Part shown: positions 1 through 64,000 of the stretch, piece by piece
Layout of the letters: each line of letters starts with the position of its first letter
How positions within the stretch are numbered: the stretch's first letter is position 1
Source of the DNA: Eledone cirrhosa
Taxonomy: Eukaryota
DNA length: 64,000 nucleotides
Assembly: GCA_964016885.1 (NCBI GenBank)
Contig: OZ024743.1
Coordinates: 214,954,001 to 215,018,000 of the forward strand
Reading direction: 5' to 3'
Made by a program: the position numbers and the translations under genes
Notes under the pieces: generated by a model
The model's database searches: none
Told to the model about the DNA's origin: nothing
What the model saw: only the letters and a program-made list of their open reading frames with translations

Positions 1-2429
1 CTCCTCTTGTGGAACATGTTGTAGATAGTCCATAGCTTCCTAGTCTTCCTATCCATTTCTTTTTGTTCAGCAACATTCCATCTCAGAATTCCCGCACTGT
101 ACCTAATAATAGACACAGCTCGGGAATTTACTGCGCTTATGGCATTTCTGCTGTTCAGATGTGACTTCAATACGCTCCTTACTCTCCGAATGTATTCAGT
201 TCTTAACAATTCCTTCATTGTTTTGTTCTTTATGCCATCAGCCTCCAGAACGCCCAAATACTTGTATCCTTCCTCAGAGTCAATTTCCTTTTTCATCTCA
301 CCTGTTGGTATCTGGATCCCGTTACTTCTGCTCAACCTACCCCTTTTCATCACAATGACTCCACATTTACCAATACCAAACTGCATACATATATCACTGC
401 TGAAAATACGGACAGTGTCAACAAGCACATCCAACTCCTTCTCACTTTTCCCGAAGAGCTTAAGATCGTCCATGAAGAGCAGGTGATTGATGGTAAGCTC
501 TCCCCTTCCCAACTTGTATCCTGCTCTCACTTTTCGCAGCATAATGGTCAAGGGCATCAGGGCAAGGACAAACAACAGAGGGGACAGGCTATCTCCCTGG
601 AAGATACCTCTCTTGATATTCACGCTTCCCAAGGATACTCCAGTTGATGTCAACTCTGTCTCCCAGGACCCCATACTCCTGCCTAGCAACTGTCTGATGT
701 TATCTGCCACCCTGAAGATCTCCAGGCTTTTGGTGATCCAGGAATGGGGCACCATGTCAAATGCCTTTCTGTAGTCTATCCATCCCATGGCAAGATCAGT
801 GTGTCTCCTCCTGCAATTCCCCATTACCATCTTATCAATAAGTAACTGGTCCTTTGTACGACGTGACTTCTTTCGGCATCCCTTCTGTTCGTCCGGTAAC
901 AAGTTGTTTGTGTGGAGGTGATGGTAGATTTCCTCAGACACAATGCTCGTCAACAGTTTCCACATTACGGACAGACATGTGATAGGTCTATAGTTGGTAA
1001 CATCATTACCCTTGATTCGGTCTTTCATTATCAGAACTGTGGTACCTTTTGTCAACCACTCTGGCACTTCACCCGACACCAAGCAGTCATTGAACATGGC
1101 CGTCAGCTTCGGGTGGAGGGATGTTAAATGTTTAATCCAATACCCCTGCACACCATCTGGGCCTGGTGATTTCCAGTTGGTTAGTTTTTTGGCCTGCCCC
1201 TTAAGAGTTTCAACTGTGATACTCAAATCAGTTTGTTGTTGTGCCTGCTCACCGATCTCCCTCTGTACTGTCTCAATCCACCCTGCCTGGGCATTGTGTC
1301 TAACATCCTGCTCCCATATTCCTCTCCAGAATGTTTTAGTTTGCTCCGCCCCAGGGATCAAGTTGTTGCCTCTTTCTTTCCCCTCAAGCTGTCCAAACAG
1401 CATCTTCTGGTTGTTGTCGAACATGCGGTTCTGTTTATACTGACTGACTCTGTTCTCGTATCGCCTGATTTTTGCACTCTTTGCTACAATGCGTTGCTTC
1501 AGTTCCTCTATGATAATATTTAGCTTTTTCCTCCTAGTTTTGTATTTTATTTCCAGTCTATTTTTAGTGCCTATGTTTTTTAGTGTCCCATTCAGTAGTG
1601 ACTCAAGCTTTCCTATGTCATTTCTCATTTCCCCGATTTGCCCACTCAGTCACTTCTTCCACCACGGCTCTGCTCTTTCTTGTCTGTTGTTTCCTCTCGC
1701 TTTTATACCAAGTAGTTTCCTCACCGTATTTGCTGTTGCTTTGAGGATATTGTTGCACTGGTGAAGGCTCCTCGCCTCAAGGTATGGGATGACTTTGTTT
1801 ACCCTAGCTGTTGTTTCTTTTAACTTTTTCCTGTCTACAAATCTTAGATTCATAGGTCTCCCACTATCATTGTTCAATTCATCTACCACTAAATTTAGGA
1901 TGTCAACCGAATCTTGTCCTAGCCCGTCAGCATTCATCTCCTCAGTGGCCGTATCTCTGTTCCAGGTATTATTTATCTCAGTATTCAGATCATTGTCTGC
2001 TTCGGGTGGTTCCTCCGTTCTCAGGACCTCTTCACCTTCATTTCCCACTGGCTCGCTTGTCTGGCATACTACACCCGCCATCTCCAAGCCATTCTCTCTG
2101 CTCAGTTCCTCCAGTTCCAGCTCGCTTATCCATCCATTAGTTCTTATTACCCGAGCCTGCCCGGCCAATTTTTGTTCATCTAATTTAAATAAACCAATCT
2201 CGTTCCAGATGTTATGCATCCGTCTCCTGTAGCCCCTCTCCTTTGGGTTACTTTTCAGGTAACATTGCATAACAGTTCTATTCAATTCTTTCGTCCAGTT
2301 GGTTCTGGCCTCTTTCCTTCTTCTCCTTCCTCCAAAATCAGCAGTATTTGGTTGACAGTCAGGTTCCTGCTGCTGAGCCAGGGGGCACCTGTTGGGTGAG
2401 AGTCTGTCACATGACGTTCTAGTCTCCAT
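1..2429 (-). pseudogene. Dong-A reverse transcriptase ORF with a nonsense codon at 1650-1652
   Basis: ORF 1650..2429 ends WWKK-TGA, and the same frame continues LSGQIGEMRNDIGKLE...KQRIVAKSAKIRRYE towards the RT domain. The stop is probably a CGA>TGA change. Confidence 0.85.
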
Positions 2430-2610
2430 TTCACCGTTATTCGAACTGTTTATGTTCGATATTTAAACACTCTTATCGAGGATTGGCGAATGTATGGTTA
2501 CATATCCATCTGTGGATCCGCCATTCCACTTGGCCCTTGTGTCGCATTATCACCACGCTGTATACGGACACACATAAACAAACAAACACACAGGCAGAAA
2601 GGGCCCCAAA
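1..2610 (-). mobile_element. R4/Dong-clade RLE non-LTR retrotransposon, family A; 5' part, runs off the window's left edge
   Basis: N-terminus WTKELNRTVMQCYLKSNPKERGYRRRMHNIW...EQKLAGQARVIRTNGWISELE is typical of the R4/Dong clade. RT motifs RGIFQGDSLS (~585-612) and INHLLFMDD (~466-492) lie on the minus strand. Bases 1-165 match the reverse complement of 48115-48280. The 5' boundary is approximate. Confidence 0.9.
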
Positions 2611-2899
2611 AATGAATAAGCATAAGTTTCATTGTAATGTAGTGTTCGAATGTCTGACTTAGTTTTTGTTTTTTAAGTTTTAGTTTTTCCCCCCTCTTCT
2701 CTGTCCGTCCGCCTGCTTCTCTCTTCATTCTTATTTTCTTTACGTTCTTTGGGGTTTTTTTTTGGTTTTTGTTTTGGTTTTTCTCTGTTTGTTTTTCTCG
2801 TTTTTTGCTGTTGTTGCTGTGCTGCTTTGGTTTTGTTGTTTGTTTTTTCTTTTTTCTTTTGAGTCTATCTATATATTTTGATGCCTTCCTCTTTTTTAG

Positions 2900-3145
2900 C
2901 AGTAGGGATTCTATAATGTGGTGGCGGCAGCCAGCTAAAAGAAGTGGGAGACTGGCGGCGGTAGCGATACTGAGACAGTGGTGGTGGTGATGTCGATACC
3001 GAGGCAGTGGTGGCGGTGACGTGACCGTATTACGGTAGTGATGGTGCTGTAGCGGTGGTAGCAGTGAAGGAGTGAAGGGGTGGTGGTGGCGGTGATGGGA
3101 TAATGGTTGTAATGATGGCCGTAGTGAGCGGTGGTGGTTTAGTGT
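2900..3145. repeat. degenerate (GGT/GGC)n low-complexity tract
   Basis: Repeated gtggtggcggtg-type units, preceded by a T-rich tract at 2660-2880. Confidence 0.7.
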
Positions 3146-3154
3146 ACACAGGTG

Positions 3155-3188
<34 letters not shown>
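3155..3188. repeat. (TTA)n microsatellite; 3' tail or target of Dong-B copy 1
   Basis: Pure ttattatta run abutting the element's 3' UTR. Confidence 0.95.
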
Positions 3189-3189
<1 letters not shown>

Positions 3190-6100
3190 AGTTGCATTTA
3201 TCTTGCTACATGTTCATACGAGTTATCACCAAGTCACAACCAGTGACCTCAAGGGACAACAAGGTCCGCCATGTTCAAGAAAGAACATACATATTCACAC
3301 ATGCATCTTTAGTGTTTAGACTTGTGATGTACTTATATTGACAGAATCTTCCTTAGTATATGGGCAGTTCCCATTAGTACTATCTTTTGTATTTCTCCTA
3401 TACGCGGGTTTCCTGGGATTTGCGATAAGTAATCATTAGACCCCTTAGGTATCATTCCCAGAGCGCCTACAACCACTGGTATTGTTTTAGTTCTCAATTT
3501 CCACATTTTTCCAATTTCTATCTCCAGGTCCTTATACTTGCTCAATTTTTCAAATGTTTTTATAGATACATTCTTGTCTATTGGAACAGACATATCAATT
3601 AGCAGGCATACCCTCTTTTGAAAGTCTTTCAATATTATATCAGGTCTGTTTGCATTTATTTTTCGGTCTGTTTGGATGCTAAAGTTCCACAAGATTGAGA
3701 TGTGATCTTTTTCAAGTATGGGAGGTGGTTGATGCTCCCACCAATTCTTTTGATGGGGCAGGTCAAAATGCTTACACATTATACAATGTATGTATTGTGC
3801 AGCTCTGTCATGCCTGTTTAGGTATTCGGTTGGATCTATAGGACTGCACATTGAAATTATAGGGTCAATGGTCTCTGGTTGTTTTTTGCATACACGGCAT
3901 AATGGGCTGCACCCATTTTTTATTATGTTGGCTTGGTAATTTTTTGTTGGCAGACACTGATCTTGTGCCGATATAATCAGTCCTTCAGTCTCCGATTTCA
4001 GTCCAGAAGATGCCAACCACTGATGGTTTAAAGTTTTGTCAACATCAGGATTGTTAGCTCACTCTGGGTATTTTCCATACAGAGGCTTTTCTTGCCATTT
4101 CTTAGCCAGTTTCTGTAGCAGTTCTTTCTTTGCAGTTACTTTTACCTGCTTTGCTTTTTCTGTGTTTTCCATTTCAGCAGTAAATGGGTCTTCTGAAATT
4201 TGTAGTCTATTACTGTATCTTTGTGCATCTTTTGTAATGGAATATGATCTGTTGATGCTTTCGTGTTTCAAAACGAGTTTGATCATCCAATCATGTGATT
4301 CCCTTAGATATGTAGATAATCCAATTGTTGCAGTTTTCAACGCAATGTCTAACTGGATTAACCCACGTCCTCCTTCTTTCCTAGGGAGATATATTCTATC
4401 TATATCTGCTTTAGGGTGATGCATTCTGTGCATGGTTAAGAATTTTCAAATTTTTGTTTTGAGCCTACGGATCTCTGTGCTTGACCAGTTGATGACATTG
4501 TAACTGTAGGTTACTACTGGTATGGCAAGCGTGTTTATGGCATCGATCCTATTCCTTGCATTCAATTCCCTTTTTTAAGATTGCTCTCACTCTGCGGTAA
4601 CATTCCTTCCTTATCCTTTCCCTCATTGTCGAGTGCTTGATTCCGTCTCCTTCACAAACACAGATATTTGTAAGTTTTTTCTTGATCAAGTTCTCTTATC
4701 ACGTTCCCCCGATCAAGATTAATGTCTGAACTCTTCAGCAGCTTTCCTCTGGTGAACGTTGCTTTGGCGCATTTATCTAGTCCAAACTCCATTTTAATGT
4801 CATCACTGAACTGCTTCACAGTGGATAATAGCCCTTGCAATTATTCATCATTTTTTGCAAATAGTTTCAGGTCATCCATGTAGAACAGGTGATTAATGGT
4901 TTTGTCATAGACTTTATATCCATGTTTTGTTTCATTGTGCATTTTACTTAATGGTATAAGTGCGATGCAGAATAAAAGCGGTGATAAAGAGTCACCCTGA
5001 AAAATTCCACACTTAATATTAACTTCTCCAGCTTCCAGTGATTTTGTTTCACTATTCAAAAGGAGTGTCGTTTTCCATGTCTTCATACTGAATGACAAAA
5101 ACCTCCTGACAACGGGGGATACTTTGAAAATCCCTAAACATTTTTCAATCCAACTGTGTGGCAAACTATCAAATGCTTTTTTATAATCTATGCAAGCAAT
5201 CGATATATTTTTGTGTCTATTATGACAATCTTCCAGTATCATTTTGTTAACCAGAAGCTGATCCTTACAGCCATATGAGCCTCGTTTACACCCTTTCTGC
5301 TCAATGGGAAATAGGTCATTTGTTATCAGGTGGTCATATGTGTATTCAGTTAGGACTGATGTTAAAATGTTATACATTGTGGTCAAGCAAGTTATCGGTC
5401 TGTAATTTTTGGGATTGTTTGTCTCATCATTCTTCGGAAGCAGGAATGTAATGCCGTTAACTAGCCATGAATGTATCTTTTCTGGCTCCTTAACTATTTC
5501 ATTTTAAAGTTGGGCTAACAGCTCATGAGACTCTGTGAAGGCATTTATCCAAAAGTTTTGTATTTTGTCTTTTCCTGGGGATTTCCATTTGCTGGTTTTT
5601 CTTAGAGCCAAGCGCAACTGTTCAACTGTTATATTTTCCCATGTTTTTTCCTCAAGGTGATCTGTATCTTTCATTTGTCTGTCTATCCATGGGGCATGTA
5701 TGTTATGAACTTTTTCTTCGGCCCAGATCTTTTCCCATAATTCTTGCACTTCCTCCTTGGGTGGTATTGATTTAGCAGTTATTGTTGACTTACCAATTTT
5801 TCTGTAGAAGTTTCTTTGGTTGTTTTTGACAATATTATTGTCCTTATAGAATCTAATCGTTTTTCAAAGCGCCTTATACGAGCAGCTTTGGCCGACACTT
5901 TTTGCTTGATTATTTCTATCAGCATGTCTATGTCACATGTTGATTTTGTACTGTACTTTTTTTTTCAATTTTCTAAGTTTAGTTTGTTTAACCTGTTCAC
6001 CTACTTTATAGTTTGTTAAAATTTCTATGTCAGATCGGAGAAGGTTTATTTGGCGATTGATGTTCTCTTGCCAAGTAGATTTCTTGTTTTTTCATCTTCA

Positions 6101-7130
6101 CTCCACATAAGTGAGTGGTGACTTTAGCCGATGCATAATAGAGATGATTTAAATCAGTAATGTTTAGTTTGTTTGTGATGATAATGTTTTTGAGAATTAT
6201 GTTAGTCTTGTGTATTATCTTTTGGTTCTGTTTGGAGTTCTGGATCTTAGGGAGGGTGTCTCGTTGCCCCATGTCAGATTCTTTCATTTTCATCCATTCT
6301 ATCATAATTTCATCCTTCAAGTTGGCAAGTTCATTCTCATTCAGTTCTTGATCATTTACGATCTCATTATTTTCATTTGGAGTTTCATCCTGAGCATGCA
6401 CTCCCTCCACTTTTTCGATCCTTTCTTTAATTTGTTCTGTTGCCCCAGCCCTGGGATTCGAAGTGTTACAGTTTACCTCGTTTTCACTGACACATGTTTC
6501 ATTTTCCCTTCGCTGACTTTGTGCTAATAGCTTGATCTGATCAATTTCTATATCAGTTAGTAACTTTTTTCTTACAATATTTCTTCGTATATTGGCTAGT
6601 TTGTTGCTGTCAATATAGCCTATGTTTTCGGGATGTTTCTTTTTCCAGTTGATATATGTCTGTTCTGTATTCGATGTATTTGATGGGTAGTACATGGCAG
6701 TGTAGAAAGCCTCAAGGACTTCTTTATTATCTTCCCTTGACAATTTTTCTCTCTTTTTCTTTGGATTTCTTGGTGGTGAGCATGGAGGGCCAACAGTAGG
6801 AGTATTCCGGTTATGGGAGGTCTCCAGCTCCGAAGTGATGGGAAGGTTTGATCATTAGCTGATTTTTCGACCCCAGTCTGGTTCCTCCCTGAGGGACGCG
6901 GCCCTTTTTTACCCGGGTGACGGCCGATCCGGTATGAGATTTTATCATTAGACATTTACTTTATTTTGTCGCGTTTTATCCTTATCCGCCAAGGGGTAAT
7001 CATTTCGTGTTACCACTTCTAGAACGAGTGTCAACCAAGACTAGATGGGGTCGTTCTCCCCTAGAGACACGGCTATTCCCCGCCGGCCGCCATCCCGGTA
7101 TTTCTTGGTCGCGGGGTTTTCTTTTTGTTG

Positions 7131-7135
<5 letters not shown>
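3189..7135 (-). mobile_element. R4/Dong-clade retrotransposon family B, copy 1; full-length, with frameshifts and stops
   Basis: ORF fragments 6620-6955, 6030-6743, 5504-5749, 4841-5386 (GIFQGDSLSP, HLFYMDD), 4652-4840, 4059-4433 and 3333-4016 (CRVC..H..C, RHD, NRPD..D..K RLE motif). Flanked on both sides by (TTA)n. Nearly identical to 7339-10881. Confidence 0.95.
6975..7116 (-). promoter_or_regulatory. highly structured 5' UTR of Dong-B (putative double pseudoknot)
   Basis: GC-rich segment with complementary blocks on the element strand: CCCCGC/GCGGGG, GACCAAGA/TCTTGGTT, GTGTC/GACAC, CTAG/CTAG, GGGG/CCCC, AGAACGA/TCGTTCT. Lies just upstream of the ATG at 6955. Confidence 0.55.
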
Positions 7136-7199
<64 letters not shown>

Positions 7200-7210
7200 G
7201 TTATTGTTAT
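7136..7210. repeat. (TTA)n microsatellite between Dong-B copy 1 and a Dong-A tail
   Basis: About 25 TTA/TTG units. Confidence 0.95.
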
Positions 7211-7288
7211 TCCTTGAATCTCAGTCATTGATGTTGGTTAACTGGAAAGTCCGTTGGATTGAATATCAAGCCACTACCTGCAGCCTCA

Positions 7289-7289
<1 letters not shown>
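7211..7289 (-). mobile_element. Dong-A extreme 3' end (~80 bp, severely 5'-truncated)
   Basis: tctcagtcattgatgtt...tatcaagccactacctgcagcctcag matches the 3' UTRs at 51980-52050 and (reverse complement) 42635-42710 and 49228-49300. Embedded in (TTA)n on both sides. Confidence 0.85.

Positions 7290-7338
<49 letters not shown>
7290..7338. repeat. (TTA)n microsatellite; tail of Dong-B copy 2
   Basis: Pure TTA run abutting the 3' UTR. Confidence 0.95.
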
Positions 7339-7339
<1 letters not shown>

Positions 7340-10300
7340 TGCATTTATCTTGCTTTATGTTTATACGAGTTATCACCAAGTCACAACCAGTGACCTCAAG
7401 AGACAACAAGGTCCGCCATGTTCAAGAAAGAACACACATATTCACACATGCATCCTTAGTGTTTAGACTTGTGATGTACTTATATTGACAGGATCTTCCT
7501 TAGTATATGGGCAGTTCCCATTAGTACTATCTTTTGTATTTCTCCTATACGCGGGTTTCCTGGGATTTGCGATAAGTAGTCGTTAGACCCCTTAGGTATC
7601 ATTCCCAGAGCGCCTACAACCACTGGTATTGTTTTAGTTCTCAATTTCCACATTTTTCCAATTTCTATCTCCAGGTCCTTATACTTGCTCAATTTTTCAA
7701 ATGTTTTTATAGATACATTCTTGTCTATTGGAACAGACATATCAATTAGCAGGCATACCCTCCTTTGAAAGTCCTTCAATATTATATCATGTCTATTTGC
7801 ATCTATTTTTCGGTCTGTTTGGATGCTAAAGTTCCACAAGATTGAGATGTGATCTTTTTCAAGTATGGGAGGTGGTTGATGCTCCCACCAATTCTTTTGA
7901 TGGGGCAGGTCAAAATGCTTACACATTATCCAATGTATGTATTGTGCAGCTCTGTCATGCCTGTTTAGGTGTTCGGTTGGATCTATAGGACTGCACATTG
8001 AAATTATATGGTCAATGGTCTCTGGTTGCTTTTTGCATACACGGCATAATGGGCTGCACCCATTTTTTATTATGTTGGCTTGGTAATTTTTTGTTGGCAG
8101 ACACTGATCTTGTGCGGATATAATCAGTCCTTCAGTCTCCGATTTCAGTCCAGAGGATGCCAACCACTGATGGGTTAAAGTTTTGTCAAAATCAGGATTG
8201 TTAGCTCGCTCTGGGTATTTTCCATACAGAGGCTTTTCTTGCCATTTCTTAACCAGTTTCTGTAGCAGTTCTTTCTTTGCAGTTACTTTTACCTGCTTTG
8301 CTTTTTCTGTGTTTTCCATTTCAGCAGTAAATGGGACTTCTGAAATTTGTAGTCTATTACTGTATCTTTGTGCATCTTTTGTAATGGAATATGATCTTTT
8401 GGTGCTTTCGTGTTTCAAAACGAGTTTGATCATCCAATCATGTGATTCCCTTAGATATGTGGATAATCCAATTGTTGCAGTTTTCAACGCAATGTCTAAC
8501 TGGATTAACCCACGTCCTCCTTCTTTCCTAGGGAGATATATTCTATCTATGTCTGCCTTAGGGTGATGCATTCTGTGCATGGTTAAGAATTTTCGGATTT
8601 TTGTATCGAGCCTACGGATCTCTGTGCTTGACCAGTTGATGACATTGTAACTGTAGGTTACTACTGGTATGGCAAGCGTGTTTATGGCATCGATCCTATT
8701 CCTTGCATTCAATTCCGTTCTTAAGATTGCTCTGACTCTGCGGTAACATTCCTTCCTTATCCTTTCCCTCATTGTCGAGTGCTTGATTCCGTCTCCTTCA
8801 CAAACACCTAGATATTTGTAAGTTTGTTCTTGATCAAGCTCTCTTATCACGTTCCCCCGATCAAGATTAATGTCTGAACTCTTCAGCAGCTTTCCTCTGG
8901 TGAACGTTGCTTTGGCGCATTTATCCAGTCCAAACTCCATTTTAATGTCATCACTGAACTGCTTCACAGTGGATAATAGCCCTTGCAATTGTTCATCATT
9001 TTTTGCGAATAGTTTCAGGTCATCCATGTAGAACAGGTGATTAATGGTTTTGTCATAGACTCTATATCCATGTTTTGTTTCATTGAGCATATTACTTAAT
9101 GGTATAAGTGCGATGCAGCATAAAAGCGGTGATAAAGAGTCACCCTGAAAAATTCCACAATTAATGTTAACTTCTCCAGCTTCCAGTGATTTTGTTTCAC
9201 TATTCAAAAGGAGTGTCGTTCTCCATGTCCTCATACTGAATGACAAAAACCTCCTGACAACGGGGGATATTTTGAAAATCTCTAAACATTTTTCAATCCA
9301 ACTGTGTGGCAAACTATCAAATGCTTTTTTATAATCTATCCAAGCAATCGATAGATTTTTGTGTCTATTATGACAATCTTCCAGTATCATTTTGTTAACC
9401 AGAAGCTGATCCTTACAGCCATATGAGCCTCGTTTACACCCTTTCTGCTCAATGGGAAATAGGTCATTTGTTATCAGGTGGTCATATGTGTATTCAGTTA
9501 GGACTGATGTTAAAATTTTATACATTGTGGTCAAGCAGGTTATCGGTCTGTATTTTTTGGGATTGTTTGTCTGATCATTCTTCGGAAGCAGGAATGTAAT
9601 GCCGTTAACTAGCCATGATGGTATCTTTTCTGGCTCCTTAACTATTTCATTGTAAAGTTGGGCTAACAGCTCATGAGACTCTGTGAAGGCATTTATCCAA
9701 AAGTTTTGTATTTTGTCTTTTCCTGGGGATTTCCATTTGCTGGTTTTTCTTAGAGCCAAGCGCAGCTGTTCAACTGTTATATTTTCCCATGTTTTTTCCT
9801 CAAGGTGAGCTGTTTCTTTCATTTGTCTGTCTATCCATGGGGCATGTATGTTATGAACTTTTTCTTCGGCCCAGATCTTTTCCCAGAATTCTTGCACTTC
9901 CTCCTTGGGTGGTATTGATTTAGCAGTTATTGTTGACTTACCAATTTTTCTGTAGAAGTTTCTTTGGTTGTTTTTGAACATATTATTGTCCTTATAGAAT
10001 CTAGATCGTTTTTCAAAGCGCCTTATACGAGCAGCTTTGGCCGACACTTTTTGCTTGATTGTTTCTATCAGCATGTCTATGTCACATGTTGATCTTATAC
10101 TGTACTTTTTTTTCAATTTTCTAAGTTTAGTTTGTTTAACATGTTCACCTACTTTATAGTTTGTTAACATTTCTATGTCAGATCGGAGAAGGTTTATTTG
10201 GCGATTGATGTTATCTTGCCAAGTAGATTTCTTGTGGGAATTCCTTTGTTTTTTCATCTTCACTCCACATAAGTGAGTGGTGACTTTAGCCGATGCATAA

Positions 10301-10881
10301 TAGAGATGATTTAAGTCAGTAATGTTTATTTTGTTTGTGATGATAATGTTTTTGAGAATTATGTTAGTCTTGTGTATTATCTTTTGGTTCTGTTTGGAGT
10401 TCTGGATCTTAGGGAGGGTGTCTCGTTCCCCCATGTCAGATTCTTTCATTTTCATCCATTCGATCATAATTTCATCCTTCAAGTTGGCAAGTTCATTCTC
10501 ATTCATTTCTTTATCATTTACGATCTCATTATTTTCATTTGGAGTTTCATCCTGAGCATGCACTCCCTCCACTTTTTCGCTCCTTTCTTTAATTTGTTCT
10601 GTTGCCAGTGATTCCGCCCCAACTCTGGGATTCGAAGTGTTACAGTTTACCTCGTTTTCACTGACACATGCTTCATTTTCCCTTCGCTGACTTTGTGCTA
10701 CTAGCTTGATCTGATCAATTTCTATATCAGTTAGTAACTTTTTTCTTACAATATTTCTTCGTATATTGGCTAGTTTGTTACTGTCAATATAGCCTCTGTT
10801 TTCGGGATGTTTCTTTTTCCAGTTGATATATGTTTGCTCTGTATTCGATGTATTTGATGGGTAGTACATGGCAGTGTAGAA
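7339..10881 (-). mobile_element. R4/Dong-clade retrotransposon family B, copy 2; 5'-truncated
   Basis: Colinear with copy 1. Similarity stops after tacatggcagtgtagaa (10881), which corresponds to ~6707 in copy 1. Confidence 0.95.
7480..10869 (-). CDS. non-LTR retrotransposon protein: RT, CCHC zinc knuckle and restriction-like endonuclease (1129 aa, N-terminally truncated)
   Basis: Motifs KSPGKD, YRPITCL, QKGC, WIDYKKAFDS, GIFQGDSLSP, HLFYMDDLKL, KYLG, RKEGGRGL, CRVC-ETIDHIISMC, RHD and NRHDII..LIDMSVP..EKLSKY. No stops or frameshifts. Confidence 0.93.
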   Translation of the reverse strand: MYYPSNTSNTEQTYINWKKKHPENRGYIDSNKLANIRRNIVRKKLLTDIEIDQIKLVAQSQRRENEACVSENEVNCNTSNPRVGAESLATEQIKERSEKVEGVHAQDETPNENNEIVNDKEMNENELANLKDEIMIEWMKMKESDMGERDTLPKIQNSKQNQKIIHKTNIILKNIIITNKINITDLNHLYYASAKVTTHLCGVKMKKQRNSHKKSTWQDNINRQINLLRSDIEMLTNYKVGEHVKQTKLRKLKKKYSIRSTCDIDMLIETIKQKVSAKAARIRRFEKRSRFYKDNNMFKNNQRNFYRKIGKSTITAKSIPPKEEVQEFWEKIWAEEKVHNIHAPWIDRQMKETAHLEEKTWENITVEQLRLALRKTSKWKSPGKDKIQNFWINAFTESHELLAQLYNEIVKEPEKIPSWLVNGITFLLPKNDQTNNPKKYRPITCLTTMYKILTSVLTEYTYDHLITNDLFPIEQKGCKRGSYGCKDQLLVNKMILEDCHNRHKNLSIAWIDYKKAFDSLPHSWIEKCLEIFKISPVVRRFLSFSMRTWRTTLLLNSETKSLEAGEVNINCGIFQGDSLSPLLCCIALIPLSNMLNETKHGYRVYDKTINHLFYMDDLKLFAKNDEQLQGLLSTVKQFSDDIKMEFGLDKCAKATFTRGKLLKSSDINLDRGNVIRELDQEQTYKYLGVCEGDGIKHSTMRERIRKECYRRVRAILRTELNARNRIDAINTLAIPVVTYSYNVINWSSTEIRRLDTKIRKFLTMHRMHHPKADIDRIYLPRKEGGRGLIQLDIALKTATIGLSTYLRESHDWMIKLVLKHESTKRSYSITKDAQRYSNRLQISEVPFTAEMENTEKAKQVKVTAKKELLQKLVKKWQEKPLYGKYPERANNPDFDKTLTHQWLASSGLKSETEGLIISAQDQCLPTKNYQANIIKNGCSPLCRVCKKQPETIDHIISMCSPIDPTEHLNRHDRAAQYIHWIMCKHFDLPHQKNWWEHQPPPILEKDHISILWNFSIQTDRKIDANRHDIILKDFQRRVCLLIDMSVPIDKNVSIKTFEKLSKYKDLEIEIGKMWKLRTKTIPVVVGALGMIPKGSNDYLSQIPGNPRIGEIQKIVLMGTAHILRKILSI

Positions 10882-12422
10882 TGTCAGCTAACATAGGAGC
10901 ATGAGTGTCATTCATATTGAATCCAGAGTTGTGCTCCTCGTCATAGACCTGATTTAAGTGGCACATAATAAGCCACTTGAAAGAAAATGTTTGAATAATG
11001 CAAAGAATGACGGGGAACATATACCTATCTAATACATGCTTCCTTATGATTGATTTGATGATGTTCAAAATAGATTCGATTGGCTAGGATACAATCACAG
11101 AAGAATGAGAGCTAGTGAAAAGGTTTTAATCACAAAGGACATTTTATGACATGTGATCTACAATAATATACATTTATTAATAAAGAATCCATGACCTTAT
11201 CTTTTGTTGTTGATTAACTACCAAGATTGCACTATTTAATCTATTATCCGTTTTATTGCCATATTTCTTACAAGCCATAAACCATAACCAGATGTGGTCG
11301 TTAAATCCAGCCAGACTTGGAAAGAAAATGTAAAAATCATGAAGATGATTGAACGTAGATTCTCTCATATATAATACCAATTGTGCCAAATATTTAATAA
11401 GGCCTCAAAAAAGTTCACAGCTTAAAAAAGTACAACTAGTGGCGAGCCTACTTCAAACTCATACCACTAACAGAATAATAATAAACAAAATACTAGATAT
11501 TAATGGTAGTAATAGTTCGAATAGATTTCATTACAAAAACCTTGTAGTTTCCGGGATTAAACTGTGGCTACGGTCATTACAAAACTAACTCTAACATTAA
11601 AATATTACCTGACTACTCAGATTGACTAATATACAATCACAAAACAATTATTCCCACCAACGATGTTTTCATAATAGTTGTCAATTAATTATATTAATTT
11701 CATTTCCTAACAAAGGTTAACTGATAAGATTTTTTATTGTCATATCCATTCGTTTGCAATAATCTAGAAATATATGTGTATGTTTATGTATATATGTGTG
11801 TGTATGTATGTTTGTATGTCCGTATGTATGTATATATGTATATATGTATGTATGTAAGTATGTATGTGTGTGTTGTGTATGTCATATATATACGTGCGTC
11901 TAAGTGTGTGTGTGTGTATGTCTGTTCACGTGTTGAACTTTATCAATATTGTACAACTGATAATGCCTGAATGACCGACGACATGTTGATTCACGGCAGA
12001 TGTGTTTGAACTGCACACCAAGAAAACCTAGAAATACCAATAAATGACCGTCTTTAACGGAAACACAATATAAAGTGAGGAATAATGCGTTGTTATTGTT
12101 ACTCGACCAATGAAGGATAATTTGATTGAAGAGAAAATGAACAATGGTCACGTTTAAGATATGACAGAGCAATAAAATTGTCATAGTAAAGTACTAATGA
12201 AATATGATTTTCTTGGACGCCCGCTGATTTTTTTTCGACGTGTCATCGTTACGGACATTAAAGAAGTCAAAATGTATTACTGAATAGATTGTAGATTTAA
12301 TAATTTTGATTCTGTAGTTGAAGCTCAATGTATTTACTGAACCATATTCTCTCTCTTCCTATCTCTTTCATCTTCTTGCCTATATTCCTATTCATCCTTC
12401 CTTTATCTTTATAATATATATG

Positions 12423-12458
<36 letters not shown>

Positions 12459-12479
12459 GTGCAATTATATACCTGAACA

Positions 12480-13680
12480 AAACAGAGAGGCAGACAAATA
12501 AAGGTTTATTAGGTTCACGCTTTTGAGAGTGGGGGTGGGGTGGACGTTTAGGGCATAGGACCTTCTTCAGGAGTAAATATGTTAGGAAGAGAGTTCAGAG
12601 GTGTGTGGAAATTCATTTATAAAAAAGAACAAATAAAAATAAAAATAAACGTAAAAATAAACATATGAATAAACAATAAGATAGACAAGTGGTGGAAGGG
12701 TGTGAGGCGTGTAAGGGTGGTGGTGGGTGGAGTTGGGAGAGGGAGGCGGGGGGTCGAAGCGAGGAAGGCTGAAGGTGGTGTTTTTGTATGTGTGTAGGTG
12801 TACGTGAGTGTGTGTGCGTGTGTATGTGAGAGTTTGAGGAAGAATGAGGTTCCATGTTCAGGAAAATGTGTGTGCGTGATGTTGGGTGTAAGTCGGTGTG
12901 TGCGTGTGTGTGGAAGGAGAGGGGTCAGGGGTGGGGTAGGTGGCGTGTGGATTCCGGAGGTTGTGTATATTTGGGGGTACGCACGTGTGTGTTTGTGTTT
13001 ATATGTGGTGTGGATGTGGGTGGTGTGGTGCGAAAATAATGTGTGAGTGTATGTTCGTGGGTAAGGTCCTGAGGTAGTTTCCGTGTGTGGAGAGCTGCTG
13101 GATATGTTTCAAGATATGGAGTGGATGGTCGGAGAGATGACCGAAAGTGTAGAATCCAATGTTGGTGGTGGTCGGAAGTGGAGGGAAGAGGGGTGCGCAC
13201 GCAACAGGAAGTGATCAGAGGGTCAAGACAGGGTGTAGAGATAGCAGTAGAGCGGGATGACAGGTGGGGTGAGGACTGTGTGTGTGTCTGTGTGTGCGGA
13301 GGTGTGGTGGACAGGGAGGAGGATGGGTAGGTGGGAAGGGTGGAGGGGATAGGTGTGAAGGGTGGAGGGGGAAGGTGGTGATGGGGCGCCAGGGGTTTAT
13401 ATTAGTAGAGGTGTTAGTGGGATGTGTGTGCGTTAAGGGGTGTGGGTGGAGAGGGGATAGGGAGAGAGAGAGGGAGCGAGAGAGAGAGCGAGAGAAGAGG
13501 TGTTGGGGACGGAGGAGGGATTGTAGTGTGCTGGTGTGTGTGTGCGTGTTTGGATGAGGGTGTGTGTGGTAAAGTGGGTGTTAGTGGGTGTTAGTATTAC
13601 ATGTGGTGGGGAAAGGGTGGAAAGCTGGTGTGTAAGTGGTGGTAATAAAGGAGTAACCAATCATCCTTACTATCTTATTT
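12480..13680 (-). mobile_element. GT-rich decayed repeat, possibly Penelope-like
   Basis: Strong strand bias, bounded by (TA)n on both sides. Degenerate CTGAAGA..AAACGTC motif on the minus strand near 12543-12572, and resemblance to 54840-54960. No clear protein motif. Confidence 0.35.
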
Positions 13681-13681
13681 C

Positions 13682-13724
<43 letters not shown>

Positions 13725-13758
13725 TTTCTGAATTTGTTTAGCAAGATTATTTATCTGA

Positions 13759-14335
13759 AAACGTGTGTTGAAACCGATATTGTTATATTTGGGAGGGTCA
13801 TATTGTCAATAAGAAACACACGCATCATATGCTTTCACTCCAATGTATTATAAATTAAATTTATAAATTTAAGAATTTATAAAATTCCGGTTGTTGGTTG
13901 GTTCAACAACCAGGCGGTTGTTCATATATTGTCAAAGTTATTTCGTTACACATTATGTGACCTCTTCAGTGACTGGGGATTCTTTTCTTTGTTTTTGTGA
14001 CTCCCCGTTGTTCTGTCCTACGCCATCTCGTTTTTGTGTGTGGGGGATATATATATATATATATATCCCACACAAAAACAAGATGGCGTAGGACAGAATA
14101 AAGGAGAGACACAAAAACAAAGAAAAGAATCCCCAGTCACTGAATGGTCACATAATGTGTGATGAAAGAACTTTGACAATATATGAACAACCGTCCGGTT
14201 GCTGAACCAACCAACCAACCAACCGGAAATTCATAAATTCTTAAATTTATAAATTTAATTCATAACAAATTGGAGTGAAAGGAGCTGGTGCGCGTGTTTC
14301 TTATTGGCAACATGATCTTTCCAAAGCATCACAAT
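13759..14335. repeat. inverted pair of ~280-bp Penelope-like pLTR units around a (TA)n spacer
   Basis: 13759-14046 is a diverged reverse complement of 14067-14335. Each arm has gtca-CTGAAGA/CTGAATG-hairpin-GAAA..tt-tgac. A third copy is at 58363-58567. Confidence 0.85.
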
Positions 14336-14344
14336 ATATATATA

Positions 14345-14790
14345 TATGGAAAAAATGAAACGAAATTTCATTCCTCACTCTTAGTACGGATGTTACTTAA
14401 ATATAAGTATGTATACGTACATACATATATGTATACATACTTACAGTAGTATGTATATATATATACATACATGCACACATATATATAGTTACGTATGTAT
14501 TCACCGAACATTTATTATAATGGTCGGTTTGTTTGTAAACAACCTTCCCGAATTAAGCCGTACAGTGTTTAGCAACCATCGTTGCCGGGCGCACCGACAA
14601 TGATAAATGGAAAAAAATGAAACATTTCATTTCTCACTCCTAGTATGGCTGTTACTTAAATATAAGTATGTATACGTACATACATATATGTATAGAGACG
14701 TAAAGTAGTATGTATATATATACATACATGCATACATTTATATATGTACGTAAGGATTCACCAAACATTTATTATAATGCTCGGTTTACA
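14345..14790 (+). repeat. tandem pair of ~185-260-bp (TA)-associated repeat units
   Basis: atggaaaaaaatgaaac...cttagtacgg..ttacttaaatataagtatgtatacgtacatac occurs at ~14346 and ~14607, with a third partial copy at 53629-53710. Confidence 0.8.
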
Positions 14791-14989
14791 TACTTATATA
14801 TATATATAGAATTTAGTATATCTACTAACATATGCGTACATATGTACGCTAATGCTAGCAAATACATAAGTTATGTCGTAGTACCTAGGTGGTTCAATGC
14901 AGGAGCATGCAGAACAATAATATGAAGGACGTAAAATAAGAAAAATTTAAAAAAAAATTTTAAAAATTAACTTACTTACTAACATTTTC

Positions 14990-15071
14990 ACTCCAACTAA
15001 TTAGTTTCTGCAATGGGATAAAGACAGTTACGTAATATAGCCGTCGAGAATTCATTGCGTCATCAGGGAGT
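14990..15071 (-). ncRNA. type I hammerhead-ribozyme-like motif (inverted copy)
   Basis: Near-identical reverse complement of 15530-15611. Confidence 0.6.
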
Positions 15072-15529
15072 CTATTCTCAGCTAAGTCTCAAGGCAATGC
15101 GCGGACACTGGGGACTCATATAAAAATAATAATAATTCGGTAGATGGAACAGCTAGCGGGGACTGGATTCCATGCACTGAAAAGCTCGCTGTCTCTGGTC
15201 AAATGGCAGATTCTAAAGAATCAATCACGTGACACTGAGGCTAGTCGGAAGGAGTGGGATGGTAAGATGACAGAAGTCTACTACCACACCAATGAATTAG
15301 TAGTGGTTTGGGCAGGTTTGCTCAACAAATAAATAATTTGGAGATAAATATAGAGAATTTAGTATATCTACTAACATATGCGTACAGATGTACGCTAATG
15401 CTAGCAAATACATAAGTTATGTCATAGTACCTAGGTGGTTCAATGCAGGAGGATCATCTACCGAATTATTATTATTTTTATATGAGTCCCCAGTGTCCGC
15501 GCATTGCCTGGAGACTTAGCTGAGAATAG

Positions 15530-15611
15530 ACTCCCTGATGACGCAATGAATTCTCGACGGCTATATTACGTAACTGTATTTATCCCATTGCAGAAACTAA
15601 TTAGTTGGAGT
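15530..15611 (+). ncRNA. type I hammerhead-ribozyme-like motif
   Basis: Stem I ACTCC/GGAGT, core CTGATGA (15535-15541), stem II GCAATG/CATTGC with a long loop, GAAA (15593-15596), palindromic stem III ACTAATTAGT, cleavage triplet GUU (15604-15606). C.A mismatch at the base of stem II. Confidence 0.62.
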
Positions 15612-15673
15612 GAAAATATTAGTAAGTTAATTTTTTAAATCTTTTTTTAAGATTTTCTTATTTTACGTCCTTC

Positions 15674-15930
<257 letters not shown>

Positions 15931-16182
15931 GAAGGATTGATGTAAAATCACGACTGTGTGAATCACATGCCGAAACTCTTGGCGCCGCGGTCACGGCTTT
16001 ACATACCTCTATAGCCAATATGCATGTCCCCATGAATTGCGCACTCCCACGATTAGGGGTCTCTCTTGTAACAGCACTGCAGATTCTATTTAACAATCTG
16101 ATGTCTTTAAAATCGAAAAAAAAGGATTAATTGTTCCACAGTAAGGCCAATAAATATGTGTTGTTAAATATATAGATCTCAT

Positions 16183-17566
16183 CAGTGGCGGACTAAAAGT
16201 ATTGGTTGCCAGGAGATGAAGGGGGTCCACCTACATATAGAATGCTATTATTTAATTTTTATAAGGAATAAATAACATTTTCGAAAAATACATAAGTAAC
16301 AAAACAGTGTATTCAATTTTTTGCGGAAAAATATCTTACCTTCTCCAATAAAAAATATTTTGTATTTCGCGAAATCCAGAGATTCCAGTAATGACCAGAA
16401 GTCGACACCAAATGATTTTAACTTTGATTTTGAAAGTAGGTTTATGATTATCAATTTTCATGATACTTTGAAGCTGTCTCGGTGGCTTAGTTGGAGGAAT
16501 CGTACACAGTGGTGATCTTGGTATGAAGTTAGATCCCAGTTGGTTCCCAGTAAATCTTTTCAGTTTTTTATCTATTGGTTGTAAAATAAAAACTGAAAGG
16601 ATTGAACGCTAGGTAAGGATCTCCACCGTCTCTAGTACGTACCGCTAGGCCACAGTGAGAACTATGAAAATCTTATTGAAAATTCATACTTATAAACCTA
16701 CTTTCAACATTTTCAAAACAATGTGTTGTGGTGATGTTCATGTCTTTCTTACTGTTATTGCTCCCACTTAAGATCGACTTCTAAATCATTTGGGTGTTCC
16801 ATAAACTATATCCTCGTTTTGTTTCATATCTATCTAGACCATATTTTTACCTGTAATCCATATTTCATTTCTATTCCACCTCATTTCTCCCACCCCTCTT
16901 CTCTCTCGTTCTCCCTGTGATATTTGAATCGACTATGATTTGGGCTTACTTTATTCATATATATATGTTTTTGCATGTCATATTCATACATACAATGATT
17001 GGTATTATATATATTTGAGTACAAATCGCGTCGAGGTTAACTCTGCCTTTCATCCTTACGGGGTCGATAAAATGAAGTACCAGCAATGTACTGCGTAATT
17101 GCAGGCCTTGTGCCAAAACTAGAAACTTTTTTTATATATATATATGTATATATATTATTCAATATATTAATAAATGAAGACGTTCACATAATCAAAATAT
17201 ATGTTTTGTTATATATATTTCGGAGGCACTGGCTGTTTTTTCCGTACGTTCTCGTCCGATAAAATATATGAATTGATGAATAACATACTTCAACTCTCTT
17301 GATGGTTCAATTCAAGTATTGGCAGTGTTTTATTACAACAGAACTCCATATTTATAGACCACAAATAATAACATGTAAAACTTAAATATGATGTGGGGCG
17401 AGATATAAGTATAAGGAGGGGGGTGAGTTTGAGAAAATGCAAGAAGAATTAATATTTTGAATAATATTAATAACCCCAGAAAACCCATTGTAGAGTGCTT
17501 TTAATCTATTGTAAAACTATATTCATTGAGTAATCAATGAACCATATTAATCTTTGGTTATATGTA

Positions 17567-17605
<39 letters not shown>

Positions 17606-17968
17606 TTATATATATATATATATATATTATCTCTTTGCCGAAATAATCAAATTAAATTAATTCAACAGTTAAACACACATAGGAACAATAAGGTTGTTGC
17701 CAAAGGGCCAGAAGATTGACAAGTCGAATCTAAATATTACTAATAGCTCTAGAAAAGTCGTGAACGACACCAAACATTTTTTAACTTTGATTTTGAAAGT
17801 AGGTTGATAATTATCAAGTTTTATTACATTTCAGGTATTTTTTGAAAGCAAAGCATTCGCCCCTAAAATACTACAGTGGTCCCTGCAATGCTACTGTGGG
17901 CTCTTGAAATGCTACCGTGGGCCCCCTGAGGCCCATTTGCCATTGGGGAACCTGGCCAGTGCGCCACG
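16183..17968. mobile_element. non-autonomous hAT-type DNA transposon
   Basis: Left end CAGTGGCGGACT, right end AGTGCGCCACG (degenerate TIR). 8-bp TSD GATCTCAT (16175-16182) / GTTCTCAT (17969-17976). GGGCCCC subterminal motifs; internal repeat 16405-16470/17767-17830. Confidence 0.7.
17015..17128 (+). mobile_element. tRNA-derived SINE, 5'-truncated, nested in the hAT element
   Basis: gttaactctgcctttcatccttacggggtcgataaaatgaagtaccag...gccttgtgccaaaactagaaac core. Confidence 0.85.
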
Positions 17969-19924
17969 GTTCTCATTATCAACAGGATAACACAAAAAAA
18001 ATATTATCATACCGATAAGGGACGGCAACATGTTATTATCGAAAGATACATACATTACTGTGGTTAATAACATTACGAAACGGAAATAATTAATACAGAT
18101 TGATAGGGCATCCGTCCTGGAAGAAGTATTAACATGCAAGAGAGGCCGCCAGAACACCTGAACGGAAGGTGGTCAGATCCTCTAGTAAGGCATGTCAAAC
18201 TATTTGACGATCAAAGTAAAGTGAAACTTTGAAATTGCAGTATTTCCTTGTCCTTTCCTTCTCCTAATATTGAATGATTCTTTTGTTATATCTCTATGAA
18301 AACATTGTATGACATCTAGGAAAACTGATTGAAGCCTGTGGCATTCTACTTCAGGTGAAAGAATAGTATTGCTTTAAAGCAACCACGAGTGGAATTGGTT
18401 GAACTGCATTTAATTCCATATGCTTTTAAAATGAAATACATATTTTACATATTTTGCTTATATGTAAAAAGAACTGAACGTATCAATCGATATACAGAAA
18501 TCTGGTAAATAAAGTTTACTATATATAAATCACCAGCAACTTTTGTTTTCTCGAACGTCTCAAGAAAATTATCAAACAAAGTTAATATGAATTCGGGATA
18601 TGCGTAGAAAATATATTAAGCAGCATTAGATACATATTAAGTATTCTATGATCATGTTCTCTATGTGTTTCCGAATTTAAGAGATAAGAGAATAATAGCC
18701 GAATAAAAGAATATTCAATCCTTGATAAATTTCATGACTGAAGATGTAAATCCCTGGCTTATCACAGAAAACATTTCTTAATAAATAACGAAATATGTAA
18801 ACGATTTCATAGTTTCTAGTCGTAGATTAGCTAATATAAAGAATAATAACAGAAATACATGAATAATGATATTTTTATTTACATGCATAATGTTCTAACC
18901 GAGAAGTTATTGTTTGAATTTATTTCCAAAGATTAGCATTTTAGTGAAGAACATTCAATTTGTATCAATACACTAATATTAAATGTCTGTTGCAAACGCG
19001 CAATATATTTCTTGCCTTTTACGCTGAAACATGAAAGAAAACCGCGTATAAAAATATCGCTGAATGTATGAGTGGACAAAATTAGTTTATATTCGAATCA
19101 AGCTAAATAAAATGGTATTCTCATATTTACACACCCTTATTGTAATAAAGCATTTCAAATTCTGGATTTTGGTAGATATCAGAATTTTTTCCATTGGAGG
19201 ATTGAATTAATATTCTATCCGTATGACTTATTGTTCCTTGCAAAAAAGAGGCAATATATGTATTTTAACAAACATAAAAGTTAAATGACGTTTAACATTA
19301 CATAAGTTAGATAATATCATCCTTTGTAAGCTACATTTATGTTTGTTTTATTCGGAACATACATTTGATACAAATATCACTTAGTCATATACAAAATTGT
19401 GTCATACATATTAAATGACTGATCTTGTTTCACATAATGTAGCACAAATTTGGAGTTTGTCAAATCGTAATTATTAAATACATTTAATTCCTTTCTCATA
19501 CTATAGATTATTTTGTCATTATTATACTACTGTACTTGATTGCTAGAATATTGATTACAGTATTATGTTCTAAGTTATAGTAATAACGGGTCGATAAAAC
19601 GCAAGTACGGAAATTGATTTAAATAGATGTTTCTATGTCAGAAATAAGTAACGATATTGTTATTTTCTTCTTTAACAACGAATTAACATAATTTCACATA
19701 TTTTACAAGATTAAAGATTATACGATATGTCGAACTTCTCTAGTTTTTTTGTGTTTAATAAATTTTTACTGTATTTGAAATCAGGAACTCAAGAGATTTC
19801 GAAATAATATATTTCTTAATATACATGTTTAATCGTGAAACGCAAAACATATTGTTCTTATTTTTAAATTAAAATAATACATCATTAAAATGCCGGATTA
19901 CTGAATAGTTCATTAGACAGTGGA

Positions 19925-20017
19925 AATAATTGTTTCTACTTTAGTCACAAGGCCAGTAATTACCCAGTGCATTACTGGTACTTTATTTTTATCGACCCCG
20001 TAAGGATGAAAGGCAAA
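19925..20017 (-). mobile_element. tRNA-derived SINE, 3' half
   Basis: Reverse complement of the SINE core and 3' end. Confidence 0.85.
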
Positions 20018-20337
20018 TGTTTGATATATAACGTTTTCGTGAGAGGCTTATTATGAAATGTTTTAAATATTCGATCAGCAGCATTCTTTTTTATACTATA
20101 TGAGCTTTATTCATAATATAGCTAGAATATTCACCTCTAAATATATGAGAGTGATTCCATTTCAGATGGATACATCGAATGTATTTACAACAGTATGATA
20201 AGTATACGTAACAATGAATATATGGGGCATATACGGTGGATTGTTATGGTGTATACGATGAAATTTGAATTATATTCCTTAGACATTTAACTTAATCATA
20301 ATTATCGTATTCTAATAAAGTGTATTGTAAATGTGTT

Positions 20338-20510
20338 ACACACAGACACACACACACACATACACACACACTCACACACATATATATAAATACATATAAA
20401 TATAATATGTATATATGTGTGTTTGATTGTGTGTACGTTTGTGTGTATGTATGTATGTATGTATGTATGTATGTATGTATGTATGTATGTATGTATGTAT
20501 ATGTATGCAT
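20338..20510. repeat. (CA)n and (GTAT)n microsatellites
   Basis: Seen directly. Confidence 0.9.
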
Positions 20511-21810
20511 GGTTCCTTACACATTTCCAACTATCACTTTGCTCCAATTTCTAATAATGAAAAAAGATTTACGCGAAAATCTATCTTGAAATCATGTGTG
20601 CGTATATATTCATATGTGATTACTTGATTATCAATGATTGAATCCTTTATATTAGATGGTATACATGACTGTATTGATGTTCTTAAGGTTATATCATAAT
20701 ATTTAAAATAATATAATAAGAGTCTATTTAGAAACATTTGAATATGCCACGAAAAGAGAATAGGTGTCAAATGAAACGATTTTAAAACATAGCATTCAAT
20801 TCGAGTGAATATCATAAACTTGAGTAACAATAACTACATAAACATAAAGAGAAATATCGGTTTTAATATTTTGCCACATTTAATTCCAGTTAGCTGAACA
20901 GTATCACAGGATCGGAGATGGCCGTTGAATTTGCAACTTTGTAACGATGTAACGTTTAAAAATCTCGATATAAAATAAAAAAAAAACGAAAACAGTTCTC
21001 TAGTGATTTCCTTTTCTGGAGACAACGTAAAGCCTTAATTACTGTATCAAAGCAAATATTTTAATGACTATTTAGGAAATAATGTAACATTAGCAGACAT
21101 TTTGTCTGATTCTACATTGAATATGGTCAATATGTCCGGCAATAAATCCTCTAAATTGTCATTCTTTTCCCATAAAGATATGAAAATATAACAAAAGGAT
21201 GAAAACACAATGGATAAGTATCATTAAGTGTGTTTGATCTGTCTATTAATTTATTTTCCTAGATAAGCCAGCAGTTTTGTTCTTATCCCGCCTCTACGAG
21301 ATATGTTGATCAAGAAGAGCAGCACATATAAACGATAATAACTTGCTGAGACATTGAGTTATATCAACTTTCTACGCGCTCATATATATACGTTCATAGA
21401 CACATATATGAAAGTATTATAATTTTATCTGTTTAGAACTAATACGTACTGACTCGCAAACACAATGGCACACTCACACGTATACACATTATAGTGTGCC
21501 ATGAAAAGCAATGTCACAATACTAACTTTCCTTGTGTATTTTTCCATTATAAATGCCTTGTTGGTAAAATAAAAAATATTTTGTATAAAATAAATTATTT
21601 TGAGTCTTGCATTTATCACGGTGATTATAGTGGAAAGTGTGATTATGTTGCATGAAATCATGAAAATGTGAAACCAAATATGACAATAAAATAATTGTTT
21701 ATGTTATTAATCCATTATATTTAGTAAACCATTTTTGAATATTAAGGTATATAAGGAAGAAACAAGTTCAGTTGAGTTAACTCCTGTTATATTTTTTTCA
21801 GAGTTTCTTT

Positions 21811-23822
21811 TTAGAAATCCAGGACCTTACAACGATGAGCTTCGGCTACTTGAAGAACACACTGCTTCTCCTCCTCATTCTTGGTGATGGCAACACAATC
21901 AGTTATCAACTTGACTGCTCTCTCCGCCAGATCCTTGACTACCTTGATATTGTGAACAACAGCACAGGCATTTTCATATGACGCTTGTGATGACAAGTTG
22001 CAGTTGACAGCTCAAGACAAGTGTCGTCGAGACCAAGGAGATCGAACAGAAGCCTTGATTTCTTCCCAACTAGACGAGGCAGCTTCGTGGACGTCTTCAA
22101 CTCGGGAAATACTGGAGCACCACGGTCGAGAGGCCCATACGTTTTCGCTTTGACAAGACGTTGAGCTATTTGTTTCTTCTCGGACTCTTGGACCCGACTT
22201 GAAAACAGCGCTACCGGAATGGCTTCCTCCGTCAGGTACCAAAGATGCCTGCTCAGAGCAGTAGTGGCTGCCTGCAAGAGATATCTGTCAACCTTACTGT
22301 ACTGTGTCAACTCCACGTAGAATTGAAGGTCATTGGATGGTGTATCAGCTTACTTGACTGCTGTCAGCCAGTATCGCACGCAGAACAGAGCATTGGACAT
22401 ACAAATCCGGCGCAACCCTTCCATTTTAGCTTGATCGTAATTGAGTCGGTCATCAAATGCATACATCTTTGAACTATAGATGATTGTGGACATCCACCGA
22501 GCGTTATGATGTGCACCAGGCAACATCCAATGAATTACACGAGGCGGGGTGACACCGACAAGATCAACATCAACTCGACACATTCTCGGTAGTCGTCCCG
22601 TGGAAGAGAACTCATTTTCCCATCGTCGGATGTCAGCAAAACTTGGAGGGACTTGATGTTCTCAGAACACAGACGCTTGAGTTTCTGGTCGACAATGTTC
22701 AATGTTTTAAAGTTGGTGTTATCCGTGAGTGACACTCAATCTTTTTTGAAAACCTTGAACTCTGGGGTGTCTGAACTGGACATTGCTCCGAATAGTTGTT
22801 GCCTCACTGCACACAAGATACGCTCCACGGTGCCGACAAGCAAAATAAAACACCTTTTTGTTGAGCATATCTTCTAGTTTCACGCAGGCACTATTTTTCC
22901 ATCCAGAATTCGAAGCAGTTGTGTCGATGACCAAGCCAACCACAGACCCATCAACATTCCAATCTTTAACAAGATCAAATGATGCTTTGGCTCTAGTGGT
23001 TCCAGTGCCATCAGGAATTAAGAGAACACCGAGGAGTTTACCTTCACAGAAGTCCGGAGTTCCAGCTGGTCTTTTCGTTTCTTGTCTGACTTTGAGCTGT
23101 CTCTGGGTGGGTTTGAACCTGAAATTCAGGATCCTGTTCATCTTCAGTTTCATCGTTGGTTGAATTTGAATCACTCAGTTCATTACGTGGAGGTTGTGCT
23201 GTTATAGATCCTGACAAACGCTTTCTATGTTTCCCTGACTCTCGACGAGCCACAGAAACCTGATCACGCTTAAACTTTGAAGATACCTTTTTCTGGTAAC
23301 GCTTGTCTTCAACACCCAGAGATACTTTTTTCTGGCAACGCAGGGCTTCGAGAAATGTAGCATCTTCCATTTTGTGTTTATTATTACGAAGATGGTCTTT
23401 CAAAATTTGCTTTTCAGCATCATTATGTTCAATGTAGAAATACGAATCCAATTCAGAAATAAATAGTGCTTACATTTCTTTGTTTGACTTAGAATCTTTG
23501 TTTTTTTTGTAAATTTCAGTATTCACTGTATATGTTCATAACTTTCAGTTTTATTTTGTCTTTTCGTTGAGTCGCCACATCGGCTTTTTCCCAGTGACTA
23601 ACTACTTCCATCAAAAAGCCTATCCGCAATAGTACCATTGAAGCTCACATGCTTTTCTTGTTTCATAGGACCATCTTTCATTTAGAAAAAATATCTTAGA
23701 ACATCCTCCTTTGTTGGTATTTTGTTTGGTGAAAAGGAGGTAACATATTGCCCCAGGAGCAATATTTCTCGATCATCACAACGGAGCGAATAGCTACAAC
23801 TAGGCCCACTGGTTTCCGCCAT
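21811..23822 (-). pseudogene. decayed hAT-superfamily (hATm-like) DDE transposase
   Basis: Ordered frameshifted fragments: MAETSGPS..KIPTKEDVLRYF, DTTASNSG..ACVKLE..FACRH, PRDDYREC, PGAHHNARWM, RHLWYLTEE and KVVKDLAERAVKL..LQVAEAHR. The D, CxxH-like, RW and E motif order is as in hAT. TIRs not found; subfamily label is from memory. Confidence 0.8.
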
Positions 23823-24002
23823 TATTCTGCCAATTTGCAACTATTGGGCAAGGCATAAATTAGTCTGAAATAATCAAAATTACAATATAAATTGATAATA
23901 TAAAAAATGGCATGAGAAAACGCATAGGGAGCTAAGAAAAAAAACACTTTTGTGTAAAATATCGGATTCTAGAACTTTCTTATATAAATATACACACATA
24001 AC

Positions 24003-24069
<67 letters not shown>

Positions 24070-24294
24070 AATATATGTGTGTGTGTATGTATTTATTTCT
24101 CCCCTTTCTTTTCTTTCTCTCTCTCTCTCTTCCCCCCTTCCCCCTCTCTCTCTCTGTATATACAAACTATTATATTTCATATGTGTGGCAATAAACCTAA
24201 AATATGATGCTGATTTCATACTATGATATTCATTCTTTAATTAAAAGGAAATATTATGTGTTTAACAGCAAATTGCACATACTTAATAATCTCC

Positions 24295-24790
24295 TTATAA
24301 TATATAACCAGCAATTTCTCTGTCTGTCTGTCCGACGCGTAGAGAGAGAGTGAGAGTGAAAGAAAGAGACATACTATAAGAGGGGGGTAGCGGGAGGGAG
24401 AGAGGGGAGACGCTGGAAGAGGGGAAGTAAAGCTATGACTTTCTGTCTGCATTACGATACATATATATATACACACACACACTGAGCGCGTCATAATGAC
24501 GTAATGCAGACATCAGTCATACAGACAGATATTATAGGTGCGCAACGTTATATCTATGTATCTATCTAAAAAGAAAGACTAAGAATTATATAGGGAGAAC
24601 GCTAAATCGTCTAATGCGGTCCCTAGGGCATTGAACATTTGAAATAATGTTTGCTCAAAACACTTACAGGACCATAAGTATGACATGTCTAAAGTTTGAA
24701 AACAATCCGTTGGATACTTCTAAAGTTTTAGTGAGCTGACAGACAGACATTCTCTGTTTTAGATATATAGACTAGCTGAAAACCACCCTC
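24295..24790. mobile_element. Helitron/HINE-like non-autonomous fragments
   Basis: tatata...tctgtctgtctgtcc start and aaagtttgaaaacaatccg...acagacagacattctctgttttagatatatagactagctg end, resembling DINE-1/Lep1-type termini. Confidence 0.4.
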
Positions 24791-25362
24791 GGATTTAAGA
24801 ATGATTTAAGGAATTAGTTCTTCCTACACATATACGTGAATATACGGAATCATATATTACAGCCTGACGAAAACTCAAGTGTTCCATCAATTATATAGTT
24901 TCTGCAACTCTTGGATTTTATTCCGTCACCATATTGCAAAATAGTAATGAATAGAGAACATTTCTTTTATGGATAATGTTTCTCCCACCACTACGTCATT
25001 CAATGTTTCTTTACACTAAGTAAGGTGGGGAATGTTATTCTATTCTAGCCCGCGGTGAAAAATATTTTGGGAATAAACTTTAGGTGATGAAATCTATGTG
25101 GAATTATATCATTTCGATCTTTCCTGATATTTGGCAGTAGAATTGTTATGCATCTGCTTTAAATTCACCTTATGGCAATTCACTGCCGAGATTCTTCATA
25201 GAAAAAGAAACATGTTGCAATATATTTAAAAAGGTAGGATCTAGTTTTGATTATCATACTTTGACGTCAATAATTCTAACTTATTAAAAGGCTATTTATT
25301 TTTAACTAATAATAGTAGAATGCACCATTGCATTTAAACATGTATTATTATTAATACATAAT

Positions 25363-25533
25363 GGGGGGGGGGTTGGCAGTATCGGTAGAGGGTCGGACGC
25401 CATGCTTTGCAGCAAAGAGTTAAATCCCGCCAAGGTTAACTTTGCCTTTCATCCTTACGGGGTCGATAAAATAAAGTACCAGTAATACACCGGGATAATT
25501 GCTGGCGTTGTGCCAAATGTAGAAACAATTATT
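25363..25533 (+). mobile_element. tRNA-derived SINE with a small internal deletion
   Basis: A box TGGCAGTATCGG, degenerate B box GAGTTAAATCC, core, and 3' gtagaaacaattatt. Confidence 0.9.
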
Positions 25534-27713
25534 AATGCATAAAGAATACTGTCATAATAAGAAGAAAGCAGAACATTCCAATCCTTCTTTTACATTTGAT
25601 GAATGCATGCACATATAATCATTTCCACCCGAAGTATATTATCATTTAATCATTAAGACTAAAATGTGTTCTAGAATCTCGGAATTGTGCTTGTTCAAGG
25701 AGAAAATAAAAATGAATGATTGATATACGTATATGCCTACATTGTAATACGTAAAGTATTGTCTCTGTCAATTTATTTGCAAATATGTGCTTTCAATTAT
25801 TTTGTTGTACATAGAAACCTTATGTAGCAATGTGTTCTGCGTAAATATATGCAGTACCACGCGGCAAAGCTTGTTTTAGCGTCTGCATGAGTTAAAATCT
25901 CTTTCGTGTCTGTGATGTGCAGAAACCCTTTTAAGATTAACTCTCAAGCCCTCGATATATTAAGACATATTTTGTACTTGGTTATTTTTTTCATTTTAAT
26001 TCGATTTCGATTAGGGTCATTGAGTCAATATTTTCATTTCCATTGATAATACCGTAATCCATATAATTTCAGATTATGTGTTGCATTATGACAAATGTTA
26101 ATCGCTCATATTAAACTTTGAATTTCTAAGAGTCGTACATGATCGTGTCGACAATATTCCTATGTTAGTAATGGTATTCGGAACTGATAATAGTATGTAT
26201 TTGCAGAAAGATCTTCCATGAAAACGGGGAAGAAGAAATAAATAAATACATAATTAAAAGGGGGAACGGGCAGGGATAAACGCCACTCTATTAATTAGAC
26301 GCTAGTTCGTAGCGACGTCCTGCAGAGAAATTGACGAAAGCTGTGTGACAGAGAACAGGTAGCGACACCAGACACAAGTAGTGAAATGTGTAGACTATAA
26401 TGTTAGGAAATAAATAACATGACTAAGTGTTTGAGGGTGAGATGATGTAACAAGGGAAATTGATGGTATGAGTGAGAGAGAGAGATAGAGAGAGAGGGGG
26501 AGAGATAGATATGTAGACAGAGACAGATAAGGAGAGATAGAGAGGGGGTAAGAGAGATTATGAGGGGTCAGTTAGGCATGTGAAGAATATAGTATTTCGC
26601 AGGGGAATGGAGAGAAAATGAACCAAACTAATAAAAAGAAACAGGTGAGGAATTTTTTTTTTTCTAAGTAATGATATATAGCTACCGAAAGCGATGTCGT
26701 GTATGGACTGGGGTGTAAAGTGTTGCTTGTGTGTATATTTGATCCTGTTGCTTGCTTTTGTTGATGATTTTACTTAATTTATCGACCTCTTTTATCGAAT
26801 CACTAAGACACAGGATATAAAGACACGAACACATATCTTAGAGATTCTATAAAAACAGGTCGATAAAGTAAGTGCCAGACATGAAGGATGTCAACGCTGT
26901 GGTACTATTGCCTTAAATCTTGTTGGTCATCTCCATATTCTAGGGCCTCAGAATAAAACGAAAATGATATATTCGTTTGTTTTTTTTTTTGCATTGGGAA
27001 TAAACCATGCCTGCTATTTTTTACTATAAATTGATCTACGATTAAATATATTATGCAGGTAATATCACAAAACAAAGATCAACGGAAAAAAAATCATGAT
27101 AAATGAGTTTATACAGACTGAGGTTGACACAAAGGCAATAATTGGAATTTGTTAGGTTGTACAAATTGGAATAGTATATTATTTTGATATATATACTTAA
27201 AAAAACAAATGCTGTGATGTGTGAGAAATTACAAACATTTCATTATTTTAATTTTAAATTTGTATATATCAAATGTGCAATTTGCGGTGTTATCTTCGGC
27301 GGCTGAATTTGTAAAACTAATGTGATAAATTAAATTAAGATAATTAAATTAGTTTTTTAAACTCTAAAGTTAGTATGTTTACTGTTCAGATGTCACTATG
27401 TAAGCTGTAATGTAAAAAATACAGTATGAAAGAAAAATTGGTGTTTTTAATACACTCAGGAACAAAATAATAGGGATGGGGTAGAATAATCGGTGAGGTT
27501 GGAAAATGGATAATTTTTCTATGTTGTCTCAACTGCTATTTTTTTTTTTTTTTTGAAAACAAGAAATAGTCGATAAGTAAACATACTGACACAACAAATC
27601 ATTCTATTTATATTATTACGTATGACATTTCTTGTAATGTTTGTTGTTTTGTCATGCATAATGTTTATTTAATGTCTAAAAGAAATGAATTGTCACAGGA
27701 ATGCTACCAACTA

Positions 27714-27949
27714 CAGAGGCGGTGGAATCACTTCCAAATTAGGAGTTGGGGTTGGTGGGCAAATCTGGTCAATTTAGCTTTTTGCACTTTAATATGGTCA
27801 TGAAACTTCGATATGCGATACACACAACATGCACATAAATTGTAGCGCATATCTAAATAGATATGTAGTTTGTTAGTTTGGGGAGAAAATATAATTATTG
27901 GGGGGCGGGTCATGTCCCCGCTGCCCAACCCAGAGTCCCACCACCTCTG
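27714..27949. mobile_element. MITE
   Basis: TIRs CAGAGGCGGTGGAA / TCCCACCACCTCTG with TA on both flanks. Confidence 0.7.
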
Positions 27950-27972
27950 TATATATATATATATATATATAT

Positions 27973-28131
27973 AAGGGGCTGATATACCGAGCTTCTTCGC
28001 ATTTTGCAATAAACTGTACTATACCAAATGTATTCATCTCGTATATATATCAGGCATGACTGATGATCCTGTGAATGCGCAGGTGAAACGTTAGAGTAAC
28101 ACAGCTGAACAATAGCCATAATAACTCAATG

Positions 28132-28196
<65 letters not shown>

Positions 28197-28330
28197 ATCA
28201 TCAGTCATGCCTGATGAAACTGCAAGTACTCAGGTGAAACTCCATAGTAATAAAAATCACCACTTCATCATAATAAATGAATATTTAAACTCTTACGTAA
28301 GTCAATAATTCAGGTCTAATTATTTTATTT
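27973..28330. mobile_element. two Penelope-like fragments with hammerhead-like cores, separated by (TA)n
   Basis: CTGATGA-tcctg..cagg-t-GAAAC at ~28060-28090 and CTGATGA-aactg..cagg-t-GAAAC at ~28211-28241. 28049-28070 is the exact reverse complement of 28194-28215. Confidence 0.55.
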
Positions 28331-28659
28331 TACATTAAGAAATCCCATATTTATGAACGTAAAATATACTATTACTCATTTCCCAAGACCCCCCCCCCCC
28401 CTTATTACAATCCCTGCTATTAAATGGGACGCTCTCTATGTCTACTACACGGCGATCTCCCATGATTATTTTTCTATATCTACAGAGTAATTTCCGAGTA
28501 AACAGTGATGGGATTTGACTTTTAAAAGCGCGCACTGATAGAGAAGAAGCGGGAAAAGCTGGTAAGGCGTGATGGAATCGAGCTACTAAATTGTGCAACA
28601 ATCAAGTCACTGGAAACAGATCAAGCATATCAATAACTAGGTGTGCTACAAAACCATAA

Positions 28660-28850
28660 TAATTGTTTCTACTGTTGGCACAAGGCCAGCAATTAACCAG
28701 TGCATTACTGGTACTTTATTTTATCGATCCCATAAGGATGAAAGGCAAAGTTAACCACGGCGGGATTTGAACTCAGAATGGCAAGGACCGTAACTCTATG
28801 CGTCAAAGCATGACGTCTGACCCTCTACCGATACTGCCAATCCACCGCCT
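28660..28850 (-). mobile_element. full-length tRNA-derived SINE with TSD
   Basis: A and B boxes (B box GAGTTCAAATCC) and core. Direct repeat TACAAAACCATAATAAT at 28647-28663 and 28851-28867. Confidence 0.92.
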
Positions 28851-28860
28851 TACAAAACCA

Positions 28861-28960
28861 TAATAATTGTTTCTACTTTTGGCACAAGGCCAGCAAATAC
28901 CCAGTGTATTACTGGTACATTATTTTATCGACCCCGTAAGGATGAAAGGCAAAGTTAACT
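28861..28960 (-). mobile_element. SINE 3' half
   Basis: Core plus 3' end, truncated at gttaac. Confidence 0.88.
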
Positions 28961-30939
28961 ATAATAATAAGAAGAAGAACCAGATCCTCCTATATACAAG
29001 TCCCTCCTATATACAAGTCCCTCCTATATAAAATAAAGTCGGTCGACAATGACATTCCTTTTGTATAAAGAACCAATACTAGCCAAATATGTTAGTTGCT
29101 TTAATTTTCACGTAAAAAATAGAAATTGATTGTATCTTCCACACATAAACTTTGGGGAATATTCAATCTTATTTTCAAGTTGTCAATTTTCTTCTATATC
29201 TATAAAATGTTGTTTGATAGTTTGAGTTATAATCCTAAACTTTATTTTGAGAAAGCATTCATGTAAAAGGTGATCACGTGTACTATTTAATTCGTTTCGT
29301 AGTCTTTGATTAATAAGCTTGTCACTGAATGGAAACCTCTCTATCATTTTCTGACCACTTACTTTCAAAGAACGTCTAGAAAGAATGATAAATAATCACC
29401 GATGCGACTTTTCTGACTGGAAACTATAAAACAACAGAAGTTGCAGCGGGAACACAAAAATAAGAAAAACACAACCCACGCACGAACATTGACATAAATA
29501 TCTTACCAGGAGAGGCTAGCTTATTGCGTTCAAGCACGTTATAAATGCCCTACATGGAATTTGTCAACAAGCCACATAATACTATTAAAACCATACGAAC
29601 AAAAACAAACCTTGAATTAACAATACCTTATTGATCACTCTTTACAGGGCAAATGAAATTAAAACACTCAACTGAAATTAGCATCCGCTATTTAAAAATA
29701 CTGTGATAGTCTCATTTTCCGGGGAATTTACTGCAATAAATTTGATGTGTAACACTAATTCGTCTCGAATTATACCAGATGGCCTCCAGGTAGCATTACA
29801 TCAATAGAACTATATTTTACTAAATTGGGAACACTGCCAATATAATTGAAGCAGCTGTAGAAGCTGAATTTGAACACGTCTGGCACGTAAGTGCAGAGCA
29901 TTGAAACCTTTATATGGCTGATTAAGCAAAATCATTTAAAATTGACTACTATTCGATGCAATCGACTTAAGGAAAAAGTTCTGTGAATAAATATAGAGAT
30001 AAATCTCTTCTCATACACCAAATCGATTTATATGGCATCTGCTAGAAGACAGTGAAAGAGAGCAAAATAAAGTTTTACAAATCGTAGAGTACTAATACAG
30101 ATAGTCCATTTCATATGTTTCTGCCTCATAAAACAGTTATAAATATCCACATTAGATCTGCAGAAGTTTTAATTTTTCACGAATTTATATCAATTTCCTC
30201 TTCAAGAAATTTACAACTGACAGCAGTCGATGACTGATTCATTCAGAATCATATACTAAACGAAGGCCTTGTCAATGCGTATAGTTTCACTAGTATTCTC
30301 ACAAATATCACTTATTATAACGAATATTGTTAGTAAATAAGACAATTACTTTGCATATATGATCTTTCTGTGTCCGTTTGCTTTATCACTGAACGTTTTC
30401 TTGAGGGTTAGACAAAGTGTGTACTCTGGTGGTACGTTTTTTTTCTAATTTTGAAATGCAAAATTTACCCTCAACGTGGCATCGGTCCATCGGTATTTAT
30501 TAAATGCAAAACACTTCAGTTTGACAAAGTAATGTCAATGATGCTTCAGGAAAAAGTGGGTTTAAAGACATACACATTCATATTCGGCCAAACCCTGATC
30601 AAACTTTTCAGATTCCAATTGGAAAGGAAAGTAAGTGTGGAAAGAGACTTCCTGCCACCTAACACATTTATTAAAAGAAGGATAAATGTACCGTAGATGG
30701 CCCGAGAATATGTGCATACATAGAGCAAGCATACGGACTCTTTTCTATGGTTCTCTTGGCGACTAGGGTGGTTGCAGATGTGTGGGATTCCCAAACTAAA
30801 CATGGGTTACTTATCATCAATTGAGAATTATGTTGTCATTTATTTCTTGTGAATTGTTTTATGCTTCTCCCCTTTTTATACGTTTTTATATTTCCCTAAG
30901 GTCCTTTGTATTTCAGCACTAGAAACAATCAAGGAATGA

Positions 30940-31132
30940 TAATAATTGTTTCTACTTTTGGCACAAGGCTAGCAATTAATCAGTGCATTACTGGTACTTT
31001 ATTTTATCAACCCCGTAAGGATGAAAGGCAAAGTTAACATTGGCGGGATTCAAACTCAGACCGTAAAGGGACGTAACTATGCTGGAAAGCATTGCGTCCG
31101 ACCCTCAACCGATACTGCTAATCCACGAACCC
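30940..31132 (-). mobile_element. full-length tRNA-derived SINE
   Basis: Same family; A/B boxes, core and ATT tail. Confidence 0.9.
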
Positions 31133-31409
31133 TGATAATAATACTCTTTGTAAGGTTTCTCTATTAAGATAAAGCCTGTTACTTGGCCTACCAGCAGTCT
31201 CTGGTCTCAGAAGCTCAATGTATTGCGCAGGACTCCAGCAGGGCTAGTGATAGTAGAAGATTGCACACTGTCTATGCAGTTGGAGAAGACGCGGCGAAAG
31301 ACATAAGGCAATTAGGGACTGTGTCTAGTGTCCTCATGGCGACTGTCATAGTTTCTATCTCTATAATGTTTCTAATTTCTAATAGACCTTCAGAATCTGC
31401 ATACATATT

Positions 31410-31652
31410 TGTCTTATTGTTGTTGTTGATGGCACTGCTATAGCTGCTGCTGCTATTTTTTATTGAATGGTGTTGCTGCTTCTGCTACTGCCGTTGTAGA
31501 TTTTGTTGTTATGTAGATGTTGTCGTTATTGTTCTTGTTGTTTTGTTGATGTTATTTTCATTATTGTCTCGTGCTGCAGTTGCTGTTGTTGTTGGTGGTG
31601 GGGATGACGTAGATAGGATAATATTAATAGTAATAATAATAATGTTTTCATT
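31410..31652. repeat. degenerate (TTG/CTG)n tract ending in (TAA)n
   Basis: Seen directly; abuts the 3' end of Tx1 copy 1. Confidence 0.75.
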
Positions 31653-34600
31653 AATGGCCACATGGGCGAACATGAAGAAAAACATTACTGAGGGCACAGG
31701 ACGATACGAAGTGGGTCTTGGCCGTGTATAAAGGTTATAACAAGACAGAAACGTGTAAAAATAAATTAAAAATAATTCAAAGAACAAAAATTCCCCCAAA
31801 AGTGTCACTGGTGGCGAAAACCACACAAAAGACCACGGCCACCCTGACCACAAGCAGCCTCCCTCAGTTTTTCCACCCCTCCGTCTACAGGCGCATACTC
31901 AGACAAGACTCGCCAATTTCACCCACCTTTCGCCACATCCGCCCGACTTTTCAGAGACAGCCTCCTCTTAGCGCATTTCTCGGTGAGCGAAGCTACCCTG
32001 CTCGTCACCTCGCTCTAATTTTTCTCCATATGGAGGTCTGGACCGAACCAGACCCCAAGCAATTTAACCGGTCCTTCTGTCCTGCGCACCACGACGCTGT
32101 CGGATGGAATGGAGAGGCCTCTCCAGGTGCCGAGCTGCAAGCCCACCGACGTTTCCAGTTTTATCTTTGCTCCTGTCACCGCTTCGTATTCATTGAGAGC
32201 GGTGCTGATCATCTGAACGTTTTTGGTGCTCGACAGCACCACGGTGACGTGGTCGGCCCAAGCCGACACGGATCTCCCGCATCCCAATTCGGGAAAGACA
32301 CTCTCATGTCTCCAATCTGTGTAGTAATGGCTCGAGGGCCTGTACGTACAAGAGGGACGAGAGGGGACAACGCTGGCGGACCGAGCACATGATGCTGAAC
32401 GATTGCGACAAGTGACCATTCACCCTCACGATCGAGCAGATGTTGCTATGCATCGAACCGATCCAGCTCCTAAAAACGGGCCCGAAGCCGGCTGCCTGGA
32501 AGAGCGCAGCCACGTACAGATGGTCAACCCTATAGATTGATCAAAGTTGCGCAAAGCCCCATCCGTGCCAGGTTTCTTAACCACCCTCTCTATGATGTAT
32601 CGCATGAGATGAAGTTTGTCGTGGATGGATCTCTCCGGAATGGCGTATATATGGGCCTCTCCTACCAGATAACCGACGACAAGCGCCTGCTTCTTTGCTA
32701 ACACTTTGGCCGAAATCTTTAACTCTGCATTTAGCAGAGTTCTGGGCCTGAATTTGTCTATAACGTCCTCCTTGTTCGGGTCTTTTCTCAGCAACGCCAC
32801 CGCTCCCCAGCTCTCAAAACTAGGAATGCTCCCGTTTTGCTGCCAGTTGCAGTAGACATCTGCCAATAGGTCTCCGAACAAGTCTGGCATGTACACATAA
32901 AGCTCATAGGGCAGATCATCCAAACCTGGCGATTTACCCCCGTGCAATCAGACATCGCTTTCCGTAATTTCCCTGCTGTTATCGGCTTTTTGCAGTACTG
33001 CGCTGCGGTCGTCGAGACCGGCGGCAGTCAGTCGAGGTATGCTCCGATGTCCATAATCCTATCCGGCCCGCCGCCGCTCCCGAACAATTGAGCAAAGTGC
33101 TGTTGAAAAGCCGCCAACATCTGCTCGTGTTCGAGCAACATGCGCCCGTTTGGATCAGGAAGAGACTGAATTCGTGATTTGCTGCCACACCACGCCTCCA
33201 CCACCCGGGTTCATTGCAAGGCTTTCGTCCCCTAGTGTCTCAGAGTACGTGCTCTAGCTCTGACAACGCATCCTCCATGCATTGCGTTGAAGAATTAGTC
33301 GAGTGTCTATGTCCCCGCAAGCCCTTCGGTTGCGGTCCCTGTCCTAAACGCCTCTTCTAGCTTTCTAACTAACTCTCCCTCTTCTCTATTTTCCTCTAGC
33401 AGTACTGCTTTGCTAAACCTTATCGATTCTACTCTAATAGCCATTATCAGGGTAATCCACCACCTGTTGTTGACGATCGCACCCATCAAAGCACACTTAA
33501 CTAATTTGCTAATCCGGTCTCTGTAAGCTTTGCGCGCCGGGAACGACTCGTTCAGCTTTCAGTAACCGGGCCCTTGCCTATGGAGTCTATCAACTTCACA
33601 GATCACAAATTCGTGGTCCGTGTAGTCGACTACTATAAATTGTGGACAACCTACACTAGCCTTACTGTTTCCTTACAGAATACCCTATCGAAATACGATC
33701 TGGATGAACCGATGCGGTTTCGCCATGTCCACATTGGCACATTCGGATAATCCAGTCTATACCTCTCAGACATTTCAAAACGTCTGAGCAGGTTACTGAG
33801 GCTTTTACACCCTCCTGCCCTGTCTACTAGCCCCACATAATTCCAGCGTGCATCTAAGATACCGTTCCAGTCGCCAACTAACACTAAAGAGCGGGACGTT
33901 CCAAGAAAGGCCTCTAGAAGTCTGAAGAAATCTGGCCGTCCTGCCCCTGTTGGGGCCTAGACGGCTACTAGCCTAAAAGCATTGCCTTCGCTGCCGGTCA
34001 TGGCCAGCACCACCGACTTATCTTCTGGGTCCAGGAAGATGGCCCGTATGGCGAGATCCAACTCTCTTCGAAAAATCACAGCAAGTCCTACGTATACGTC
34101 ATATCCGCCGAAGATCGGTGCGAATGCTCGTGCATCGGAGATTCTGGTATCGCTGATGGTCACAACATATATGTTTAGTGACCTGAAGTTGTTGAGCAGG
34201 TGACCCTGCTTCCAAATGACCCCAGGCTACGTACATTTATATTGCCTATTCTAAGTACGACCATGCTGGATGAGGAAACGGGGTAAGTTAGAAAGGATCA
34301 CTTACCTTGATCGTGTGGGGAAGAGACAGTAGAATCGTCCCTTCGACTGGTTATGGTTGTCTCCAAGATGATATCTGTATAGATTCTCTTGGAGTTCGAC
34401 TGACTGAAAGCTCCAACTGCGTTGCGGAATTTTTGTACTGTTCTATTGAGATTTCAATGATGCTTATGTTTGTCGGGGGAGTTCTTGGTGTTGGTGGGGT
34501 ATAGTAGTTTTTTTATGTGATGTATGTGTGCTGCTTTATATATTGAATGAGTTCTTTTTTCCATGTTTAAGGCTGTGTACCTTTTTGGGGTGAGGGGTGA

Positions 34601-36914
34601 TTTTGTTGCTGTTTGGTGTGTGTGTTTTGTTTTGTTTGCGTTTTGGTGTGTTTAGTGATGCTGGTGGTGCTGTGGTTGTTATTGTGAATGGTGGTGGTGA
34701 TGGGGATGGTGGTGGTGTTGCTGCAAGTTTCTTTGCTGCCTTTACCCCTCTTTGTATGCCTTCGCTTTTGGAGGGTGAATCTACGGGTTTTTCTGTTTTT
34801 TATGGCAGAATGTTTGACACTTCACTCCATGTCGGATTCCGTGGCGTCTGGGAGGGGTATGTGCTCCACGGCTGTTGGGGGTGGTAGTGGAGCCCCCTTC
34901 GGCAATTTTGTTGCTGGTGTAGCTACTTCAAATGTAGCTATTGGTGTTGCCGCCACAGATGCTGCTGCTTTAGTTGTCCGTGGCTTTGGTACGGGTGCCA
35001 CAGACGTTTCCCTCCTACTCACCGTAGAAGGGGTTTCTGCGTTTGTTGCCTGCCCTGCTCTTGGTAGCAGCGTACCAGGTATTGGAAGGAGAGGGTCCTG
35101 CTTCTTCGTTGTCTTCTGCGGGCATAAGGCCCTGAGGTGAACCTTCGACCCACAGAGATAACATTTTGGCCGTCTTCCTTCTACGCTTATAGGGAGTTGG
35201 AGTCCTTCTTCGATGTCTATGATATCGGGGATAGCGTCGATACATTCCTGGTCAGTGTGTATAAGCATTTGCATGCCTATACCTGACCAGTTCTCTCTCC
35301 CTATTTTCTCTATTTGCAGCATGGTCGTCCTGTTCTCGTTTCCAGCAAGGACAGACGCGGCCAGCCAAGGTATGGGTACGTCGGGTGGGATCTGGGCCAC
35401 TTTGACCCTCTCAATTTTTTGCCCGCAGTAGGAGGGCACTAAGACTATCTCCTCACTCTTCAGGGTTTCCAAAGAGTGAGACTCTGGGTGGGTGGCGAAA
35501 AGTACGTCTACTATGGCGTACGTTCTGCCTCGTGTGATGTGGGTTTTGCGTGCCCAGACGCACCCGAAGGCCTTTTGGATTTGAGCCTCCGTGGCTCTCT
35601 CCACCCAATGTGAGATTTTGCTTACAGTGCGGTAAGTCACCGTCCGTAGCTGCTGGTCTTTGAAAACATCGGGTAGAGGTTTCAGGGAGACTCTATTGGC
35701 GCTTCTTGTCACCATGGCCCTTACGACTGCCATATCCTCCTCTGTGACTAACACTGTCTCGATCCATCCCAGATCCGGACCAGTTCTCCTGCTTTTCTTT
35801 TGCTATTGCTATTATTTGTGTGTTGGCTTCGATGCCGGCGAGGACGGCCGCTATTAGCCAGGGAATCTCGATGGCCGGTGGAACGTGGGTCACCCTGATC
35901 TTTACGAGTCTCTAGCCACAATAGCTTGGGACGAGTGTGAAGTCGTCACTTCTTAATGGGGCCACGGAGTGTTCTCTAGCCTGCTCTGGTGTTTCAAAGA
36001 ACACGTCCACGGTTCCATACTTCTGCCCACGTCTGATGTGGGTTTTTCTTGCCCACACATGTCCCAAAGCTTTTTGGATTTGGGACACGGATGCCCGTTC
36101 CACTCGGTGCGATTTTACATTTATTGTTCGATACGACACGGTGCATAGGCGCCGATGCTCCTTTTATTAGGTGGGTGGGGGGTAAGGCTGACCCTGTACC
36201 CATCTTTCTTTACCATTTGTTTGGCATTTTCTAAATCCTCCTGAGTTACCGTAAATGCTTCGAACTGTTTTGCTACTATTGCAAAACTGAGGGTCGTTTT
36301 TATAATGTCATTATTGTTGTTGTTGCTATCGTTATTTGTGTTAATATTAATTTTAGTTTCAGTTGTGGTGGTGGTGACGTCAGTCGTCTTTGGTGGGGAA
36401 GAGTCCATTTTGCTTGATTTCATTTCGACATCACGAGTTAATTAATTTTTTTCTTCTTTTGTTTCTATTGTCGCGGTGGGGGTGGGGGGGTTGTCGCGGT
36501 GGTGGTGGTGGTGGAGGCTTTAACACCTGCAGTCATTGGTAATGGCGGGAAATGAATGTCTGCCTGAGACAAATTTAAAATATTGCTACTGCTTATATTT
36601 TTTTTTGTGTTGGCAAACGTAGTAACATTTACAATGGTGGTGTCGGTGTGAGGTGTTAATTTATGAGGAAGGCTTTCAGCTGCTTGGTGCAGAGGTGAAT
36701 TAGCCATTTTTTCAAAGAAATTTTTTTGATAATAATAAAAGTTTAAATTTTGGGCACAAGGCCCCAATCTTTTTGGGTGTCCTTTTCGGAAAACAATGTA
36801 TGTGCGCTTATAAACAGTTAACAATAAAATTTTCCATAAATGACAATTTTTAACAAACGGAAATAACAAACCTTTGCGGAGCTCACGATGATACGATTTA
36901 CTACGTAGGTCGCC
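31653..36914 (-). mobile_element. Tx1/L1-clade LINE copy 1 (composite; ORF1 plus APE-RT ORF2; degraded)
   Basis: ORF1 with CYLCGSKVHLRALC knuckle. ORF2 from ~34264: APE (VGDWNG, SYFDRVF, TDH, GPGY-KLN) and RT (KSPGLD, FRP-TLLN, SVRQ-CPLS, KLLGVWF). The C-terminal part is deleted near 31930. (TAA)n at both ends. Confidence 0.9.
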
Positions 36915-36939
36915 AATAATAATAATAATAATAATAATA
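36915..36939. repeat. (TAA)n at the junction of Tx1 copies 1 and 2
   Basis: Seen directly. Confidence 0.9.
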
Positions 36940-39900
36940 GTCATGATGGACTCAGATGATAGCCGGATCCGTCCTACATGCGACAGCAGGTGTTCGACAT
37001 AAACCCACAAGTCAGCAATTTTCGGACATTGGACGAGTGCGTGCAGGACGGTTTAGTCGCCCTGCGCGCATCTCGGATATGCCCGGCTGACAGCACCTCC
37101 ATGGCTGTAGAGTTTATCCCGAACTGGCAAAGCTCCTCGGTAACACTGCCAGGCCAGAGATTTCTGGAACTTGTCCATTGGCCCCGGTCCGAAAGTTCTT
37201 CCGAAAAGATTGGCTAGTTGATTTTCGTAGACGCCTAGAGTTTCCCCAATTACGTCGTCGCTCTTCCCCTCCACTAATCCTCTATAGAACGCCGTGATGG
37301 AGTTTCCACCGATCACATTGCCCGATTGGTCGAGGGCTGTGAGCGCCTGAAGACATTCCAGTCTCCAGGCGCTCCCTCTCAGTCTTCGCTTGGCCCAAGA
37401 CTGCAGCTCCGTCAAGGAAACGAGGTGGGGAAATACGTGTCTAGCAAACGGCGACCACACATGATCACCGTCGAGGAAGAGGTGGGGATGTCGTAGCCTT
37501 AGCGCGTGTCTGCGCATCATCAGCCACGGCATGCCCAGCCCTCCACGTAGCGGGTGTTGACAGCAGATGGACCGCCTGACCATCGGAGCGCGTCACTTCC
37601 ACAAAAAGCGAAAGAGCAAATGCTCCAGCGCAGTCAGGCGGGGCTTAGGACAAGGTACGACGGTCAGGTGGTAGCAGATGACAGACGCAATGTACGCGTT
37701 AGCCACCTCCGCTCGACCTTTCAGGGATAGCTTCCTCTCCGCCCATTTCTGGTTGAGAGAAGCCATCCTGCTCGTCACCTCGTCCCAGTTTTTGTCCGTC
37801 TGGAGGTCCGGACCGAACCAGACCCCTAGCAATTTAACCGGTCCATCCGTCCAGCGTCCGACGACGCTGTTGGACGACATGGACCTGCCTCTCCAGGTGC
37901 CGAGCTGCAGGCCCACTGACTTTTCCTGGTTGATCATTACTCCTGTCACTGCTTCGTATTCTCTTAGTGTAGTGCCGATTGCCTCGATGTGTTTGGCGTT
38001 CAATACCACTACAGTGACATCGTCCGCATATGCTGACACGGATCTTCCGCAACCTAGTTCGCGCGGGATCCCCCACAACGTCTCTAGTTTGTGCAGTAAT
38101 TGCTCGAGAGTCAATACGTACGAGAGGGACGAAAGGCGACATTCTTGCCGGTCCGAGCGCATGATGTTGAACGGTTCCGAAAGGTGACCGTTCACTCTCA
38201 CCACAGAGCAGATATCTCTGTGCATGGCAGCGATCCAGCCTCTGAAGCGAGCCCAAAGTCAGCCGCCCTCAGGACTGCCGCTAGGTAACGATGGTCGACC
38301 CTATCGAAAGCTTTCGACTGATCTAACTTGATCAAGGACCCACCCGTGCCAGGTTCCTAGCTACCCTCTCCACGATGTATCGCATGAGGTGGAGGTTGTA
38401 GTGGATGGATCTGTCGGGAATGGCGCATGCCTGCGCCTCTCCCACCAGACCACCAACGACAAACGCCAACCTCTTTGCTAGCACCTTGACCAAAATCTTG
38501 AACACTGTGTTTAGCAGTGTTATGGGCCTGAAATTATCTATGTTATCCCCCTTGTTCGGATCCTTTCTCAGCATTGCCACCGCTCCTCGGCTCACAGAGC
38601 TGCGAATTCTCCCGTTCTGTTGCCAGTTGCAGTAGACGTCCGCCAAGAGGCCTCCGAACAAGTCTTGCATCTGTACGTAAAGTTCATAGGGAAGACAATC
38701 CAAACCAGGCGGATTTACCCCTTGTGCAGCCAGTCATTGCCACCCGTACTTCAGCGGCTGTTATCGGCTTTTCGCAACACTCCGCCTCAGTGGCCGAGAG
38801 CCGCAGCAGTCGTCGAGGTAGACATTAAAGTCCATCCCTTGACACGGCCCACCGCAGCCCCCGAAAAGCTGCGCGAATTGTCGCTGAAAAGCTTCACATA
38901 TATGCCCGGGATCGCGTAGCATGCGCCTGTCGTTGTCCACCGAAGACAGGATCGTGGCTTTGTTGCCACGACGCGCCTCCGCCACTCGGGCCCATTGAAC
39001 GGCTTTCGTCCCCTCGTGTCTCAGAGCACGCACCCTAGCTCTGACAACGCAGCCTTCTTGCTTTGCATTGATGAATTGGTCAAGGGCCAATTTCGCCGCA
39101 AGTACGTCGGTCGCGATGCCTTTTCTAAGCGCCTCGTCTAATTTCCTGACTAGTTCTCTCGCTGCTCTATTTTTCTCTATTGCTAAAGCCTTACTAAACC
39201 TAATGGATTCTATTCTAATCGCTCTTTTCAGAGCAAACCACCACTTGTTGTTGACGATGGCCACCGTCAACGCCGACTTAACTAGTTCGCTAATCCGGTC
39301 TCTGTAGGCCTTGCGCGCTGGTAAGGACGCGTTTAGCTTCCAGTAACCGGGTCCTCGGCTATGAAGCCTATCTAAGACAAGCACACAGATCACGTATTTG
39401 TGGTCCGTGTAGCTGACTATCTTGAATTGTGGACAGCCTATGCTAGACCTATCTATTTCCCTACAAAGTCCCAGCGTGCATCTAAGATCCCGTTCGAGTC
39501 GCCCACTAACACTAAATAGCGGGACGTTCCAAGAAAGGTCTCCAGACGCCGGAAGAAATCAGGCCGCCCTGCTCCTGCCGGCGCATAGACGGCCACTAGC
39601 CTGAAACCTTGCCCGTCTCCGCTGGTCACGTCCAGCACCACCAACTTACCCTATGTGTCCAGGAAGATGGCCCGTATGGCGAGATCCAAACCTCTCCGAA
39701 AAAGCACAGCAACTCCTTCCCCCGAGCCAGGACGGCTGGGAGATGCGTACACCTCGTAACCGCCGAAGATCGGTGCGAAAGCCCGTGCTTCGGAGATTCT
39801 GGTCTCGCTGATGGCCACTACATCTATGTTTAGTGACCTGAGGTCGTTGAGCAGGTGACCCTGCTTCCATAACGACCCCAAGCCACGCGCATTTATGCTG

Positions 39901-42327
39901 CCTATTCTGAGTGAGCTCATGTTTAAAATGGAGTGGAAAAGATGGGAAAGACCACTTACCGTACTTTTCGTAGAGGAAGGATGGTTTCTCCATCCCTTTT
40001 CACTTGATCGTCTGGTGAAGGGACAGTTGAATCGTCCCTTCGGCTGAAGTCGGCTCTTCTATGCGTATGTCCGTATATACTCTCCGGTTGAGAGTCACTC
40101 CTAGGTCTCTGAAATAACCAACTGCGTTGGGGAATTTCGTTTTAATGTTTGTGTATTGTTTCTGTGCTATTTTTACCAGTCTTATGTTCGATGGCGTTTT
40201 GATTGGTGCTGGTATTATGTAGTCGTGCTGTGAAATGTCTGTGTGTTCAATTATGTAAGTCATTAGTTTCTTGCTGTGTGTATTTATTGCCGTGTATTTG
40301 TTTTTTTCTGGGGGGTGGAGTGTGGTTCTGCTATTTTCTTGTCGTTGTTGCTGGGTGTGTGTTTTCTGGTTCTGTTTGCGATGTTGGTGCTTGTGGTGGT
40401 GGTGTTGAAGGTGTTGTTGTTGTTAGCGGTGGGGTTGTCGCCGGTGGTGATGGTGGTGCTAGTGTGGTTGGTGATGATGTTGGTGGTGTTGCGGCTGTGA
40501 GTCTCTTTGCAGTAGCCTTTACCCTTTTTTCATTTCTTTCCTCACTTTTCGAAGGTGGCGATGCGCTGATTCTGCGTTTGTGCCTTCTTACGACCTTTTG
40601 GAATCCCTCTCACACCTCACACTCCATGTCTGATTCTGTGAGGTCGGGGAGGGGTACCAGCTCCACTCTTTCACTTGTTGTTGTTGGTGATGTTTGCAGT
40701 GGAGTCTCTGTTGCAGCTGCATTTGGTATTACTGTTGTTGTTGTTAATACTTCCACTGCTGCTACTTTTCTTGATTTCCGTGGCGTGGGTATGGGTGCCA
40801 CGGACCTATCGTTCCTGGTTGCCGCTTGTCCTGTTGCTGGTAGCCGTGGAGCCAGTTTCGGAAGGAGGGGGGTTTTCTCCTTTCTCAGGGTCTTCTCGTT
40901 GCAGATGGCCCTGAGGTGAGTCTTCGATCCACAGCGAAAGCATTTCGGGCGTTTGCCCTCAAAACTTATGGGCAGTTGAGTACCGTTATCGAAGTCTATC
41001 ACATCCGGGATAGCTTCGATGCACTCCTGGTTGGTTTGGATTAACATCTCAATGGAGGTGCCGTCCCAATCTTCTCTTACTTTTTTCTGTACTTGCAGTA
41101 CAGTTCTTTTGTCCTCGATTCTAACGAGGACAGACGCGGCCAGGCAAAAAGGGGCCATCCCGGGGGGGAGGGGGGAGGGAGTCAGTTTGACCCTCACAAT
41201 TCTTTACCCACAGTAGGAGAGCACCAACACCATTTCCTCGCTCTTAGGGTCACTAAGGATTGAGCCTTTGCCTCCTGGGATGTAGCAAAAAGCACGTCTA
41301 CGGTGGCATATTTCTTGCCTCGGGTGATATGCGTTTTCCGCTGCCACACAGACCCTAAGGCTTTTTGTATTTGAGCCTCTGTGGCTCTTTTAACCCTACG
41401 GGATTTTGTGCTTACTGTACGGTACGTGACCGTACAGTGCTGTTGGGTTTCGAAAAATGTTTCGGCTGCCTTGCAGATTGCTCGGTGTCCGCATTTCGTC
41501 ACCATCTTCTTCGCTTTCTGTATTTCCTCATTTGTTATGAGGATGGTTTCCAGGTTCGTTGCGATACCTGCAAACGAGATTGGTTTTTATTTGCTGCTGT
41601 AATTGTTGTTGTTGTTGTTGGCGTCAGAGCTGCTGTTACTTTTGTTGTTGCTGCAGGTACTACGACTACTGCCGCCGCCGCTGTTGCTGTGGTTGTTGTT
41701 GTTCTTGCTGCTGCTGCTGTTGTTGTTGCTGTTGCTGCTAATGCTGTTGTTGTTTATGCTGCTGCTAGTGCTGTTGCGGCTGCTACTGTTGTTTTCCTTG
41801 TCACTGTTGCTGCTGCTGCTGTTATTACGGCTGCTACTGCTATTATTCATGACGTCAGACGAATGAAATGGGTATTCGTATTTCCCGCACACCTTTTTCG
41901 TCGTTGTCGTCGTCGTCGTGGAGAAATGTTGCACCCTTTGCAGGTAATCTTTCTTTACTGGCATTGCTTGCGAAAGGGAAGGGACGGAGAGAGACACATT
42001 TAGAGAAGGGAGGGAGAGAGACAATCTTCTCTCTGCTGTAGTGACGATTGAGGAAGAAGAAGACGGAATGAGTGGGAGTGACGTATGAAAATTCTTTTTC
42101 GTAGCCATGTTTTTTTTGTTTAAAATAAATATTGGGCACAAAACCCCAATAAGCGGTTATTTAACCCAGAAGGGTCAAATAACGGTCAGAAAGACCCCTC
42201 TCACGAGGAGGAGGGTGTTTTTGTCTACAATTTGGTTAAAGTTTTAAACTATTTACAATTGTTATAGCGGTCAAAATTTACAATACCTTACTGAGCCGAG
42301 CCTCCGTCAACCATAGCATTCAATTAG
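36940..42327 (-). mobile_element. Tx1/L1-clade LINE copy 2 (5'-intact, 3' end lost, degraded)
   Basis: ORF1 from ~42108 (Ser/Asn-rich N-terminus, CFRCGSKTHLRAIC). ORF2 from 39920 (MSSLRIGSINARGL, ISET, GPGYWKLN, FRPITLLN, AYADD, GGLGMP). Ends inside ORF2 after the CCHC region. Confidence 0.92.
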
Positions 42328-42433
42328 AATAATAATAATTGTTTCTACTTTTGGCACACGGCCAGCAATTACCCCAGTGTATTACTGGTACTTTATTTTA
42401 TCGACCCTGTAAGGATGAAAGGCAAAGTTAACC
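42328..42433 (-). mobile_element. SINE 3' half whose (ATT)n tail abuts the 5' end of Tx1 copy 2
   Basis: aataataataattgtttctacttttggcac...ggatgaaaggcaaagttaac. Confidence 0.88.
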
Positions 42434-42711
42434 TAGGACATAAATTGGGAGGTAAAATGGATTTGGAACTGCCATGAAGTCAAGGTCGTTCCGGTTGTTA
42501 TAGGCGCATTAGGTACTATCTCAAAGAGACTCCAAGGATGGATACAGAAGATTAGTCCAGCTCCGCTTCTTGGAACACTTCAAAAGGCATGCTTGCTGGG
42601 AACAGCAAGAACCCTCCGATACGTCCTGAACATCTGAGACTGCAGGTAGCAGCTTGATATTCATTTCAATAAACTTTCCAGTTAAATAACATCAATGACT
42701 GAGACTCAAAA
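42434..42711 (+). mobile_element. Dong-A 3' fragment
   Basis: Encodes VKVVPVVIGALGTISK..LQKACLLGTARTLRYVLNI*, then the 3' UTR and (TAA)n. Confidence 0.9.
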
Positions 42712-42721
42712 ATAATGATAA

Positions 42722-42919
42722 TAATAATAATAATTGTTTCTACTTTAGGCACAAGGCCAGCAAATACCCAGTTCATTACTGGTACTTTATTTTATCGACC
42801 CCGTAAGGATGAAAGGCAAAGTTAACCACGGCGGGATTTGAACTCAGACTGTAAAGGGACGTAACTATGCTAGAAAGCATGGCGTCCAACCCTCTACCGA
42901 TACTGCCAATTCACCGCCC

Positions 42920-42920
<1 letters not shown>
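42722..42920 (-). mobile_element. full-length tRNA-derived SINE within (TAA)n
   Basis: Minus strand reads GGGCGGTGAATTGGCAGTATCGGTAG...GAGTTCAAATCCC...core...GTAGAAACAATTATT. TAA repeats on both sides. Confidence 0.93.
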
Positions 42921-42965
<45 letters not shown>

Positions 42966-42967
<2 letters not shown>

Positions 42968-45900
42968 TTTCTGTATTAACCACAAGGGTTTACATAAAGT
43001 AGACATTAAGGACAGTGCAGCACAATACAGGACGGTACAAATGTGCATTTCTGCGTGTAAAAAAAAACAGAGGATGTAATAAAAAAATAACAATGAAAAA
43101 TTCCCCAATAGGGGGGAGACTTCCGAGGGACATTTGTGGAGGAAGCCCATTAAAATGCCACAGTGACCCTGACCACCAGGGCAAGTGCCCTCTCCCAGTT
43201 TTCCACCTTTAATTTACAGACACATACTCAGAGTAGGCCCATTCACACGGGCCATCTTGCCTCTCCCACCCATCTTTCAACAAAAAGCTGGAAAGAGAGC
43301 ACTTCCCTCTCTACCATGATTTTTTTATCAAATAAAATTTGAAAAAGTTAATCAGGGCTCCACGGAATCTGTAAGTACTCGTCTTCAGCCCTTTCAGAAT
43401 CGTGCACCATACTATCTTTTTCGCCATGGCCACCAGACAGATAAAAACTGCCTGCCCTTCCCGGCTAAAGGAAGAGGGTGGGGCAATCCTCACGATGGAC
43501 TCAGATGATAGCCGGATCTGTTCTACACGCTACAGCAGGTGTTCGATATAACCAACAAGTCAACAATGCTCGGACAATGGACGAGTGCATGCAGGACGGT
43601 TTCATCGCCCAGCGTGCAAAGCGGACATTCCCGGCTGACGGAACTTCCGTGCTTGTAGAGTTTATCCCGAACTGGCAAAGATCCTCGGTAGCACGGCCAG
43701 GCTAGGGATTTTTGGAAATTGTGCATAGGCCCCGGCCCGAAATTTCTACCGAAGAGATTGGCTAGTTGATTTTCGTTGTCGCCAAGAGTATCCCCCTGCA
43801 CATCGTCGCACTTCCCCTCCACTAATCATCTATTGAACGCCAAGGTGGAGTTTCCACCGATCACATTTCCCGATTGGAGAGGGCTGTGAGCGCCTGAAGA
43901 CATTCTAGTCTTCAATCGCTCCCTCTCGGTCTTCGCTTCACCCAGAACTGCAGCTCCGTCAAGGAGACGATCTTCGGAAAGACGCGTCTAGCAAACGGCG
44001 ACCACACCTGATCACCGTCGAGGAAGAGGTGTAGATTCGTAGCCTGAGCACGTGTCTGCGCATCATTTGCCACGGCATGCCCAGCCCTTCACCTAGCGGG
44101 TGTTGACAGCAGATGGACCGCCTGACCATCGGAGCGCGTCCTTTACACAAAAAGCGAAAGAGCAAACGCTCCCATGCAGTCAGGCGTGGCTTAGAACAAG
44201 GAACGACGGTGAGGCGGTAGTAGATGACGGACGCATTGTACGCATTCGTCACTTCCGCTCGACCTTTCATGGATAGCTTCCTCTCTGACAATTTCTGGTT
44301 GAGAGAAGCCACCCTGCTCGTCACCTCATCCCAGTTTTTGTGCGTCTTGAAGTCCGGACCGAACCAGACCCCTAGCAATTTAACCGGTCCGTCCGTCCAG
44401 CGTGGACAGCATGGACCTGCCTCTCTAGTTGCCGAGCTACAGGCCCACCGACTTTTCCTGGTTGATTATTGCTCCTGTCACCGCTTCGTATTCTTTTAGT
44501 GTGGTGCCGATCGCCTTGATGTGTTTGGCGTTCGACACCAATACGGTGAATTTGTCCGCATATGCTGACACGGATCTTCCGCATCCTAGTTCGCACGGGA
44601 CCCCCCTCAACGTCTCCAGTTTGTGCAGTAATGGATCGAGAGTCAATACGTAAGAGAGGGATGAGAGGGGACATCCTTGGCGGACGGAGCGCATGATGTT
44701 GAACGGTTCCGAAAGGTTACCGTTTAGTCTCACCACAGAGCAGATGTCGCTGTGCATGGCCGCGATCCAGCCTCTAAAGACGGGCCCAAAGCCAGCCGCC
44801 TTCAGGACTGCCGCTAGACAACGATGGTCGACCCTATCAAAAGCTTTCGACTAATCTAAATTGATCAAAGATCCACCCATGTCAGGTTCCCTAGCTACCC
44901 TCTCCACGATGTATCGCATGAGGTGGAGGTTGTCGTTAATGGATTGTTTGCATGTCTGCGCCTCTCCCACCAGACAACCAACGACAAGCGGCAAGCTCTT
45001 TGCAGGTACCTTTATGGGCGTGAAATTCTCTATATTATCCCCCTTGTTCGGATCCTTTCTCAGCATGCCACAGCTCCTCGGCCCACAGAGCTGGGAATTC
45101 TCCCGTTCTGTTGCCAGTTGCTGTAGACATCCGCCAAGAGGCCTCTAAACAAGTCTGGCATCTGTACGCAAAGTTCACAGGGCAGACCATCCAAACCATT
45201 TATCCCTTATGCAGCCAGTCAATGCCTCCCGTACTTCAGCTGCAGGTAGGCACTAAAGTCCATTCCTCGATCAGGTCCGCCGCTGCCACCGAACAGCTGA
45301 GGAAAATGTCGCTGAAAAGCTTCACACATTTGCTCGGGATCGAGTAGCATGTACCCGTTGTGGTCAAACCAAAGACCGGATCGTGTATTTCTTGACACGA
45401 CGCGCCTCCGCCACCCGGGCCCATTGAACGGCTTTCGTCCCCTCGTGTCTGAGAGCACGCACCCTAGCTCTGACAACGGAGCCTTCGCGCTTTGCGCTTT
45501 GCATTGAAGAATTGGTCAAGGGCCAATTTCGCCGCAAGTACGTCGGTCGCGATGCCTTTGCTAAGCGCCTCGTCTAATTTACTAACTAGTTCTCCCTCTG
45601 TTCTATTTTTATCTATTGCTAATACTTTACTAAACCTTATGGATCTCTATTCTAATCGCTCTTTTCAGAGCAAACCACGACTCGTTGATGACGATGTCCC
45701 CCGTCAACGCCCGCTTAACTAGTTCGCTAATCCGGTCGCTGAAGGCCTTGCCCGCTGTTAATGACGCGTTTAGCTTCCAGTAGCCGGGTCCTTCTCTATG
45801 AAGCCTATCTAAGTCAACAACACAGAATACGATTTTGTGGTCCGTGTAGCTGACTATCTTGAATTGTGGACAGCCTATGCTAGACCTATCTATTTCCCTA

Positions 45901-48110
45901 CACAATACTCTATCTAGATATGATCTGGATGACAAGGTACGGTTTGTCCAAGTCCACATTGGCACATTCGGGAAATCCAATCGGTACCTCTCAGACAGCT
46001 CAAAGCGCCTGAGAAGGCTGGTGAGGCTCTTGAACTCTCCTCCCCTATCCGCTAGCCCCACACTATCCCAGCGCTCATCTAAGAATCCGTTCCAGTCGCC
46101 CACTAACACTAGAGAACGGGATATTCCAAGAAAGGTCTTCAGGCGCCGGGAAAATTCAGGCCGTTCTGCTCTTGTTGCGGCATAGGCGGCCACTAGCCTG
46201 AAAACTTCTCCTTTTCTCCTGGTTACATCCAGTGCCACCAACTTACCCTATGGGTCCAAGAAGACTGGCCGTATCTCGACATCCAGACTTCTCTGGAACA
46301 ACACGGCCACTCCTGATCCGGGACGGCTTGGAGATGTGTACACCTTGTAGCCACCGAAAATGGGGGTAAGGCCCGTGCCTCGGAGATTCTGGTCTCGCTG
46401 ATGGCCACAACATCTATGTTTAGCGATCTGAGATCGTTCAGCAGGTGCCCTCCTTCCAAGACGATCCAAAGAGTAGCCATGTTGGGTAGGATAGGAGGAA
46501 AACATGTGAGAGGGGAGAGGTACAAAAAAATTACCTGTGGCTCTACTTTAGGAAGGGGTTGGGTGATCCATCCTCCGACCATTGGTGGGTTTCTCCATGA
46601 GAATATCCGTGAATACCTTTTTGGTGATGTTCCCTCGGTAGTCTCCAATTGATGCGGGGAACATTTGTTTAATGTTCTGTAATTTTTGCGTGTAATTTCT
46701 ATTATTTTTATCTGTGTACGTGTGGGAAGGGGGTGCAACTTTGGTGGTTTGTACGTAGTTTGTTTCTGTGATGTTGGTGTGGTGTTGAATGTAATTTAAA
46801 AGCTTTGTGTTGTCTGTGTATATGGCTGTGTATTGTGTCTGCTGTTTGGGTGTTGGTGTTTTCTGTGTTTGCTGTCGTGTTGTAGGAGGTGACGATGGGG
46901 TAGATGGTAAGTGTGTTGTTGCTGGTGGTGGTGGTGGCGATGGTGGTGGTGGTGGTGGCAGTGGCGATGGTGTTGGTGTTGGTGGTGGTGTTGATGGTGT
47001 AGGTGGCTGTGGGATCTGGCTGTTGATGGTGGTGGAGGAGGTGGTGTGGTTTTCATTTTTTTTTTTAAGGTTCTTTCTTCCTCTTTTTTTTTGGGGGGGG
47101 GGGGGGATGAGGGTAGGGAGTTCTTTCTTTTTTTGTTGGAATAGTATCAACTCTTCGCCCTCATCGCACTCCTTGGCCGACTTGGCTATATCAGGAAGGG
47201 GTATGCTTTGCATTGGTTTTGTGGGTGGTGGAAGAGATGCTGTTTTTGTTGTTGGGGATGGTGATTTCTCTTCTGCCACTGTGTTCTTTGTTTGTTTGTC
47301 TGCTCCAGTTGAGGGGGGGGGAGGGGGGGAGGCGTGTCTGTTTTGGTAATTTTGTGGCAGAATGTCTTGTCCCCGTATCCATGACACCTTGGGCGCCTAC
47401 CTTCGACAGTCACGGGTAGATGGCTGCCGTCGTCCAGGTCTAGTACATCGGGGATGGCCTCAACGCTTTGATGGTTTGCTTGGATGATTAGCTCCATCCC
47501 ACACGCTATCCAATTTTCCTGTCTTATTCGTATGACGTTGAGTATGGTTGTTGAATCCTCAACGTCAGCGAGGACGGCTGCCGTCAACCACGCCATCTCC
47601 ACTGAGGGTGGAACCTGGCCTACTCGAAACCTCACGACTCTCTGGCCGCAGTATGTGGGCATCATTGTGATTTCGTCACCGCGGAGTGGTGCAATGGAGT
47701 GTGCTCTGACTTCCTCTGGTGTAGCGAAGAGCACATAGACAGTGCCATATCTCGATCCCCAGGCTATATATGTTTTCTGTGCCCAGACGGCACCCATAGG
47801 TCTTTGGATCTGTGACTGCGCTGCCCGTTCAACTCGCCGATATTTTGATCCGATCGTGCTATAACCGACCGAACACAATAGTTTGTTTCTTATTATCTCA
47901 GCTGGGCGTGTGAGACTTACTCTGTGTCCTTTGCTTGTTTTATCTCTTCGTTAGTGATGTGTATTTGCTCAAATTTGTTGGTCGCTTTAGCGAAAGATGT
48001 GTTTGTTTTGATTTGTGTTGACAGGTCACTTGTTTTGTCTTTGTTGCCGGCGTCGGTGTTTTTGTTTGTTTCTTTTTCATTTGTGTTGCTGCTGTTATAG
48101 TTGTTGTTCT
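42966..48110 (-). mobile_element. Tx1/L1-clade LINE copy 3 (3'-intact, 5' end lost, degraded)
   Basis: ORF1 47186-47878 plus a Pro/Thr-rich tail. APE 45630-46480 (VGDWNG, SYLDR, TDH, GPGYWKLN), RT 44000-45200, CPLC..ETVLHALVHC at ~43570-43630. The 3' UTR ends at (TAA)n 42920-42965. Confidence 0.92.
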
Positions 48111-49303
48111 TTGATTCATATCTAAATAGTAGGAATGTCATAAGGGCAGTAAATTCCCGAGCTGTGTCTATTATTAGGTACAGTGCGGGAATTCTGAAAT
48201 GGAATGTTGCTGAACAAAAACCAATGGCTAGGTAGACTAGGAAGCTATTGACTATCTACAACATGTTCCACAAGAGGAGTGATGTCGATAGACTCTACTT
48301 AAAGAGATCTGAAGGTGGAAGAGGTCTCATCAGCATCGAGCACTGTGTTCAGATGGAGAAAAACAACCTGGACAAATATTTGACTGACAGTAGAGATCCA
48401 ATGCTCAAAATTGTACTGACGGAGAATACAATAGACCAGGGGATGTCCAAGGAGGAAATAACAACAAGGGGGAAGAGGAACCTTCATGAACAATCCCTTC
48501 ATAGTACCTTCTTTGAGAAAACGGAATATAAATATCCACAGACATGGAACTGCTTAACAAAGCTACAGAAGGAATGCTAATGGCTGCGCAAGAGCAAGCC
48601 CTCAAAACGAAGTGGGTGAAACACCATATTTACAAGGAGGAGGCTAGCCCACTGTGTAGGATCTGTGGAGGGAGAGAGGAGAATGTGGCTCACATTGTAT
48701 CCGAGTGTAAAAACCTAGCCCAGACTCACTATAAAGGCTGGAGACATGATGTGATGGGCAGGGTGATCCACTAGCACCTATGCAAAGTAAACAATTTACC
48801 ACATTCTGAGAAGTTGTATGAGCATAAGCCAGAGTCGGTGATAGAGAGCGATCGGGTGAAGGTGCTGTGGGATTTTAGGATACAGACGGACAAAAAATTA
48901 GAACACAATAGGCCTGACCTGGTGGTTTTTGACAAGGACAAAAAAATATCGTGCTTGATTGTAGATGTAGTCTGCCCATTTGACACGAGAGTGCAAGTAA
49001 AGGAGAGAAAGAAATTTAACCGATACCAGAACTTAAAGTGGGAGTTTAAAAGGATTTGCAACTGCCATAAGATCAAGGTCGTCCGGATTGTCATAGGGGC
49101 ACTAGGTACTATCTCAAAGATTTTCCAAGGATGGTTAAAGTAGATTAGTATAGTCCCGTTTTTTGTAAAACTTCAAAAGGCATGCTAGCTGGGAACAGCA
49201 AGAAGCCTCCAATACGTCCCGAATATCTGAGGCTGCAGGTAGCGGCTTGATATTAATTTCAACAAACTGTCCAGTTAAATGACATCAATGACTGTGACTG
49301 AAA
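48111..49303 (+). mobile_element. Dong-A 5'-truncated copy (thumb, CCHC, RLE, 3' UTR)
   Basis: RLYLKRSEGGRGL, CRICGGREENVAHIVSEC, RHD, NRPDLVV..IVDVVCP..K; ends in TAA repeats. Confidence 0.92.
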
Positions 49304-49335
49304 GAATAATTATAATAATAATAATTATTATTATA

Positions 49336-49532
49336 CGGGTGGTGGATTGGCAGTATCGGTAGGGGGTCGAACGCCATGCTTGTCAGCAAGGAGTTACAAA
49401 CCTTTACGGTCTGAGTTCAAAATCCTGCCGTTGTTAACTTTGCATTTCATCCTTACGGGGTCGAGAAAATAAAGCAGCAGTAATCTACTAGGATAATTGC
49501 TGGCCTTGTGCCCAAAGTAGAAATAATTATTA
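49336..49532 (+). mobile_element. full-length tRNA-derived SINE
   Basis: A/B boxes, core, and 3' gtagaaataattatt. Confidence 0.9.
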
Positions 49533-49544
49533 ATTTTATTAGCT

Positions 49545-51922
49545 TGGTTTCTCAGAGTGAGTGGCGAATCAGAGAGTGTAGCTGGTTGCAGTTCCTACCT
49601 TGACGGCTTGCCGCGCATCTTGACGGTCGACGCTGAGCGCTGCGAAAGGCCGATTACTTCAGCCGAAATTCAGGACGCCCTTGTCGGCTGTATGGGGCGC
49701 AAGTCACCCGGTCTGGATGGCCTGCCCTACGAGCTTTACGTACATATGCCAGACTTGTTCTCCGATCTCCTCGAAGCACTCTACTGCAACTGGCAGAACA
49801 ATGGGAGTATTCCCAGTTCTGTGAGCAGGGAAGTGGTGACGCTGATAAGGAAAGACGAGAATAAGAGGGATACATTAGACAATTTCAGGCCCATAACTCT
49901 GCTCAACACAGAGTTTAAGATTTTGGCCAAGGTGTTAGCAAAGAGATTGGCGCTTGTCGTCGAGGATTTTGTTGGAGAGGCGCAAACTTGCGCAATCCTA
50001 TCCAGGTCCATACACGACAATCTCCACCTCATGCGATACATCATAAAGAGGGTCTGTATAAACCTGGCTTCGGTGTGGCACTGATCAATTAAGATCAATC
50101 GAAAGCATTCGATAGGGTCGACTATCAGTATCTGGAGTTTGTCCTCAAAGCGGCTGGCTTCGGCCCTGTCTTCAGAAGCTGGATCGCTGCAATGCACAGC
50201 GGCACACGCTTGGTGGTCAAGGTTAATGGCCACCTCTTGGAACCATTTCGGCTCTCCTGATCTGTCCGTAAAGGGTGCCCTCTCTCTTCCCTTCTGTACG
50301 TATTGATTCTCGAGCCTTTACTGCGGAAGCTGGAGCTGTTGCAGGGCATCATGCTCGAATCGGGACGTGGAAAGGCAGTGTCGGCTTATGCGGACGACAT
50401 CACCGTGACGGTGTCGGACACCTCAGAAATCGAGGTGCTCGGCACCTTATTGGAGGAATATTAAAGTGTGACAGGAGGCAAACTTAACCCGGAAAAGTCG
50501 GTGGTCTTGCAGCTCGGAACATGGAGAGGCAAGCCTATGCCCTCCAACAGCGTCGTGGGGTGCTGGACGGACAGACTGGGAAAGATGCTCGGGGTTTGGT
50601 CCAGACCAGAACCCCATTTGGAAAAGAATTGGGACGAGGTGACGAGCAGAGTAGCCACTCTCACCAGAAGATGGGCTGGGAGGAAGCTATCACTGAAAGG
50701 TCGCGCGGAGGTGGCGAATGCGTGCATTGCGTCCGTCATCTACTACAACCTGACCGTCGTGCCTTGCCCCCGTCCGCGCCTTGTCAAGTTGGAATGCTGG
50801 GCATGCCGTGGCTAATTATCGCAGACATGCGTTGAGGCTGCGACATCTCCAGATATTCTGCCTAAACGCTGAACAGGTGTGGACGCCGTTTATCAGGCGG
50901 GCCTTTCCGCAGCTCGTTTCTTTGACTGAGCTGCAGTCCTGTGTCGAGAAGAGACCGAGTCTGGGTGATTGGCACCTGGAATGTTGCCTGGCACTCACTA
51001 CCCTCTACCAAGCGGGTAATGCGATCAGTGGAACTTCCACTCTCGAGTCTATAGAGGACTAGTCGTGGGCAAGTGCGATGTCGCACTCGGAGAAGCTTTG
51101 GGTCTCGACGAAGTCGAACTGACCAGTTTGTACCGGAGGACTTTCGAGCCGGGGACGATGGACAATTTCCAGAAATCCCTCGCTTGGCAGTGCTACCGGG
51201 GAGCACTGCCGGTTCGGGATAAACTCTACAGGCACGGAAGTGCTGTCAGACGGACCTGCCCAAGGTGCGCACAGAACGACGAAACCGTTCTGCACGCACT
51301 TGTCCAATGTCCGTGCATTATTGACTTGTGGAGTTATGTCGAACAGCTACTGTCGCGTGTGGAACGAATCCGGCTATCGGCCGAGTCCATAGTGAATATC
51401 GAACCGCCGCCTTCCTTAGGTCAGGAAGAGCAGGAAATGTTCCTCTGCCGTTGCGAAAGAGGTTATATGGTCGACCAGATTAAAAGGACTGAAGACAGAC
51501 ACTTTTCTCTTCGGCCAATCCCTCATCAACTTCTACAAGTTTCACCTGGAAAGGAAGGTAAGAGTAGAGATAGAAGTGCTGCCCCCAGTACATTTGCTAA
51601 AAGGTGGATGAATGTGGCGATAATGACCCGTGTGAATGGGCCTACTCTGACCATGCGCCTATAGGCTAGCTAATGTGAGGAGAGGGCTGCTCTCCCTGGG
51701 TGCCGTAGAATCGCAGAGTGATTCAGGATTGGTGGGGTACCTGAGTCACCCCAGGGTCGTCCATTTTTTTTATATTTATGCATAGTTTATTTTATATTTT
51801 TATATCTTCATTGATAAATTAGTCTTGCCATTGTGCAATTGTACTCGACCTTATTGTAAACCCCCACTGTCCCGGTCTTTGTATTGTCCCCTAGATGTCG
51901 GCCCTTGTGGCTAATAAATGAA
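49545..51922 (+). mobile_element. Tx1/L1-clade LINE copy 4 (5'-truncated; RT, CCHC, 3' UTR)
   Basis: KSPGLDGLPYE, FRPITLLN, KAFDRV, AYADD, CPRC..ETVLHALVQC. 3' end cccttgtggctaataaatgaa is followed by TAA/TTA repeats. Confidence 0.92.
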
Positions 51923-51969
51923 ATAATAATAATAATTATTATTATTATTATCATTGTTATTATTATTAT

Positions 51970-52910
51970 TGTTCTTTGAGTCTCAGTCATTGATGTTATT
52001 TAACAGGATAGTTTGTTGAAATGAGTATCAATCCACTATCTGCAGCCTCAGAAGTTCAGGACGTATCGGAGGGTTCTTGCTGTTCCCAGTAAACATGCCT
52101 TTTGAAGTATTCCAAAGAGCGGAGCGGGCCAAATTTTCTTTAACCATCCTTGGAAACTCTTTGAGATAGTACCTATTGCGCCTATGACAATCGGGAGCAC
52201 TTTGGCTTCATGGCAGTTCCAAATCCTGTTTACCGCCCACTTTAAGTCCGGGTATCGGTTAATTTTCTCCCTCTACTTCTCTTGCACTCTTGTGTCGAAT
52301 GGGCAGGCTACACCCACAATCAGGCACGATGTTTTTTCCTGTCCAAAGCCACCAGGTCAGGTCTATTGTGTTCCAGTTTCTTGTCCGTCTGTATCCTAAA
52401 ATTCCACAGCACCTTCACGTGATCGTTTTCTATCACCGACTCTGGCTTATGCTCATAACACTTCTCAGAATGTGGTAAATTGTTTACCTTGCATAGGTGC
52501 CAGTGTATCACCCTGCCCATCACATCATGTCTCCAGCCTTTATAGTGAGTCTGGGCTAGGTGTTTACTCTCGGATACAATGTGAGCCACAGTCTCCTCTC
52601 TCTCTTCACAAATCCTACACAGTGGGATAGCCTCCTCCTTGTAAATATGGTGTTTCCGCCACTCCGTTTTGAGGGCCTGCTTTTGCGCAGCCATTAGCAT
52701 TCATTCTGCAGCCTTTTTAAGGTATTCTCTTTTTAACGAGTTCTATGTCTGGGTATCTCTGAATTCAGTTTTCTCAAAGAAGGTACTATGAAGGGATCTT
52801 TCATGAAGGTTGCTCTTTTTCCTTTTTGTTATTTCCTCCTTGGACATCCCCTGGTCTATTGTCATCTCCTTCAGTACAATTCTGAGTATTGGCTCCCTAC
52901 TATCAGTCAC
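51970..52910 (-). mobile_element. Dong-A 5'-truncated copy, tail-to-tail with Tx1 copy 4
   Basis: ORF 52320-52700 (CRICEEREETVAHIVSE, RHD, NRPDLV). (TTA)n on both flanks (51937-51970 and 52912-52976). Confidence 0.92.
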
Positions 52911-52931
52911 GTATTATTATTATTATTATTA

Positions 52932-52975
<44 letters not shown>

Positions 52976-53412
52976 TTGTAGTAGTAGTAGAGGCATCATC
53001 ATCCTCATCATCATCAGAAGTAGTAGTAGTAGTAGTAGTAGTAGCATTGTATTAAACATTTTTTCCTTTGAAATATTAAAGATAGTAATGTGAAGGAATA
53101 TACATTCCCTCTAAGTTTTGTATTTAATCCCGAAAGTGAATACACGCCGAATATTTTATTTTTCTTCTCTATTCCCTACATCAAATCGATGATTTATAGA
53201 TAGTATAATACAAACGCAATCTTGCACACATTATTGGATAATTCTATATATATCCCGAGACAGACAACTGAAATACGTGTGAGACAAACAACACGAGGTA
53301 ATATCGACTGGCTGTCAGATATATCAAATGGCCGGCTGATGTAATTGAAAACCGTGCAATCGCTTCAGGTTCACAAATAATAGCCTGATTTCACCTACCC
53401 CGCTAGCACCTA

Positions 53413-53474
<62 letters not shown>

Positions 53475-53784
53475 GCTATGTGTGTGTGTGTGTGTGTGTA
53501 CGTAAGTATGTTCATATAGCCCTTGAAAATGCTTGTTAAACTTATACTAAACCAAAACAGCTTAGCGCCGCGGTCGCGATGATTTATTCATCTCTCTGTC
53601 TCCTATATATATATATATATATATATAAATGGAATAGAATGAAACGAAATTTCATTTCTTACTCTTAGTACGGCACTTACTTAAATGTAAGTATGTATGT
53701 ATACGTACATATATATATATATAATAGAAAGGGAGTTTTTTTTACAAATGAAAAAAAAATCGATGTGTCCTACACGAGTGAAAG

Positions 53785-54375
<591 letters not shown>

Positions 54376-54382
54376 TAAATAT

Positions 54383-54574
54383 AGTTTTAATATAGATGAG
54401 ATTCTACAGGACTAGAACTGTTTCATTCATTAGAAATCATCAGAAATTCCTGATGATTTCATTAGAAATCATTAGAAATTCCTGATGAATTCATTAGAAA
54501 TCATTAGAAATTCCTGATGATTTCTAATGAATGAAACAGTTCTAGTCCTGTAGAATCTCATCTATATTAAAACT
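54383..54574. repeat. perfect 61-bp inverted repeat overlapping a 3x32-bp tandem; PLE-like
   Basis: 54383-54443 is the reverse complement of 54514-54574. Unit ttcattagaaatcat(c/t)agaaattcctgatga starts at 54426, 54458 and 54490. CTGATGA..GAAAC cores are present. Confidence 0.9.
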
Positions 54575-54640
54575 TTTATACTCTGCTATGTATTGAGTAC
54601 CTTACTTACTGTGGTTACCTCCGATTCAACCCGGAATAAC

Positions 54641-54675
<35 letters not shown>

Positions 54676-54707
54676 TATATATATACATACTTATATATAA
54701 ATGTATG

Positions 54708-54738
<31 letters not shown>

Positions 54739-54782
54739 TTATACACACACTTATATATAGAGGTATTTATATACGCGTGTGT

Positions 54783-54818
<36 letters not shown>

Positions 54819-54834
54819 TTGAACATATAAAACA

Positions 54835-55030
54835 AAACAAAAATTGGGATACAAAATGTTTTATTAGGAACGCGCTTATGAGGAAATAGAGGAGGGACCG
54901 GTGCTTCGGACGGAAGTCCTTCGTCAAGGAATGGAGTTCGCAGAAGGGGTTAACAGGTAGGTACATGAGAGTTTGGAAAATGCTGTTAAGAAGGGTAGGG
55001 TTCGTAGACGAGTGTTCCAGCGAAATATAT
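54835..55030 (-). mobile_element. Penelope-like terminal fragment
   Basis: Minus strand TTGACGA-a-GGAC-ttcc-GTCC-GAAGC, a degenerate hammerhead core, followed by AATAAA; next to (GT)n. Confidence 0.4.
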
Positions 55031-57825
55031 TTGAATCCATAGAACTAGACCTAGATTAAATATAATTCCAACATTTATTAACTATAAACAGCTATGTCCA
55101 TGTTACTGGAATTGTGGCATTTCGGATAATTTTGCATTCTAATTTTTTACTGTTGTTTAATGTATGCAACAAATAGAAACAACACACCTAAAAAAAGCAG
55201 ATATCTACGTCTACTTTTACAGATAATATGAAAATGTTTTTTATTAAATCTATTATTGTTTATAATTTTTAGTGTGCCATAAGGCATTTCATAATGAAGC
55301 TACGAAACTTAGACAGTTGTGTGAGTAGCCTGTGATTAAACCCTCAAAAGAGAAATTCAAGCCTATTACACGAACTCTGTATGTACCACATTCAACATTC
55401 ATTTTATATTATCTATATTACCCAAGAAAAAGAAAAGTAGAAAGATGGATCACCAGCCACCTATCGCAAACCAAACTTAAATCCAAATCCAAAAGGTAGT
55501 AAAAACCATAGCACTGGAGATTCGCCGACATTACCTTCTATCAAACAATGCATTTCAACTGCAATACGCAATGTTCAAATTGAAATTATAAAACCATTGC
55601 TACTAAGCAATAAATTAGTAAATATTAACAAAGTAGCGATTAACGGTGAAAATAATCGTAAATCTATTCTCCCAATCTCATCATTATTATTCAGTAGTAT
55701 ATTTTTAAATATAGTACCCGGAAGAGTCAATGTAGTGACAAGAATTGCTGATGTTAATGCATGCACAATTTCACAGTTCTAGCCCCACTCGTTCATAGTG
55801 AGCCTACAATATGTTTATCCGACTCTCGTACAAATGGTAATCAGCTGAAATATTTTTACAACTACTATGGTACTAATTTGATATTCGTCTCTTTGCTCTT
55901 GTTCGACGAGGCCGGGTCATCCTAAGCCAGCAATCCCAAAGCATCGTCGTTATAAGTCTTGTTATTACACTTTGCAAGAATAATGATACAGTACTATCCT
56001 AGTTTTGATGTCTTTTTGAAACATTGAATATCATAGGTTTTGCTAATTCATTGTGTGGTACATTGACACTTGCGTATTTACAGTATATTAGGTATACATT
56101 GTGTTCCAATCAAATCTCCCCAGCCAATAATTAAGCGTTCAAAAATATCAATGATCCTGATAAATATTTCCTTCGGTTTTAATATATATCATCATTGAAT
56201 GGTCTACGCCTCTTCTGGCCAAGAATCCGAAACATTGAATTATATATGAAGTATAATCTCTTTGAATGACATATACTCGTTTAATTGCTCAATTATTGTG
56301 ACTCGCCTGCATGCTAGAAATTTAGATTCGGATATTTAATGACATTAACTTGATGTAATTATCCATAAATAATTCATTAAATGACGAAGTATTATAAATA
56401 GACCCGGAAAAATCTAAGAAAGTGTTGATAATAATGAACTAAGTTGAACTCAGTATCAGGCAGATAGATTAAATCTATGGACCTCTAGAAAATATTTTTT
56501 TAGTTAATATGTTTTAGTTCACAGTTGAAATTATATTAAACTGAGTGATAAAATATTTCATGTAATGACGCAAAAAATGTTACTATCATGTCATTTCACT
56601 CGCATCAAAATAATCTGTCCATCCCCCACCCCCCAACAAAAATTATTACATGTTGTCAAAAACGCCAGGTGGCCAATAAAAAAGATTTAAGTAAGATTTC
56701 TGTTTACTGTGATGGTAGTTGACCAGTTGGAAGGGCCGATCGAGCGTCTGATTAACTTTCTAGTGCTATCTGTTCTGCTTGTTTACGCTCTGATTTGAAC
56801 TTTGCATTTCGTCCAATATGGGTTGACACAGTTACGATCCAGCTACGCAGAATCTACTGAGTCCCTGAGATCAAATCGCGACTCATGTCACCGTAGCAAA
56901 TAGAAACATGAACATACTGGAGCTTTTGTTTCACCGATACCAAAGTAATGCGCTAAGTAATGAAATCCCATAACAGCAGAGCTTAAAATGCGCATTTGTG
57001 AGTCAAAACAAGCAGAAAAAACCTGGTCTAATATGAGAATAATCGTATTCGATGAAAGGCAATCTGGGAAAACATATACTTCACAGCTCTCTGTTAATCC
57101 ATGCAAATTTATAAAATGACCAATTGCCAAACATTCAAGTCACATATGCCCATTGGAAAGGTATTCAAGTCAGGGTAGATAATGTACAACAGCGATACAC
57201 AACGTCATGTTCTTGAACATATATCACGTGTTTTGCTATACCACCTAACTAACACTTAATCTGAGGAGGATTCTTATCAATTGCGGCTAAACTTAAATTG
57301 TGAATGGAAATAAAAAGGAATGAATCAAATAAATGATTCAATTTGTGACTCTAAAATTATGTATGTATTTTATTTCTTCGCTAACATTTCATTGGCATAT
57401 TAAAGAACGTGTTTTCTATGAAAATGGGTCCCACTAAGATAGATGACGCCTAGTTATTCTTTAACGAGCTTAGCATATGCAGATTCAAAATGTAAAGCTG
57501 ATAGGATTAGTTCCTTCAGGCAGAGAAAACTTAGATATAGTACAGGAATTATAAACTTGCACAACATACAGTTACGCATAAGGCATTTAGTTTTTCATTA
57601 GAGCTACAAATATGATTCTCTCTTTCAATCGGTAACCATTTTATGGCATCTGATATTCATGCAGATATAACATTACGAATCAGTAAAACATCGCCATGAT
57701 ATCGCTAAGTTTAATTGATTCTCTTTCCTACGACACCTTGTTCCATATAGTATGGTTCTGCTGTATTGTACTTATGAAATATTACGCTTTATTTACAAAC
57801 AGATACACACATAAGTATATGTATG

Positions 57826-57911
<86 letters not shown>

Positions 57912-57912
<1 letters not shown>

Positions 57913-58362
57913 GGTGGCTGCCAACTCGTTTTCGAGTACGGCCACTACTTTATATCCATGTAGGAGAACCCCTACCGATGCGCTGAACGAGTGTAACTTT
58001 TTAGTCCAGCCAGTGACTTGAAAACTCTGGTTCAAACACTACACTTGTGACAATTATTGACACAGTGCTGGGCCCATGGTACCATGTAACGACAAGTGCA
58101 GAGAGATCTCCAGATATAAAGCAATGCCTGTGCCGTGAAGCTTTTATAGTGAGCAAAGGCACTGCACAAAGCCAGTCCCACTCTCTTAACCAAGATGATA
58201 TTTACCAAAAAGAAGAACAAGTCAACATCATTGGATACCATCAGAGTTCCAGGTGTTATATCAGAGTTTTCGTTCTCCTAGAATTCTGCCTTGACAAAGC
58301 CTAAGGGTTCACCTCTCCCAGTGATTTTGGATGGCCATTGACTCTTAAGAGTTGCTTTGTCT
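57912..58362. mobile_element. (TA)n-associated interspersed repeat, copy 1 (RTE-5'UTR-like)
   Basis: Shares both its start and the agagttttc.ttctcctagaattctgccttgacaaag block with 59481-59695. Confidence 0.7.
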
Positions 58363-58567
58363 CCAGTCACTGAAGAGGTCACAGAATGTGTGACGAACGA
58401 ACTTTGACAATATATAAACAACTATCTGGTTGTGGAACCAACCAACCAACCAGAAATTTATAGATTTATAAATTCCTAAATTTATAAATATATTATAATA
58501 AATTGAAGTGAAAGCAACTGGTGCGTGTATTTCTTATTGGCAACATGACCCTCCCACAGTATAACAA
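58363..58567 (+). mobile_element. third copy of the 13.8-14.3 kb pLTR-like unit
   Basis: cagtca-CTGAAGA-g-gtcaca-gaatg-tgtgac-GAA..ctttgac, followed by the same accaaccaacc and ttcttattggcaacatga blocks. Confidence 0.85.
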
Positions 58568-58627
<60 letters not shown>

Positions 58628-58709
58628 AAAAAGTTTGACCCCGACAGCAGAGCTCAAGCCGTTTTGACGGCTATTTCTGGACTATATACACATACACACA
58701 CCCACTATA

Positions 58710-58746
<37 letters not shown>

Positions 58747-58761
58747 TGCTCACTATAAAAG

Positions 58762-58795
<34 letters not shown>

Positions 58796-58798
58796 TAT

Positions 58799-58927
58799 AG
58801 CTGTATAATAGATGGTGGCATTTTATGTCCGGATAAAGGTTCTAGAAACTACCATTGTTACTATCGCTAACTTCTCGCCATGGGACTTGGAGGCTAGAGC
58901 CGAATGCTACCATTCTATTATACAGCG
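58799..58927. mobile_element. small MITE or fold-back
   Basis: gctgtataatagatggtggcatt versus aatgctaccattctattatacagc form an imperfect ~24-bp inverted repeat. Confidence 0.55.
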
Positions 58928-59480
58928 ATGTGGGAATGCTTTTTCCAATAACCAACTTTTCACTATCTTATTAATTTGTGTTTGAGACACGTTGGCTGAA
59001 AGCTTTTGACGGGAGCGGAAATATGTTTTATAATCTCCTGCTACCACGTAAATTTGTAAATGAGTAGCCGATCGGGGGACAGAATTGTATCAAATTCCAG
59101 TTGCTAATCACTTTACTGTGTCGGCCGTCGCAAACAGTCATAATCAGCACGGACTGGGGTCGAATTCTGTCGATCAAGTTGTTATTGATTAGGCGATACC
59201 CGCTCATGAAGCCACATGCGCCGATTATGCATTGTTGCTTAATATCTGTAAACAGAGGGCGCATTACACCCTACTGGTGCATTAAGTGTGGCCGAAACTC
59301 GGGTCCAGGAACTACTATAGGACCCCGTTTACGTGTGTTGTATTGAAGCGAATAACTATCTGTATACTCTGGGAATGTATTCCACATCACCTATTGAGTG
59401 CGCTGAGATACAACCGGTCATGGAATTGATAAATATGCTGCGTCCGTAAACTCTTTATTATATATATATATATATATATA

Positions 59481-60002
<522 letters not shown>

Positions 60003-60479
60003 GGAGAAGAGTAGAGATAATTGCATTTTATGTAATATACCTTATATGCATTCACCTCGCCGTATGGAACGTGAGTTCAATTAGTAACATATTTATTAGT
60101 TCACAAAAAAACTTTTGTAGATTGGGCTGTTTTGAACTGACAGGGAACCTCAGAATTAATCATTCACATGTTAGCTATTCCATTAAGGTAAGATGTAGAT
60201 TCGATTTTCAGCTATTTCATCACCGCATTTTTTACATGAAGGTCCACTGGTTTTAAGCTTTTCTTTTCCACTGAGGATTTGGTATGCACCTAGGATTTCT
60301 ATAATTCTTCTTGGCAACCGGATAGCCACACGTATTTCTTTTTCCGCTTGCAGTGATCTCGTAAATCCAAATGTATGTTTTGGAAACTGTTTTCTTTCTC
60401 TTTCCCTCTCGCTCCTCTGCATTCAAGTTTAATCTAAACTTCGGAGTGTGTAGACAAGTTCACGTCTTTGACATATTAA

Positions 60480-61700
60480 ATTCATAATGCCTGCTTTCAC
60501 CCACTTAAGGTCTATCTTGTACAGCTTGTTGTCTATGTCACATATGGACAACTTTATCATCACGGGCGACATAAATTGTCACGTGTGTGCAAACAGATGG
60601 TTATGCGAAAACAGTTGGAACGTTCAGGATTGGTGACATATAGAGCAAATGGTTAATTGTTCATTGAGCTCTACGTGAGGAATCATTTGTCATAAACACC
60701 ATTGAGTAGCGCCTATCTCACGAATATATATGGTGTCCTGGAACAGATATATGGGCATCTACATAAACATCGCAATGATACGCTTGGTACTCATCACTAA
60801 TACGTTGCTGGTCTAAGTTATCTGGATTGTTCCCATTTCCATCCTAAATTCTGAAAATAGAGGAGTATGAACTAAGTTCAAAATCACACGACCTTGACCG
60901 GTTTGAAGCCGAGAAGAGACAGGATGAAGACAGAATGCCAAATAGAAACGACAGTGGGATTCACACTGGCTGTTAAGAAGTCACTCCTATCATAATGGCT
61001 GAGACAACAGTCATAGCTGTCATACAGAAAGCAATAGGCGAGAAGTAGAATGGCTTTATTAAAAAGAAACATAAACGTTTTTGGACACCTGACTTCAATA
61101 GCAGAATTGAAATTTGAGAACAATCTTTTCAGAAAGTGGGTGAAGCACATATCTTAGAACACAAGAAATGATTAACCCCGTACAGGAAAGCAGGCCAATA
61201 ATGTTGACGATGTGGCGAAATAGCGAGCCAGAGATCGTCGGTGAGGTGTTTGGTTGATATTTCCATGACACAAACAATCTCATATACTTTATGTTGCAGT
61301 CGTACAGAAAGACAACACAGGACATCACCAAGACAATCGGGGACAGAAATGGAACGCTACTTGTCGTATTACAGCAGGGGGATGACAGTTGGGTCAATCC
61401 GAATAATTTCTCCTCCCACCCTGATGACCGAGCCAGCAGAAACAAAAAATATTTCTTCAACAGCAACCTATTTAAGACGAGGTTATGAGTCAGAGCTAGA
61501 TATAACTTAAGGCGAAATGAAGGCCTGTAAATAAAATGGTGAACTACAAATCACGTTTGATGAAATCCAAGTTCGAATATGCAAACATGGGGATGATGTC
61601 ATTCTTCAGTGTATGGTGTGCATTTTATCATCTGAAGGACCGAGGGAGTAATGCCAGGGGACAGGGGTAGGGTCATTATCTGCCATATATACAAGAAAGG
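60480..61700 (+). pseudogene. ancient RTE-like LINE remnant (APE, linker, start of RT)
   Basis: Traces DNFIITGDINCHV (~60548-60586), NG..LIEL..NHL..NT, KWVKH and K..FDEIQV..KHG in the expected order. Heavily mutated. Confidence 0.5.
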
Positions 61701-61989
61701 AGACAGAGATGGCGATGCAAATTATAGATGGATTTTATTAATGTCACACACTAATAGGATCCATGAGAGGGTCCTAGAACAACGTCTCTGATATGTCGTG
61801 AAAGAGAAATTAAATGACCGGCAGTAGGGTTTCTGACCTAAAATGTGCACAATAGACTTGATACCTGTTGTTCGATGAGGAAGAGAAGAAAGATTTATTG
61901 ATACACATGTGGATTTGTATGTGTGTATGTCTGTGTGTTTATGTGCATATATGTGTGTCCGTGTTCTTCACATAATTTATTTTCATTCA

Positions 61990-62182
61990 GGGCGGTGGAT
62001 TGGCAGTATCGGTAGAGGGTCGGACGCCATGCATTGCAGCATATATTTACGTCCCTTTATGATCTGAATTCAAATACCACCGAGTTTAACTTTGCCTTTC
62101 ATCCTTACAGGGTTGATAAATTAAAGTACCAGTAATACACTGGAGTAATTGCTGGCCTTGTGCCAAAGGTAGAAACAATTAT
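61990..62182 (+). mobile_element. full-length tRNA-derived SINE
   Basis: A/B boxes, core and 3' end. Confidence 0.92.
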
Positions 62183-62196
62183 TTACACAAAGAATA

Positions 62197-62630
62197 TGGC
62201 GTTCGATTGCCGATATCGGTAGAGCGACTGACATGATGTCCGCAATAAATTTACGGTCCTTTACATTTTCAGTTCAAATGAAGCCAATGTTAGCATTGCA
62301 TATAATGCTTAGGGGATCGATATAAAGCAGCAGTGATGCACTGGGTCGATTTAATCGTCTTTCCTCCCTCACTCTCAAAATTGTTGACTTTTCGCCCAAA
62401 GGAAGATTTATTAATTAATCAAAGAATAGGTAGGTGAATTGTCAGTATAAATTGATGGTTGGATAACCTTCTTAGCAACACATTGTTACAACGCTTTACG
62501 TTCCGTTTAAAGCGTTTGCCTTGCCTTTCATCTTAACGTTGTCGATCACATAGTGTACCAGTAATGCACTGAGTCACATTTAATCGACTTCAAATATGTG
62601 ACCTTTTTTTTAAAAGTAAAAACTATTATT
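62197..62630 (+). mobile_element. two older, diverged SINE copies in tandem
   Basis: 62197-62410 and 62430-62630 retain ttg(c/t)c..tat A-box-like, gtt(c/t)aaa B-box-like, gtcgat and ccagt(a/g)atgcactg blocks, and carry an extra ttaatcg segment. Confidence 0.65.
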
Positions 62631-63739
62631 TACCTATAGACCTAAAGCCCTATATTACCATATCATCTTCATAATCAACCTAAATGAGATGTGGGATATA
62701 GTGGATTTATATGAAAACATCCTGTCCACAAACAGTAACAATATACAAATGGTTCGTAGTTACACTCCATATTGGCAGTAGCTGCATTCTGAATAACTCC
62801 CTGTAAACGCAGCTCTACATGCATGTATAAAAGGCTATATCGAATTATGAATTTTTCAACGGGGTCGGCGGCCGCTTTACATAAATTGTGGTATAATGTT
62901 AGAATTCAGTAATCCTCGTCATGAGGAAAACGATAAAGTTTGTCTTATGACAAGTAATATTTTTTGAAATGGGATATCCCCTTTGATATTCTAAAAAATC
63001 ACTATCCTAATCTACAGATAACCCGTATTAAAACATATATATATATATAAAAATCTGTGCCTGTTGATGTAATGCACACAACCTAACAATTAATAGTTAG
63101 ATACACTGCGCCAGAAAACGATGACACAAACTAACCCTGTCACCCCAACAACAACAAACATCGATAATAAAACGGACAAACCAAACAAACAGTGCATTGT
63201 AGTTCAAATTGAAAAATCCGAACTAAAGATTATATAGTTAAGCACATGATATGAATAAAGTATCAGGCATTAGTGTCCGTCTAAATATATATACAGAAAA
63301 TATATCGATGCATTATTCTAAAAACAAAAAAGATAAAACAAAAGGCGTATTCATCATTTTGAAATTTTCCATTACTGAAAACTTTTAGAGTGTCATATTA
63401 ATTATTGGGAACTAAGCGTTTCTTTTTTCATTTTTTTTTTTTGTGTTTTATTTCTAAAGTTGATAAATTTCGTCTAAGCAGATAACGACACGTCTGACTA
63501 ACTACATAAATACGTCAAGTTGGTAAGAAAAAAAATTATTAACGATTTTTTCTGTGTTGCCCGGTAATTACGAAAGTTGTAAAGCAACCATTTATCTTAA
63601 AATAAAAATGGTGTTTCTTCATTAGCTGATATTGAGTATTGCATAATTATCTAACTTTCAACCAATCAATCAGTCTAGCTCAATATATATTATTTCATCG
63701 TTTGAAACATACATACACTTACTGATAAGCGTACACTTG

Positions 63740-63779
63740 CTTACACAAACATACACACAAACATACACATATATATATA

Positions 63780-63866
<87 letters not shown>

Positions 63867-63966
63867 TATATATATATACATATATATATATATTATATAT
63901 ATATATATGTATGTATATATATATATATATATACACCTACACACACATACATATACACACACACAA

Positions 63967-64000
<34 letters not shown>
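63740..64000. repeat. (CATA)n/(TA)n/(CA)n compound microsatellite
   Basis: Seen directly. Confidence 0.95.

What the first reader, a model, noticed from the sequence alone, without database searches (positions are those of the whole stretch)
6975..7116. Putative double-pseudoknot RNA at the 5' end of Dong-B (candidate ribozyme or IRES-like element)
Seen on the element strand: CCCCGC GACCAAGA aata CCGG..CCGG CGGGG aatagcc GTGTC t CTAG GGG AGAACGA CCC cat CTAG TCTTGGTT GACAC TCGTTCT. Two hairpin domains are cross-linked by two 7-8 bp loop pairings (7103-7110 with 7033-7040; 7051-7057 with 7021-7027). They are followed by GGTAA/TTACC and CCTT/AAGG hairpins and the ATG at 6955. So many interlocking complements in 140 nt of an AT-rich element seem unlikely by chance. 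I cannot match it to the canonical HDV or hammerhead fold. Inference: it may release the element RNA from a read-through transcript, drive cap-independent translation, or bind the element protein.
Basis: partly seen in the sequence, partly recalled or inferred. Interest (0 to 1): 0.72.

Follow-up and report, generated by a model that had tools for sequence, protein, structure and literature searches.

The report
Start-codon pseudoknot module of Dong retrotransposons
A 146-base stretch just before the start codon of an abundant jumping gene keeps its base pairs through compensating changes in distant relatives, so it is predicted to fold into a multi-knot RNA, and because it sits about 1,000 bases inside the full-length element it likely helps ribosomes start the element's protein rather than cutting the RNA free.

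Summary
The helices are in the sequence, and most are real by covariation, but the stretch is not the element's 5' end. The window copy is 5'-truncated: 24 of 30 unselected genomic copies extend at least 800 nt further upstream. The RNA has three modules. (1) A core with HDV-like connectivity (P1, P3, 8-nt loop paired downstream) but no HDV active-site consensus; it covaries in three distant marine Dong/R4 families. (3) A small H-type knot ending 13-15 nt before the AUG. Rfam has no match. Best reading (0.42, inferred): a non-cleaving or slow HDV-shaped fold that starts translation behind 11-15 upstream AUGs. Rivals: a slow ribozyme, or a protein-binding or exonuclease-blocking fold. Nothing functional was tested. 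Earlier scan notes found the leader and an RTE start-codon knot on other DNA; my look-ups found no note on the core.

The parts
7135..7211 (-). (TAA)n target repeat; the 5'-truncated window copy joins it at about 7135
7117..7135 (-). A-rich end of the long leader (the other ~1 kb of leader is missing in this copy)
7078..7116 (-). Core: P1 (7116-7112 with 7082-7078), P2 strand 7110-7103, AAAU linker, P3 (7098-7095 with 7086-7083), 8-nt loop 7094-7087
   Evidence: compensatory pairs in L161, L162/L168, L164
7071..7091 (-).
   Evidence: GGU/ACC in L161 and L162, AGC/GCU in L164 (less certain register)
7033..7110 (-).
   Evidence: complement present; no covariation; relatives pair the strand locally
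7021..7061 (-). RTE/Ceph-domain arm as a pseudoknot: hairpin GGGG/CCCC (7061-7058, 7050-7047), its 7-nt loop paired with 7027-7021, hairpin GTC/GAC (7041-7039, 7032-7030) with loop TTGGTT
   Evidence: 81 of 84, 44 of 48 and 35 of 36 cells paired in 12 arms; A-U to G-C swap at 7055/7023 in a subfamily; same sequence domain in Kojima 2018 supplement
6996..7020 (-). 3' half of the arm: GTG-GTAA-CAC hairpin flanked by (G/A)A and GA, then TTACC; kink-turn-like reading inconclusive
   Evidence: subfamily variants; alignment to arms
6971..6994 (-). Small H-type pseudoknot: CCTT/AAGG (6994-6991, 6983-6980), GCG/CGC (6989-6987, 6973-6971), A-rich loop
   Evidence: 35 of 35 cells paired, 2 pairs changed on both sides
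6953..6970 (-). 15-nt A-rich spacer and ORF start codon (6955-6953)
   Evidence: N-terminus conserved in relatives
3155..6955 (-). Dong-B ORF (RT and C-terminal region; broken in this copy, 1216 aa open in L035), 3' UTR and (TAA)n tail

Best explanation
This is a conserved three-module RNA (HDV-shaped core, RTE-type pseudoknot arm, small H-type knot) that ends 15 nt before the single ORF's AUG and likely acts as a translation-start element that would place the ribosome on that AUG, not as the cutter that defines the element's 5' end. Shown: the helices, their covariation, the internal position, the upstream AUGs and the spacing. Inferred: folding in vivo; descent from an HDV-like ribozyme whose P4 domain was the RTE arm and whose active site has been replaced; ribosome recruitment. 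In this genome the element is inferred to be transcribed from an acquired ~1-kb leader, so scanning would meet 11-15 AUGs first; in short-UTR relatives the same module would allow translation from host read-through RNA.
For: Position: the core lies behind about 1 kb of leader here and behind at least 430 nt in L162, but directly after (TAA)n in L161 and L164. What all four families share is closeness to the AUG: the last helix ends 15, 13, 13 and 14 nt before it. 11 of 11 full-length copies have 11-15 AUGs before the ORF start, 2 of them in the module. No HDV active-site match in three full Dong-B 5' UTRs or in L161, L162, L164, whereas L158 has one starting at the TAA junction with the same arm as its P4. 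Precedents: retrotransposon HDV-like ribozymes are reported to promote initiation (passage in bioRxiv 10.1101/2024.05.16.594327); a pseudoknot near the exit channel positions the HCV AUG (passages and cited titles in PMC7178104).
Against: No functional or expression data were obtained. A short unstructured spacer before an AUG is common and could arise under any function; by eye the spacing differs in other relatives (L154 about 21, L157 17, L176 4-7). The core is at the very 5' end in 2 of 4 families, and 18 genomic copies start exactly there against 4 and 9 at two control A-runs (p = 0.004 and 0.12), which suits cleavage or an exonuclease stop. The within-genome compensation is one event (chance about 0.07 before asking that it restores pairing), and the pooled, non-random set of 117 copies holds 3 A-C, 2 U-C and 1 G-G copies. 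Only 4 of 22 metagenome loci (3 families) match the core descriptor; others use different folds. Splicing or a second promoter could also bypass the upstream AUGs (not tested).
Confidence: 0.42

Rival explanations
1. A self-cleaving ribozyme with a non-HDV active site that cuts in the U-A-A(AA) just 5' of P1. It would define the 5' end in short-UTR relatives and cut slowly or conditionally in leader-bearing families.
For: The core occupies the place of the HDV core in L158 and of the tested ribozyme of B. mori Dong. L161 and L164 begin 2-4 A's before P1. 18 genomic copies start there, 14 with the identical T-AAAA-CCCCG junction. Unpaired AAA, RAUA and loop U/G residues are invariant. Twister variants of Perere-3 leave a 5'-AA (passages of PMC8501958).
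Against: 24 of 30 copies retain at least 800 nt upstream; the junction holds under 2% of about 1,100 copies; the excess over one control is not significant. Read-through RNA with upstream TAA repeats can anneal to a TAA target and give the same junction without any cut (inference). L161 and L164 are one copy each and may themselves be truncated. No Rfam ribozyme match.
Confidence: 0.22
2. A structural element for the element's own life cycle: a binding site for the Dong protein (RNP assembly, second-strand cleavage) or a block to 5'-3' exonuclease that keeps ORF-bearing RNA intact.
For: HDV-like folds raise R2 template use partly without cleavage (section 6 of PMC11331408). R2 proteins bind pseudoknotted UTR RNA, and 5' folds are proposed to resist exonucleases (passages of PMC12222951). 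An exonuclease stop would explain copies starting 2-4 nt before P1.
Against: Does not by itself explain the 13-15 nt spacing to the AUG. Dong-C, which shares the leader, has a different fold. The two-helix junction of class 1 xrRNAs (recalled) is not present.
Confidence: 0.26
3. A relic: an old ribozyme scaffold now without function in this family, kept only because the family is young.
For: Most copies are 99% identical; single-sequence folding is unremarkable; the arm's loop-to-tail pairing is down to 3 bp here against 3-6 bp in relatives.
Against: Compensatory swap between leader-bearing subfamilies, and lower subfamily-level divergence than the adjacent leader.
Confidence: 0.1

Closest known systems
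HDV-like ribozymes at the 5' ends of R2, R4 and Bombyx mori Dong (Eickbush et al. 2013, PMC3774820; passages and sections 15-16 read)
   Same: Same retrotransposon clade and TAA target; same strand order P1a-P2a-P3a-loop-P3b-P1b-loop partner; in relative L158 an HDV-like core is followed by the same arm.
   Different: P1 opens with C after an A-run, not G; a 4-6 nt AAAU linker separates P2a from P3; 4-5 nt RAUA before the loop partner (0-2 nt in R2); loop is G(A/U)UGGYRK and pairs by 3 bp; no conserved catalytic-C strand; internal in this family.
Conserved RTE 5'-UTR domain / 3' half of the Ceph-SINE domain (Kojima 2018, PMC5786205; section 19, passages and supplement passages read)
   Same: 7061-6996 aligns in register with this domain (GGGN, 7 nt, NCTC, GYC-TTGG..-GRC, CTAG(G)AG); Kojima reports it mid-UTR and also in a coral R4 element.
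   Different: The parts read describe sequence similarity only, no fold; here it is read as a covarying pseudoknot joined to a separate core.
Twister T-variants of Schistosoma Perere-3 (PMC8501958; passages read)
   Same: Structured RNA at a LINE 5' UTR, AA before the first stem, linked to downstream translation.
   Different: No Rfam twister match; connectivity and loop sequence differ (comparison partly from recall).
HCV-type IRES pseudoknot (PMC7178104; passages read)
   Same: Pseudoknot a short fixed distance before the AUG.
   Different: No domain II or III, no Rfam match; resemblance is functional analogy only.

Membership tests
HDV-like ribozyme | Nested double-pseudoknot strand order (P1, P2, P3, P1.1, P4) | tested here: inconclusive
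   P1, P3 and a loop-to-downstream pairing covary; the P2 partner differs among families and is not after the P4-like arm in L161 or L162.
HDV-like ribozyme | L3 with conserved C and G; P1.1 within 0-2 nt of P1 | tested here: not met
   Loops GATGGCGG, GTTGGTAT, GTTGGTGT, ATTAGCGT; 4-8 nt linker; descriptor gives 0 hits. Descriptor partly from recall.
HDV-like ribozyme | Catalytic C in J4/2 before P2 | tested here: not met
   No conserved C-N-R-A strand before a P2 partner across the four families.
HDV-like ribozyme | Element 5' end at the G that opens P1 | tested here: not met
   P1 opens with C; 24 of 30 copies extend at least 800 nt upstream.
HDV-like ribozyme | Self-cleavage in Mg2+ | not testable with these tools
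   Needs a bench assay.
RTE 5'-UTR / Ceph-domain 3' half | Sequence and spacing of the conserved domain | tested here: met
   In-register match to 10 arms from relatives and, by eye, to OegopSINE and RTE-3_BF in the supplement.
Twister, hammerhead, pistol, hatchet, twister-sister and other Rfam families | Covariance-model match at gathering score | tested here: not met
   No match near gathering score in window 6000-8500 or 14 loci. Rfam also missed the HDV-like fold of L158, so sensitivity is limited.
IRES (functional class) | Cap- and end-independent initiation | not testable with these tools
   Only indirect: upstream AUGs and spacing.
Kink-turn | Bulge followed by tandem G-A, A-G pairs | tested here: inconclusive
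   GA/GA present in older subfamilies, AA/GA in the window's; no C-stem established.
Dong / R4 clade non-LTR element | Single RT ORF, (TAA)n target and tail | tested here: met
RVT_1; 1216-aa ORF in L035; TAA at both ends.

The most novel reading that the evidence does not exclude
An undescribed class of compact animal-retrotransposon IRES (or, less likely, a new ribozyme class) built on an HDV-like scaffold: the catalytic centre was replaced by a covarying RAUA/GGY-RCC knot, the RTE arm was kept, and a terminal knot sets the AUG 13-15 nt downstream. It would explain how single-ORF R4/RTE elements are translated from read-through or long-leader RNAs, and why the Ceph/RTE domain is so conserved.
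Probability: 0.3. Interest if true: 0.8.

Novelty: new variant of a known kind. Interest (0 to 1): 0.6.

Why it matters
How single-ORF non-LTR retrotransposons without a normal mRNA 5' end get translated is an open question. This gives a 146-nt, covariation-defined candidate with natural variants for direct mutant-and-rescue tests, plus a natural HDV-bearing relative (L158) as control. It also gives a fold to a widely conserved but unexplained SINE/LINE body sequence. A short portable initiator, exonuclease block or new ribozyme would each be useful for retrotransposon-based gene insertion.

Tried and rejected
Rfam scans: only low-score chance hits. Sequencing runs: no RNA holder listed; contigs only, used for variants. 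Viral contigs: 1 Dong-like locus with A1, none with A2, 6 chance pattern hits without the stem context, 0 for the core pattern. Genome contigs: 8 loci, none with a credible core; two AT-rich descriptor hits in L182 judged chance. Own-genome searches for other core-bearing families: none for the GCA/UGC knot; one hit that proved an old Dong-B copy. One search gave zero because I set the gap wrongly (redone); one search used a mis-indexed structure (redone). MAFFT put P1 out of register, so core pairs were counted from the descriptor output and no covariance model was built. Twister, pistol, glmS, xrRNA and dicistrovirus IGR-IRES mappings were tried by eye from recall and rejected on connectivity. 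Complementarity of loop UGGCGG to 18S rRNA was dropped because the loop covaries with an internal partner. Ruminski et al. 2011 was not held: only its title and others' citations were seen. PMC8191799, PMC10085705 and PMC13282606 (passages) did not describe this fold.

Full report
Observation. On this single sequence the excess of pairing is modest: nested folding is no better than shuffles (z = 0.04); a pseudoknot-permissive stem-packing score is reached by 1 of 150 shuffles for 7021-7116 and 1 of 60 for 6965-7116, and five diagonals with stems of 7 bp or more by 91 of 1000. The window was chosen after the fact, so these numbers alone would not carry the claim. Rfam gives no real match.

Context. 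Dong-B (3155-7135) and Dong-A (7301-10881) are 96.6% identical copies of one family with an RT ORF that is open for 1216 aa in L035. The family is large and young: 1595 candidates, the 40 scored are 99-100% identical; 978 copies hold an exact 26-mer of the structure. All 3' ends found in 20 long loci run into (TAA)n.

The structure is not the 5' end. Among the first 30 of the 978 copies, taken by position, 24 extend at least 800 nt upstream, 13 start sharply at (TAA)n followed by AGGGAAGAA.. (14 counting one with an internal deletion), 4 end 160-600 nt upstream, 1 starts in the A-rich stretch like the window copy, and 1 starts inside the core. In 11 of 11 full-length copies the leader is 930-1209 nt and 11-15 AUGs precede the ORF start, two of them in the module. 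A second family in the window, Dong-C (37% protein identity), has the same distal leader but a different fold before its AUG. Earlier scan notes read this leader as a captured L1/Tx1 head; I confirmed the leader, not its origin. There is a small excess of copies starting right at the structure: 18 genome-wide, 14 with one junction, against 4 and 9 at two control A-runs in the leader (p = 0.004 and 0.12). That is under 2% of about 1,100 copies.

Covariation inside the genome. 215 copies carry the G-C version of the 7055/7023 pair. This is a single evolutionary event, with a chance of about 0.07 before requiring that pairing is restored.

Covariation among relatives. A metagenome scan with an N-terminal alignment gave 22 loci from 137 candidates. 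A descriptor (P1, AAA linker, P3, 8-nt loop, RAUA, 3-bp loop partner, P2) finds the core in the window and in 4 of the 22 loci, L161, L162, L168 and L164, which are three families 39-47% identical to each other and to Dong-B in the N-terminal 140 aa. P1 is CCCCG/CGGGG, CCACG/CGUGG, CCGCG/CGCGG, CCCGCC/GGCGGG; P3 is CCGG/CCGG, CCAG/CUGG, CUGG/CCAG, CGG/CCG; the loop pairing is GGC/GCC, GGU/ACC, GGU/ACC, AGC/GCU (the last with a longer linker, less certain). Local shuffles match in 0, 0, 0 and 1 of 2000; the descriptor also fires in AT-rich, mostly (AT)n, stretches of the window, twice in L182, and 13 times in 2.5 Mb of shuffles. It was written after I had seen these loci, so it is not a blind test. 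The other loci have different folds (L154/155/163/170, L156/157), an HDV-like fold (L158-160), or lack the region. In L161 and L164 the core starts 2-4 A's after (TAA)n; in L162 it lies behind at least 430 nt.

Second domain. 7061-6996 aligns in register with an arm found once to three times in these relatives, and this arm is the RTE 5'-UTR/Ceph-domain sequence of Kojima 2018 (PMC5786205: section 19 and supplement passages). In 12 arms (10 from relatives, 2 from this genome) the 7-bp helix is paired in 81 of 84 cells with many pair types, the 4-bp hairpin around its 5' strand in 44 of 48, and a 3-bp hairpin around TTGGTT in 35 of 36 (the partner offset was chosen as the best of six and fell at 2-3 nt every time). 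The first (7110-7103 with 7040-7033) is not seen in relatives: there the P2 strand pairs 3 nt after the loop partner, and the arm's loop pairs with the arm's own tail (6 bp in L154 and L161, 3 bp here). It may be a rewiring in this lineage but has no covariation. GTGTC/GACAC, CTAG/CTAG and GGTAA/TTACC have no counterpart in the arms.

Third module. CCTT-G-GCG..AAGG-ATAAAA-CGC is a small H-type knot: 35 of 35 cells paired in five sequences (two from this genome), two pairs changed on both sides, 7 of 500 shuffles as high, slid controls 25-51%. It ends 15 nt before the AUG here, 13 in L161 and L164, 14 in L158; L162's last helix ends 14 nt before. Other relatives differ by eye (about 4-21 nt). 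Two earlier scan notes describe a knot about 13 nt before RTE start codons; I saw them after my own count and did not test their loci.

Comparison with HDV-like ribozymes. B. mori Dong has a tested HDV-like ribozyme at its 5' junction (PMC3774820, passages and sections 15-16). My HDV descriptor (partly from recall) finds nothing in three full Dong-B 5' UTRs, the window, L161, L162 or L164, but finds a fold in L158 that starts with G at the TAA junction and has the same arm as P4, followed by CAAAC and P2. It also found nothing in L123, L154, L157, L170 or L176 and gave a weak hit in Dong-C, so its sensitivity is limited. The core here stands where that HDV core stands and has the same strand order, but lacks its active-site features. 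I infer descent from such a ribozyme; I do not file it as a member.

Mechanism. What the four core-bearing families share is closeness to the AUG, not a 5'-terminal place; an efficient cutter would remove the leader that most copies keep; and the fold stayed under selection after the leader was gained. I therefore put a translation-start role first (0.42), then protein binding or exonuclease block (0.26), a slow or conditional ribozyme with a new active site (0.22), and a relic (0.10). Precedents seen: passages of bioRxiv 10.1101/2024.05.16.594327, PMC8501958, PMC12222951, PMC7178104; abstract and section 6 of PMC11331408. None of the functions was tested.

Novelty. Ten paper searches in an open-access library, seen as listings unless named above, turned up no description of this core or of a fold for the RTE/Ceph domain; subscription papers and Repbase were not searchable. 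Look-ups of earlier scan findings by sequence and by relatives found nothing for this stretch or L161. I rate it a new variant of a known kind (structured 5' modules of non-LTR elements), interest 0.6.

Noticed in passing
window 2430-3154 (minus) and L094-L122 versus L007-L092: Dong-C and Dong-B, only 37% identical in protein, share a nearly identical distal 5' leader of about 600 nt starting at (TAA)n-AGGGAAGAAGACGCACG: recent leader exchange between divergent families.
   Followed up: partly
window 2430-2600 (minus): Dong-C has its own AUG-proximal fold: hairpin GTGGA/TCCAC whose loop can pair 7 bp with TTCGCCA downstream, then an H-type knot (TCGATA/TATCGA, TGTTTA/TAAACA). Read by eye; copies too alike for covariation.
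   Followed up: partly
L158:15-270, L160: Canonical-looking HDV-like fold at the TAA junction with the RTE arm as P4 and CAAAC as J4/2; not detected by Rfam.
   Followed up: partly
L154, L156, L157, L163, L170 5' UTRs: A different structured 5' end beginning with G right after (TAA)n, with a GGAC/GTCT loop pairing after AUA or AGA and a terminal 7-bp knot; perhaps a distant form of the same core.
   Followed up: no
L176:130-230: A Dong-like element whose 5' end resembles a 5S rRNA internal promoter (resemblance recalled, not tested) and has a small knot just before its AUG.
   Followed up: no
L123:2440-2700: A Dong-like insertion at a (TAA)n repeat inside a viral contig, with a predicted pseudoknot about 10 nt before its AUG.
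   Followed up: no
window 6920-6955 (minus); L154-L174: The N-terminal codons for YRIGR..G..GPRP are conserved at DNA level across families (CCGCATCG..CGTCGCGCGG), which may hide a further RNA element in the coding region.
   Followed up: no
window 3-10881: Three Dong copies lie head to tail, each inserted in the TAA tail of the next; similar nesting in L032, L039, L043, L046.
   Followed up: partly
G000:C2:353612557-353642048: Seven copies of the older G-C subfamily spaced about 4.9 kb apart, a tandem array.
   Followed up: no
L176-L183: Eight bacterial genome records (mostly MAGs) hold Dong-like RT elements, likely host-animal contamination.
   Followed up: no
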